Source: an uncultured Deferribacteres bacterium
GTDB lineage: Bacteria > Zhuqueibacterota > Zhuqueibacteria > Zhuqueibacterales > Geothermadaptataceae
DNA length: 40,716 bases
Assembly (NCBI GenBank): GCA_964014485.1
Contig: CAXHAT010000056.1
Coordinates: forward strand, 1 to 40,716
Direction: 5' to 3'
Below are positions 1 to 40,716 of the stretch, one piece after another (the stretch's first letter is position 1; each line of letters begins with the position of its first letter). The notes beneath the pieces are model-generated. The model searched no databases and had not been told where the DNA came from. It worked only from the letters and a program-made list of their open reading frames with translations. The position numbers were made by a program, and so were the translations under genes.

Positions 1-46
1 TACACCAAGAAGCTCGTCGGCAGCGTCAGATGTGTATAAGAGACAG
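1..46 (+). other. Illumina Nextera adapter contamination (end of P5 + i5 index + Read1 transposase adapter/mosaic end)
   Basis: TACAC (1-5), 8-nt index CAAGAAGC (6-13), TCGTCGGCAGCGTC-AGATGTGTATAAGAGACAG (14-46), an exact match to the Nextera Read1 adapter. Confidence 0.99.
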
Positions 47-1864
47 GGAACCAATAATGGTCGCGGCGGAACATTCCCGCAAAACAGCGCCGGGTTTGTC
101 CATGCGATTGCGTCTAAAGCCGATCCCACGGTCGATTTTAGCCAGTACGACAATGACGGCCCGGACGGCGTTCCAAATTCCGGCGATGACGACGGTTTTG
201 TCGATGGCTTGATGGTTATTTATCCCGGCGCGGGCGCGGACTGGTTTCCAGGCAACGACAACCTGTGGCCGCATATGAGATCTTTAGGCGGCGATCAATT
301 GACGACAAACGACGCGTCCGCCAATGGCGGTTTCGTGAAAATAAACGCTTTCGCGATAACGCCGGAGCTGGCAGGCGGCGGCACCGGCAGAACCGAAATG
401 CGCCCGATTGGCGTTTTTGCGCACGAGTTCGGCCATTTGCTCGGGCTGCCCGATTTGTATGACCGAACCGACGAGACGGAAGGGCCCGATTTTAACAGTT
501 CTGAAGGAATCGGTGAATGGTGTTTGATGGCGACGGGATCATGGGGCGGAAACGGCAGCCGAACCGAAACGCCCGCGCACATGTCCGCATGGTGCAAAAT
601 ACAAATGGGGTGGATTACGCCAACTTTTTTGACGAGCGACGTCAACGGCCTGACAATAAATCAGGCGGAAACGAACCCTGAAGCCTACGTCCTGTGGGAA
701 GACGGTTTTGAATTCAGCCGCTATTTTTTGGTCGAAAACCGGCAAAAAACAGGCTTCGACAGGTTTTTGAACGGCGCGGGATTGCTCGTTTTTCATGTTG
801 ACGAGAATCAGCGTTGGGGCGGACTGCGCTGGTCTTTCGGCCAGGTCAATGATGATGAAACGCACAAACTGCTGGATATTGAAGCGGCGGACGGAAAGCA
901 AGATTTGGATTTCAACAGGAACCGCGGCGATTCCGGCGATCCTTTCCCGGGGAACGAAAATAATCAGGAATTCTCAACTTTATCAACGCCCAATAGCCTG
1001 GACTATGACGGCGCTGAAACTGGCGTTGCAATTAGCAACATTAGCAACTCAGGCGCTGTTATGACAGCCGACGTCAAGGTTCGCCAGAATCTGGGATATG
1101 GACTGGCCTACGACGAAAACGGGATCACTGGCTGGGGCTGGGGATTGCAGCAAGACGTCGATTCGTGGAGCGGCGTGGTTTTTACCAGCGCGCAAGCCGG
1201 AACCGTGAAAGTGGTAGACGTTGGTTTTAGAAACAGCCCGAACACCTATGAACTCAAAGTCTTTCGCACTTTGGAAAACGGCGCGCCGGTCGATTTGCTG
1301 GCTTCAGCGTCAGGTCAAGCGCAAACCAGCGGCTGGCATAGCATTTCATTGGACGGGGACGGCGCGGTCGTAGGCGCTAATCAGGATTTTTTTGTTAGCG
1401 TTAAGATTGACGGAAGGCAATTTGCGCACGCTTATGATCGCTGGGGAGATAACTCCGGGCGCTCCTGGTTTTCAGACAACGGTAATTTTTTCAACAACTC
1501 CCTACGCACAAGCGCAACAGGCGGTGATTTAAACATTCGCGCCCGCATTCAAACCAACGGCTTGGCGACTTCAATCGGAGAAGAAATTGCCGCTGTCCCG
1601 CTTGCTTACCGTCTTGAACAGAACCACCCAAACCCGTTCAATCCAAGTACGACCATTCCTTTTTCTATTGCCCAACAAGAGCATGTTTCGATTGAAATTT
1701 ATGACATGTTGGGGAAAAAAGTGACGACCCTCATCGCCGGAAAACGCGAAGCCGGGAATCATCAGGTCGACTGGAACGCAACCGGGCAAGCTAGCGGTGT
1801 TTACTTCTACAAATTGACTGCCGGGGACTTTTCTCAAACCAGAAAATTGATTCTGCTGCGGTAA
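47..1864 (+). CDS. M6-family (immune inhibitor A-like) zinc metalloprotease with C-terminal T9SS/Por-like sorting domain; 5'-truncated at the contig end
   Basis: HEFGHLLGLPDLY zinc motif, W.LM..GSW Met-turn, YFLVENRQ..GFD, GLLVFHVD and C-terminal QNHPNPFNPST...GVYFYKL...TRKLILLR. The apparent MYKRQ start is adapter-derived. Confidence 0.92.
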   Translation, partial: GTNNGRGGTFPQNSAGFVHAIASKADPTVDFSQYDNDGPDGVPNSGDDDGFVDGLMVIYPGAGADWFPGNDNLWPHMRSLGGDQLTTNDASANGGFVKINAFAITPELAGGGTGRTEMRPIGVFAHEFGHLLGLPDLYDRTDETEGPDFNSSEGIGEWCLMATGSWGGNGSRTETPAHMSAWCKIQMGWITPTFLTSDVNGLTINQAETNPEAYVLWEDGFEFSRYFLVENRQKTGFDRFLNGAGLLVFHVDENQRWGGLRWSFGQVNDDETHKLLDIEAADGKQDLDFNRNRGDSGDPFPGNENNQEFSTLSTPNSLDYDGAETGVAISNISNSGAVMTADVKVRQNLGYGLAYDENGITGWGWGLQQDVDSWSGVVFTSAQAGTVKVVDVGFRNSPNTYELKVFRTLENGAPVDLLASASGQAQTSGWHSISLDGDGAVVGANQDFFVSVKIDGRQFAHAYDRWGDNSGRSWFSDNGNFFNNSLRTSATGGDLNIRARIQTNGLATSIGEEIAAVPLAYRLEQNHPNPFNPSTTIPFSIAQQEHVSIEIYDMLGKKVTTLIAGKREAGNHQVDWNATGQASGVYFYKLTAGDFSQTRKLILLR

Positions 1865-1956
1865 AACTGTGCGCCTTGCTTTTTATCGAAAATCGGGTTT
1901 GTTAGGAATCTGCCAAACAAATCTGATTTTCGATTATTTTTTAGGAGCGCCTGGCA

Positions 1957-3285
1957 TTGTTCATCCCCCAAAACCGCTTGAAATCCATCCTTTCTCTGTC
2001 TTTTCCTATCGTCGGAAGCATGCTTGCTCAAAATATCATGAGTCTCATCGATACGGCGATGGTCGGGCGGCTCGGAAACGCTGCGTTGGCTAGCGTCGGC
2101 GTGGGGAATTTCATGTTTATACTTGTCATCTCGGTTTTGTTCGGGATCAATGCCGGTGTTCAAGCATTGGTTGCCAGACGCATTGGTGAAGACAAACCGC
2201 AATTGGCCGGGCTTGATCTTAACGCCGGGTTGGTTGTTTCCATGGGCGCCGGGCTGGTGCTCACGTTTGTGGCGTATTTTGCATTGCCGCCTCTTTTCCA
2301 CGCCGTCAGTGATGATCCGCAAGTCATTCAAAAAGGGATCGCTTATTTAACGCCCAGAATCCCTTCCACGGTGCTTGTGGGTTGCAATGTCGCGTTCATG
2401 GCTTATTGGAACGGCGTGAGTTTGCCCAAACTCTCCCTGCTGACGGTTTTGATTGCCACGGCGGTGAACATAATCGCAAACTACTTGCTCATTTTTGGGA
2501 ACTTGGGACTGCCGCGATTGGAAACATTGGGCGCCGGTTTAGGGACGACCATTGCAACCTTCGCCGCTTCAGTGGCGAATATTTTTCTTGGTGTAAAGCA
2601 CGCGAAAAAGAACGGCTTCTTGAAAGGCCTGCCCGACAAAAAAAGAGTAAAGACGCTGATCCAAATTTCTATGCCGGAAAGCATTCGCAATGTGTTGTCT
2701 TTTGCCGGGCTTATGGCTGTTTTTGCAATTGTCAGTTTACTGGGCACGCTGGAGTTGGCCGCGTATAATGTGATCTTGAACATCATGTTAGTCGCTATTC
2801 TGCCAGCGCACGGCATGGGAGTTACGGCGATTACTTTGGTAGGCCAGGCCTTAGGCAGGAAGGAGCCGCTTGACGCTAAAAATTGGGGGTGGGAGGTCGC
2901 ACAGACAGGATCGGGAGTATTGATCCTGTTCAGCATAGTCGTCTTTATTTTTCCAGGCCAGATCATAAGCCTGTTTATTCCCGATCCGGAAACCGTCGCC
3001 GTTGCAATTCTGCCGCTCAGAATATTGGCGGCAAGCATTTGGCTGGAAGCTTTCGGGAGAATCATTAGCTTCGCGCTGATTGGAGCCGGCGCCACAAAAA
3101 TTGTGATGGTCTGGACCTTGGGAACGCAATGGATTCTGGCTTTACCGCTAACTTGGTTGGTCGCTGTTTACCTTGGCTACAGTCTTGCCGGCGTATTTGT
3201 AGTCAGTATGGCAACAATCGCACTGCGGACAGTCGCCTTCTCTATTCTTTGGCACAGGGAAGGGTGGCGAGCTATCGCAATATGA
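1957..3285 (+). CDS. MATE family efflux transporter
   Basis: About 12 hydrophobic segments; IDTAMVGRLG..ALASVG, NIIANYLLIFGNLGLPRL..GAG motifs; two-fold internal repeat; TTG start. Confidence 0.93.
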   Translation: MFIPQNRLKSILSLSFPIVGSMLAQNIMSLIDTAMVGRLGNAALASVGVGNFMFILVISVLFGINAGVQALVARRIGEDKPQLAGLDLNAGLVVSMGAGLVLTFVAYFALPPLFHAVSDDPQVIQKGIAYLTPRIPSTVLVGCNVAFMAYWNGVSLPKLSLLTVLIATAVNIIANYLLIFGNLGLPRLETLGAGLGTTIATFAASVANIFLGVKHAKKNGFLKGLPDKKRVKTLIQISMPESIRNVLSFAGLMAVFAIVSLLGTLELAAYNVILNIMLVAILPAHGMGVTAITLVGQALGRKEPLDAKNWGWEVAQTGSGVLILFSIVVFIFPGQIISLFIPDPETVAVAILPLRILAASIWLEAFGRIISFALIGAGATKIVMVWTLGTQWILALPLTWLVAVYLGYSLAGVFVVSMATIALRTVAFSILWHREGWRAIAI

Positions 3286-3295
3286 GGAATGAGTT

Positions 3296-3565
3296 GTGTT
3301 ATTCATGGTAATCGAAAAGTTTAAACCAGGCGCCGTCAGAGAAATTTATGAACGCGCGCTGAAGATGGGAAGAATGCTGCCGAATGGACTTGAGTACATC
3401 AATAGCTGGCCGTCTGAGAATCTTACGATGTGTTTTCAACTCATGCGCTGCGACGAACTGCATCTCATCGAAGCCTGGACGCAAAAGTGGGAAGATTTGG
3501 TTGAGTTCGAAGTTATACCTGTTATTTCGTCAGCCGCGGCTTCAGAAAAAGCGCTTCGACAATAG
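3296..3565 (+). CDS. DUF3303-like small protein
   Basis: MLFMVIEKF...GRMLPNGLEY..SW...CFQLM...W.DLVEFEVIPV pattern; GTG start after a GAGGA-like RBS. Confidence 0.75.
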   Translation: MLFMVIEKFKPGAVREIYERALKMGRMLPNGLEYINSWPSENLTMCFQLMRCDELHLIEAWTQKWEDLVEFEVIPVISSAAASEKALRQ

Positions 3566-3764
3566 AAGTGAATCATTTCTGAACATTTGCCATCCGCACT
3601 ATCTGTACACTGACTCTATAAATAAAGTCTATTGCCGGGAATGCTTTAGAATGTGAAATGTTTGTTACATTTTCACGACAAAAAGCTTGCGTCTTTACAG
3701 ATTTATCATATATTCCCGCTCTGTTTGCCGAAATCATGAAGTGAACCAAAATAGGCAAGAGTTT

Positions 3765-4184
3765 GTGAGATATTTAGTTTCGATTTTACTCCTGTTCGCA
3801 GCGATGGCCATCAAACCGGTGGACATCAAAACCGAAGCGCCTGACAATAGGCTTGAAAACAGATCGGCTTTGGAACTGCGCATGTCTGCTCTTGATGACA
3901 ACGCTGTCATCTTGAACTGGCAAGCAAAGGCCTCAGCTAACACTTTTGGATACAAAATCGAAAAACTGACCGAGCAAGATATTTTTCAGAGTCTTGGTTT
4001 TATTCCGGCGCAACCACGCAGCGGAGCCGTGAAGTACAGTTATATCAATCGACCTGTGACTCCGGGAAATTTGATCTATCGTCTTCGTGAAATCGATGCG
4101 GATGGGGCGACGATTTCCCTCTCAAAAGAATTTCTCCACCAATTTTCTCCGCCTTCAAAGATTTTCAAGATTTCATCACACTGA
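3765..4184 (+). CDS. Exported protein consisting of a stand-alone Ig/FN3-like module (type normally found just upstream of T9SS-like sorting domains)
   Basis: Signal-like N-terminus (VRYLVSILLLFAAMA) and VILNWQ...FGYKIEK...LGFI...YSYI...YRLREIDADG; start (GTG 3765) uncertain. Confidence 0.6.
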   Translation: MRYLVSILLLFAAMAIKPVDIKTEAPDNRLENRSALELRMSALDDNAVILNWQAKASANTFGYKIEKLTEQDIFQSLGFIPAQPRSGAVKYSYINRPVTPGNLIYRLREIDADGATISLSKEFLHQFSPPSKIFKISSH

Positions 4185-4246
4185 TTTGAAAGCGATTTTT
4201 GCTACGTCGAGATTCGTTTGAATGTCGCGTGTGGAGCGTTTATCAT

Positions 4247-4275
4247 AAAGCCGAGCTTGGTTCTCGGCTTTTTTT
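4247..4275 (+). terminator. Rho-independent terminator
   Basis: AAAGCCGAG-cttggtt-CTCGGCTTT followed by a T-run. Confidence 0.8.
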
Positions 4276-4368
4276 ATGCCCGCTTCAAAATATAATATTG
4301 AATGTCTGGCGACGCAAGTCGTCAAAATATGTAATCAAAAATCCGCTCTCACCAAAACAAAGATCGTT

Positions 4369-5400
4369 ATGAAATTCTTCTCGAAAATCCTGGTTTGGCT
4401 TTCACTCTCAAGCCTCTTTTTTGCCTATGGCTGCGGCGGTGACGCCCAGCAATCTTTGATCGTCTACACCACGCACGGCGAAGACCTGTTTCAGAAATTT
4501 ATCGAAAAATTTGAAGCTGAAAACCCGAACGTCATCGTTGAAGTCGTTGACATGGGCTCGCAGGAAGTGCTCGACCGTATTCGTAGTGAGAAGGCGAATC
4601 CGCAGGCAAGTTTATGGTGGGGAGCTCCGGCCCCGCTGTTTATGCAAGCTGTCGATGAAGGCTTGTTGCAAGCGTATCGCCCGTCTTGGGCCGATCAAGT
4701 TGACGCAGTTTATCACGACCCAAACGATTTTTGGTACGGGAATTTTCTCACGCCTGAAGTGATCGGTTATAACACGGACAAACTTACTCTTGAGACTGCG
4801 CCGCAGGATTGGGACGACTTGATCAAGCCGGAATGGAAAGACCGCATTGTGATCCGGAACCCGATGGCCAGCGGCACCATGCGCGCGATCTATATTTCAC
4901 AAATCTTGAGATTTTACGGCGACGAAAAGAATACGGAGCAGGGCTTTGAGTGGCTGAGAAAACTCGACGCCAACACTGCCAGCTACGCCGCAATGCCCAC
5001 TCTGATGTACGAAAAGTTGGCGCGGGGCGGGGGAGAGGTCACCCTTTGGAATATGCCGGATATGATGCTGCAAAAAAATGACAACGGCTATCCTTTCGGC
5101 TACATTATCCCCAAAAGCGGGACGGTTGTGGTGACGGATTGCATGGGCATTGTTGCAAACGCCAAAGCGCCGGAGCTTGCCAAGAAATTCTATGAATTCG
5201 TGACCAGCGAAGAGTCGATGATTCGGCAAGCCGTCGAGAATTATCGCATCCCGTCCCGAAAGGACATTCCTAAAGAAAAGCTCCCTGAATGGATGCGTGA
5301 ACCAATCAACGTAACGCCGGTAGATTGGAAAATATTTGCGGAGAAAAGCGAAGAGTGGATGCGTCACTGGGATGAAAACATCCGCAGCCAGGAGAAATAG
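4369..5400 (+). CDS. ABC transporter solute-binding lipoprotein (Fe3+/thiamine/AfuA-FbpA family)
   Basis: Lipobox AYGC; LIVYT, RIRSEKANPQA, PQDWDDL..PEWK..I..NP..SGT motifs; first gene of an SBP-ATPase-permease operon. ATG 4369 is preferred over 4276. Confidence 0.88.
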   Translation: MKFFSKILVWLSLSSLFFAYGCGGDAQQSLIVYTTHGEDLFQKFIEKFEAENPNVIVEVVDMGSQEVLDRIRSEKANPQASLWWGAPAPLFMQAVDEGLLQAYRPSWADQVDAVYHDPNDFWYGNFLTPEVIGYNTDKLTLETAPQDWDDLIKPEWKDRIVIRNPMASGTMRAIYISQILRFYGDEKNTEQGFEWLRKLDANTASYAAMPTLMYEKLARGGGEVTLWNMPDMMLQKNDNGYPFGYIIPKSGTVVVTDCMGIVANAKAPELAKKFYEFVTSEESMIRQAVENYRIPSRKDIPKEKLPEWMREPINVTPVDWKIFAEKSEEWMRHWDENIRSQEK

Positions 5401-5402
5401 AT

Positions 5403-6467
5403 TTGGCGAGCGTTCGACTAGAGAAAGTCACCAAATTATTCGGCGATGTTCGCGCCGTCGATGATATTTCATTTCAAGTTGAAGAAGGGGAGTTTTTTAG
5501 CCTCCTGGGGCCGAGCGGATGCGGCAAAACCACCACTTTGCGCATGATTGCCGGGTTTGAATCTCCGAGCGGCGGAACGATTTTTTTCGGAGACAACGAT
5601 GTCGCCGGACTGAAGCCGCAACAGCGCAACATTGGCATGGTTTTCCAAAACTACGCGCTTTTCCCGCACATGACGGTCGGCGAAAACGTTGCCTTTGGCT
5701 TGAAAGCCCGGAAGGTTGAAAAATCAGAGATTTCAGGGAAAGTGCGAAAAGCACTGGAGCTTGTAAATCTCACCGGCTATACGGATCGCCCGGTCAGCGC
5801 CATGTCCGGGGGGCAGCAACAACGTGTCGCTCTTGCTCGGGCGCTTGTCATTGAACCTCAAATTCTTTTGCTCGACGAACCGCTCAGTAATCTCGACGCC
5901 AAGCTGCGGGTCGAAACGCGTGAGCAGATTCGCAGCCTGCAAAAACGCCTCGGCATCACCACATTTTATGTCACTCACGATCAGGATGAGGCGCTTTCAC
6001 AAAGCGACCGTCTTGCCGTTCTGATCGCTGGAAAATGTATGCAAATCGGCGAACCGCGCGAAGTTTTCAACCAGCCGAGAGGCAGAGAAGTGATGGATTT
6101 CTTAGGGAAAGCGAACTTTTTGCCGGGCAGCATCATTTCATCTGAAAACGGTAAATTGCAGGTTCAAATCTCTCCGCAATGGGTAGTTGCCCTCCCGTTG
6201 AACGTGGAGGAAAACGTTGATCAGATCATTTTGGGCTTCCGGCCGCACGAAGTTGAGTTTGCCGCTGAAGGGGACGCCGCGACTATTCAGGCAAAAGTGA
6301 AAGACGTCATCTACACCGGCGCTCTCGAAGAAATTCTCCTTGAACACGCTGAAAAAAGGTTTGTCGCACAACGCTCGATCCACTCAGGCTCAAGTCCTAT
6401 TTCGCCCGGCGATGTAATTTCAATCCGCATCCCGGGAAATGCGTTGAAGCTTTTCCCCGCCAGTTGA
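5403..6467 (+). CDS. ABC transporter ATP-binding protein (FbpC/PotA family, C-terminal TOBE)
   Basis: Walker A GPSGCGKT, signature MSGGQQQR, Walker B LLLDEPLSNLD, H-loop YVTHDQ. Confidence 0.95.
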   Translation: MASVRLEKVTKLFGDVRAVDDISFQVEEGEFFSLLGPSGCGKTTTLRMIAGFESPSGGTIFFGDNDVAGLKPQQRNIGMVFQNYALFPHMTVGENVAFGLKARKVEKSEISGKVRKALELVNLTGYTDRPVSAMSGGQQQRVALARALVIEPQILLLDEPLSNLDAKLRVETREQIRSLQKRLGITTFYVTHDQDEALSQSDRLAVLIAGKCMQIGEPREVFNQPRGREVMDFLGKANFLPGSIISSENGKLQVQISPQWVVALPLNVEENVDQIILGFRPHEVEFAAEGDAATIQAKVKDVIYTGALEEILLEHAEKRFVAQRSIHSGSSPISPGDVISIRIPGNALKLFPAS

Positions 6468-6477
6468 GTTTTTCTGA

Positions 6478-8142
6478 ATGACTATCCCGAAACCAAAAAT
6501 CACAGGCTTGCGAGCCTTCAGCATAGCGGTTCTCGTGCTCTTCATCGCATTTCCACTGTGGCAGATGGTGCAGCAAAGCTTTTTTGTGGACGGCGGCGTG
6601 AGCGCAGGAAACTACGGCCGTTTTTTCTCTCCGGAACAATCCCGCTCCCTTGACGCTTTGTGGGGCAGCGTTTGGATTTCAATTGTAAGCGTGATTTGCG
6701 CAGGACTCATTGGCGTGCCGCTGGCCATTCTTTTCGAGCGTGTTGATCTTCCTGCGAAGAATTTTCTTTCCGCGGTTGCAACTTTGCCCATCGTCTTGCC
6801 GCCGCTGGTCGGGGTATTTGCGTTTCTCTATTCTTTTGGGGAAAGCGGGATTTTCCCTCGATTGTTGCAATCAATGCTCGGCGCTGAAAAGCCTGTTCTG
6901 GCTCTGGACGGGGTCAGCGGCGTGATCGTCGTCCACGCTTACAGCTTTTACGTATATTTTTTCCTCTTCACACGCGCCGCTTTCCAACGTCTGGACGGTT
7001 CGGTGATCGAAGCAGCGCGCAGCCTTGGCTCCAGTCATTTTCGGCTTTATCGAGAAATTATTTTTCCGCAATTGTGGCCGGCAATGAGTGGAGCGGCAAT
7101 CATCGTTTTTATGGTCAGCATGGCTTCTTTCACGGCGCCGCTCATTTTCGCCGGAGACTACCGTTTTCTAACCGTCGAGATTTTCAACAACAAAGTGAAC
7201 GGCGACATGCCGATGGCGATTACCCAGAGCGTTATGCTTGGCGCCATTTCGCTCGTTTTTCTCTTCGTAAATCTCACAACAACCGGAAGAGAAAACGCGG
7301 CCGGGCAAAAAGGAGTGCCGCTGCCGCCGCGTCCAATCTCGAGTAAAACGGGGCGCTATCTTGCAATCTTCGCCGCCGTTTCCGCGAGCCTATTGCTGAC
7401 AATCCCACATCTCACGATCTTTCTGCTCTCGTTCGTGCAAGACGGCAGTTGGACCACGCAGATATTTCCGGATTCCTTCACATTTGACAACTATTCAAAA
7501 ATTCTGTCCGGCGGGAGGGCGGCGCGTCCAGTTTTGAACAGCGCACGCATGGCGCTGATTGCAACGGCTGCAAATATTGCATTTGCGGTGGCTTTTGCCT
7601 ATTGGCACTCGAAGGGGAAAGTTTTGGGGAGAAAGCTTAGCGAAATTATGATCATGCTGCCTTGGGCCATCCCGGGAACCGTCGTTGCGATTGCATTAAT
7701 CGTCGCTTTCAACGAGCCAAGATGGTTCACCGGCGGGCAAATATTGGTGGGCACGTTTTGGATTTTACCCCTCGCTTATTTTATCCGCCATTTGCCGGTC
7801 GTTTATCGCTCAAGCCTGGCCGCCTTCCAGCAATTGGATCGCTCTCAGGAAGAAGCCGCGAAAAGTCTGGGCGCCGGCGGCTTGATGACGCTGCGACGAG
7901 TGATTTTGCCTGCGGTCTGGCCCGGAGTCGTTGCCGGAGCGCTGCTGGCGACGGTCATGTCGCTTGGTGAATTTGTCTCGAGTATTTTGATTTATTTGCC
8001 CAGCAACCGCCCAATATCACTGGCGATTTTTAACGAAATCCGCCTGTTCAATTTAGGGACGGCGTCGGCCTACGGCGTTTTCCTGACCTTCCTGATTTTT
8101 TTCGTCACCTTTTTTTCGTCCCGCTCTGGCCAACGATTTTAA
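6478..8142 (+). CDS. ABC transporter permease with two fused membrane domains (FbpB/ThiP family)
   Basis: Two EAA loops (EAARSLG, EEAAKSLGA) and about 12 TM segments. Confidence 0.93.
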   Translation: MTIPKPKITGLRAFSIAVLVLFIAFPLWQMVQQSFFVDGGVSAGNYGRFFSPEQSRSLDALWGSVWISIVSVICAGLIGVPLAILFERVDLPAKNFLSAVATLPIVLPPLVGVFAFLYSFGESGIFPRLLQSMLGAEKPVLALDGVSGVIVVHAYSFYVYFFLFTRAAFQRLDGSVIEAARSLGSSHFRLYREIIFPQLWPAMSGAAIIVFMVSMASFTAPLIFAGDYRFLTVEIFNNKVNGDMPMAITQSVMLGAISLVFLFVNLTTTGRENAAGQKGVPLPPRPISSKTGRYLAIFAAVSASLLLTIPHLTIFLLSFVQDGSWTTQIFPDSFTFDNYSKILSGGRAARPVLNSARMALIATAANIAFAVAFAYWHSKGKVLGRKLSEIMIMLPWAIPGTVVAIALIVAFNEPRWFTGGQILVGTFWILPLAYFIRHLPVVYRSSLAAFQQLDRSQEEAAKSLGAGGLMTLRRVILPAVWPGVVAGALLATVMSLGEFVSSILIYLPSNRPISLAIFNEIRLFNLGTASAYGVFLTFLIFFVTFFSSRSGQRF

Positions 8143-8157
8143 CTCCAAAAGCTCCAA

Positions 8158-9105
8158 TCACTTGTTACTAATTTCATACTTCTTCAGCTTGTAACGCAGC
8201 GAAGCTTCGGAAATATCAAGGTGTTGCGCCGCTTTGGTTTGGTTACCTTCAAAACGACCAAGCGCATTGGCAAGCAGATACTTTTCGACATGCGAAGTGG
8301 CCTCCGGCAGCGACATGCCGAGAAGGGATTTGAGCGGGTCGTTGTTTTGCAGAAACGGCAGCGCTTCGGGGATATACGCGCCGTTTTTAGTGGTGGTCAG
8401 CAAGGCGCGCACGCTATTTTCAAGCTCTTCCACATTTCCTCGCCATTCGTAAGACATGAGCGCGTCGTACAGATCGCTTGGAACGCCGTCGAACAGCGAA
8501 GCGCCTGCACCGTTTTCTGAAAATTCTCTCAAAAAATGGTCGAACAAAAACGGAATGTCTTGTTTGCGATTTCTCAGCGGCGGTACATTTAAAATGATCT
8601 TGCTAATGCGATAATACAGCTTGGCGTCAAAGCCTTTTTGCGAAAAATTATCGTAAGGCTCAATTTGGGTGGTGGCGATGACGCGTACGTCATAGGATTC
8701 GCTGGTGACGGAGCCGTTCGTTCTTGCGTAATCATTCAAAACCAGAAAAAGATTGGCCTGCTGCTCACGCGTGAGTTTTTCGATGCTGTGCAACGCCAGC
8801 GTGCCGTGTTGGGCTTTTTGGAACGTCCGCCTGAACTTGTTATGCACCGCTTCGTCAAATGATTTTCCGGAAAGCGTACTGCATTCAACGGCGAAATATG
8901 GCCCGGAAGCGCGGGAACTCAATTGGTGGATTTTGTAAGAAAAGAATCGCTTGCCGACTCCAGGCTCTCCGGTGATCAGAATATCGTCGCTCACTTTGGC
9001 GACTTTGCGAATCGCTCTGCGGAGCCGGACGAGGGAAGGGCTGATTCCGATAATTTCATTGAGCACTTTGCGGATAGAGACGTCGCCGTCTGATGCTGAA
9101 GGCAT
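8158..9105 (-). CDS. Degenerate sigma54-interaction-domain (AAA+) regulator with C-terminal Fis-type HTH and no N-terminal sensor domain
   Basis: IIG.SP, Walker A GEPGVGK, DVRVIATT, LYYRI, VPPLRNRKQDIP, W.GNV.EL, GNQTKAAQHL..SL.YKLKKY; GAFTGA absent and Walker B altered. Start 9105 (or 9138). Confidence 0.85.
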   Translation of the reverse strand: MPSASDGDVSIRKVLNEIIGISPSLVRLRRAIRKVAKVSDDILITGEPGVGKRFFSYKIHQLSSRASGPYFAVECSTLSGKSFDEAVHNKFRRTFQKAQHGTLALHSIEKLTREQQANLFLVLNDYARTNGSVTSESYDVRVIATTQIEPYDNFSQKGFDAKLYYRISKIILNVPPLRNRKQDIPFLFDHFLREFSENGAGASLFDGVPSDLYDALMSYEWRGNVEELENSVRALLTTTKNGAYIPEALPFLQNNDPLKSLLGMSLPEATSHVEKYLLANALGRFEGNQTKAAQHLDISEASLRYKLKKYEISNK

Positions 9106-9412
9106 GCCTTGATACCCATAAAAAACGGTTCGCTGCAATTTCCTTATCGAGCGGACTTGATGAATCTTTTAGAATCCTTCCATTGATTCTATTGAAGACG
9201 ACAACAGTCGTTCCTTGCACAAATTTTACGTTTCCTAAGACCTTTGTGCAAAAACGAAGACTGTAAAAAAGCTGTAAATTCTAGCGAATTTTTCACGAAT
9301 TTTGATCGAATTTGTCGAAATCGCGCTTTTTCTTAACGGAATAGAGTCTATTGCAACTTGCTTGTCGTCTTGTGCGTAGGAGACGCCATTGTCAATTTGG
9401 AGGAAGGGTATT

Positions 9413-10375
9413 GTGTACGTCATAGAAACGCAAGAAATCAGCCGTACGTTTAGCCGCGGGCGCGTTAAGGCGCTCTCCGGCATGTCATTAAATGTTAAAA
9501 AAGGCGTCATTTTCGGCCTGCTTGGCCCGAACGGCGCCGGGAAAACCACTTTCATCAAAATTCTGCTCAGCGTGCTGCGCGCTGAAAAAGGCGTGGCAAA
9601 ACTGTTTGGGCTCCCCGTTGAAAACCATCTCTCACGCCAATCCGTTGGCTACCTGCCCGAAAATCATCGATTTCCGGAATTCCTCACCGGCGGCGCTTTG
9701 ATCGACTACTCCGCCAGACTTAGCGGCATGGAAAACGCCGCCGAACGTTTACAGCGCGCGGAAATCCTCTTGAATCGCGTCAAAATGTGGCAATGGCGCG
9801 ATACGAAAATTAAAAAATACAGCAAAGGCATGATCCAGCGTCTCGGACTCGCGCAGGCCATGATGCACGAGCCCAAACTGCTCTTTCTTGACGAGCCGAC
9901 CGACGGCGTCGATCCGATTGGGCGTAGAGAAATTCGCGACCTTTTGCTCGAACTCAAGGCAGGCGGCGCAACGATCTTTCTCAACTCACACTTGCTTTCC
10001 GAAGTCGAAATGATCTGTGATGAGGTTGCAATTCTTGACAAGGGTCGCCTGCTGAAGCACGGTACGGTCGATGAATTGACCGTTCAAAAAAAGCGATACA
10101 TGGTGCAAGCCAAAATCTCGGATGAAAGTCTAAAATCGGCTATAACTCAAAAAGTTGAATCCTTGAGCCAGGAAAACGGCTACCTTGACGTGACCGTCGA
10201 AAATGTCACGCAATTGAACTCGGTGATTGACTTGTTGCGACAAAGCGACGTCTTGATCGAGGCCGTGACGCCGTTCCGCCAGACGCTTGAAGACAGCTTT
10301 GTTCAAACAATTCAAAGTGAAGAATTGACTGACTTTACTAGTATTTTGAGCAAGCCGCAAGAGGGGGGCGAGTAG
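9413..10375 (+). CDS. ABC-2 type exporter ATP-binding protein
   Basis: GPNGAGKT, YSKGMIQR, LFLDEPTDGVD, FLNSHLLSE; GTG 9413 follows GGAGG. Confidence 0.93.
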   Translation: MYVIETQEISRTFSRGRVKALSGMSLNVKKGVIFGLLGPNGAGKTTFIKILLSVLRAEKGVAKLFGLPVENHLSRQSVGYLPENHRFPEFLTGGALIDYSARLSGMENAAERLQRAEILLNRVKMWQWRDTKIKKYSKGMIQRLGLAQAMMHEPKLLFLDEPTDGVDPIGRREIRDLLLELKAGGATIFLNSHLLSEVEMICDEVAILDKGRLLKHGTVDELTVQKKRYMVQAKISDESLKSAITQKVESLSQENGYLDVTVENVTQLNSVIDLLRQSDVLIEAVTPFRQTLEDSFVQTIQSEELTDFTSILSKPQEGGE

Positions 10376-11206
10376 ATGGAAAAGATTTGGGCCGTTATTT
10401 ACTACACGTTTCGAGAATCTCTCGCGAGAAAAACATTCATTACTTTTTTCATCATTTCGACCATAACGCTGCTGTTTCTCTTGTTTGCCGTCAATCTCGA
10501 TATCGTAGACGGCGCATTGGTCGGAGCCAATATTTTCGGCGGAGAAGTTCGCGGCGGGGGCAGGTTAAACCTGGAAGATTTGATGCTGCAAGTTGAAACC
10601 GCTTTGGCAGGTTTCATTCATGTAGGCGGAGTGTTTTTCGCCATTTTCGCGACCGCCAGCCTCGTCCCCAACATGCTGCAAAAGGGAAATATCGATTGGT
10701 TGCTTTCGAAGCCGCTGGCCAGACACTGGCTTTTGACAGGGCGAGCTCTTGGAGCAATCGCCATTGTCGCATTCAACGTTCTGTATTTCGTTTTTGGGAC
10801 CTGGCTCATCATCTCGATGAAAACCGGCGTTTGGCATTTTGAGTTTTTGCAATCTGGTTTTCTCATCATCTTTATTTTTTCTATTGTTTACTCGTTCATG
10901 GTTCTGTTGGGCGTGCTGATTCAGAACTCCGCCGTGTCAATCATGGGCGCATTCGTGCTTATTGGCTTGGGTTCATTTTTGGCCGGGCGCGACCAAATCT
11001 ACGCCGTCCTCACCAATAAATTTTATCAAATTTTGCTCGACGGACTTTACTACGCCACCCCGCGCCTCGTGGAAATGGGAAAGCTGGCGACTGAGAGCAT
11101 TCTCAGACAACCGTCGTTAGACTGGTCGCCGATCTGGCATTCGCTCATCGTCGGGGTCGGCTATTTTGCTCTGGCAATCATTGCATTTAAACGTAAAAAC
11201 TTTTAA
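10376..11206 (+). CDS. ABC-2 type exporter permease
   Basis: About 6 TM segments; G.IDWLLSKPL.R...GR motif; C-terminal F.RKNF; ATG directly follows the ATPase stop. Confidence 0.88.
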   Translation: MEKIWAVIYYTFRESLARKTFITFFIISTITLLFLLFAVNLDIVDGALVGANIFGGEVRGGGRLNLEDLMLQVETALAGFIHVGGVFFAIFATASLVPNMLQKGNIDWLLSKPLARHWLLTGRALGAIAIVAFNVLYFVFGTWLIISMKTGVWHFEFLQSGFLIIFIFSIVYSFMVLLGVLIQNSAVSIMGAFVLIGLGSFLAGRDQIYAVLTNKFYQILLDGLYYATPRLVEMGKLATESILRQPSLDWSPIWHSLIVGVGYFALAIIAFKRKNF

Positions 11207-11223
11207 CCCACCGGAGATTTGTT

Positions 11224-12216
11224 ATGAAAATGCGTGCATTCCTGGGAGCCGCTTTTGTTGCTCTTTGTTTTCTCGGTCAAACCGGCTGCACCGAACCTGC
11301 GAAGCAGGAAATTACCGAATCCGCACACGCGGACCTGGATAAATTGCCGGAAGAAGCCAACATGTTCTTTTTCTGCGATTTCGAGAAAATAAATGAAAGT
11401 GAAATTGGGCAAGTGCTCGTCCGTGATATGAGGACGAACATAGATCGCGACATTCGCCATAGTGATTTTGAATCATTCAAAGAGGCGACCGGACTCGATC
11501 CCTTTGAGGATTTTAAGACCATTCTCGTTGCGGGAAAAATCAAAGAATCACGCCGAAACGATGATTTTGCCGTCATCTTACACGGCAATTTCGATGAAGA
11601 AAAAATTATGGGTTTTGCGCGTGAAAAACTTGAAGAAGAACGACGAGATATTCCGTGGACGACCGAAGAACTTTCCGGGAATACGATCTATACGATTGAA
11701 AAAAGAGACGAGGTAAGCTTTTGTTTTGTCAACGGTTCAACGGTCTATCTCGGGTCGCCGGACTGGGTAAGAGCCGCATTGGAAAATGAAGGGCGAGGGA
11801 GTTCAGGAAGTCGCGAAAGCGTTACAGACGCGCTGAAAAACCATATCAAGTACGGCGATCAATTCTGGATGACCGTGGATGCTGCGGCAATTGATCGTCA
11901 ACCGATGGGACGCAGTCTGCGCGAGAACGTGCCCGCTGCCGAGCGTATCAAATCGCTCTATTTTTCCGCCCAAACTTCAGATCGCATCGACTTCGCAGGC
12001 AAAATTCTCTGCGACGATTCACAAAGCAGTCAGCTCCTCGTTGATATGATGCGCGGTGCGTTGGCGACGGCCAAGCTTTCCGTTTCAAAAGAACGCAGTA
12101 TCGTTGACGAACTGAATAATATTGAGATATTTCAGGACGGTTCTAACGCTGTGTTAAAAGGCAAGATCACTCAAGAATTGATTAAGAAAATAGAAGATCA
12201 TCGCGGGATTTTGTAA
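11224..12216 (+). CDS. Putative lipoprotein of unknown function
   Basis: Hydrophobic signal followed by QTGC lipobox; GGAG RBS; 330-aa ORF co-oriented with the ABC-2 genes. Confidence 0.75.
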   Translation: MKMRAFLGAAFVALCFLGQTGCTEPAKQEITESAHADLDKLPEEANMFFFCDFEKINESEIGQVLVRDMRTNIDRDIRHSDFESFKEATGLDPFEDFKTILVAGKIKESRRNDDFAVILHGNFDEEKIMGFAREKLEEERRDIPWTTEELSGNTIYTIEKRDEVSFCFVNGSTVYLGSPDWVRAALENEGRGSSGSRESVTDALKNHIKYGDQFWMTVDAAAIDRQPMGRSLRENVPAAERIKSLYFSAQTSDRIDFAGKILCDDSQSSQLLVDMMRGALATAKLSVSKERSIVDELNNIEIFQDGSNAVLKGKITQELIKKIEDHRGIL

Positions 12217-12223
12217 ACCGCTC

Positions 12224-12318
12224 TGGATTGATGGATTGATGGATTGATGGATTGATGGATTGATGGATTGATGGATTGATGACGTCTCCAAAAATCCATT
12301 ACTCCATCAATCCAACAT
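12224..12318. repeat. 8-bp tandem repeat (TGGATTGA x7) followed by four degenerate inverted copies
   Basis: Seven exact copies at 12224-12279; TCCA-N4 units at 12287, 12295, 12303 and 12311 (TCCAAAAA, TCCATTAC, TCCATCAA, TCCAACAT). Confidence 0.95.
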
Positions 12319-12353
12319 CAATTTTAAACACGGCCCGCTGTCTGTTTACTTTC

Positions 12354-13097
12354 TCACGAAACGCTCCCGCCGTCGACGGAAAGAACAACCCCTGTCACAA
12401 AACTCGCCTCATCCGAAGCCAAATATAAATAAGCGTTCGCAATGTCCTCTGGTTGCCCCATGCGACCCAGCGGCGTTTTAGCCAAAATCATCTGCACAAT
12501 TTTTTCGGGGATTGTCTTGACCATGTCCGTGGCGATAAATCCCGGCGCGACGGCGTTCGAACGTATGCCGTAGCGTCCCAACTCTCGCGCCCATGTTTTT
12601 GTCATGCCAATCACACCTGCTTTTGTCGCCACATAATTCGACTGCCCGAAATTTCCATATAAAGCAACAACGGAAGCTGCGTTAAGAATAACCCCGCCCC
12701 GGCCTTGGTCGATCATCACTTTCGCCGCCGCCTGCCCGCACATAAAAACGCCTTTCAGATTTACGTCCACGACGCTTTGCCATTGCTCCATGTCCATTTT
12801 GATCAATTGCGCGTCGCGTGTGATTCCAGCGTTATTAACGAGAATGTCCAATCCGCCAAAAGCGTCGACAGTGTTTTTGATAACGCTCTCAACGTTCTCT
12901 TGATCCGCGACGTTGAGCATTTCAAAACGGGCTCTGCCGCCATTTTCATTTATTTTTTCAGCCGTTTTCCCGCCCGCTTCTTCTGCGACGTCAGCGATGA
13001 CAACCGCCGCGCCTTCTCGGGAAAAAATTTCAGCCGTTGCACGTCCGATTCCATTCGCGCCGCCAGTGATGATCGCGACTTTGTCTTTCAGTTTCAT
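12354..13097 (-). CDS. fabG: 3-oxoacyl-ACP reductase / acetoacetyl-CoA reductase-like SDR
   Basis: TGGANGIG, NNAGITRD, GNFGQSNYVATK (YxxxK), PGFIATDM, PLGRMG. A PhaB-type activity cannot be excluded. Confidence 0.8.
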   Translation of the reverse strand: MKLKDKVAIITGGANGIGRATAEIFSREGAAVVIADVAEEAGGKTAEKINENGGRARFEMLNVADQENVESVIKNTVDAFGGLDILVNNAGITRDAQLIKMDMEQWQSVVDVNLKGVFMCGQAAAKVMIDQGRGGVILNAASVVALYGNFGQSNYVATKAGVIGMTKTWARELGRYGIRSNAVAPGFIATDMVKTIPEKIVQMILAKTPLGRMGQPEDIANAYLYLASDEASFVTGVVLSVDGGSVS

Positions 13098-13202
13098 GGT
13101 TCTCCTTTTTAAGATCACTAATCGTTAAATTTCTCTTTTATCAATTACGATATGAAATAAATTACTTTTGCTCGGTTCATTCAATTTCAACGGAGAGGAG
13201 AA

Positions 13203-13712
13203 ATGAAAGCGCTCAGAAAAATCGCGGTCGCGGGAGTTGTTCTCGCGCTCATTTCGCTAAAAACGTCCTGCACGGGAACGGCTTCGACGAGTCCGGACGA
13301 AACAACTGCTGTGTCGTCCGTTTTGGATGATTTGCACTTGGCTGCAAGCGAAGCCAATGGCGACAAATACTTTGGCTGCTTCTCGGAAGACGCCGTTTTC
13401 TTTGGAACAGACGCAACGGAACGTTGGACGATTAAAGAATTTCGCGCCTACGCCGAAAAACGGTTCAATCAAGGAAAAGGGTGGACTTACCATGTGACGG
13501 AGCGCAATATTTTCTTTGCCGACGATCAAAAAACAGCTTGGTTTGACGAGCGTTTGAATAACGAAAACTTCGGGGATTGTCGCGGCACCGGCGTTCTGGA
13601 AAAGCAGGAAAACGGTTGGAAGATTGCTCAATATAATCTCGCAGTGCCGATTCCTAACGACCTGGCGAAAGAAATCGTCCAAATGATCCGAGCGCATGAC
13701 GAGCAAAACTAA
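13203..13712 (+). CDS. SnoaL-like / NTF2-family exported protein
   Basis: Signal/lipoprotein-like N-terminus; F.GTDATERW, AWFDERL, RGTGVL....WKIAQYNL..PIPN. Confidence 0.85.
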   Translation: MKALRKIAVAGVVLALISLKTSCTGTASTSPDETTAVSSVLDDLHLAASEANGDKYFGCFSEDAVFFGTDATERWTIKEFRAYAEKRFNQGKGWTYHVTERNIFFADDQKTAWFDERLNNENFGDCRGTGVLEKQENGWKIAQYNLAVPIPNDLAKEIVQMIRAHDEQN

Positions 13713-13743
13713 GCGCGTGGCCTATTCTGATTCGCCTGCATGG

Positions 13744-14718
13744 TTAGTAAATTTTTATCCGCCCTGAGTCGACTCGACGAAGCAACGCTCGAATGCGTGA
13801 TGACAGCTCTGAAATTTCCCTACGCGTTAAACCGAGTTGGATCACATTGCCAATGCGCCGCACGCCGAGATCAGGCTTGGGGTTTTGCTGCAGCTCAACA
13901 TTTTTGATTACGCCAGGGGTGATTTCTAGCTGTACGACTGCGCCCAATTCCTGATTTAATTTTTCTTCGGTTAAAGTGCGCAGCCGGTCTATGAGTTTTT
14001 TCGGCGCTTGCTCGATAAACAGCTCTCGCCAAAAGTGCCCGCGATCACTTGCCTCACTCGCGAAAGAGATGCCATTATCTACCGCAAAAACTGTCGGCTT
14101 GTCCAGGTTCTTCGAAATAAGAAAATTCCCTTCATTTGAATCATTGTGATTGATCAAGTAGGCGAAAATATTCGTCACTCCGGCTGATCGTGCGTAAACA
14201 GAATCCATCTGAAGACGTTTTTTATCAAAAACTTTGCGATGGTCTATGTTGCTCAGCCAATACTGGGTTACGAAAAGCACGATGTTCAAACGATCAAAAG
14301 TTGCAACGGCGTCGCGATCGATCTTTACATATTGCGACAGCGGCAAAGCTCGCACGACGGTTGGCGGCACGACATATTCCTCAGGATCAAGGATGAGCTT
14401 TTGAAATTTGTAGGCCGCGACTTCATAGCGAGGTTGGTTATTGAAAGTCTCGCCGCCGGCTATTGATCGCCGAAACTTTGCCTGGAAACTTGCTCCGTCG
14501 GCGTATTCGAGCGTGACGCGTTTCGTCACATTCTCACTAGTTCTTAAACTGGCAATTTTGATTGGGTTAATTTCATCAAAGAGCAGCTTTTTCTCAATCG
14601 TTGCAATTGGCAGCAAGAAGTTTTCTTCCTGAGAAAACAGATTTGTAGAGAAGAGAAGAAGGAAAAAGATCGCCGGAAGAATCTTCTGCAGCGATTTCAA
14701 ACGTTCGGCAGGATTCAT
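13744..14718 (-). CDS. Exported protein with an atypical protein-kinase-like fold (PI3/4K, HipA or Fam20/CotH-like)
   Basis: Signal peptide; AKF (beta3 Lys), YEVAAY (helix C Glu), VPPTV, DSNEGNFL catalytic loop, VDNG Mg-binding motif. Confidence 0.6.
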   Translation of the reverse strand: MNPAERLKSLQKILPAIFFLLLFSTNLFSQEENFLLPIATIEKKLLFDEINPIKIASLRTSENVTKRVTLEYADGASFQAKFRRSIAGGETFNNQPRYEVAAYKFQKLILDPEEYVVPPTVVRALPLSQYVKIDRDAVATFDRLNIVLFVTQYWLSNIDHRKVFDKKRLQMDSVYARSAGVTNIFAYLINHNDSNEGNFLISKNLDKPTVFAVDNGISFASEASDRGHFWRELFIEQAPKKLIDRLRTLTEEKLNQELGAVVQLEITPGVIKNVELQQNPKPDLGVRRIGNVIQLGLTRREISELSSRIRALLRRVDSGRIKIY

Positions 14719-15848
14719 CAGTTTATTTCCTTGTAATACACCGCCTCCGTCACTTTTGCCCAGTTCGAAACATCTTTTTTGAAGGTGGAAAATGATTGAT
14801 AGACGCGCTGTGCAAACGGATCGCTTTCTACAAGTTCATCTACGGCTTCTTGAGAATAACGACGCAGCGCTGCGAGTACGTCGGCGGGAAATGCGCGTAG
14901 TTGCACGTCATGTTCGTTAATTAATTTCAGCAAATATTCATTGTTTTTTGCCTCAAACTCCGAAAGCATCCATACATTTGAACGCGCCGCCGCCGCCCGA
15001 ATAATTTCCTGAAGATTTTTCGGTAAGCCCTCGAACGCGCTTTTGTTGACCGTAAGCTCGAGCAGGGCGCAGGGTTCGTGCCAGCCGGGGTAGTAGTAAT
15101 ACTTCGCTATTTGATGCAGCCCCAATTTATAATCGTGGTATGCGCCGACCCATTCCGCTGCATCGATAACGCCGCGATCCAGGTTGGTATAAATTTCCGA
15201 ACCGGGCGTAGCCAGCCCCGTACCGCCCGCTTTATCAATGACTTTTCCGCCAAGCCCGGGGATGCGCATCTTCAACCCCTTGAGATCGGAAATTGAATTG
15301 ATTTCTTTGTTGAACCAGCCGCCCATTTGCATACCCGTATTGCCGGCGGGCATCGGAATCAGATTGAAATTGGCGTATAATTCTTCCCAAAGCTGCAAGC
15401 CGCCGCCGCTGTACATCCAGGCGTTCATTTGCTGAGTATTCAAACCGAATGGAACAGCGCCAAAAAATTGAGCGGCAGGCGCTTTTCCAGCCCAATAGTA
15501 CGACACGCCGTGGCTCATTTGCGCCACGCCTTGCCGTACCGCCTCAAATGCTTCAAATGCTGGAACAAGCTCGCCGGCGCCGTAAACCTTAACCTTGAGC
15601 TGACCTTCCGACATTTCTTCGACCCAATTCCCCAGCATCTCCGCGCCTTCGCCCATCACGGGAAAGCCCGGCGGCCACGTCGTCACCATTTGCCAGTTGT
15701 ACGATTTTCTGGTATGCACCGCCGGCCCGCCCGAAGTTTGTCCTTCCGGCTGACACCCGGCGAGAACCGATCCGGCGGCTAACGTTGCGGCAGAGCCCTT
15801 TTTGAGAAATTCTCGACGTTTTAGTGATTTCGCATCCGATTTCATCAA
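14718..15848 (-). CDS. TRAP transporter solute-binding protein (DctP/TakP-like), Tat lipoprotein
   Basis: KRREFLK Tat motif, LAGC lipobox; GNTGMQMGGWFNKEI, LKGLKMRIPG, IDAAEWVG, YYYPGWHEP. Confidence 0.93.
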   Translation of the reverse strand: MMKSDAKSLKRREFLKKGSAATLAAGSVLAGCQPEGQTSGGPAVHTRKSYNWQMVTTWPPGFPVMGEGAEMLGNWVEEMSEGQLKVKVYGAGELVPAFEAFEAVRQGVAQMSHGVSYYWAGKAPAAQFFGAVPFGLNTQQMNAWMYSGGGLQLWEELYANFNLIPMPAGNTGMQMGGWFNKEINSISDLKGLKMRIPGLGGKVIDKAGGTGLATPGSEIYTNLDRGVIDAAEWVGAYHDYKLGLHQIAKYYYYPGWHEPCALLELTVNKSAFEGLPKNLQEIIRAAAARSNVWMLSEFEAKNNEYLLKLINEHDVQLRAFPADVLAALRRYSQEAVDELVESDPFAQRVYQSFSTFKKDVSNWAKVTEAVYYKEIN

Positions 15849-16011
15849 TGTCTCCAGCTAAATTTTGGGGTTCGAAGAAGTCGCAAAATATTATAGAACG
15901 TCCGCGTCTCCAAGCGAAAACCGACTGCGACCCGTTCGTTAAAAATGGATTTTGTTTTGGCTGGAAATGTCGGTACATGGGCTTTTAAAAATATGCAAAA
16001 ATCAAGGAACG

Positions 16012-16359
16012 ATGCGGATAATAATCATTGGGGCGGGAGAAATTGGCTACAATTTAGCCAAAAATCTATCCTACGAGAAACATGACGTCGCTATCATCGA
16101 AGAAAATCAGGAACGGTACGCCCGAGCTGCGGATTCGCTCGACGTACAAGCCATTTGGGGAAGCGGAACCAGCTTCAAAGTTCTTGAACAGGCGGAACTT
16201 CGAAAAGCTGATATGCTCGTCGGCGCGACAACCACTGACGAAGTTAATTTAATTTCTTCCATTATCGCCAAAAAATATGGCGTTGAAAAAACCATCGCTC
16301 GTATCAAGAACCTGGAATTTCTAAATAAAAGCGCTCCGCTCAACCAGGATGAACTTGGC
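16012..16359 (+). pseudogene. trkA: trkA 5' fragment (first RCK_N domain only)
   Basis: MRIIIIGAGEIG, HDV.IIE, LE.A...ADMLVG.T..DEVNL, IARI; similarity ends after about 116 codons. Confidence 0.85.
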
Positions 16360-16670
16360 AGAGTAGGAGGGAAGGCCGTTTCGCAAGAAACATTTACAAC
16401 ATCACAGGATTTTTTCTGTTTTATATGCTGCTTTTTGTTTTTGGCGTACTTTTTATGAGCTTACTCGGGCTGGATTTGCCGAGCGCGTGCGGCAGCGTCG
16501 TCGCAACAATCAGCAACATCGGTCCCGGGCTGGGCGATGTCGGCCCGACGGATAATTTTGCGGCGATTCCTACAGTCGGCAAGTGGTTTTTGAGCTTTTT
16601 AATGTTGGTCGGCAGGCTGGAAATCTTTACCGTTCTTGTGCTTTTTAGTCATACCTTCTGGCGGAAATAA
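16360..16670 (+). pseudogene. trkH: trkH 3' fragment, fused to the trkA fragment and frameshifted near 16390
   Basis: RVGGKAVSQE, then after a frame change IYNITGFFLFYMLLF...ATISNIGPGLG..GP..NF...KW....MLVGRLEIFTVL, the TrkH C-terminus. Confidence 0.85.
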
Positions 16671-16677
16671 TAAATAT

Positions 16678-16791
16678 CTACCTGTTTAAAATCAAATCCG
16701 CGCCTTTTTCGGCGATTATGTAGACCGGGGCGGGGCGTTGGTGTTTCCCGGAAACGATGGTCGGCATAATGGATGCATCAACAACGCGCAG
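16678..16791 (-). pseudogene. Duplicated, degenerate 3' end of the GMC oxidoreductase gene
   Basis: Reads LRVVDASIMPTIVSG..PVYIIAEKGADLILNR-stop; aligns to 17695-17795 with a 1-nt and a 5-nt insertion. Confidence 0.88.
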
Positions 16792-16805
16792 GCGCTTTGG
16801 CAACT

Positions 16806-17231
16806 TTAGCTTGTCTTTCCCGCTTCAGACGCTAGCTTTTCCAGAACAAATTCTTCTATTCTTTCAGCCGCTTCGACAGCTTCCGTTGCATTGGATTCGG
16901 TGAGTGTCTCGAAGGACAAATCACCCGGATATCGAGCTTCGGAAATATAGTCGTTCAATATTTGCGCGGATGATTTAAGTTGGGTAAAAGCATGCTCATA
17001 TTCTACGGCAGCCCCCAATAATTCGATCAAATCATGCGTCTTTTTTAGCCGCCAACCCCGCGTAATTAGAAATCCTTTCAAATACTTTTCGGCGCTGCCT
17101 TGACAAAGGAAGCAAACGGTATTGTATGGTGAAAAATCTTCTTTCAAACCTGCCTTCGCAAAAAGCAGATTTTCTCGGGCGAACCGTAACCATTCTTGAA
17201 CTATACTTTTCTGTTCAGGAGCCTCTTTCAT
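16806..17231 (-). CDS. HEPN domain protein
   Basis: W...A..NL..A, CF.CQ..AEKYLK.FL, KTHDL..L, Y..ARYPG; its start overlaps the end of the MNT gene. Confidence 0.9.
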   Translation of the reverse strand: MKEAPEQKSIVQEWLRFARENLLFAKAGLKEDFSPYNTVCFLCQGSAEKYLKGFLITRGWRLKKTHDLIELLGAAVEYEHAFTQLKSSAQILNDYISEARYPGDLSFETLTESNATEAVEAAERIEEFVLEKLASEAGKTS

Positions 17232-17574
17232 ACAAGACTTGCCCGTCCTTAAAAATGTGATATAGATAAAATGGATTCTCCGCTCGAATATTCCAATCGA
17301 CCTCTGCCGATTTACGAACACGAATATCGATTGGAAAACGTCTGCCGAACAGTAGATTATCAATTTCTCGTCTTACCAGAAGATTTGATTCTTTGCTGTC
17401 TTTAATAATGAACAAGTCCAAATCGCTGTCTTCGTGAAAGTCGCCGCGCGCGTAGGAGCCGTAAAGAATGATTTTTTCCGGCTGGATCGCGCGCACGATT
17501 TTGCGGGTAATGTAGTCGATCAACTCCGGCGTAATCTTATCGGTTTGCAGCTTCTTGTCGATTTCATCGATCAT
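17215..17574 (-). CDS. Minimal nucleotidyltransferase (MNT) domain protein
   Basis: PEKIILYGSYARGDFHEDSDLDL (GS-x10-DxD), C-terminal I.KDG.VLYE. Confidence 0.92.
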   Translation of the reverse strand: MIDEIDKKLQTDKITPELIDYITRKIVRAIQPEKIILYGSYARGDFHEDSDLDLFIIKDSKESNLLVRREIDNLLFGRRFPIDIRVRKSAEVDWNIRAENPFYLYHIFKDGQVLYERGS

Positions 17575-17616
17575 AATGTCAATCGCATTTTGTAAACCTG
17601 CTATCGATGCGCAATG

Positions 17617-17645
17617 AATTTATGTATCGTAGATGTGGAATTCAA
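17617..17645 (-). promoter_or_regulatory. Putative sigma70 promoter for MNT-HEPN
   Basis: Minus strand TTGAAT-17 nt-TAAATT, about 40 nt upstream of the MNT start. Confidence 0.45.
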
Positions 17646-17681
17646 ACAATTTCATTTTTTATCAGCATCGCCCCAAATGCA

Positions 17682-19292
17682 TCAAGCTTGATCCTTTAAA
17701 ATCATATCCGCGCCTTTTTCGGCGATCATATAGACGGGGGCGTTGGTGTTGCCGGAAACGATGGTCGGCATAATAGAAGCGTCAACGACGCGCAGCCCTT
17801 CGATTCCATGTACGCGCAGTTGTTCATCGACCACCGCAGTTTCGTCATTCCCCATTTTGCAGGTGCCGACAGGATGGTAGACTGTTTCGAGTTGCTTTTG
17901 AATATGCAAGAAAATCGCGTCGTCGCTGCTTAGGTCGGGCGGCGTAATGATTTTTTTTCGGTAGGGTTCAAATGCTTTCGCCTGAATGACGTCAATCGCA
18001 ATTTTGGTGATTTCAAGCAGCGTTTCCTTATCGTCGTCAGATTCCAGGAAGTTGGGTTGAATCATCGGGTAGTCCGTCGGGTTGGCGCTTTTCAGTTTTA
18101 GCCAACCTCGGCTTTTCGGGCGCAGGAGCGTGGGCAACAACATAAACCCGTCGTTTGTGGGGATTGACTTATAGTTGTACGGGTCGATAGAATAGTCGTC
18201 GCCGATCTGAGTCGCGGTGAACTGGAATTGAAAATCAACGCGATCCGGGCTTTGCGAAGTGCTGCCAAACGCGACTGTTTCCAGCGGCCCAATTGTCAGC
18301 GCCCCTTGTCTAAAAAGGAAGTATTGAGCAAGATCAATCGCTTGATTTAACGGCTTCAAATGATGATTCTGCCCCTCTTGCTGATTCGAAAGTGCACTCA
18401 CGCCTAAGAACAAGTGGTCCTGTAGATTCCGCCCTACGCCGGGGAGGTTATGAGTGCAGGAAATCCCAAGCTTCTTTAATTCATCCCGCTCTCCAATTCC
18501 TGAAAGCATGAGCAACTGCGGCGAAGCAAATGCTCCGGCGCATAGAATGACTTCTTTTCGCGCTTGAAACGTTTCGTGCGTATTGCGTCCCGCTAAAACC
18601 TCGACGCCTGTTGCACGATCATTCTGAAGCACAATTTTTTTCGTGTGCGCTCGCGTCTGAATCTTGAGGTTCGGGCGTTTGAAAACAGTTTTTATAAATG
18701 CGTCGACAGCACTGTGCCGCTTGGCGTTCTTGATATTAAATTGTAAAAACCCCGTTCCAGCTTGCTTCTCGCCGTTATAATCGTCATTACGCTCGAATCC
18801 TTTTTCAACGCATGCTTCCACAAACGCTTCAGCGAAAGGCGTTTTGAAGATTTTCGGGAATGTGACGTTTAATTCTCCGGCTTTCCCGTGATAATCGTTT
18901 GAGATATCCTCGTTGTGTTCGGATTTTTTGAAATACGGCAGCACTTCTTCGTACGACCAGCCCGAGTTGCCCATCGCAGCCCAATCGTTGTAATCTTCTC
19001 GATTACCGCGAACATAGGCCATCGCATTGGTCGAGCTGCAGCCGCCAAGCGTTTTGCCGCGAGGAAGATAGATTTTGCGGTTTAAGACATGCTTTTGCGG
19101 CTCGGTTTCGTATCCCCAATCTACTTCTGATCTATGGAGTTTTATATACCCGGCAGGAATGTGGATTTCCATTTTTTTGTCCGGGCCGCCCGCTTCCAAC
19201 AGCAGCACAGAATTGGCTGGATCTGCCGAGAGTCGATTAGCCAGCAAGCATCCAGCACTCCCGGCGCCAACAATAATGTAGTCGTATTGCAT
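17682..19292 (-). CDS. GMC family oxidoreductase (choline dehydrogenase-like)
   Basis: YDYIIVGAGSAG, RGKTLGGCSSTN, LLMLSGIG, GVGRNLQDH, YHPVGTCKMG, GNTNAP; ATG 19292. Confidence 0.95.
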   Translation of the reverse strand: MQYDYIIVGAGSAGCLLANRLSADPANSVLLLEAGGPDKKMEIHIPAGYIKLHRSEVDWGYETEPQKHVLNRKIYLPRGKTLGGCSSTNAMAYVRGNREDYNDWAAMGNSGWSYEEVLPYFKKSEHNEDISNDYHGKAGELNVTFPKIFKTPFAEAFVEACVEKGFERNDDYNGEKQAGTGFLQFNIKNAKRHSAVDAFIKTVFKRPNLKIQTRAHTKKIVLQNDRATGVEVLAGRNTHETFQARKEVILCAGAFASPQLLMLSGIGERDELKKLGISCTHNLPGVGRNLQDHLFLGVSALSNQQEGQNHHLKPLNQAIDLAQYFLFRQGALTIGPLETVAFGSTSQSPDRVDFQFQFTATQIGDDYSIDPYNYKSIPTNDGFMLLPTLLRPKSRGWLKLKSANPTDYPMIQPNFLESDDDKETLLEITKIAIDVIQAKAFEPYRKKIITPPDLSSDDAIFLHIQKQLETVYHPVGTCKMGNDETAVVDEQLRVHGIEGLRVVDASIMPTIVSGNTNAPVYMIAEKGADMILKDQA

Positions 19293-19293
19293 T

Positions 19294-20910
19294 TTAAGCT
19301 TGCAAGCCTGAATACGGAATCCCAGCCAAATGGTGAAGCTCTCGATCAAAGGTAGCAATGTCGTTCTGGCAGAATTGGTTGAGATGCTCATGGCCGCACG
19401 CCCGCGCCATCACTTGCATCAATTCGACGCTGGCTTTAAAGAAATTTTCTAATCGTCGGGCAGAGAGTTCGACATCGAGGCGTTTGCGCAACTCTGGTTT
19501 TTGCGTGGCAATACCAACAGGACAATTGTTTGTATGGCAGGCGCGCATGGCTTGGCAGCCGATGGCTTGAATGGCTGAATTCGACAGCGCGACGGCGTCC
19601 GCGCCCATTGCCAGCGCTTTGATGAAATCCGGAGCTGTACGCAAGCCGCCGGTAATGACAAGCGTGATATCTTTCGCCCCGCGCTTATCCAAGTGTTTGC
19701 GGGCGCGGGCAAGCGCTGGAATCGTCGGCACCGAAATATGATTGCGAAACAGGAGGGGGGCTGCTCCGGTTCCGCCGCCGCGACCGTCCAAGATAATGTA
19801 ATCAACTCCGATTTTGAGCGCGGAATCGATGTCCTGCTCAATGTGATTGGCGGATAACTTGAATCCGATTGGAATGCCGCCGGTCTCAGCGCGAACTTCT
19901 TCTGCAAGACTTTTAAAATCGCCTTCACAGGTTAAGTCAGAAAAACGTGGCGGTGAAATCGCGGAAGTTCCTTCGGGAAGTCCGCGAACCTGGCTGATTT
20001 TTCCCTGATTTTTATGACCGGGGAGATGGCCGCCTGTGCCGGTTTTTGCGCCTTGTCCGCCTTTGAAATGAAACGCTTGCGTTTTTTTGACCAATTCCAT
20101 CGAATAGCCGAATCTTGCGGAAGCGAGTTCGTAAAAATAGCGGCTGTTTTCCGCTTGTTCTTCCGGGAGCATGCCGCCTTCACCGGAGCAAATGCCTGTG
20201 CCCGCTTTTTCTGCGCCGCGCGCTAGTGAAATCTTGGCTTCTTCAGAAAGCGCGCCAAAACTCATATCTGAAACAAACAGAGGAATCTCAAGGCGCAACG
20301 GCTTTTTCGCTCGCGGGCCAATAATCACTTCAGCGCCGACTTCAACGTCTTCCAAATGTGGCAGGCGCGCAAGCTGCGCTGGGAGAATTTGAATATCGTC
20401 CCATTTGGGCAAGTGTTGTGAGCCAACACCCATCGCCGAAACCGGCCCGTGATGTCCGTCTTTGGATAATCCGTATTTTGCAAAGCGGTGAATTTCCGCC
20501 GTCTTGGGCTCCTCCGGCGCATCGTGCGTTGCGACATAGGCGCCTAGGTATTCGGTATGATCGACTTCTGTCGGATTTTTTTCTTCAAAAGCTTCAACTT
20601 CCGCTTCATCGATCCACACTTTTCCGTCAGCAATTTCTGACGTGAACTTGTGTAGAATTTCCGAATTATTATATGCACTGACACCGGTGTCGTAACGATA
20701 ATCCCAGTAGTGAACGCCGCAAATCAAGTTTTCGCCGTCAATGTGACCATCAGCCAACAAAGCGCCGCGATGGAGACACCGACCGTACAGAACGGAAACC
20801 TGATCGTCATAGCGAATGATCACCAAGTCGGTTCTCTTAACCAGCGCATAAGCCGGTTTTCTGTCCTCGAGTTTATCCCAATCGTGTATGGGGATACGTT
20901 TTTGCATCAT
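19294..20910 (-). CDS. Rieske [2Fe-2S] domain fused to FMN-binding glutamate-synthase-like domain
   Basis: Rieske CLH...CGVH; SDMSFGALS, SGEGG, KGGQGAK, DGRGGGTG and the CQAMRACHTNNCP [3Fe-4S] motif; no amidotransferase domain. Confidence 0.9.
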   Translation of the reverse strand: MMQKRIPIHDWDKLEDRKPAYALVKRTDLVIIRYDDQVSVLYGRCLHRGALLADGHIDGENLICGVHYWDYRYDTGVSAYNNSEILHKFTSEIADGKVWIDEAEVEAFEEKNPTEVDHTEYLGAYVATHDAPEEPKTAEIHRFAKYGLSKDGHHGPVSAMGVGSQHLPKWDDIQILPAQLARLPHLEDVEVGAEVIIGPRAKKPLRLEIPLFVSDMSFGALSEEAKISLARGAEKAGTGICSGEGGMLPEEQAENSRYFYELASARFGYSMELVKKTQAFHFKGGQGAKTGTGGHLPGHKNQGKISQVRGLPEGTSAISPPRFSDLTCEGDFKSLAEEVRAETGGIPIGFKLSANHIEQDIDSALKIGVDYIILDGRGGGTGAAPLLFRNHISVPTIPALARARKHLDKRGAKDITLVITGGLRTAPDFIKALAMGADAVALSNSAIQAIGCQAMRACHTNNCPVGIATQKPELRKRLDVELSARRLENFFKASVELMQVMARACGHEHLNQFCQNDIATFDRELHHLAGIPYSGLQA

Positions 20911-20928
20911 TGAATCCTTGTGAGAATA

Positions 20929-22032
20929 TCAGATCGAAGTTTTGAGGCGTTTTTCCTGGCGGAAGCGCTGAATGGCGAGTTGAATGAGGCGATCTATAAG
21001 TTCAGAATAGGGAAGACCGCTCGCTTCCCAAAGCTTGGGGTACATGCTAATTTTTGTAAATCCGGGGATAGTGTTGATCTCGTTTACATAGATTTTTTCA
21101 TCTTTGGTCACGAAGAAATCCACTCGCGCCATACCCTCGCAGTTGAGCGTTTTAAAAACGTGAATTGATAGTTTTTGAATTTTTTCCACGATTTTTTTGG
21201 GCAAATTTGCCGGGATTTCCAAACGAGCGCCTTGGCCGTCGATATATTTTGCATCATAGGAATAGAAATCGTGGGTCGGGATAATTTCTCCCGGCAATGA
21301 AGCAATTGGGTCATCATTGCCTAACACGGAGCATTCTATTTCTCTTCCGTCAATGAATTCCTCGACGACGATTTTTCGGTCGAAGGAGAAAGCCTCAGCT
21401 ACGGCCTGTTGAAAAGTTTCTTCAGAGTCTGCTTTTGAAATACCCACCGAAGAACCAAGGTTTGCCGGTTTAACAAAGACCGGCGAGCCCAGCTCGGATT
21501 GAATTTTGTCCCAGGAAATCGGCGCTTCGTGTGCGCCAAATGTTCTGAACGCGCCTTGCGGAATCCCGGCGTCGCGAAGCAGCCGTTTTGCAAAATCCTT
21601 GTCCATGCCAACCGCTGAACCGAGAACGCTTGCGCCGACGAAAGGAATTTCGGCGAGTTTCAAAAGTCCTTGTATTGTGCCGTCTTCACCTAACGGGCCG
21701 TGTAGAATCGGAAATACAACGTCTACCGCAGGAGAAGTCGCCGCATCGCGAGTGTTTAGGAATTGCTGATTCACATTGCCGGGAGTCAGCGCAATTTCGT
21801 CGCGGGATTTTTGTAATGAGATGTGTCGAGGGTCATCCGCAGCTTTCAAGAAGCGCTCGCCGTCGTTCAGACGCCATTTGCCCGATTTGTCGATTCCTAT
21901 TAAGACGGGCTCGTATTTATCGCGATCTATCGCTTCAAAAATGCTCTTGGCGGATTGCAGAGACACCTCGTGTTCCGCTGATTTTCCGCCAAACAAGATG
22001 GCCACGCGCGTTTTTTGTTCCGAAGCCGACAT
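20929..22032 (-). CDS. ddl: D-alanine--D-alanine ligase
   Basis: FGGKSAEHEVS, LHGPLGEDG, VKPANLGSSVG, YDAKY, NEINTIPGFT. Confidence 0.97.
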   Translation of the reverse strand: MSASEQKTRVAILFGGKSAEHEVSLQSAKSIFEAIDRDKYEPVLIGIDKSGKWRLNDGERFLKAADDPRHISLQKSRDEIALTPGNVNQQFLNTRDAATSPAVDVVFPILHGPLGEDGTIQGLLKLAEIPFVGASVLGSAVGMDKDFAKRLLRDAGIPQGAFRTFGAHEAPISWDKIQSELGSPVFVKPANLGSSVGISKADSEETFQQAVAEAFSFDRKIVVEEFIDGREIECSVLGNDDPIASLPGEIIPTHDFYSYDAKYIDGQGARLEIPANLPKKIVEKIQKLSIHVFKTLNCEGMARVDFFVTKDEKIYVNEINTIPGFTKISMYPKLWEASGLPYSELIDRLIQLAIQRFRQEKRLKTSI

Positions 22033-22038
22033 GTGAAA

Positions 22039-22449
22039 TTAGCGATCCTTTAAACGATAAACGAATTTCAAGCCCGACCAAACTTCGTCTACGGCGCAAA
22101 TTTTGACATCAACGAGGCCGTTCTCAAGACCTGTTAAGCGAACGACGCTTTCATCAACGTCAGTGACAACTTTGGAGGCCTTTTTTGGCCAAGAAATCCA
22201 AATCATTCCGTTCTTTTTTATAGATTTTTTTAGGGCTGGGAACTGAGTTTTGAAATCGGCTTGATCTTTGGTGAAAAAATGTATGAAATCGAAATTCCCG
22301 CCAGCAATGTTTTCAGCGAAGACAACGCCTTTCGGAATTGGGGCTAACTTTTCAAGATAATCTTCAGGATTTGATGCAAGAAAGATTTTAAAGTTTGGCT
22401 TGATCCCCAGCTTTTGCGACAATGGACGTTTTGAATAACCCGCCGACAT
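22039..22449 (-). CDS. DUF3052-like protein
   Basis: MSAGYS.RPL..KLGIK, W.SWPKKAS, GLVDVKICAVD..WSGLK. Confidence 0.8.
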   Translation of the reverse strand: MSAGYSKRPLSQKLGIKPNFKIFLASNPEDYLEKLAPIPKGVVFAENIAGGNFDFIHFFTKDQADFKTQFPALKKSIKKNGMIWISWPKKASKVVTDVDESVVRLTGLENGLVDVKICAVDEVWSGLKFVYRLKDR

Positions 22450-22487
22450 CGAATACCTTGTGATTAGAACATCATTAATTGGGGGAT

Positions 22488-23300
22488 TTATCCGGCAATC
22501 GCCAAAACGAACGCCAAAACCGTTAAGACCAAGCACCCAATAGCGAGCCATCGATGAACGGGCGTTTCGGGCTTTCGTTCCTCGTAGCCGACGAACATGG
22601 CGCAAACAAAACCGCCAATGAATCCGCCGGCGTGGGCGAAATTGTCTACATTTTCAGAGGTCAGCCCCATAAAAAAAAGGACGATTGCAAGCAGCGTCGT
22701 GACCCAGTAAACATAAGCGCCGTAATTTCCTCCGCGATCTTTGCCATAAAAAACAAAAGCGCCAAATAAGCCGAATATTGCTCCAGACGCTCCGATTGTT
22801 CGCGCTATGCCGAGGAATGTCGATGCAAGAAATCCGACGATTCCCGCAACTGTATAGATGATGAAAAAACGTGAGCTGCCGAAATGTTCTTCAACTCGAG
22901 GCCCAAGAAACCAGATAAAAAGGGAATTGAAGAAAATGTGCGCCAGGCTGCCGTGCAAGTACATGGCTGTTATGAGCGTCCACCAATGGCCTTTCATAAG
23001 GACAGGAGCCAAACCAGTCCAGCCAAGAATCTGGAGAGCGCGGCTATCCGGCTCGAGCATTGGGTTTACGCCGCCTCGGGCAAAAACTGAGATGAGCAAG
23101 CTGACAACATACAAGAGCAAACAAACTGATATGATGCCGTGAACGAAAGAGACTCGTCCGCTAAGAATGCTTTGAAAGAGCGGTACGCTCGTCATTTTCT
23201 GCGGATTGCGTCTGCCGCAATGCATGCAACTTTCAGCGTTCACACTGATCAGTTTCTTGCAGTAAGGGCAAAGCATTGATCCGATTGTATTATCTGCCAT
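22488..23300 (-). CDS. Rhomboid family intramembrane serine protease with N-terminal zinc ribbon
   Basis: CPYC..CMHC; LH....HIFFN, GASG catalytic Ser, AHAGG catalytic His. Confidence 0.92.
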   Translation of the reverse strand: MADNTIGSMLCPYCKKLISVNAESCMHCGRRNPQKMTSVPLFQSILSGRVSFVHGIISVCLLLYVVSLLISVFARGGVNPMLEPDSRALQILGWTGLAPVLMKGHWWTLITAMYLHGSLAHIFFNSLFIWFLGPRVEEHFGSSRFFIIYTVAGIVGFLASTFLGIARTIGASGAIFGLFGAFVFYGKDRGGNYGAYVYWVTTLLAIVLFFMGLTSENVDNFAHAGGFIGGFVCAMFVGYEERKPETPVHRWLAIGCLVLTVLAFVLAIAG

Positions 23301-23355
23301 TCGGGGTGATTTCTGCTGAAGGATTCAGGGGGCCAAGTTGATTTTTGAGAGCCGT

Positions 23356-23384
23356 ACTATAGGCAACCCTCGGAAAATATGCAA
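23356..23384 (-). promoter_or_regulatory. Putative sigma70 promoter for the rhomboid-DUF3052-ddl gene run
   Basis: Minus strand TTGCAT-17 nt-TATAGT. Confidence 0.5.
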
Positions 23385-23460
23385 GAAATTCCTAGCCGCG
23401 TTCCATTCTAAAGCTACTTAAATTCTTGAGTTTAACGCAGTTGATTTGTATTTATTGGTC

Positions 23461-24132
23461 ATGGAAAAAATCGCATTTTTGTTGCCAGCTTATAACGTCG
23501 AAGATCAAATTTCCGAACTGTTGACCAAATTGACGAATTCCTATGGCGCGCACGAAATTGTCGTTGTGAATGATGGTTCGACAGATAATACTGAGAGGCT
23601 TGTAAGCGCTTTTTCATTAGTCACTTGTCTGAAACATGAAAAAAATCTTGGAAAAGGCGCCGCTCTCGCAACCGGGATTCAGTATTTGAAAGAGATTGAA
23701 GGTATAAAAGGCATTTGCTTTATGGACGCAGACGGACAACATTCGCCCGAGCATGTTTCTGATTTCATTAATGCGTTTGAAGAAAGCAAGAGTGATTTTT
23801 TGATAGGCTGTAGAGATTTTCAAATCGGTGAAATGCCGCTCTTAAGGATTGTAAGCAACAAGATCACCTCCGCCCTGATTAGTTGCCGTCTACGCAGACG
23901 CATTCACGATTCGCAGTGCGGCTATCGCTTGATCAGTATGAATCTGTTGAAAAAAATGCCGACTCTAAAAGCGCAAAAGTATGATTTTGAAACGGAGTTG
24001 CTTATTCTGGCTGCGCGGCATGGCGCTAAGTTTCACCACGTTAAAGTCCGGACAATTTATCGAAGAGAGCGAAGCCACATAAGTCATTTTAAGGATACAT
24101 TGCGCTTCTTGAAAACGCTCATGACAACATAG
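23461..24132 (+). CDS. Glycosyltransferase family 2 (DPM1/polyprenol-phosphate glycosyltransferase-like)
   Basis: LPAYN, VVNDGSTD, NLGKG.A, MDADGQH, DSQCGYR, FETE. Confidence 0.92.
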   Translation: MEKIAFLLPAYNVEDQISELLTKLTNSYGAHEIVVVNDGSTDNTERLVSAFSLVTCLKHEKNLGKGAALATGIQYLKEIEGIKGICFMDADGQHSPEHVSDFINAFEESKSDFLIGCRDFQIGEMPLLRIVSNKITSALISCRLRRRIHDSQCGYRLISMNLLKKMPTLKAQKYDFETELLILAARHGAKFHHVKVRTIYRRERSHISHFKDTLRFLKTLMTT

Positions 24133-24148
24133 AATTTGAAGGTAGGAA

Positions 24149-25057
24149 ATGCACGAAAAAGACAATATTTTGAACTTCAAAGCGGCAGCTTTTGTACGAC
24201 ACCTGCTCATCGGAGGAGCAATGGGGGTAGCGAATGTTATTCCCGGGGTCAGCGGCGGGACAATTGCCGTAGTTTTTGGAATTTATGAGTATATGATGGA
24301 AGCGATCGGCAATGTATTTACAGATAAGAACCGTAGGTGGGAATATGTTCGTTTCCTGAGCGTAATTTTTGGCGGAGCAATATTGGCGATACTTGGGTTT
24401 GCAAATATTATTAAGTGGGCTTATGCAAACCACGAACTGATGACCGTTTTTTTCTTCATGGGCTTGATCGCTGGCAGCATTCCAATCATTGTGAAGTCAA
24501 ACGAAGACATGAAGCCGACTCCCTTGCGATGTTTCTTTTTTATGGTTGGCTTAGCTTTTGTTATTGGTCTAGCCCTTATGGATTCCGGAGACAAAGCTGC
24601 AGGGGCGACTTCTCAGATTGATTGGGCCAATTTTGGTCTCGTGAACTATCTATACTTTTTTCTTGCCGGGGTCGTGGCTTCATCCGCTATGATCATTCCT
24701 GGCATTAGCGGTTCATTCATTTTAATCTTGATGGGGGTTTATTGGTTGGTCATAGAGTCGGTGAGCTCCCTAACAACCACTTTTTTTGAACAAGGTTTCA
24801 CTGCAGAAATTGTTTCAAAAGCGGTTTTATTAGGAACCATGGGGGTGGGCGTTGCCGTAGGTATTATTGGATTTTCGAAAATAATTACATACGCGTTTAG
24901 ACATTTCCCGTCAATTACATTGTATGTTATTCTTGGGCTGATTGTTGGCTCATTTTATCAGATTTATCCTGGTTTTGAGTGGAGTGTAAGCGGAGGGGGT
25001 GCGATAATTACTTTTGCGATTGGGTTATTTATATCCTTGCGTTTTAGCAGGGAATGA
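24149..25057 (+). CDS. DUF368 family membrane protein (undecaprenyl-phosphate translocase family)
   Basis: Twin motifs MG.ANVIPGVSGGTIA and AMIIPGISGS; GLI.GS repeats. Confidence 0.9.
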   Translation: MHEKDNILNFKAAAFVRHLLIGGAMGVANVIPGVSGGTIAVVFGIYEYMMEAIGNVFTDKNRRWEYVRFLSVIFGGAILAILGFANIIKWAYANHELMTVFFFMGLIAGSIPIIVKSNEDMKPTPLRCFFFMVGLAFVIGLALMDSGDKAAGATSQIDWANFGLVNYLYFFLAGVVASSAMIIPGISGSFILILMGVYWLVIESVSSLTTTFFEQGFTAEIVSKAVLLGTMGVGVAVGIIGFSKIITYAFRHFPSITLYVILGLIVGSFYQIYPGFEWSVSGGGAIITFAIGLFISLRFSRE

Positions 25058-25065
25058 ATTATTAT
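25037..25065 (+). promoter_or_regulatory. Putative sigma70 promoter for tRNA-Pro
   Basis: TTGCGT-17 nt-TATTAT, 13 nt upstream of the tRNA. Confidence 0.5.
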
Positions 25066-25078
25066 TTAAGCCTTTCAT

Positions 25079-25152
25079 CGGGGCGTAGCGCAGCACGGTA
25101 GCGCGCATGCTTCGGGAGTATGAGGTCCCCGGTTCAAATCCGGGCGCCCCGA
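25079..25152 (+). tRNA. tRNA-Pro(CGG)
   Basis: Acceptor stem CGGGGCG/CGCCCCG, anticodon arm CATGC-TTCGGGA-GTATG, T-loop TTCAAAT; CCA not encoded. Confidence 0.96.
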
Positions 25153-25162
25153 TTATAAAACA

Positions 25163-25189
25163 AAAAAGCTGGCGACAGGCCAGCTTTTT
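25163..25189. terminator. Bidirectional Rho-independent terminator between tRNA-Pro and the TPR gene
   Basis: AAAAAGCTGGC-gacag-GCCAGCTTTTT. Confidence 0.85.
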
Positions 25190-25229
25190 AAGTAGTCAAA
25201 TCAAAGTTTACATAACATTGATTATGTTT

Positions 25230-26618
25230 TCAGTTTGATAATCTTTTTAGCAACTCCTGTGCTTCTGTCTTGATTGGAGAATCAATTTTGGAATTCAAGA
25301 GCCAATTTAGATGATCTACAGCCTTTTCGACATCGTTGTTTTTTGCATGAGCGACGGCAAGATGGTATTCGGCGCTGATATTTGAGCGGCTTAACTCATG
25401 TGCTGTTTCGAGATTTTTTATTGCTTGCGGCAACTGGTTGAGCTTAAGCAGGTTTTTGCCCAGAATTGTATGAATTATACTGTCCTTCTTCCCCAACGCT
25501 ATTGCTTTTTCCGCAGCCTCAACCGCTTCTTCTCCTTGCTCGGAAAAACTCAGGGCAATGGCCAAGTGTTTATAATAGAGCCCTTTTTTAGGTCCTGCTT
25601 TGATTGCAGACTGAAACGCTCTACAAGCTTCATCCTGTCTGCCTGTTCTTAAACAAGCTTCGCCTAAGGCAAACCATACCAAATCGTCTTTTACTTTGTG
25701 CTTTACATACTTTGCGTATAAATCGATCGCTCTGTCATAATCGCCGTACAAATATGCTTGATAGCCTTCAGAATAAATGTCTTGCAGCAAATTCTCGTCT
25801 ATTGGAGCATCGTTGTTTACAGCCTTTAGCGAAATAGCGCTCGCTGTTTGTTCAGAAACAATTGCTCGTTTGGCGTGAGCAGCCAAACCGCCATTATTGT
25901 CAAGATCAATGACTTTCTTGAAACAGGCGTTCGCATCCTGAATTTTTCCTTGAATGCTGTATATTTTCCCAAGCCCGAAATATGCACGTGGTTCAGCGGG
26001 ATTTAAAGTAGTAATTTTTTTGAAAGCAAGGATTCCGTCATGATACTTTTTTAGTATGCTATATACAGCACCTAAATTTAGAATTGCCAAAGAGTTATTG
26101 GGGTTGAAATAAACGCTTTCCAGCAAAAATTCTTCAGCAACATCGAATTTCCGAAGCTTCAAGTAGATCGTTCCAAGAATAAGCTTGGCCTTGTAGTAAA
26201 CTGGACAAAGCTTGAGAGAAAAGGTCAAGTTTTCTATGGCTTCATTGAAATTCTTTTCTTCAAAAAACGCGAGTCCCGCATTAAAGTAATAATCCGGGTC
26301 CTTTGGGTTTTGGGCAATCGCCTTAATCCAATTCTCGATGGCCGGCTTATAGTTTCGTTCTCGAGCAAATTTCAACGCAACTTTGTGAAGTTCTTCAGAT
26401 TCTGAGTTGATTTCCGTTGAAACCCACTTGAACTCCGCAATCGAGTCGTTAATATCCAGAGCGACTTCGCCGGCCTGCGAGTTACAATAACGCTCTTGCA
26501 GAATTGCTTCGACTTCTTCCGTTTTTTTTCCGGCTATACTTTTCTGCAGCTCGCTATTGAATTCTGAAATTGTCTTGAAGTTGATTTTGGCTGTGATGCT
26601 CTTTTTTACTGCAGGCAT
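25230..26618 (-). CDS. Tetratricopeptide repeat protein
   Basis: Multiple TPR-like helical pairs (YFNAGLAF...A, LGTIYL, NLGAVY, AYFGLG.IY, WFALGEA, YHLAVA). Confidence 0.9.
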   Translation of the reverse strand: MPAVKKSITAKINFKTISEFNSELQKSIAGKKTEEVEAILQERYCNSQAGEVALDINDSIAEFKWVSTEINSESEELHKVALKFARERNYKPAIENWIKAIAQNPKDPDYYFNAGLAFFEEKNFNEAIENLTFSLKLCPVYYKAKLILGTIYLKLRKFDVAEEFLLESVYFNPNNSLAILNLGAVYSILKKYHDGILAFKKITTLNPAEPRAYFGLGKIYSIQGKIQDANACFKKVIDLDNNGGLAAHAKRAIVSEQTASAISLKAVNNDAPIDENLLQDIYSEGYQAYLYGDYDRAIDLYAKYVKHKVKDDLVWFALGEACLRTGRQDEACRAFQSAIKAGPKKGLYYKHLAIALSFSEQGEEAVEAAEKAIALGKKDSIIHTILGKNLLKLNQLPQAIKNLETAHELSRSNISAEYHLAVAHAKNNDVEKAVDHLNWLLNSKIDSPIKTEAQELLKRLSN

Positions 26619-26702
26619 GATTCGAGAGTAATTTTATTTGAATATTTTCTATTAGGCGTGCGTGAACTGTAGTGAAAGAAAAAATCAACCCCATGAAGAA
26701 AA

Positions 26703-26776
<74 letters not shown>

Positions 26777-26831
26777 GATTGGTGTGAATATCTGCAATTT
26801 TGATCTATGAAGCAATACTTTTGAATCCGTT

Positions 26832-27626
26832 CTACGACGACTGTAATCTGGTAATCTTTTTTGCTTTCCCGGAATTTCGATCAATATCAACAATAACGGC
26901 TGATAGTTTCAGGTTTTTGTTCGCAACTTCAAAAACACGCGGCGTTTGATAAATAAAGCGTTGGATAGCGATGTCACGTTTCATACCGATAACTGAATCA
27001 TGCGACCCTGTCATTCCAGCATCAGTGATGTACGCCGTGCCGCGCGGCAACACTCTTTCGTCGGCAGTTTGAACATGCGTATGCGTGCCGAATATTGCAC
27101 TTACTCTACCGTCTAAGTACCACCCTAGCGCAATTTTTTCTGCAGTCGCTTCAGCGTGAAAATCAATAATAATATTTTTAGTTTCTTTCGAGATTTGTTT
27201 CAAAACTTCATCCGCGTAACGAAAGGGACATAGAATTGGGTAAAGAAACGTGCGCCCCTGCAAGTTCAGAATTGCAAGTTTGTCTCCTGAACCCAAATCA
27301 AAAATTTTATACCCGCGTCCGATGTTGCCCTCCGGGTAGTTTGCTGGTCTCAAAACGCGTTCTTCTTCGGCGAATAACTCCGCATTTCTCCAATTTTCCC
27401 ATGTATGGTTGCCGCCTGTAATTGCATCGACATTGGCGGCAAAAAAACGTTTTGCTATTTTGAGAGTAATGCCTTTGCCGTTATTATTTGCGTTTTCTCC
27501 ATTAACGATGGTAAAATCAACATTATGCTCAGCTTGTAAACCTGGGAGTAATTTGTAAAGCACGTCACACCCTGGTTGTCCCACAACATCAGCAACGAAC
27601 ATGACGCGCAATAAACTTTCTGTCAT
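26832..27626 (-). CDS. ymdB: YmdB-like metallophosphoesterase (TIGR00282 family)
   Basis: DVVG.PG, NGEN, TGGNH, RPANYP, DFHAEATAEK, GTHTHVQTAD, TDAGMTG; sits directly downstream of rny. Confidence 0.93.
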   Translation of the reverse strand: MTESLLRVMFVADVVGQPGCDVLYKLLPGLQAEHNVDFTIVNGENANNNGKGITLKIAKRFFAANVDAITGGNHTWENWRNAELFAEEERVLRPANYPEGNIGRGYKIFDLGSGDKLAILNLQGRTFLYPILCPFRYADEVLKQISKETKNIIIDFHAEATAEKIALGWYLDGRVSAIFGTHTHVQTADERVLPRGTAYITDAGMTGSHDSVIGMKRDIAIQRFIYQTPRVFEVANKNLKLSAVIVDIDRNSGKAKKITRLQSS

Positions 27627-27661
27627 ATCAAGCCGCAGTATAAATGAATTGGATTATGCCT

Positions 27662-29227
27662 CTATTTGGCATAGCCAAATGTACGGTATTCTCGAATTAC
27701 GGATACTTTGATTTGTCCCGGATATGAAAGCGTATCTTTAATTTGTCCTGAAATGCTCGAGGCGATAAAATCAGGATGCGAATCGTCGGTGTTATCGTAT
27801 CCGGCTATAACACGGATCTCCTTACCTGCTTGAATTGCATAGCTTTGCGTCACGCCTTTGAGGGAATTGGCGATCTGCTCGAGATTTCGCAAACGATCGA
27901 AGTAGCTCTGCAAATCTTCTTTCACGGCCCCTGGACGATACATGCTTATCTCATTTGCAGAAGCGACAAGCACGGAAATCAATGATTGCCCAATCGAGTC
28001 CGGCGGTTTATTTGCAAAAGCAATAGCCTTTAAAACTTCTTCGTTTTCGCCGTATTTCTTGGCTAAATCCGCCGACAATTCCGACGTAGTGCCGTGAGTG
28101 TATGCGTCAATAGCGTTACCGATTTCATGTAAGAGACCGGCTCGTTTTGCAACTTTCGTGTCCAATTCCAAATCTGAGGCCATCAAGCCGGCTAAGGTTG
28201 CAACCTCGATTGAATGCTGAAGAAGATTCTGACCCTGGCCAGTATGAAACTTGAGCTGTCCGATCAATTTGACAAGCTCATGGTGCAAGCTGTGCAGCCC
28301 GACTTCAACGAGTGCTTCTTCACCGTACTCAAAGATTTTCTCATCTATTTCTTGCCGGGTCTTATCAATGACCTCTTCGATCCTCCCTGGATGAATCCGG
28401 CCGTCGTAGATCAATTTTTCCAGAGCCAACTTAGCGACTTCCCGCCGTATAGGATCAAAACCGGAAAGCATCACTAAGCCAGGCGTATCATCAATTAAAA
28501 CTTCAACGCCGGTTGCAGCTTCAAAAGTTCTTATGTTTCTACCTTCTCTGCCGATTATCCTGCCCTTCATTTCATCCGCAGGCAAACTTACTGGACTTAC
28601 CGTCGCATCAACCACATGGCTAACTCCGCTGCGCTCTATGGCCTGGACAATAATTTCTTTTGATTTTTGTTCTGCGGACTCTTTTGCCATCTCAATAATT
28701 TCCCGAGTCTTGAATGACGCTTCCTGGCGTGCTAAGTCAAGGACGTTATCGAGTTGTATTTTCTTGGCTTCTTCAACTGTTAGGCCTGAAATTTCCTTAA
28801 GTTTTGAGCTTTGTTCTAGAATAAGCTGATCCAAATCAGCCGACTTGTCTTTTAAAAGCTGATCAAGGCGCTCTATTTCCTGCTGTTCCTCAAAAATCTT
28901 CTTCTCTTTATTATTTAAAATGTCAACTTTGCGGTCCAGATTGGTTTCTCGCGCGCTAAGCTTTTTCTCTCGGTTTTTGAATTGTTGTAAGCGCTCTCTC
29001 TCTTCATGATGAAGTTTTTCTCGAAGCTTTAGAATCTCTTCTTCAGCATCCAACAAACGCGCTTTTTTAACGTCTTCCGCTTCTTGTTGCGCCTCATTTA
29101 CAACTCGCGTCGCATATTCCTCCGCTCGAGATATGCGATCCTGTCCAATTTTCGCTCTTAGCTTCCAACCTCCCCAGAATGCCAAACTGGAAACAACAAG
29201 AAATATTATTGCTCCTAAAACATCCAT
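27662..29227 (-). CDS. rny: Ribonuclease Y homolog with degenerate HD domain
   Basis: N-terminal TM, coiled coil, KH (KGRIIGREGRNIR), DGRIHPGRIEE, AIQAG.EIRV, YPGQIKV.VIRE; HD motif reads HE. Confidence 0.92.
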   Translation of the reverse strand: MDVLGAIIFLVVSSLAFWGGWKLRAKIGQDRISRAEEYATRVVNEAQQEAEDVKKARLLDAEEEILKLREKLHHEERERLQQFKNREKKLSARETNLDRKVDILNNKEKKIFEEQQEIERLDQLLKDKSADLDQLILEQSSKLKEISGLTVEEAKKIQLDNVLDLARQEASFKTREIIEMAKESAEQKSKEIIVQAIERSGVSHVVDATVSPVSLPADEMKGRIIGREGRNIRTFEAATGVEVLIDDTPGLVMLSGFDPIRREVAKLALEKLIYDGRIHPGRIEEVIDKTRQEIDEKIFEYGEEALVEVGLHSLHHELVKLIGQLKFHTGQGQNLLQHSIEVATLAGLMASDLELDTKVAKRAGLLHEIGNAIDAYTHGTTSELSADLAKKYGENEEVLKAIAFANKPPDSIGQSLISVLVASANEISMYRPGAVKEDLQSYFDRLRNLEQIANSLKGVTQSYAIQAGKEIRVIAGYDNTDDSHPDFIASSISGQIKDTLSYPGQIKVSVIREYRTFGYAK

Positions 29228-29314
29228 TCCGCCTCCAATAAAGAAATCCCTGATCAGCAAACGCATGTAAAACGTATGTAAACAGGGATAAACTTCTATT
29301 TGAAAAATTTATAG

Positions 29315-29611
29315 TCAAGAATTGATATTGTCCTCAGTATTTTCTATCAGTTCGGAAAGCCGCATAAGATTTTTTTCGTATTCCGCCGTCTGGGCGCCAC
29401 GCAACTCGCGCTCTCGAAACAACTCATCCGCCAAGTTTAGCGCTGTCAACACTGCAACCTTCAAAGGGGATTTTGCTGTAGAATTCTTTTCGACCTCATG
29501 CATTGCATGATCGACAAAATCCGCAATACGACGCGTATATTCCGCGTCGGCTGAACCTTTGATCGAGTAGTCGGAGCCGAAGATTTTTAGTTTCACATGG
29601 TTTTTCTGCAA
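29315..29611 (-). CDS. zapA: Cell division protein ZapA
   Basis: IFG..Y, IA.FVD..M, VAVLTALNLADEL; pheT-zapB-zapA-rny synteny. Confidence 0.9.
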   Translation of the reverse strand: MQKNHVKLKIFGSDYSIKGSADAEYTRRIADFVDHAMHEVEKNSTAKSPLKVAVLTALNLADELFRERELRGAQTAEYEKNLMRLSELIENTEDNINS

Positions 29612-29642
29612 ACCATCCGTCCTATTGATACTCGAAAATCAG

Positions 29643-29897
29643 TTACTCGTTCTTAAGCAATGCTTGGACTTTCGGCAAGATGAATGAAAGCTTCGATCTC
29701 ACAAGCCCGAGTTGTTGCTGTAATTGCTTCAATTCCGCTACTTCTTTTTTCTGGTCGGTCAGAATGGAATTCAATTTTGTAAATTCTTCGTTGAGTGCAG
29801 ATAGCTCACGTTTCAGTGTCTGGTTCTCCCTCTCAGTTCTGTTCAAACGAGCAATGAGAGAGACGATTTTGGATTCGAGAGCATTAAATTGTTCCAT
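29643..29897 (-). CDS. ZapB-like coiled-coil protein
   Basis: MEQFNALESKI..LI..L..EN..L coiled coil lying between pheT and zapA. Confidence 0.7.
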   Translation of the reverse strand: MEQFNALESKIVSLIARLNRTERENQTLKRELSALNEEFTKLNSILTDQKKEVAELKQLQQQLGLVRSKLSFILPKVQALLKNE

Positions 29898-29911
29898 ACC
29901 GAGCAATGCAA

Positions 29912-32302
29912 TCACCCTCTGAGCGTTGCGTCGAAGTTCTTTTTGAGCTTTTTCAAAACCCGGTCTATAAGTTTTTCGACTTCACGAGATTTTATTGTTC
30001 GCTTGGTAGACTGAAATTTAAGCGCATAGGCCAAGCTCTTTTTACCCGTAGGGATTGATTTCCCTTCATAAATGTCAAAGAGGCTAATTTGGGTCAGGAG
30101 ACTTCCAGCTTCCTTTTTCAACAATGCTTCTACATCAGAAGCTGCGACGCTTTTATCAAGAACAATAGCCAGATCTCTTTCAACTTCCGGAAAAGGTGAG
30201 ATTTCATGATAAATCTCCTGAGGAGTCGCCGATTTCTTCAATCGCCCACAATCAATCTCAAAGCCGAAAACATCCTGTGTTATATCAAAAAGATCACAAA
30301 CTTGGGGACTAATTTTGCCGATTGTCCCGATGATTGTATCGTTAACTTTGATTGCCGCTCCGAATTCAAAGAATGCTTGTTCTATCGGATTGAACATCAC
30401 CTCTTCTCTTAAACCAGTTCGATGAAGCAATTCAATTGCGATCCCTTTTAAATCAAAAAACGAAATTGGGCTTGCCTTGCTTTGCCACGACTCATGAAAT
30501 CTGTTTCCGGAGAGAACCCCGCCTAAATGTTGGAATTCGTGTATGGTGCCGTCTTTCGCCTTGTGAAAAGCGCTGCCAATTTCAAAAAAGCGAAGCTGCG
30601 TTTGTTTACGATTAACATTGTAGGAAACGGCTGGAAGCATCGTGCTAAGAAGAGACGGGCGCAGAACCGCCAAATCTTCACTCAGAGGATTCAGCAGCCC
30701 GACCAAGTGCTCTTGCTCTTCAACAAACGGCAGACAAAACTTTTCGTTTGTCATGCTAAAAGTTACAATTTCCGAGAGCGAAATATTCAGGCAGGTTTTT
30801 CTTAGTGTATCAGCAAAAATCCGGTTTCTGTTTGGCGTGTGTTGCAGGTCGAATCTGTCATTAAAATTTGCAGCGACCTCGTCATAACCGAAAACGCGAA
30901 TAACTTCCTCAACGAGATCAATTTCGCGCACTAGATCGGGCCTAAAAGTCGGCGGAGTGACGTTCCATTCTTTCCCGTTCTTCTCAACCGTACATCCCAG
31001 GCCTTCAAAAATGGATGACATAGTTGCATCGTCTATCTCCGCACCACAAATTGAAACGGCGCGCTGAGGGCGGAACGAAATTTTTTGAGAATGAATAATT
31101 GATGGATAGGCGTCGTTCAAATTTGACGTAGGCATCCCCCCTGCCGTCTCCAAAATCAGATGTGTTGCAATATCCGAAGCGTTAGCGCATCCGTTCGGGT
31201 CGACTCCTCGCTCAAAACGGCGACTGGCTTCCGTGAAAATGCTCAACTGACGCACTGTTTTTCGAATCGTTTCTGGAGAAAAGTAAGCAGACTCCAAAAG
31301 CAAATTTGTTGTGTCATCGCTGACTTCGGAATTCTCACCGCCCATGACGCCGGCTAAAGCAACCGGGGTTTCGCCGTCACAAATAAGAAGATTGTTTTCT
31401 TTGAGTTCGTGGCTTTTACCATCCAGAGTGACGAAATTCTCGCCTGTTTGAGCAAGACGCACGACAATTTCTTGATTCTCTAGCTTATCTAAATCAAAAG
31501 CGTGCAAAGGTTGTCCGGTCAAAAGCATGACGCAATTTGTTGCGTCAACGACGTTGTTTATTGGCCTGACGCCAGCGCTCTTAAGACGCTGCGCCAACCA
31601 ATCTGGGGACGGGCCAATTTTGACGTCCCGAATAACTCGCGCGGTATAGCGGGGGCACCCTCGACTGTCATCAAGTCGAACTTTGTATTCTTCTTCAGGC
31701 TGAACTCTATCGGTTATTTGAGGGTATTCATATTTAAAAGCTCTGCCTTCACTCAAACAAATTTCGCGAGCAATTCCAATCATTCCCAGGCAATCGGGAC
31801 GATTGGGCGTTATCGCCACTTCGATCACAGGATCATCATCGAAATGAACCAAGTCTCCGAATGCTTGTCCCTTAGAAGCGTCTCCATTCAAAACCATTAT
31901 CCCCGAAGACTCTTCTGAAATGCCTAGCTCAGCTTCAGAACAAATCATTCCCTGAGACAAAGTTCCGCGCAATTTCGCTTTTCGAATTTTCATTCCGCCC
32001 GGCAAAACTGAACCGACTGTGGCCACAGGAACTCTTTGCCCTTTTGCGACATTCGGAGCGCCGCATACAATCTGCAAATCCGCCTCGTCGCCAACGGAAA
32101 CCTGGCATACGCTCAAGTGATCGGAACCCTCGATTTTTGCCGCGTCAATAATTTCTCCAACCACTATCCCGGCGAAATCAAAACGTTCCGAGCGCTTGAC
32201 GCTTTCGACTTCTATGCCCAGCATCGTCAATCGCTCAACGACTTCATCGAGTGAGAGCTTGGTTCCCGATAATTCCTTTAACCAATTAAATCCGAATTGC
32301 AC
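29912..32302 (-). CDS. pheT: Phenylalanine--tRNA ligase beta subunit
   Basis: IVCGAPN, SQGMICS..ELG, TPNRPD, RPINNVVDATN, RFERGVD, RPDL..EIDLVEE, C-terminal FDX-ACB domain. Confidence 0.98.
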   Translation of the reverse strand: MQFGFNWLKELSGTKLSLDEVVERLTMLGIEVESVKRSERFDFAGIVVGEIIDAAKIEGSDHLSVCQVSVGDEADLQIVCGAPNVAKGQRVPVATVGSVLPGGMKIRKAKLRGTLSQGMICSEAELGISEESSGIMVLNGDASKGQAFGDLVHFDDDPVIEVAITPNRPDCLGMIGIAREICLSEGRAFKYEYPQITDRVQPEEEYKVRLDDSRGCPRYTARVIRDVKIGPSPDWLAQRLKSAGVRPINNVVDATNCVMLLTGQPLHAFDLDKLENQEIVVRLAQTGENFVTLDGKSHELKENNLLICDGETPVALAGVMGGENSEVSDDTTNLLLESAYFSPETIRKTVRQLSIFTEASRRFERGVDPNGCANASDIATHLILETAGGMPTSNLNDAYPSIIHSQKISFRPQRAVSICGAEIDDATMSSIFEGLGCTVEKNGKEWNVTPPTFRPDLVREIDLVEEVIRVFGYDEVAANFNDRFDLQHTPNRNRIFADTLRKTCLNISLSEIVTFSMTNEKFCLPFVEEQEHLVGLLNPLSEDLAVLRPSLLSTMLPAVSYNVNRKQTQLRFFEIGSAFHKAKDGTIHEFQHLGGVLSGNRFHESWQSKASPISFFDLKGIAIELLHRTGLREEVMFNPIEQAFFEFGAAIKVNDTIIGTIGKISPQVCDLFDITQDVFGFEIDCGRLKKSATPQEIYHEISPFPEVERDLAIVLDKSVAASDVEALLKKEAGSLLTQISLFDIYEGKSIPTGKKSLAYALKFQSTKRTIKSREVEKLIDRVLKKLKKNFDATLRG

Positions 32303-32318
32303 GTCTATTCCAAAATAT

Positions 32319-33302
32319 TTAGAATTGCTGGATGAATCGAAGATCGTTTTCGTAGAAAATACGAATATCGCTGACTTGATATTTTAAGATAGCGAGACGT
32401 TCCAGCCCCATGCCAAAGGCGTAACCCGTGTACTTTTCAGAATCATAATCTACAAAGTTAAACACTGCGGGATCGACCATGCCTGCGCCTGAAATCTCCA
32501 TCCACTTTCCGCCTAAAGAAGCGCAGCGAACGTCATATTCGGCGCTTGGCTCGGTAAACGGGAAGAAGCTCGGTCGAAATCTGATTTCCGTATCATCGCC
32601 AAACATTTTTCGCATAAATGCGAGTAAAACGCCTTTCAAATCCGCGAAAGTCACACCTTCATCGACAACGAGACCTTCAATTTGATGAAACATTGGCGAG
32701 TGTGTAGCGTCCGGGGTGTCCTTTCTAAAACAGCGGCCCGGCGCAATCATGCGGATTGGCGGTTTCTGTTTTTCCATTGTCCGGATTTGAACGGGAGATG
32801 TGTGTGTTCTCAGAACAGAATGATTCGGCAAGTAAAACGTGTCCTGCATATCCCGGCTTGGGTGATCTTCGGGGATGTTCAGCGCTTCAAAGTTGTAATA
32901 ATCGCTTTCGACTTCCGGGCCCGTTTCCACGGAAAAGCCCATGCCGACAAAAATTGATTTCACCTCTTCGAGAACATCTATCAGCGGGTGTGAATATCCG
33001 ACAAACGGCGGATTGCCGGGTAAGGTAACATCGATTGCTTGGGAACTTGAAGCGGACGTTTTAGAGAAGCGAGTTTTGAGCTGATCGATTTCCGAATGCA
33101 GAAAAGTTTTGATGTCATTAATTTCTTTTCCCGCCGCAGGTCGCTCCGCAGGAGGCAGTCCCCCAAGATTTTTGAATAAATCAGCCAGTACGCCCTTTTT
33201 CCCCAAGTACTTTATCCGCAAAGTTTCAACGTCATTTGCGGATTCAACAACAGCAGAGTCGCTTTTGAACTGCTTCTTCAGGTTCTCGGAATCAAGCAAC
33301 AT
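32319..33302 (-). CDS. pheS: Phenylalanine--tRNA ligase alpha subunit
   Basis: HPSRDMQDTFY, LRTHTSP, FHQIEGL, FRPSFFPFTEPS, AFGMGLER. Confidence 0.98.
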   Translation of the reverse strand: MLLDSENLKKQFKSDSAVVESANDVETLRIKYLGKKGVLADLFKNLGGLPPAERPAAGKEINDIKTFLHSEIDQLKTRFSKTSASSSQAIDVTLPGNPPFVGYSHPLIDVLEEVKSIFVGMGFSVETGPEVESDYYNFEALNIPEDHPSRDMQDTFYLPNHSVLRTHTSPVQIRTMEKQKPPIRMIAPGRCFRKDTPDATHSPMFHQIEGLVVDEGVTFADLKGVLLAFMRKMFGDDTEIRFRPSFFPFTEPSAEYDVRCASLGGKWMEISGAGMVDPAVFNFVDYDSEKYTGYAFGMGLERLAILKYQVSDIRIFYENDLRFIQQF

Positions 33303-33321
33303 TGGCAGTCAAAACTCTATG

Positions 33322-33669
33322 TTATTGTTTGGCGATCTCAACTAATTTACTGAAGGCGTCGGCGTCACGAACAGCCAAATCCGCCAGTATTTTGCGATCA
33401 ATTTCAATTTCGTTCTTTTTGAGGCCTGCGATGAATTTTGAGTAGCTCAAGCCTTCGTTGCGAGCGGCTGCATTAATTCGAGTAATCCAGAGCTTACGAA
33501 ACTCTCTCTTTTTAACGCGACGATCTCTATAGGCGTAAGAAAGCGCACGATCGACCGCTTCAGACGCTGAACGTATAAGGTTTTTGCGGCGCCCGTAGTA
33601 ACCCTTCGCCTGCTTGACGATTTTCCGGCGGCGCTTGTGCGACGCAACTGCGTAAGTACTTCTTGGCAT
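33322..33669 (-). CDS. rplT: 50S ribosomal protein L20
   Basis: [38 protein letters not shown]. Confidence 0.98.
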
Positions 33670-33700
33670 GATTCCTCCAAGGTCCTATGGTCAATTTTTT

Positions 33701-33895
33701 TTATACATTGATTAAACGCATCATCCGCTTATGGTCGCCTTCCGCTACAAGCGTACTAGCGCGCAAATGGCGTTTACGTTTTGTGGTTTTCTTCGTTAAG
33801 ATATGGCTCTTGTTTGCTTTAGACCTTTTGATTTGCCCCGATGCAGTGAGTTTCAATCTCTTTTTTGCTGCACGCGAGCTTTTCATTTTCGGCAT
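33701..33895 (-). CDS. rpmI: 50S ribosomal protein L35
   Basis: MPKMKS..AAKKR.K.T..G, HILTKK..KRKR.L. Confidence 0.97.
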
Positions 33896-33913
33896 TGTAA
33901 ACTCCGTTCCTAA

Positions 33914-34429
33914 TTATTTTTTTACAAGATACATGATCATATTCCGCCCTTCCATTAACGGCGCTCGCTCTACTTTTGCAATATCGCTAAGCTCTTCGAT
34001 CAAGTCTTCCAGTACTCTTTTACCAAATTCTTTGTACGCTAACTCTCGGCCGCGAAAAAGAACCGTAGCTTTCACTTTGCTGCCGCTCTCAAGGAATTTA
34101 CGCGCATGTTTTGCCTTAAACTCAAAGTCATGCGTCTCAATTTTCGGCCGCAGACGGATTTCTTTAAGATTTATGACGGCTTGCTTTTTCTTGTTTGACT
34201 TTTCTTTCTTACTCAGCTCGTACTTGTACTTGCCGAAATCCATAATCCGACAAACAGGCGGGTCGGCGTTGGGCGCAACCTCAACCAAATCAAGTCCTCT
34301 TCCCTGAGCCGTTTCCAAAGCTTCCTGAGAAGAAAGTATTCCAAGTTGTTCCCCGTCTTCTGCGATAACCCGAAGTTTCGCGGCTCTGATTCTGTCGTTA
34401 ACCCGAACCAGGTTTTTCTTTTTGCTAAT
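33914..34429 (-). CDS. infC: Translation initiation factor IF-3 with ATT start codon
   Basis: Frame stays open upstream of the ORF-track start: ATT-SKKKNLVRVNDRIRAAKLRVIAEDGEQLGI..., with GGGAG RBS 6 nt upstream; DLVEVAP...PPVCRIMDFGKYKYE. Confidence 0.95.
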   Translation of the reverse strand: MSKKKNLVRVNDRIRAAKLRVIAEDGEQLGILSSQEALETAQGRGLDLVEVAPNADPPVCRIMDFGKYKYELSKKEKSNKKKQAVINLKEIRLRPKIETHDFEFKAKHARKFLESGSKVKATVLFRGRELAYKEFGKRVLEDLIEELSDIAKVERAPLMEGRNMIMYLVKK

Positions 34430-34446
34430 CTTTTACTCCCGACTAA

Positions 34447-34475
34447 ATTAAATTTGCCTTCAAGCCATATGTCAA
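34447..34475 (-). promoter_or_regulatory. Putative sigma70 promoter for infC-rpmI-rplT
   Basis: Minus strand TTGACA-17 nt-TTTAAT immediately upstream of the RBS. Confidence 0.65.
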
Positions 34476-34504
34476 AAATCCCTCAGAGAGGTTCTGAAGG
34501 ATTT
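34474..34504 (-). terminator. Terminator-like hairpin downstream of tRNA-Val
   Basis: Minus strand AAATCCTTCAGA-acctc-TCTGAGGGATTT-TT. Confidence 0.65.
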
Positions 34505-34519
34505 CGTTTCAGAGCAAAG

Positions 34520-34593
34520 TGGGCGATACTGGATTTGAACCGGTGACCTCTTGCATGTCAAGCAAGCACTCTAACCAACTGAGCTAATCGCCC
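34520..34593 (-). tRNA. tRNA-Val(GAC)
   Basis: Reverse complement GGGCGATTAGCTCAGTTGGTTAGAGTG-CTTGC-TTGACAT-GCAAG...GGTTCAAATCC..ATCGCCCA. Confidence 0.97.
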
Positions 34594-34632
34594 AAAACTT
34601 AAGGCGCTAACGCCTTTAAAAAACAGGCGGCT

Positions 34633-34661
34633 AATTTAAACCGAGACGCTATAAAAGTCAA
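34633..34661 (-). promoter_or_regulatory. Putative sigma70 promoter for tRNA-Val
   Basis: Minus strand TTGACT-17 nt-TAAATT followed by GC-rich discriminator AGCCGCC. Confidence 0.6.
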
Positions 34662-34752
34662 GAAAATAATGTGTTGAGAAAGATTTGCGACAGCGCGCCT
34701 TTTAGAGCCTGTTTTCGCCCGTCCCTTTCTCGAAGTCCATACATCGCCAACT

Positions 34753-35793
34753 TCAGTCTTCAAGGGAAGGCGGTTTGCGGAACTTTTTAATCGAACTCCT
34801 TTTTTTCTTCTGCTTCAATCTGCCTTCAATCGATGACTTTGTGCGCTTCGTCGGCACACGTTTCTTTGCGACGGCGTTCATAGATGTGAGCTTCTCGATC
34901 AAGCGCTCCCATGCTAACTCGCGATTCTTATGTTGTGAGCGGCTTTCCGTCGCGGTAACGATTAGACCTGTGGGCAAATGTTTAATGCGCACTGCAGTTT
35001 CAACCTTATTTCGATGCTGCCCGCCTGGCCCGCTTGAGCGATAAACGGTGATTTCGACTTCGTCCTTAACCTGTTCTTTAGAGCGAAATTGATATTTTTT
35101 TCCAGTTTTACTTTGCCGCGCTTCCTGGCCAATAAGGTCGTTCAAGGCGGCTGTGATGTTCGGAAAACAATCAATCGCCCCAGCTTCGCGTAAGGCCGCT
35201 TCCGAAGTCGTTCCGGTGGTCACGCCGACAAACGGCACGTTGGCTTTCTTCGCAGCGCCAGCATCGGCGAGACTGTCGCCGAAAAAGATTGCTTCGTCGG
35301 CGGTAACTTTCATTTTCCGTAATCCTAGGAAAATCGAATCCGGCGCCGGTTTTTGGTTCTCAACATCGTCAGCGCCGACGACAACTTCGAACAAAGATGT
35401 TAAATCATAATTTTCGAGAATCTCAACGAGCCGATTGTGATTCTTTGTGGAAATCAAACCAAAACGTAACGGCGTTTTGGCGGCGACTTCGCGAACGGAA
35501 TCAGCGACGCCTTTGTATAAAAAAGTCTTCTCGACCATGATTTTGTCAGCCAATGAAATGAACGCCAGTTTTGCTTCCGCCGGGTCTTCAACGGCAAAAC
35601 GTTTGAAAATCACTTCTAACGGCAATCCTACGGTCTTATGAATTTCATCAACGGAGCGCTTGGGAGCGCCAACCTTCTCAAGCGCGAAATTGACACACTC
35701 GACAATCGCTTCGGAAGAGTCTCCTAAAGTGAAATCGAAATCGAAAAAAATGACTTTCGCCCAATTTTGGATGGGTCGTTCCATGATCTTCAC
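34753..35793 (-). CDS. HAD-family phosphatase fused to an ArfB-like GGQ peptidyl-tRNA hydrolase domain
   Basis: DFDFT, STK, KP, GDSLAD HAD motifs, then RSSGPGGQHRNKVETAVR...RSQHKNR and a basic tail KKRVPTK...RLKQKKKRSSIKK; start 35793 or 35784. Confidence 0.88.
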   Translation of the reverse strand: MKIMERPIQNWAKVIFFDFDFTLGDSSEAIVECVNFALEKVGAPKRSVDEIHKTVGLPLEVIFKRFAVEDPAEAKLAFISLADKIMVEKTFLYKGVADSVREVAAKTPLRFGLISTKNHNRLVEILENYDLTSLFEVVVGADDVENQKPAPDSIFLGLRKMKVTADEAIFFGDSLADAGAAKKANVPFVGVTTGTTSEAALREAGAIDCFPNITAALNDLIGQEARQSKTGKKYQFRSKEQVKDEVEITVYRSSGPGGQHRNKVETAVRIKHLPTGLIVTATESRSQHKNRELAWERLIEKLTSMNAVAKKRVPTKRTKSSIEGRLKQKKKRSSIKKFRKPPSLED

Positions 35794-35812
35794 AAAGTTT
35801 AGAGTGAAAAGA

Positions 35813-35843
35813 AAAAGCCCGGCTTAGAACCAACCGGGCTTTT
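35813..35843 (-). terminator. Rho-independent terminator downstream of trxA
   Basis: AAAAGCCCGG-11 nt-CCGGGCTTTT. Confidence 0.75.
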
Positions 35844-35875
35844 CAAAAATTCTATTTGAGCAATGAATTCGGAGC

Positions 35876-36202
35876 TTAAGCAAGAACTGCATCCAGGCGT
35901 TTTTTGATTTCGCCTTTGGGCACGGCGCCAATAATTGAATCGACGACTTTCCCGCCATTGAAAATCAAAAGCGCAGGGATGCTGCGAATGTTATGCTGAG
36001 CAGAAGCCTGCATATTCGAATCAACGTCAAGTTTGCCGATTTTGGCTTTGCCTTCGTACTCAGTTGCCAAATCTGCAATTGCAGGGGCGATCATTTTACA
36101 AGGTCCGCACCACTCGGCCCAGAAATCGACCAATACCGGTTGGTTTGCTTCCAGAACTTCGGTGTTAAAGTTTGCGTCCGTAAATTCTAATGGGGTGGCC
36201 AT
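35876..36202 (-). CDS. trxA: Thioredoxin
   Basis: VLVDFWAEWCGPCK, IRSIP; AAGGAG RBS before ATG 36202. Confidence 0.97.
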   Translation of the reverse strand: MATPLEFTDANFNTEVLEANQPVLVDFWAEWCGPCKMIAPAIADLATEYEGKAKIGKLDVDSNMQASAQHNIRSIPALLIFNGGKVVDSIIGAVPKGEIKKRLDAVLA

Positions 36203-36245
36203 TTTTATCTCCTTATCTCTTGAAATTGATTTAAAAGCATATCTT

Positions 36246-37703
36246 TCAGTCTTTCCTGAAAGATATTGATGAAAGCGAAATAAACAAAAAACCAAAAAGA
36301 AACAATAGGAAAAACGGAATAGAAAGGTACAATTCTTTTGAGAAAAAATAAGCTAAACCGAAAGTGAAGTAGCCTGCAAAGCATAGCTCCAATAAATGCA
36401 AACGATTGCGTTGCGTTTTGTATATTTTCTTTTTCCAGGAATCTCGCCGCGTCTCAATCCGAAATTTCGGCGTCCGAATGAATGCGCTTTTGTGGCCAAA
36501 AACCGCTTCGAGTACTGCGCGGCCGTTGTTTATAGACAAGCCGATTCCCATGGCCATGAGTGCCGGCACGTAAAGCATTTCCGGAAAAAGCCGACCGCAC
36601 GAAAGTTTAATCGCATATCCGTAATATACGACAACCGAAATCGTCGCCGCAAAAAATGTCAGCAAATATGGAATGATCGCCATCCTGACGTCGTAGTGCA
36701 CTTGCAAATTGAGAATCGGAATTAACAATAAAGCGGGCACGGTCATCATTAAGTAGGAAAAATTGCTGCCAAGATGGACAATTGCTTCAAATTTAACCAG
36801 AGTCGGAAGTTTGGAACGCCATATCGTTGGAATCAACTTGAGCCCGGTTTGGACAGAGCCTTTTGCCCAACGATGCTGCTGACTCTTGTAAGCGTTCATT
36901 TCTACCGGCAGTTCCGCCGGCGCCACAACGTCGGGCAAAAATACGAATTTCCAGCCCGCCAATTGTGCGCGGTAACTTAAGTCTAGGTCTTCGGTCAACG
37001 TATCGTGCTGCCAGCCGCCTGCATCCAGAATCGTTTGTCTGCGCCAAATGCCCGCAGTGCCGTTAAAGTTAAAGAATTTGCCGGATCGATTACGCGCATA
37101 ATGTTCGATGAGAAAATGCGCATCAAGAAAGATCGCCTGCAGCTTGGTAAGAAGCGAATAATCACGATTGATATGTCCCCACCTCGTCTGCACCATGCCA
37201 AAATTGTCATCGGTCAGCAAATACGGAATCGTTTGGCGAAGAAAGTCTTTTTGAGGGACAAAATCAGCATCGAATACAGCGAAAAACTCGGAATCGGTTT
37301 GATGCAGTCCATGCTCAAGCGCCCCTGCCTTAAAGCCCGATCGATCAACCCGGCGAATGTGCGCAATGTTTAACCCCTTCCGAGCTAACATTTTAACGAG
37401 CCGTGCGGTCAGTCTCACCGAATCATCGGTCGAATCATCCAATACTTGAATTTCCAAGCGGTCAAGCGGGTAGTCCAGATTGGCGACGGCCTTCAACAAT
37501 CTTTTAACGACGTATCGTTCATTAAAAATCGGCAATTGCACCGTCACCTTCGGCCAATTTTCAGGCGCGGGCGCGGGCTTGATTGGATCGACTTTGTATT
37601 TTTCTCGCAGCGCCAAAAGCGCATACTTATGTATGCCAAAAAAAATCAGCACGATGAGGGCTATCGCATAAAAAGCGATGAGCAGAATATGTCCCGCTGT
37701 CAT
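36246..37703 (-). CDS. Processive GT2 glycosyltransferase (cellulose-synthase-like/CslA-like)
   Basis: QLPIFNE, LDDSTD, GFKAGAL, FDADF, TLTED, QQHRW (QxxRW) and C-terminal TM helices. Confidence 0.93.
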   Translation of the reverse strand: MTAGHILLIAFYAIALIVLIFFGIHKYALLALREKYKVDPIKPAPAPENWPKVTVQLPIFNERYVVKRLLKAVANLDYPLDRLEIQVLDDSTDDSVRLTARLVKMLARKGLNIAHIRRVDRSGFKAGALEHGLHQTDSEFFAVFDADFVPQKDFLRQTIPYLLTDDNFGMVQTRWGHINRDYSLLTKLQAIFLDAHFLIEHYARNRSGKFFNFNGTAGIWRRQTILDAGGWQHDTLTEDLDLSYRAQLAGWKFVFLPDVVAPAELPVEMNAYKSQQHRWAKGSVQTGLKLIPTIWRSKLPTLVKFEAIVHLGSNFSYLMMTVPALLLIPILNLQVHYDVRMAIIPYLLTFFAATISVVVYYGYAIKLSCGRLFPEMLYVPALMAMGIGLSINNGRAVLEAVFGHKSAFIRTPKFRIETRRDSWKKKIYKTQRNRLHLLELCFAGYFTFGLAYFFSKELYLSIPFFLLFLFGFLFISLSSISFRKD

Positions 37704-37859
37704 GACGGCCTGACCTCCGAAACTTCCAAATAATTCATGTTCAAAATCATCTCGCAACTAAATACCAGGTTTATAACACGTCTCCAGGCAGTCCTATTCC
37801 CAGGCCAGAGGGCTGTGCAACGCGGTTTGTTAAACTTCAATTCTCAAGTTCTTTTGCGA

Positions 37860-38885
37860 CTATTTCTGAAGCGATGCAACAACATTGTTTTCAATCTCAT
37901 AAAGCACGGAAACAACGCCGTTTTCCGCGTCATAAACCATCGAATCGCGTACTTCGGAAAGATACATTTCAATATTCTCGCGCAAAATCGGCATAGCTTC
38001 ATCTTTGGTTGTCTGATGATCCATCACGTCCCAAATAATGATAGCGACGCCCACAATCGGCCCGAGCAGTTTTCCTCCCGCTGAACCGGCGACTTTCTGT
38101 CCCGTTTTGGCGGCCATTTTCGCGGTTGATTTTGCGGCCAGCTTAGTCGAAAGAGAACTTCCCATTTTTAGCCCAACTGCTTTTAACGGCTTGGCTAGCA
38201 AAACAGCGCCGCCAACGGACGAAGCAGTCAGCGTTTTCAAGGTCAAGGAAACTTGCCGGTTACCTTCGACGCCTTCGGTCATAACTGCGATATTATGTAA
38301 ATACCACGACCACTTTTCACGAGGAATGTTATAGCGTTCAGGAATCTCGTCTAATTTGGAGCGAATTTCTGAAACGTAAACATTGACGGCCTCATTGGTG
38401 ATTTTTTCCAACTCGAACTGTGCAAGCTGAGGCTGAAGGGCGCGATTCGAAAACTCTCGCTGAATTTCTTCGGTGATTTTTTCTGAAGCAGTTGGCTGCG
38501 TCTCATCAAGATAGTGCAAAACGGAGTGATAGAGTCCCTTCAGCCCGATTAACTGCTGATTCCAATAATCAAAATACCACGGCAGAAAATCGTCATCCAC
38601 ACGCTGCATTAATTTTTCCGTCCAGCCCTTCAGGCCGTTCGCCGCCGTTTCCTCCGCCCGCAATCTGGCGTGCTCAAGTGCTGCTATAATATCTTGATCG
38701 ACTGCATCCCACTCGATGGGTTTCGCTATGATCGGCTTTGAAGTTGGCGCTTCAACCGCGCTTTCGTTTTCAGGGAGCCGAATCAGTTTTTTGCCGACCA
38801 AAGACAGAACAATGCCGACAATGACAAGCCAGACAAGACCGTTCAAAAATGACAGAAACTTCCGAAAACCGCTTTTCTCATTCAT
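37860..38885 (-). CDS. Hypothetical membrane-anchored helical protein
   Basis: 341-aa ORF with AAGGAG RBS, N-terminal TM and an Ala/Gly/Lys-rich segment followed by hydrophobic GGKLLGPIVGVAIIIWD. Confidence 0.75.
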   Translation of the reverse strand: MNEKSGFRKFLSFLNGLVWLVIVGIVLSLVGKKLIRLPENESAVEAPTSKPIIAKPIEWDAVDQDIIAALEHARLRAEETAANGLKGWTEKLMQRVDDDFLPWYFDYWNQQLIGLKGLYHSVLHYLDETQPTASEKITEEIQREFSNRALQPQLAQFELEKITNEAVNVYVSEIRSKLDEIPERYNIPREKWSWYLHNIAVMTEGVEGNRQVSLTLKTLTASSVGGAVLLAKPLKAVGLKMGSSLSTKLAAKSTAKMAAKTGQKVAGSAGGKLLGPIVGVAIIIWDVMDHQTTKDEAMPILRENIEMYLSEVRDSMVYDAENGVVSVLYEIENNVVASLQK

Positions 38886-38926
38886 TTTAGAGCGCTCCTT
38901 TCAGAAACCGCCTGCTTCTTTCTTAA

Positions 38927-39100
38927 CTGATGTTACGCACTCTCGGAAATTTTCCAAATAGCACCTGAGAAATGTCACTTTTACGTCATCCCCGCGCAGG
39001 CGGAAATCCAGTCCATCGCACACAGCCCCTTGATTCCTGTCTGCGCGGGAATGACTTTGACGAGAGTTTCTAGGGCGTCGCTGCTGTCGCGTAACATCAG
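38927..39100. mobile_element. MITE-like non-autonomous element with internal REP/dRS3-like palindrome
   Basis: Perfect 12-bp TIRs CTGATGTTACGC / GCGTAACATCAG; 8-bp direct repeats TTTCTTAA at 38919-38926 and 39101-39108. Confidence 0.85.
38985..39055. repeat. REP-like inverted repeat pair (GTCATCCCCGCGCAGGCGGAAATCCA ... TGATTCCTGTCTGCGCGGGAATGAC)
   Basis: Near-complementary arms of about 25 nt, each resembling the ATTCCC-N8-GGGAAT dRS3-type palindrome. Confidence 0.8.
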
Positions 39101-39169
39101 TTTCTTAAACAACGACGTCGTCAGGTCGTCTTTGCGTTAAGTTCAATAAAGATAATTTCGGGAGGTCGA

Positions 39170-40249
39170 ATGTATCATTTCATGCGAAACATGCCAGCTT
39201 TTTCTATTGCGTTTTTTTGTCTTTTATCAGCATCGCTTTATGCTCAAAATAGCGCTGTTTGGGCGGATTGGAATTTTTCGGAAGCGCGTCAATTCGATTT
39301 TTGGATGGGCGAATGGCGGGTGAATAATCGCTTTATCCAGGAAGACAAATCATGGAAGGACGACGGGGCCGCTCACGTCAAGATTTATCGCGTTTTGGGC
39401 GGCAAAGCCATTCTCGAATTTTGGGACGGGGATATTCGCGGCGGCACGCCATTGAAAGGATTTAGTTTGCGATTCTATGATCGTAAAATCAAACAATGGC
39501 GGCTTGCACTAAATTGGCCGGGGCCCAATCGTCCCGGCTTTGGCTTTTTGGACGGGCAATTTCGGCATGGGCGCGGTGAGTTTTTTAGTACCAGCCATGA
39601 CACCGCCGGCAAAGAAATCATTTCACGATATTCGTTTGCTGACGTCTCCCCTACTTCGTTTCGCTGGGACGACGGCTAATCGCGGGACGGCGGCAAAACC
39701 TGGTCGGCAAATTGGGTTATGGAATTTTCGCGCGTTGCAGCGCGCGCATCGTGGCCGGATGATGACCAACAGTTCCACACTTACAACGACAACTCCCTCT
39801 GCGATACGGAAGAAGCCAGAGCGTTTGATTTTCTGGCGGGAACTAGGCAAGGCGAATTCGTTTCTGGCAATGGCGGCGAGCAATCTACTGCGCCCGCTGT
39901 TCTCAAAGCTTGGAAAGTTCTGAACGGCTGTGGAATTCTGCAAATTTTGACGACGAAACTCAACGGAAAAGACTATCAAGAACTGCGCCTGCGATCATAC
40001 ATTCCTTCGAAAAAAGTATGGCTTGTCCTCCGGCTCGACAGTTTGCCCGAAACTGGGTTTCAGCAGCAAGTCGGTGCGTTCGCTGACGGCAAAATCGAGC
40101 TGACCAGCATCGAACAAGACATGGGTAGCGCCACGACTCAGACAAAGTGGGACAAGCTGGATCAAGATGAAATTTTATACGAAATGAGCCAATCTCAAGA
40201 CCAAGGGTGGCAAGTTTTTGGGGAAGTCCGCCTAAAGCGTTCGAACTAA
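39170..40249 (+). pseudogene. Exported two-repeat DUF1579-like protein interrupted by an in-frame TAA at 39677-39679
   Basis: ORFs 39170-39679 and 39719-40249 share a frame; read-through gives FRWDDG*SRDGGKTWSANWVMEFSR; repeats begin QFDFWMGEW and AFDFLAGTR. Confidence 0.75.
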
Positions 40250-40418
40250 AACTGAAACGGATTTTTAGAATTGGATTTATTCAAATTCAATCTCTATTTT
40301 CGAAGGCATAACAATTAGCCGCTTTGGAGTCAAATGATTCAGCGTTTGATGCAAGTCTTTTGCTCGCGGATCACGATGAATCGCCGCACTCCTGAGAAAA
40401 GTCACTCATTGGAATATT

Positions 40419-40674
40419 ATGCTATCCAAAAGTTTTAGATATTGGCCGCTGATTGCGTCTATCGGGCTGTGTTTTCAAGTTAGTTGCTCGCATAAATCTC
40501 CGGTTGATCAGGAAAATCCTTCCTTGGCCGAAGTTGAAATCATCTCGCCTTCCAGAATCGACGGGCGTAACGTTTTGCCAATGGTTGTGCGCATCAAGTC
40601 GCAAAACGGAGAAATTGATGTGCAAAAGACGGAACGGATTCAAGCAGATTTATCGGGCGTTTCTTCACTTAATC
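40419..40674 (+). CDS. Putative lipoprotein, 3'-truncated at the contig end
   Basis: Open frame MLSKSFRYWPLIASIGLCFQVSCSHKSP... (VSC lipobox-like) runs into the adapter, so it is absent from the ORF track. Confidence 0.55.
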
Positions 40675-40716
40675 CTGTCTCTTATACACATCTCCGAGCC
40701 CACGAGACTCCATTGC
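40675..40716 (+). other. Illumina Nextera adapter read-through (mosaic end + Read2 adapter + i7 index)
   Basis: CTGTCTCTTATACACATCT-CCGAGCCCACGAGAC (40675-40708) and 8-nt index TCCATTGC. Confidence 0.99.

Follow-up and report, generated by a model that had tools for sequence, protein, structure and literature searches.

RNase Y initiates mRNA decay in many bacteria. In the window (the whole 40,716-nt stretch of DNA analysed here), an rny gene, hereafter copy A, lies in the gene order pheS-pheT-zapB-like-zapA-rny-ymdB-tRNA, flanked by zapA and ymdB in the same manner as the single-copy rny genes of the phylum (Table 1). An earlier note on this DNA had described an intact, full-length ORF at the usual rny locus, encoding a membrane anchor, coiled coil, KH domain and C-terminal domain, and our analysis agrees on each of these points: the frame is open, the whole-protein score against the RNase Y model TIGR03319 (591.7 bits) passes the family cut-off of 454.35, and hydropathy, Pfam matches and the structure model return the same domain layout. 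Profile matches were obtained for RNase_Y_N (PF12072, aa 7–201), KH_1 (aa 216–270) and HD (aa 336–410). Across 33 A copies, the highest hydropathy over 19 residues has a mean of 2.3, and the KH motif KGRIIG.EGRNI is invariant in 39/39 A copies.

Table 1. Genes, domains and HD-site positions at the rny locus (window coordinates; aa, residues of copy A)
Feature	Position	Strand	Basis or remark
zapB-like coiled-coil gene	29643..29915	-	between pheT and zapA
zapA	29315..29611	-	upstream of copy A, 87 bp gap
Disarmed RNase Y (copy A, P0001), 521 aa	27662..29227	-	open ORF; domain and family profile matches
Predicted membrane anchor, hydrophobic N-terminal segment, aa 1–25	29153..29227	-	sequence, hydropathy
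N-terminal coiled-coil region, aa 26–205	28613..29152	-	PF12072 match; in B. subtilis RNase Y, the region of dimerization (PMC9775385)
KH RNA-binding domain, aa 208–272	28412..28606	-	GxxG loop intact (GREG, 28541–28552)
His338, first HD-site ligand, kept (QHS)	28214..28216	-	39/39 A copies
His367-Glu368 in place of the HD dyad (LLHEIGN)	28124..28129	-	Glu in 22/22 copies of this order
Thr381 (HGTT) in place of the second-metal His of the GTH motif	28085..28087	-	
SHH replaced by FAN, both second-metal histidines absent	28010..28018	-	
Asn425 (ASANE) replacing the last Asp ligand	27953..27955	-	Asn in 22/22 copies of this order
C-terminal domain, aa 433–521, predicted second dimer contact	27665..27931	-	structure model; section 4.2 of PMC9775385
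ymdB metallophosphoesterase	26832..27626	-	downstream of copy A, 35 bp gap

AlphaFold models of the KH, HD and C-terminal parts of copy A (pLDDT 87) and of copy B, the second RNase Y of this genome (pLDDT 90), contain the same elements, and the nearest Atlas structures to copy A are RNase Y models (TM 0.82–0.94). A PDB sequence search with copy A returned only an archaeal KH protein, Foldseek gave domain-level matches only (HD, KH and a cation-transporter C-terminal domain), and no solved RNase Y structure was found in the PDB searches. An Rfam search of the window revealed three tRNAs and no other element, with none in the zapA-rny gap, while the promoter and terminator scan gave matches at chance level.

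Two further ORFs on the reverse strand of the window encode fused domains. In the ORF at 34753–35793, a HAD-family phosphatase (aa 15–191) is followed by a peptidyl-tRNA hydrolase domain of the RF-1/GGQ type (aa 243–337; ArfB/PrfH-like); the full-length form of this fusion occurs in genome G001 (50 % identity) and is absent from G002, G004 and G010. The ORF at 19294–20910 combines a Rieske [2Fe-2S] domain with a glutamate-synthase FMN domain and adjoins a GMC oxidoreductase. On another contig, a 6S RNA-like match (L123, G000:C23:30008-30189, reverse strand) scored 43.2 bits, below the Rfam cut-off of 46.4.

The metal site of copy A

The earlier note had called this protein catalytically dead on account of its HD domain, and on re-checking we found the same motifs at the same coordinates. 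Copy A carries H338, H367, E368, T381, A405, N406 and N425 at the positions where the canonical site has H, H, D, H, H, H and D; five of the seven metal ligands are replaced, leaving only H338 and H367, i.e. the first His and the His of the HD dyad, as had been claimed. H367 is present in all 39 A copies that have lost ligands of this site (termed disarmed here), and both GAA and GAG codons occur at E368 among the A copies of this order. The Lys of HDIGK is also replaced (N371), and basic residues close to the site are worn down in A (K371, R435 and, in part, R328). In the scheme set out in part of PMC8177086, polynuclear HD phosphodiesterases display H..HD..H..HH..D and mononuclear ones H..HD..D. 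Against the first motif, copy A reads H..HE..T..AN..N, which places it outside the catalytic-site definition of RNase Y; against the second, copy A and 22/22 A copies of its order read H..HE..N.

The note had also raised the possibility that reads show canonical codons. Contigs from three marine metagenome runs (one study, possibly the source of the assembly) span the codons piecewise and contain no alternative letter, and a contig search with P0001 returned 10 loci, only one of them from this clade. Sequencing error was rejected, and assembly error is highly improbable, on the basis of the agreeing contigs and the presence of the same substitutions in 64 homologue clusters.

HD mutations almost abolish cleavage by B. 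subtilis RNase Y (part of PMC10303841), and an inactivating double mutant is also described in a portion of PMC5436854. Since such HD mutants are inactive, and both carboxylates and three histidines are changed here, we infer that copy A likely does not cut RNA, 'dead' being a reading of its sequence and not a measurement.

A second RNase Y and the distribution of the two copies

The genome (G000, 97 % complete) encodes a second RNase Y, copy B, on contig C111, with 40 % identity to copy A. Copy B possesses all seven ligands (LKHSK/MHDIGK/GTHT/SHHED/AADS) as well as an anchor and a KH domain, the GxxG loop of which has both Gly residues invariant in 33/33 B copies; the coiled coils of A and B are 31 % identical. 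Copy B comes after mtaB/miaB-like genes, one gene for an acyl-CoA dehydrogenase and one for a hypothetical protein of 132 aa, and precedes ccmE and ccmF. RNase E/G (matched in 145/151 phylum genomes), PNPase and one RicT/PSP1 gene are also encoded in G000, while RNase J was not found there. The search for a second rny or for RNase E/G/J suggested in the note thus yielded an rny and RNase E/G, and a lone dead enzyme was rejected as a reading: copies A and B form a paralogue pair.

The 132-aa protein (L032:6391-6789, forward strand), which has no Pfam match, lies directly upstream of B in all 28 B loci examined (families f1, f2, f5 and f9) and is a candidate partner of B. RicT/PSP1 is a single gene in 28/30 two-copy genomes; a RicT/PSP1 match is absent from G049 and G061 (family f15, two-copy, 97 and 77 % complete, respectively).

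An RNase Y match was obtained in 141/151 phylum genomes searched, from which we extracted 110 ORFs as a chosen subset of the matches: 39 disarmed zapA-locus genes (A), 38 intact second genes (B) and 33 intact single zapA-locus genes (S). Homologues are labelled as candidate division KSB1, with some assigned to Calditrichota, Caldithrix or others. Wherever both copies were fetched, A is disarmed and B intact (34/34 genomes), and the zapA-locus gene is intact in 33/33 single-copy genomes examined. Only A was fetched from G019, G023, G025 and G105 and only B from G041, G058, G063 and G094, each of which has two matches. The exception is G059 (72 % complete, 1.4 Mb), in which A is partly disarmed and a second match is absent; three apparent two-copy genomes in single-copy families proved to be genes split over contig ends.

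The note had asked whether relatives share the substitutions, and they do. Among the 119 best homologues, 64 display HE...N, 44 retain HD with other ligands lost, 1 reads HA...N and 10 are canonical, while 131 of 148 diverse RNase Y representatives carry the full ligand set. Within the phylum the loss is graded: in families f15, f17, f21 and f22, HD is kept, HH is lost, the GTH His is lost in 8/9 and the last Asp kept in 7/9 copies; f5 and f9 are similar, with the last Asp kept in 5/8; and in this order (f1 and f2), HE and Asn are found in 22/22, although these are counts over non-independent kin with few events behind them. The mononuclear H..HD..D set is complete in 12/17 A copies outside this order. 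Ligand loss is real, lineage-wide and unusual for the RNase Y family.

Outside the A clade, representatives P0237, P0247, P0254, P0266 and P0221 have lost several HD-site ligands; they are scattered in the tree, and their losses probably have separate origins. In the RNase Y of Chlorobaculum (P0165/P0275), which reads HDIGL, the last Asp ligand is replaced by Asn and the histidines are kept; in total 10/148 representatives, Chlorobaculum included, retain HD and the next His with Asn at the last position.

Descent and selection

In the RNase Y trees, A genes nest among the single-copy genes of the phylum, whereas B genes form their own clade (support 97–100), the branching of which mirrors that of A. 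Tree position and pheT-zapA-rny-ymdB synteny support the orthology of A to single-copy RNase Y. Monophyly of the A genes received a support of 94 in one tree and was split in two others (AU p=0.47). An rpoB+pnp tree of 59 genomes placed the two-copy lineages in two separate clades, and a single clade was narrowly rejected (AU p=0.038, a borderline value from a quick LG+G4 search with no mixture model); the signal of a ymdB+zapA+pheT tree was too weak for use. The residue replacing the first His of HH varies by group, being mostly F, Q or A. As single-copy lineages are unlikely to have recovered ligands once these were gone, disarming of A probably occurred at least twice, each time where B is present. 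It was probably stepwise, with the second-metal histidines going first, followed in this order by HD to HE and D to N.

As for B, the group that follows its nearest representatives in the tree is labelled WOR-3; the alternatives for its origin are a deep paralogue that other lineages have lost and a gene gained by transfer. In the representatives nearest to B (P0186, P0192, P0142, P0132, P0220, P0136 and P0180), the DGRIHP linker motif is eroded and the KH loops vary, features which suggest that 'second' RNase Y genes form a wider subfamily.

For 19 genomes of this order, we compared divergence among A copies with that among B copies. Mean identity is similar for KH (0.85 in both) and for the coiled coil (0.57 for A, 0.56 for B), and lower in A than in B for the linker (0.66 versus 0.77), HD domain (0.59 versus 0.82) and C-terminal domain (0.65 versus 0.80). 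Pooled dN/dS (Nei-Gojobori, whole-gene dS, saturated pairs dropped) is 0.055 for A (7/9 pairs retained) and 0.054 for B (6/8 pairs retained), these pairs excluding G000, whose nearest relatives are 58–61 % identical. Taken by domain, as the note had recommended, dN/dS in A is 0.022 for KH and 0.054 for HD, the latter set against 0.019 for the HD domain of B. No stops or frameshifts occur among the 39 A copies. In the coiled coil (0.43 versus 0.33) and KH-HD linker (0.60 versus 0.41), similarity to the S genes is higher for A than for B, while in the HD domain it is higher for B (0.64 versus 0.54). Conserved KH and linker sites of B show mild drift (R233K in 37/38, D275N in 34/38 and R277K in 35/38 copies), and Q466S is found in 38/38.

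Given its low dN/dS and a KH domain as conserved as that of B, copy A is maintained by purifying selection, which has loosened chiefly over the HD and C-terminal domains. The claim in the earlier note of selection for a non-catalytic protein thus stands in part: the protein is kept, its site is non-canonical and the changes are lineage-wide, while the non-cutting state is only probable.

Interpretation and comparison with known systems

RNase Y by descent, locus and HMM, and departing from the active-site motif, copy A is a probable pseudo-RNase Y paralogue. Our preferred reading, which we hold at a probability of roughly 50 %, is that A is the ancestral RNase Y, now a non-cutting, membrane-tethered, RNA-binding partner that tunes intact B. 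On this model, B would have been present or acquired first; A would then have lost its second-metal histidines on at least two separate occasions, with the HD and last-Asp ligands changing later in this order. Unable to cut RNA, A would still bind single-stranded RNA at the membrane via its KH domain and, in what is the weakest step, would act on B through mixed oligomers formed by the coiled coil and C-terminal domain or, alternatively, compete with B for the same RNAs and partners. The outcome would be that A either shields RNAs, like the dominant-negative B. subtilis HD mutant, or hands them to the active subunit. Precedent is found in part of PMC10303841, which describes inactive B. subtilis RNase Y as dominant-negative and proposes mixed oligomers, and in part of PMC9775385, in which RNase Y dimerizes via the coiled coil and, according to models, also via the C-terminal domain, and a basic hole lies close to KH.

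Several observations weigh against pairing. B keeps its own GxxG loop and so has no obvious need of A for RNA binding, and the coiled coils of the two have diverged to the identity given above. Complex prediction with A (494 aa) and B (488 aa), using a 33-row alignment for each, scored 0.25 (mark 0.32) and speaks neither for nor against a complex. Rate covariation over 45 branches from 24 genomes is ordinary for A and B (r=0.18; N-terminal parts −0.05; C-terminal part of A versus B 0.37), and values for A with RNase E/G, PNPase, RicT and ymdB were 0.44, 0.39, 0.18 and −0.13, respectively. The test is a weak one, with non-independent branches and ten control genes, and the unrelated pair RNase E/G-IF3 scores higher (0.48); no partner of A was singled out.

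The main rival to the partner reading is a residual His-His-Glu one-metal site. Here, A would have rebuilt its site from His338, His367, Glu368 and Asn425 for a new function, either as a small-nucleotide phosphohydrolase or as a KH-coupled metal or nucleotide sensor, beside the phosphodiesterase YmdB. An inert site need not show the invariance of H338, H367, E368 and N425 seen in this order, where synonymous codons vary, and dN/dS of the HD domain is still low; moreover, the H..HD..D set retained by most A copies outside this order is enough for YfbR/YpgQ-type enzymes, and nuclearity and activity are not inferable from sequence alone (both from part of PMC8177086). However, neither carboxylate of the mononuclear motif is left unchanged here, K371 and R435 are lost, buried histidines may be retained for folding, and covariation of A with ymdB is absent, such that we consider this function doubtful. 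Somewhat more credible, if still tentative, is a combination in which the RNase Y of KSB1 is a two-subunit enzyme and A, disarmed stepwise and at least twice, is an RNA-selecting, partner-contacting regulatory subunit with a His-His-Glu one-metal or nucleotide-sensing switch pocket; if true, an enzyme of global mRNA decay would here have a dominant-negative form that is natural and tunable.

We consider it similarly unlikely that A, though non-catalytic, works without B, as a homodimeric membrane protein that binds RNA or serves as a scaffold and retains ancestral contacts (RicT, PNPase and RNase E/G). The more ancestral coiled coil and linker of A, the higher covariation of its rates with RNase E/G and PNPase than with B and the single RicT/PSP1 gene of most two-copy genomes would all fit; nevertheless, the limits of the covariation test apply equally to these values, the value for RicT is no higher than that for B, and no A without B was found in the near-complete genomes examined, a pattern also expected if B just supplies the nuclease. 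That A is still an endoribonuclease, slower or of other specificity, is improbable: D-to-E and D-to-N are conservative changes, the last-position Asn of Chlorobaculum and similar representatives indicates that this change alone may be tolerated, and the modelled fold is intact, but five ligands are changed together where single HD mutations nearly abolish activity in B. subtilis, and the disarmed state is nearly confined to genomes with an intact copy. Least probable is that A is redundant and decaying neutrally, or that its changes stem from assembly errors. The terminal branch of the G000 A copy is long (0.48) and the HD and C-terminal domains of A diverge faster than those of B; the G000 B branch is also long (0.32), however, and neutral decay was rejected in view of the dN/dS of A, its 39 open copies and the substitutions shared with relatives, the last of which, with the agreeing contigs, speak against error too.

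The natural pair of A and B matters in that the RNA-binding and ancestral contact surfaces remain in A and the metal site in B, such that division of labour can be tested; from the graded series of relatives, it can be seen which ligands are lost first. Both copies are labelled 'ribonuclease Y' in databases, and annotation by synteny or HMM consequently takes the gene that is probably inactive for the enzyme. In the literature searched (mostly non-subscription main texts), we found no RNase Y paralogue described as lacking its ligands, and parts of the reviews PMC3997798 and PMC11261784 make no mention of such paralogues.

Copy A resembles RNase Y of the B. subtilis type (Rny/YmdA/CvfA, TIGR03319) in its order of anchor, coiled coil, KH, HD and C-terminal domain, and the single-copy RNase Y of the phylum in its zapA-rny-ymdB locus; it differs from RNase Y in keeping two of seven ligands and in coexisting with an intact RNase Y at another locus. 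It is also reminiscent of the engineered B. subtilis H368A/D369A RNase Y (part of PMC10303841), being full-length with no working HD dyad; however, the laboratory mutant is otherwise identical to its partner, whereas A and B are natural paralogues at 40 % identity, for which mixing is not guaranteed. Among other HD proteins, the degenerate HD-GYP protein Bd1817, which is inactive, with its last Asp changed to Asn and its GYP motif degraded (part of PMC8177086), shares the HD fold and the Asp-to-Asn change. The one-metal H..HD..D site of YfbR/YpgQ resembles the A copies of neighbouring families and not this protein, which lacks both carboxylates of that motif; neither Bd1817 nor YfbR/YpgQ has the anchor, coiled coil and KH domain of copy A.

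Finally, the pair of A and B is similar to RNase J1/J2 of Firmicutes, where a ribonuclease persists alongside a catalytically weaker paralogue. RNase J2 has weak activity, and RNase J1/J2 differs from A and B in being soluble and of another fold, that of the metallo-beta-lactamases. RNases J1 and J2 come together in a complex whose behaviour is altered (cited in PMC3997798; PMC7864078), which is shown for that pair and not for A and B. By analogy, copy A may work like the weaker partner of RNase J1/J2.

Follow-up and report, generated by a model that had tools for sequence, protein, structure and literature searches.

A conserved fusion of a HAD phosphatase domain with a classical ArfB-like ribosome-rescue domain in a narrow clade of uncultured bacteria

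Described relatives and the fusion ORF

The prevailing view of ArfB is that of a rescue factor that works alone, as a single component, and C12orf65/mtRF-R acts on split large subunits rather than on 70S-type complexes. Two forms are set apart in the text of Burroughs & Aravind 2019 (PMC6514570), an insert-bearing form ("ArfB class 1", represented by YaeJ and ICT1) and an insert-less form ("classical ArfB") that groups with eukaryotic C12orf65/mtRF-R. According to the text of Kogure et al. (PMC3950681), YaeJ residues R118, L119, K122, K129, and R132 are required for hydrolysis and ribosome binding; no characterization of classical ArfB in bacteria was found in the literature. Two further arrangements described in the text of PMC6514570, PrfH-RtcB and C12orf65-like/MJ1316, tie a stop-independent GGQ hydrolase to an enzyme of phosphorylated ends, by gene neighborhood or by fusion. 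The gene described here likewise makes such a tie, but the partner in those systems is an RNA ligase or a 2′,3′-cyclic-phosphate-binding domain whereas here it is a capped HAD phosphatase of small-molecule type. The word "phosphatase" has no occurrence in that text of PMC6514570, nor was any description of a HAD/RF-1 or phosphatase/ArfB fusion found in the literature searched; an earlier note on this DNA had likewise known of no characterized example.

The fusion lies in the window, the whole 40,716-nucleotide stretch analyzed here (CAXHAT010000056.1:1-40716), which is recorded under the label of an uncultured Deferribacteres bacterium. Its ORF occupies 34753..35793 on the minus strand and encodes 346 amino acids plus a stop codon from a GTG start at 35793; an alternative ATG start at 35784 gives the 343-residue form found in databases (P0001), and the GTG start gives an N-terminal length equal to that of the relatives in a nine-sequence alignment. 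As the earlier note had it, a HAD domain, a short linker, a GGQ domain, and a basic tail share one uninterrupted frame. Specifically, the minus strand encodes i) an N-terminal extension (residues 1-12; 35758..35793); ii) a HAD-IA phosphatase domain with a C1 helical cap (approximately residues 13-212; 35158..35757); iii) a linker of about 20 residues (approximately residues 221-242; 35068..35133); iv) a short GGQ peptidyl-tRNA-hydrolase domain without the alpha-i insert (residues 243-306; 34876..35067), its GGQ motif at residues 257-259 (35017-35025); and v) an ArfB-type extended linker and basic C-terminal helix (residues 307-346; 34756..34875). Pfam agrees with this reading: HAD_2 covers residues 15-191 with 125.6 bits (E = 3.1e-36, cut-off 23.8), and RF-1 (PF00472) covers residues 243-337 with 90.9 bits (E = 6.8e-26, cut-off 35). 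There is no PF03462 match in the fusion, and only HAD families are found by Pfam N-terminal to RF-1; the protein has neither a codon-recognition domain nor a PCRF domain.

The HAD motifs are D18xD20xT22 (motif I; 35728-35742, minus strand), S115-T116-K117 (II), K148-P149 (III), and G172-D173xxxD177 (IV), so that the DxDxT, STK, KP, GDxxxD, and GGQ signatures listed previously are all found in the places given for them. In a nine-row alignment of full or near-full fusion sequences (the window protein and P0002-P0009, introduced below), every catalytic residue of both halves is invariant (D18/D20/T22, S115/T116/K117, K148, D173/D177, and GGQ, each in 9 of 9), which bears out the previous impression that both catalytic sites are intact; GGQ is also kept in all 12 stand-alone relatives. 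The linker, on the other hand, is poorly conserved, with pLDDT below 50 at residues 228-231 in an AF2 model whose overall pLDDT is 92 and pTM 0.68, and its variability, its low pLDDT, and the pTM together argue for a flexible tether. An analysis of docking between HAD (1-222) and ArfB (236-346) on the nine-row alignment returned a score of 0.00, which makes no call either way.

The rescue half and the rescue gene set

Residues 228-346 or thereabouts align end to end with the stand-alone proteins of relatives (115-156 amino acids) at 42-53% identity. Against E. coli ArfB, the module and these stand-alone relatives alike lack the 21+3-residue alpha-i insert, and the tail aligns without gaps, as expected from the previous description of a basic tail typical of ArfB/YaeJ. 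Judged by sequence, then, the rescue half is of the classical ArfB/C12orf65-like kind and not of the E. coli YaeJ/ICT1 form: the "ArfB-like domain" of the earlier note stands insofar as an intact ArfB-like module is present, but this is the short classical form, the alpha-i insert being missing. The missing insert also accounts for the failure to reach the cut-off of the NCBIfam ArfB equivalog NF006718 (79.3 against 100 bits, the match falling into two stretches); the PrfH model TIGR03072 is not reached either (77.4 against 166.65). Among PDB chains, C12orf65 (7a5h_C) matches module residues 24-115 in a single stretch (E = 9.4e-10), E. coli ArfB is matched mainly through the tail (E = 3-4e-12), and the best module scores fall on RF2/RF1 GGQ domains. 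The order of elements in the AF2 model is GGQ domain, helix 287-306, extended segment, and helix 319-339.

Like classical ArfB, the module combines a GGQ domain collinear with RF1/RF2 domain 3 and with C12orf65, no alpha-i, an extended linker, and a basic helix; it differs from classical ArfB in the 220-residue HAD phosphatase added at the N-terminus. With E. coli YaeJ and human ICT1 it has in common GGQ, the gap-free tail, and all five required residues (R325, L326, K329, K336, and R339 align to YaeJ R118, L119, K122, K129, and R132, and are invariant in 9 of 9 fusions), but those proteins have the alpha-i insert absent here, where the equivalog score is below cut-off and a HAD is fused. Homology, the conserved essential residues, and the fact that no other such gene is present make it very probable that the C-terminal module works as ArfB.

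The genome to which the window belongs (8.4 Mb, 97% complete, 465 contigs) has three genes with an RF-1 domain, namely two full-length release-factor frames (373 and 361 amino acids) and the fusion, and no separate ArfB gene was found in it. Both tmRNA and SmpB are present; ArfA was not found in this genome, nor was any NFACT_N match over cut-off. The fusion is the sole ArfB-type gene, and hence the only candidate for tmRNA-independent, stop-independent release. In G001, a genome of the same family and another genus, the matches listed are likewise a fusion and two release-factor-sized frames.

As a separate observation, which we count against the explanation favored below, the module is of a different type from the ArfB that has been characterized biochemically, whose equivalog it fails; the action of its eukaryotic relative C12orf65/mtRF-R on split large subunits counts against that explanation too. 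The fusion is also a tractable member of the bacterial "classical ArfB" clade, whose members are relatives of human C12orf65/MTRFR.

Conservation, distribution, and origin

A word-based search for fusion homologs over 5.8 billion proteins found, apart from the protein encoded in the window itself, another eight clusters at 90% identity that share the HAD + RF-1 architecture (P0002-P0009; 322-352 amino acids). They come from several sources and are 49-54% identical to the window fusion over 93-100% of the query; one of the clusters has nine members, one of which is seen on up to 20 contigs. G001 encodes a fusion as well, with 50% identity, on a contig of 1.08 Mb. Recurrence across genomes, proposed in the earlier note as a check, is thus found in eight other protein clusters and in G001. 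Another of its checks concerned approximately 35080-35150. Here, three public DNA runs, all belonging to a single study, provide contigs that span the linker without a differing letter (X2 record 8, 35050-35509; X3 record 10, 35073-35325; X1 record 2, 35062-35158), although these runs may be the source sample and hence do not count as independent support. The DNA runs containing the window are labeled marine metagenome. In a seawater metatranscriptome run (X5), two contigs of 151 nucleotides, 95-99% alike, fall on 34746-34896 and 34970-35105; they derive from a relative, may reflect DNA carry-over, and cover the gene in part rather than as a full-length transcript.

These data bear directly on whether there is a functional fusion at all, as opposed to an artefact, a recent stop loss, or an internal start that yields free ArfB only. 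A skeptic could point to the fragmented, metagenome-type assembly in 465 contigs, to public annotation that names the HAD half only, and to a terminator-like hairpin immediately upstream that obscures the promoter; but an artefact would not explain the same architecture in eight further clusters from several sources and on the 1.08-Mb contig of G001, or linker coverage without differences in contigs of other runs. A stop loss, for its part, needs a neighbor to join. The earlier note had regarded two separate genes in close relatives, with a strain-specific stop loss or assembly error in this one, as grounds for giving up the fusion; what the relatives have is a stand-alone arfB, and no HAD gene lies beside it in those examined, so that the fusion is not a stop loss between neighbors. 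As for free ArfB from an internal start, also raised there, neither ATG nor GTG occurs in frame within the linker, the sole in-frame start-type codon nearby is a TTG at L217 with no Shine-Dalgarno-like sequence, and the single Met in the G001 linker is not conserved among the fusions. With the architecture recurring, the catalytic residues invariant, the linker covered, and no internal start conserved, it is unlikely that the ORF reflects an assembly error, a stop loss peculiar to one strain, or a gene with a conserved internal start; the reading as artefact, stop loss, or free ArfB is largely refuted, and we regard the lack of any functional fusion as extremely improbable. We conclude that this is a genuine, conserved gene fusion maintained by selection.

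The carriers of the fusion form a narrow clade of uncultured, mostly marine bacteria. In an order-level survey of 29 genomes, including the window's own, two have the fusion (G000 and G001), 19 have only a stand-alone module at E ≤ 1e-18, and eight have no match at that threshold, one of the eight (G009) being 67% complete with a truncated match at a contig end; when G016 and G023 are left out, the stand-alone-only count becomes 17 of 27 and the conclusions are unaffected. A profile of the nine fusions, searched against 1.84 billion 50%-identity representatives, found among its best 150 matches one protein with both halves (P0008, 568 bits), the other 149 being HAD-only at 151-211 bits. A search with the ArfB module among proteins of 190-606 amino acids gave, in the best 120 of 398 matches, the architectures HAD + RF-1, RF-1 alone, and PCRF + RF-1, with HAD + RF-1 in five entries besides the window's protein; weaker, independent HAD + RF-1 fusions could score below the matches listed in these searches. 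The ESM Atlas search found HAD clusters only (scores 0.79), without any large cluster in which HAD and RF-1 occur together, and a scan of genome contigs with the fusion alignment found no fusion among the 80 loci listed, all of which are stand-alone or of RF1/RF2 type. A scan of metagenome contigs with a HAD-only alignment found at least nine HAD-only relatives (32-42% identical), none of the nine with an ArfB module in the locus, and their neighborhoods are mutually unrelated. What is confirmed, then, is a conserved, narrowly spread, and new domain architecture of a known rescue factor.

The gene neighborhood allows the fusion to be traced to an older locus. Upstream of the fusion, and also on the minus strand, are a thioredoxin gene (35876..36295; likely start M32, approximately 36202) and, upstream of that, a family-2 glycosyltransferase or GT2 gene (36246..37757); between thioredoxin and the fusion is the terminator-like hairpin mentioned above (35812..35844, minus strand), a consensus match only, with 13 pairs and a T run. 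Thioredoxin is a conserved upstream neighbor of arfB in the family, and the order of GT2 and thioredoxin is kept in relatives: a stand-alone arfB directly follows thioredoxin in four genomes of the same family, three from one genus (G003, G006, and G008) and one from another (G007), and in the first three it also lies behind an ortholog of the window's GT2 (57-67% and 61-64% identity), the order being that of the window. The contig of G004 starts just before arfB, which places the upstream context outside the contig. The GT2-thioredoxin-arfB order in relatives indicates that the window fusion occupies the ancestral arfB site, and that the HAD sequence was inserted ahead of arfB. In G001 the GT2-thioredoxin pair is present with no arfB behind it, and the fusion is flanked instead by a PQQ-type beta-propeller gene and an alanine racemase gene, a position that we read as a secondary move.

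Downstream of the fusion come tRNA-Val(GAC) (34519-34593, minus strand), with a promoter-like site at 34633-34661 that is again a consensus match only, and then infC, rpmI, rplT, pheS, and pheT. The earlier note had drawn attention to the proximity of tRNA-Val and infC-rpmI-rplT. The adjacency is indeed there in the window, but the weight placed on it does not carry over to G001 or to the relatives: no tRNA gene, infC, or rplT neighbors the fusion of G001 or the arfB genes of the relatives, and the adjacency is therefore incidental.

The relatives that have a stand-alone arfB encode no close ortholog of the HAD half (best identity 24-31%). In a tree of the HAD halves, the 10 fused sequences occupy one side of a branch with SH-aLRT 100, against the 32 nearest HAD-only proteins, and the stem of the fused clade is long (0.75 changes per site); a tree of the ArfB module (26 rows, 111 columns) is compatible with the 10 fusions forming a single clade but does not establish it (p-AU 0.367). 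The fusion arose once.

The phosphatase half and its possible part in rescue

The HAD half is a C1-capped HAD-IA enzyme with all four motifs kept, the cap consisting of helices 27-40, 48-52, 59-65, and 71-89 between motifs I and II in the AF2 model. Its nearest solved structure is a putative HAD hydrolase from Bacteroides fragilis (3d6j; sequence E = 7.2e-29, fold TM 0.88). The best-ranked 40 fold neighbors in the PDB are all HAD-IA chains; those among the 40 that carry a functional name are small-molecule phosphatases or mutases (AlnB, the BT2127 pyrophosphatase, beta-phosphoglucomutase, and the MtlD phosphatase domain), and the rest are putative phosphatases or hydrolases. The four motifs and the C1 helical cap are common to the phosphoglycolate phosphatase/PpaX group (COG0546-like), from which the fusion differs by scores below cut-off, by fusion-specific residue changes in the cap and close to motifs II and III, by its N-terminal extension, and by the C-terminal ArfB. 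The HAD half falls under every NCBIfam equivalog cut-off (PGP_bact TIGR01449, 95.6 against 180; PpaX NF009804, 82.8 against 218), as do all 14 of the nearest stand-alone HAD relatives scanned, and no substrate name can therefore be assigned. The window's genome has four PGP-like matches, none over cut-off, and the HAD of the fusion is the best of them. To judge by its intact motifs, the HAD half is with high probability an active phosphatase; the combination of a genuine fusion, a functioning ArfB module, and phosphatase activity is predicted with the same high confidence.

Several positions set the fused HADs apart. Among the residues invariant in the fusions, N118 beside motif II is Y/F in 21 of 29 stand-alone HAD relatives, A150 beside motif III is D/H in 19 of 29, and A74 in the cap is F in 23 of 29. 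P7, W11, and A12 of the N-terminal extension are invariant in the fusions that cover them, while most stand-alone HAD relatives are without the first ten residues and have other letters at 11-12, their alignments beginning at 12-15. These residues could reflect an altered pocket or simply be a signature of the clade. Together with the long stem they suggest that the substrate may have changed or a new contact been gained, either of which would fit a coupling of the two halves better than indifference between them.

Coupling could mean that the ArfB tail brings the HAD to stalled ribosomes, where a phosphate would be removed from a product of stalling, for example the 3′-phosphate of a cut mRNA or tRNA, a tRNA whose 3′ end is modified, or a nucleotide that is set free or bound at the ribosome, by analogy with PrfH working with RtcB. 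The precedents of prfH-RtcB neighborhoods and the C12orf65-like/MJ1316 fusion, as described in the text of PMC6514570, lend this some plausibility, as do the fusion-specific residues near motifs II and III and in the cap, the conserved extension, the long stem branch, two active sites intact across approximately 50% divergence of the fusions, and the lack of any close HAD ortholog in relatives with stand-alone arfB. The HAD half, however, has the closed C1-cap fold of small-molecule enzymes; no RNA-repair genes flank the fusion locus in either the window or G001; the stand-alone HAD relatives occur in unrelated metabolic contexts; and no other HAD + RF-1 architecture appears in the best 150 profile matches or the best 120 word-search matches. 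On this evidence we consider coupling unlikely though not negligible, and the coupling to broken RNA ends that the earlier note had suggested rather unlikely. The known polynucleotide 3′-phosphatases of the superfamily are of the cap-less kind, to which the capped HAD half would not belong. A more specific form, in which a HAD re-tuned by its three small pocket-side residues and new N-terminal segment, and delivered by the ArfB tail, would strip phosphate from a damaged RNA or tRNA end or from a nucleotide, strikes us as decidedly unlikely. If true, peptide release and the healing or clearance of the phosphorylated product would fall to one chain, a single-chain counterpart of PrfH-RtcB.

A regulatory fusion, in which the HAD would serve as a sensor of a metabolite or of phosphorylation state and gate GGQ access to ribosomes (for example by autoinhibition relieved under stress), would give a role to the aromatic residue at linker position 233 (Y/F in 9 of 9 fusions) and to the conserved extension unique to the fusions, and a pTM of 0.68 would be compatible with a fixed placement of the domains. 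Against it, all the catalytic residues of a turnover-competent phosphatase are kept, and nothing points to an interface that the two halves would share; to our knowledge, regulatory gating of a GGQ module by a HAD has no precedent, and we judge this explanation very unlikely.

We favor instead two independent activities on one chain, a reading that draws its support from the capped fold, the lack of RNA-repair neighbors, and the lack of independent recurrence. The fusion would be a single chain in which a flexible linker of approximately 20 residues connects two functional parts. The C-terminal 110 residues would be the organism's ArfB, whose basic tail would probe the empty mRNA channel of a ribosome that has run to the end of a truncated message and stalled, whereupon the GGQ loop would hydrolyze the peptidyl-tRNA without a stop codon, backing up the tmRNA-SmpB system. 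The N-terminal 220 residues would form a C1-capped HAD-IA phosphatase with an intact active site, belonging to the phosphoglycolate-phosphatase/PpaX-like group and acting on a small phosphorylated substrate. Its coding sequence would have entered once, between thioredoxin and the ancestral arfB, and the phosphatase would not contribute to the reaction that frees the peptide, its activity and that of ArfB being merely co-expressed and tethered. The statement as a whole (a selected fusion, a working ArfB, an active phosphatase, a single origin, and no mechanistic coupling) we hold to be probable on balance, with considerable room for doubt.

We wish to stress that maintenance of the fusion over approximately 50% divergence, with no split form seen in the clade, points to some advantage in keeping the halves joined, and that this persistence, the long stem branch, and the fusion-specific residues keep the coupled and regulatory explanations alive. 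With its only ArfB tied to a putative phosphatase, this lineage offers a natural experiment on what else occurs at a stalled ribosome, and also on how much bulk is tolerated at the N-terminus of a GGQ domain. If stalling generates an RNA or nucleotide on which the phosphatase acts, rescue and repair would be connected in a new way; if the phosphatase has no such target, the locus would still provide a clean, datable gene fusion at a conserved site.

A minor observation concerns the public records, which the submitters labeled "candidate division KSB1 bacterium", "Deferribacteres bacterium", or simply "bacterium". The fusion proteins go by the names "phosphoglycolate phosphatase", "HAD hydrolase-like protein", and "HAD-IA family hydrolase", and the rescue half is unannotated; a "HAD hydrolase" label thus hides the only ArfB of a genome, a warning for current annotation.

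Annotation and transcription of the fusion

In public records, proteins that combine a HAD-IA phosphatase with an ArfB-type module (P0003, P0009, P0366, and P0367) bear no other name than phosphoglycolate phosphatase or HAD hydrolase, which leaves the sole ArfB-type gene of the genomes carrying the fusion unannotated. Between the thioredoxin gene and the fusion lies a strong terminator-like hairpin of 13 pairs followed by a T run (35812-35844, minus strand), ending 19 nt ahead of the fusion's GTG start codon; the fusion would be transcribed either by read-through past this hairpin, or from a promoter that went unrecognised.

Start of infC and other genes of the window

The infC frame (33914-34429, minus strand) opens directly past a TAA, and the gene lacks an ATG, GTG, or TTG start; when the gene is taken from the TTG chosen by the ORF finder, the IF3_N match begins only at model position 30. 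It likely starts at the ATT codon at 34427-34429, which is preceded by GGGAG at 34436-34440. This would be a non-canonical start of the infC type, and infC is known for its non-canonical start codon. Further downstream, pheS, pheT, a zapB-like gene, zapA, and the RNase Y gene (27662-33302, minus strand) form an ordinary housekeeping run. For three ORFs, of 341 (37860-38885, minus strand), 169 (39170-39679, plus strand), and 176 aa (39719-40249, plus strand), no Pfam family scores at E <= 1e-5.

Stand-alone relatives of the two halves

A stand-alone HAD protein, 36% identical to the HAD half of the fusion, is encoded within a cluster (L114:1334-6287) with the order phoH, ybeY, era, a 149-aa product, HAD, recO. 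This cluster is a ribosome-maturation neighbourhood, the only one among the 5 contexts examined.

The stand-alone classical arfB adjoins a QTMAN_N-type glycosyltransferase gene (tRNA-queuosine mannosyltransferase-like) in the genomes of two order-level relatives (L009:278-1381 and L010:14-1072), and a UPF0029 (IMPACT/YigZ-like) gene together with lytB in two others (L008:1843-3081 and L015:1981-3219). The 156-aa stand-alone ArfB-like protein of the same-family genome G006 (L011:1477-1947) carries about 40 additional residues beyond the basic tail, which the other stand-alone proteins lack. P0270, an RF-1-only protein of 220 aa, is 56% identical to the ArfB module across 91% of the module, and has an N-terminal extension of about 100 residues with no Pfam family on record.
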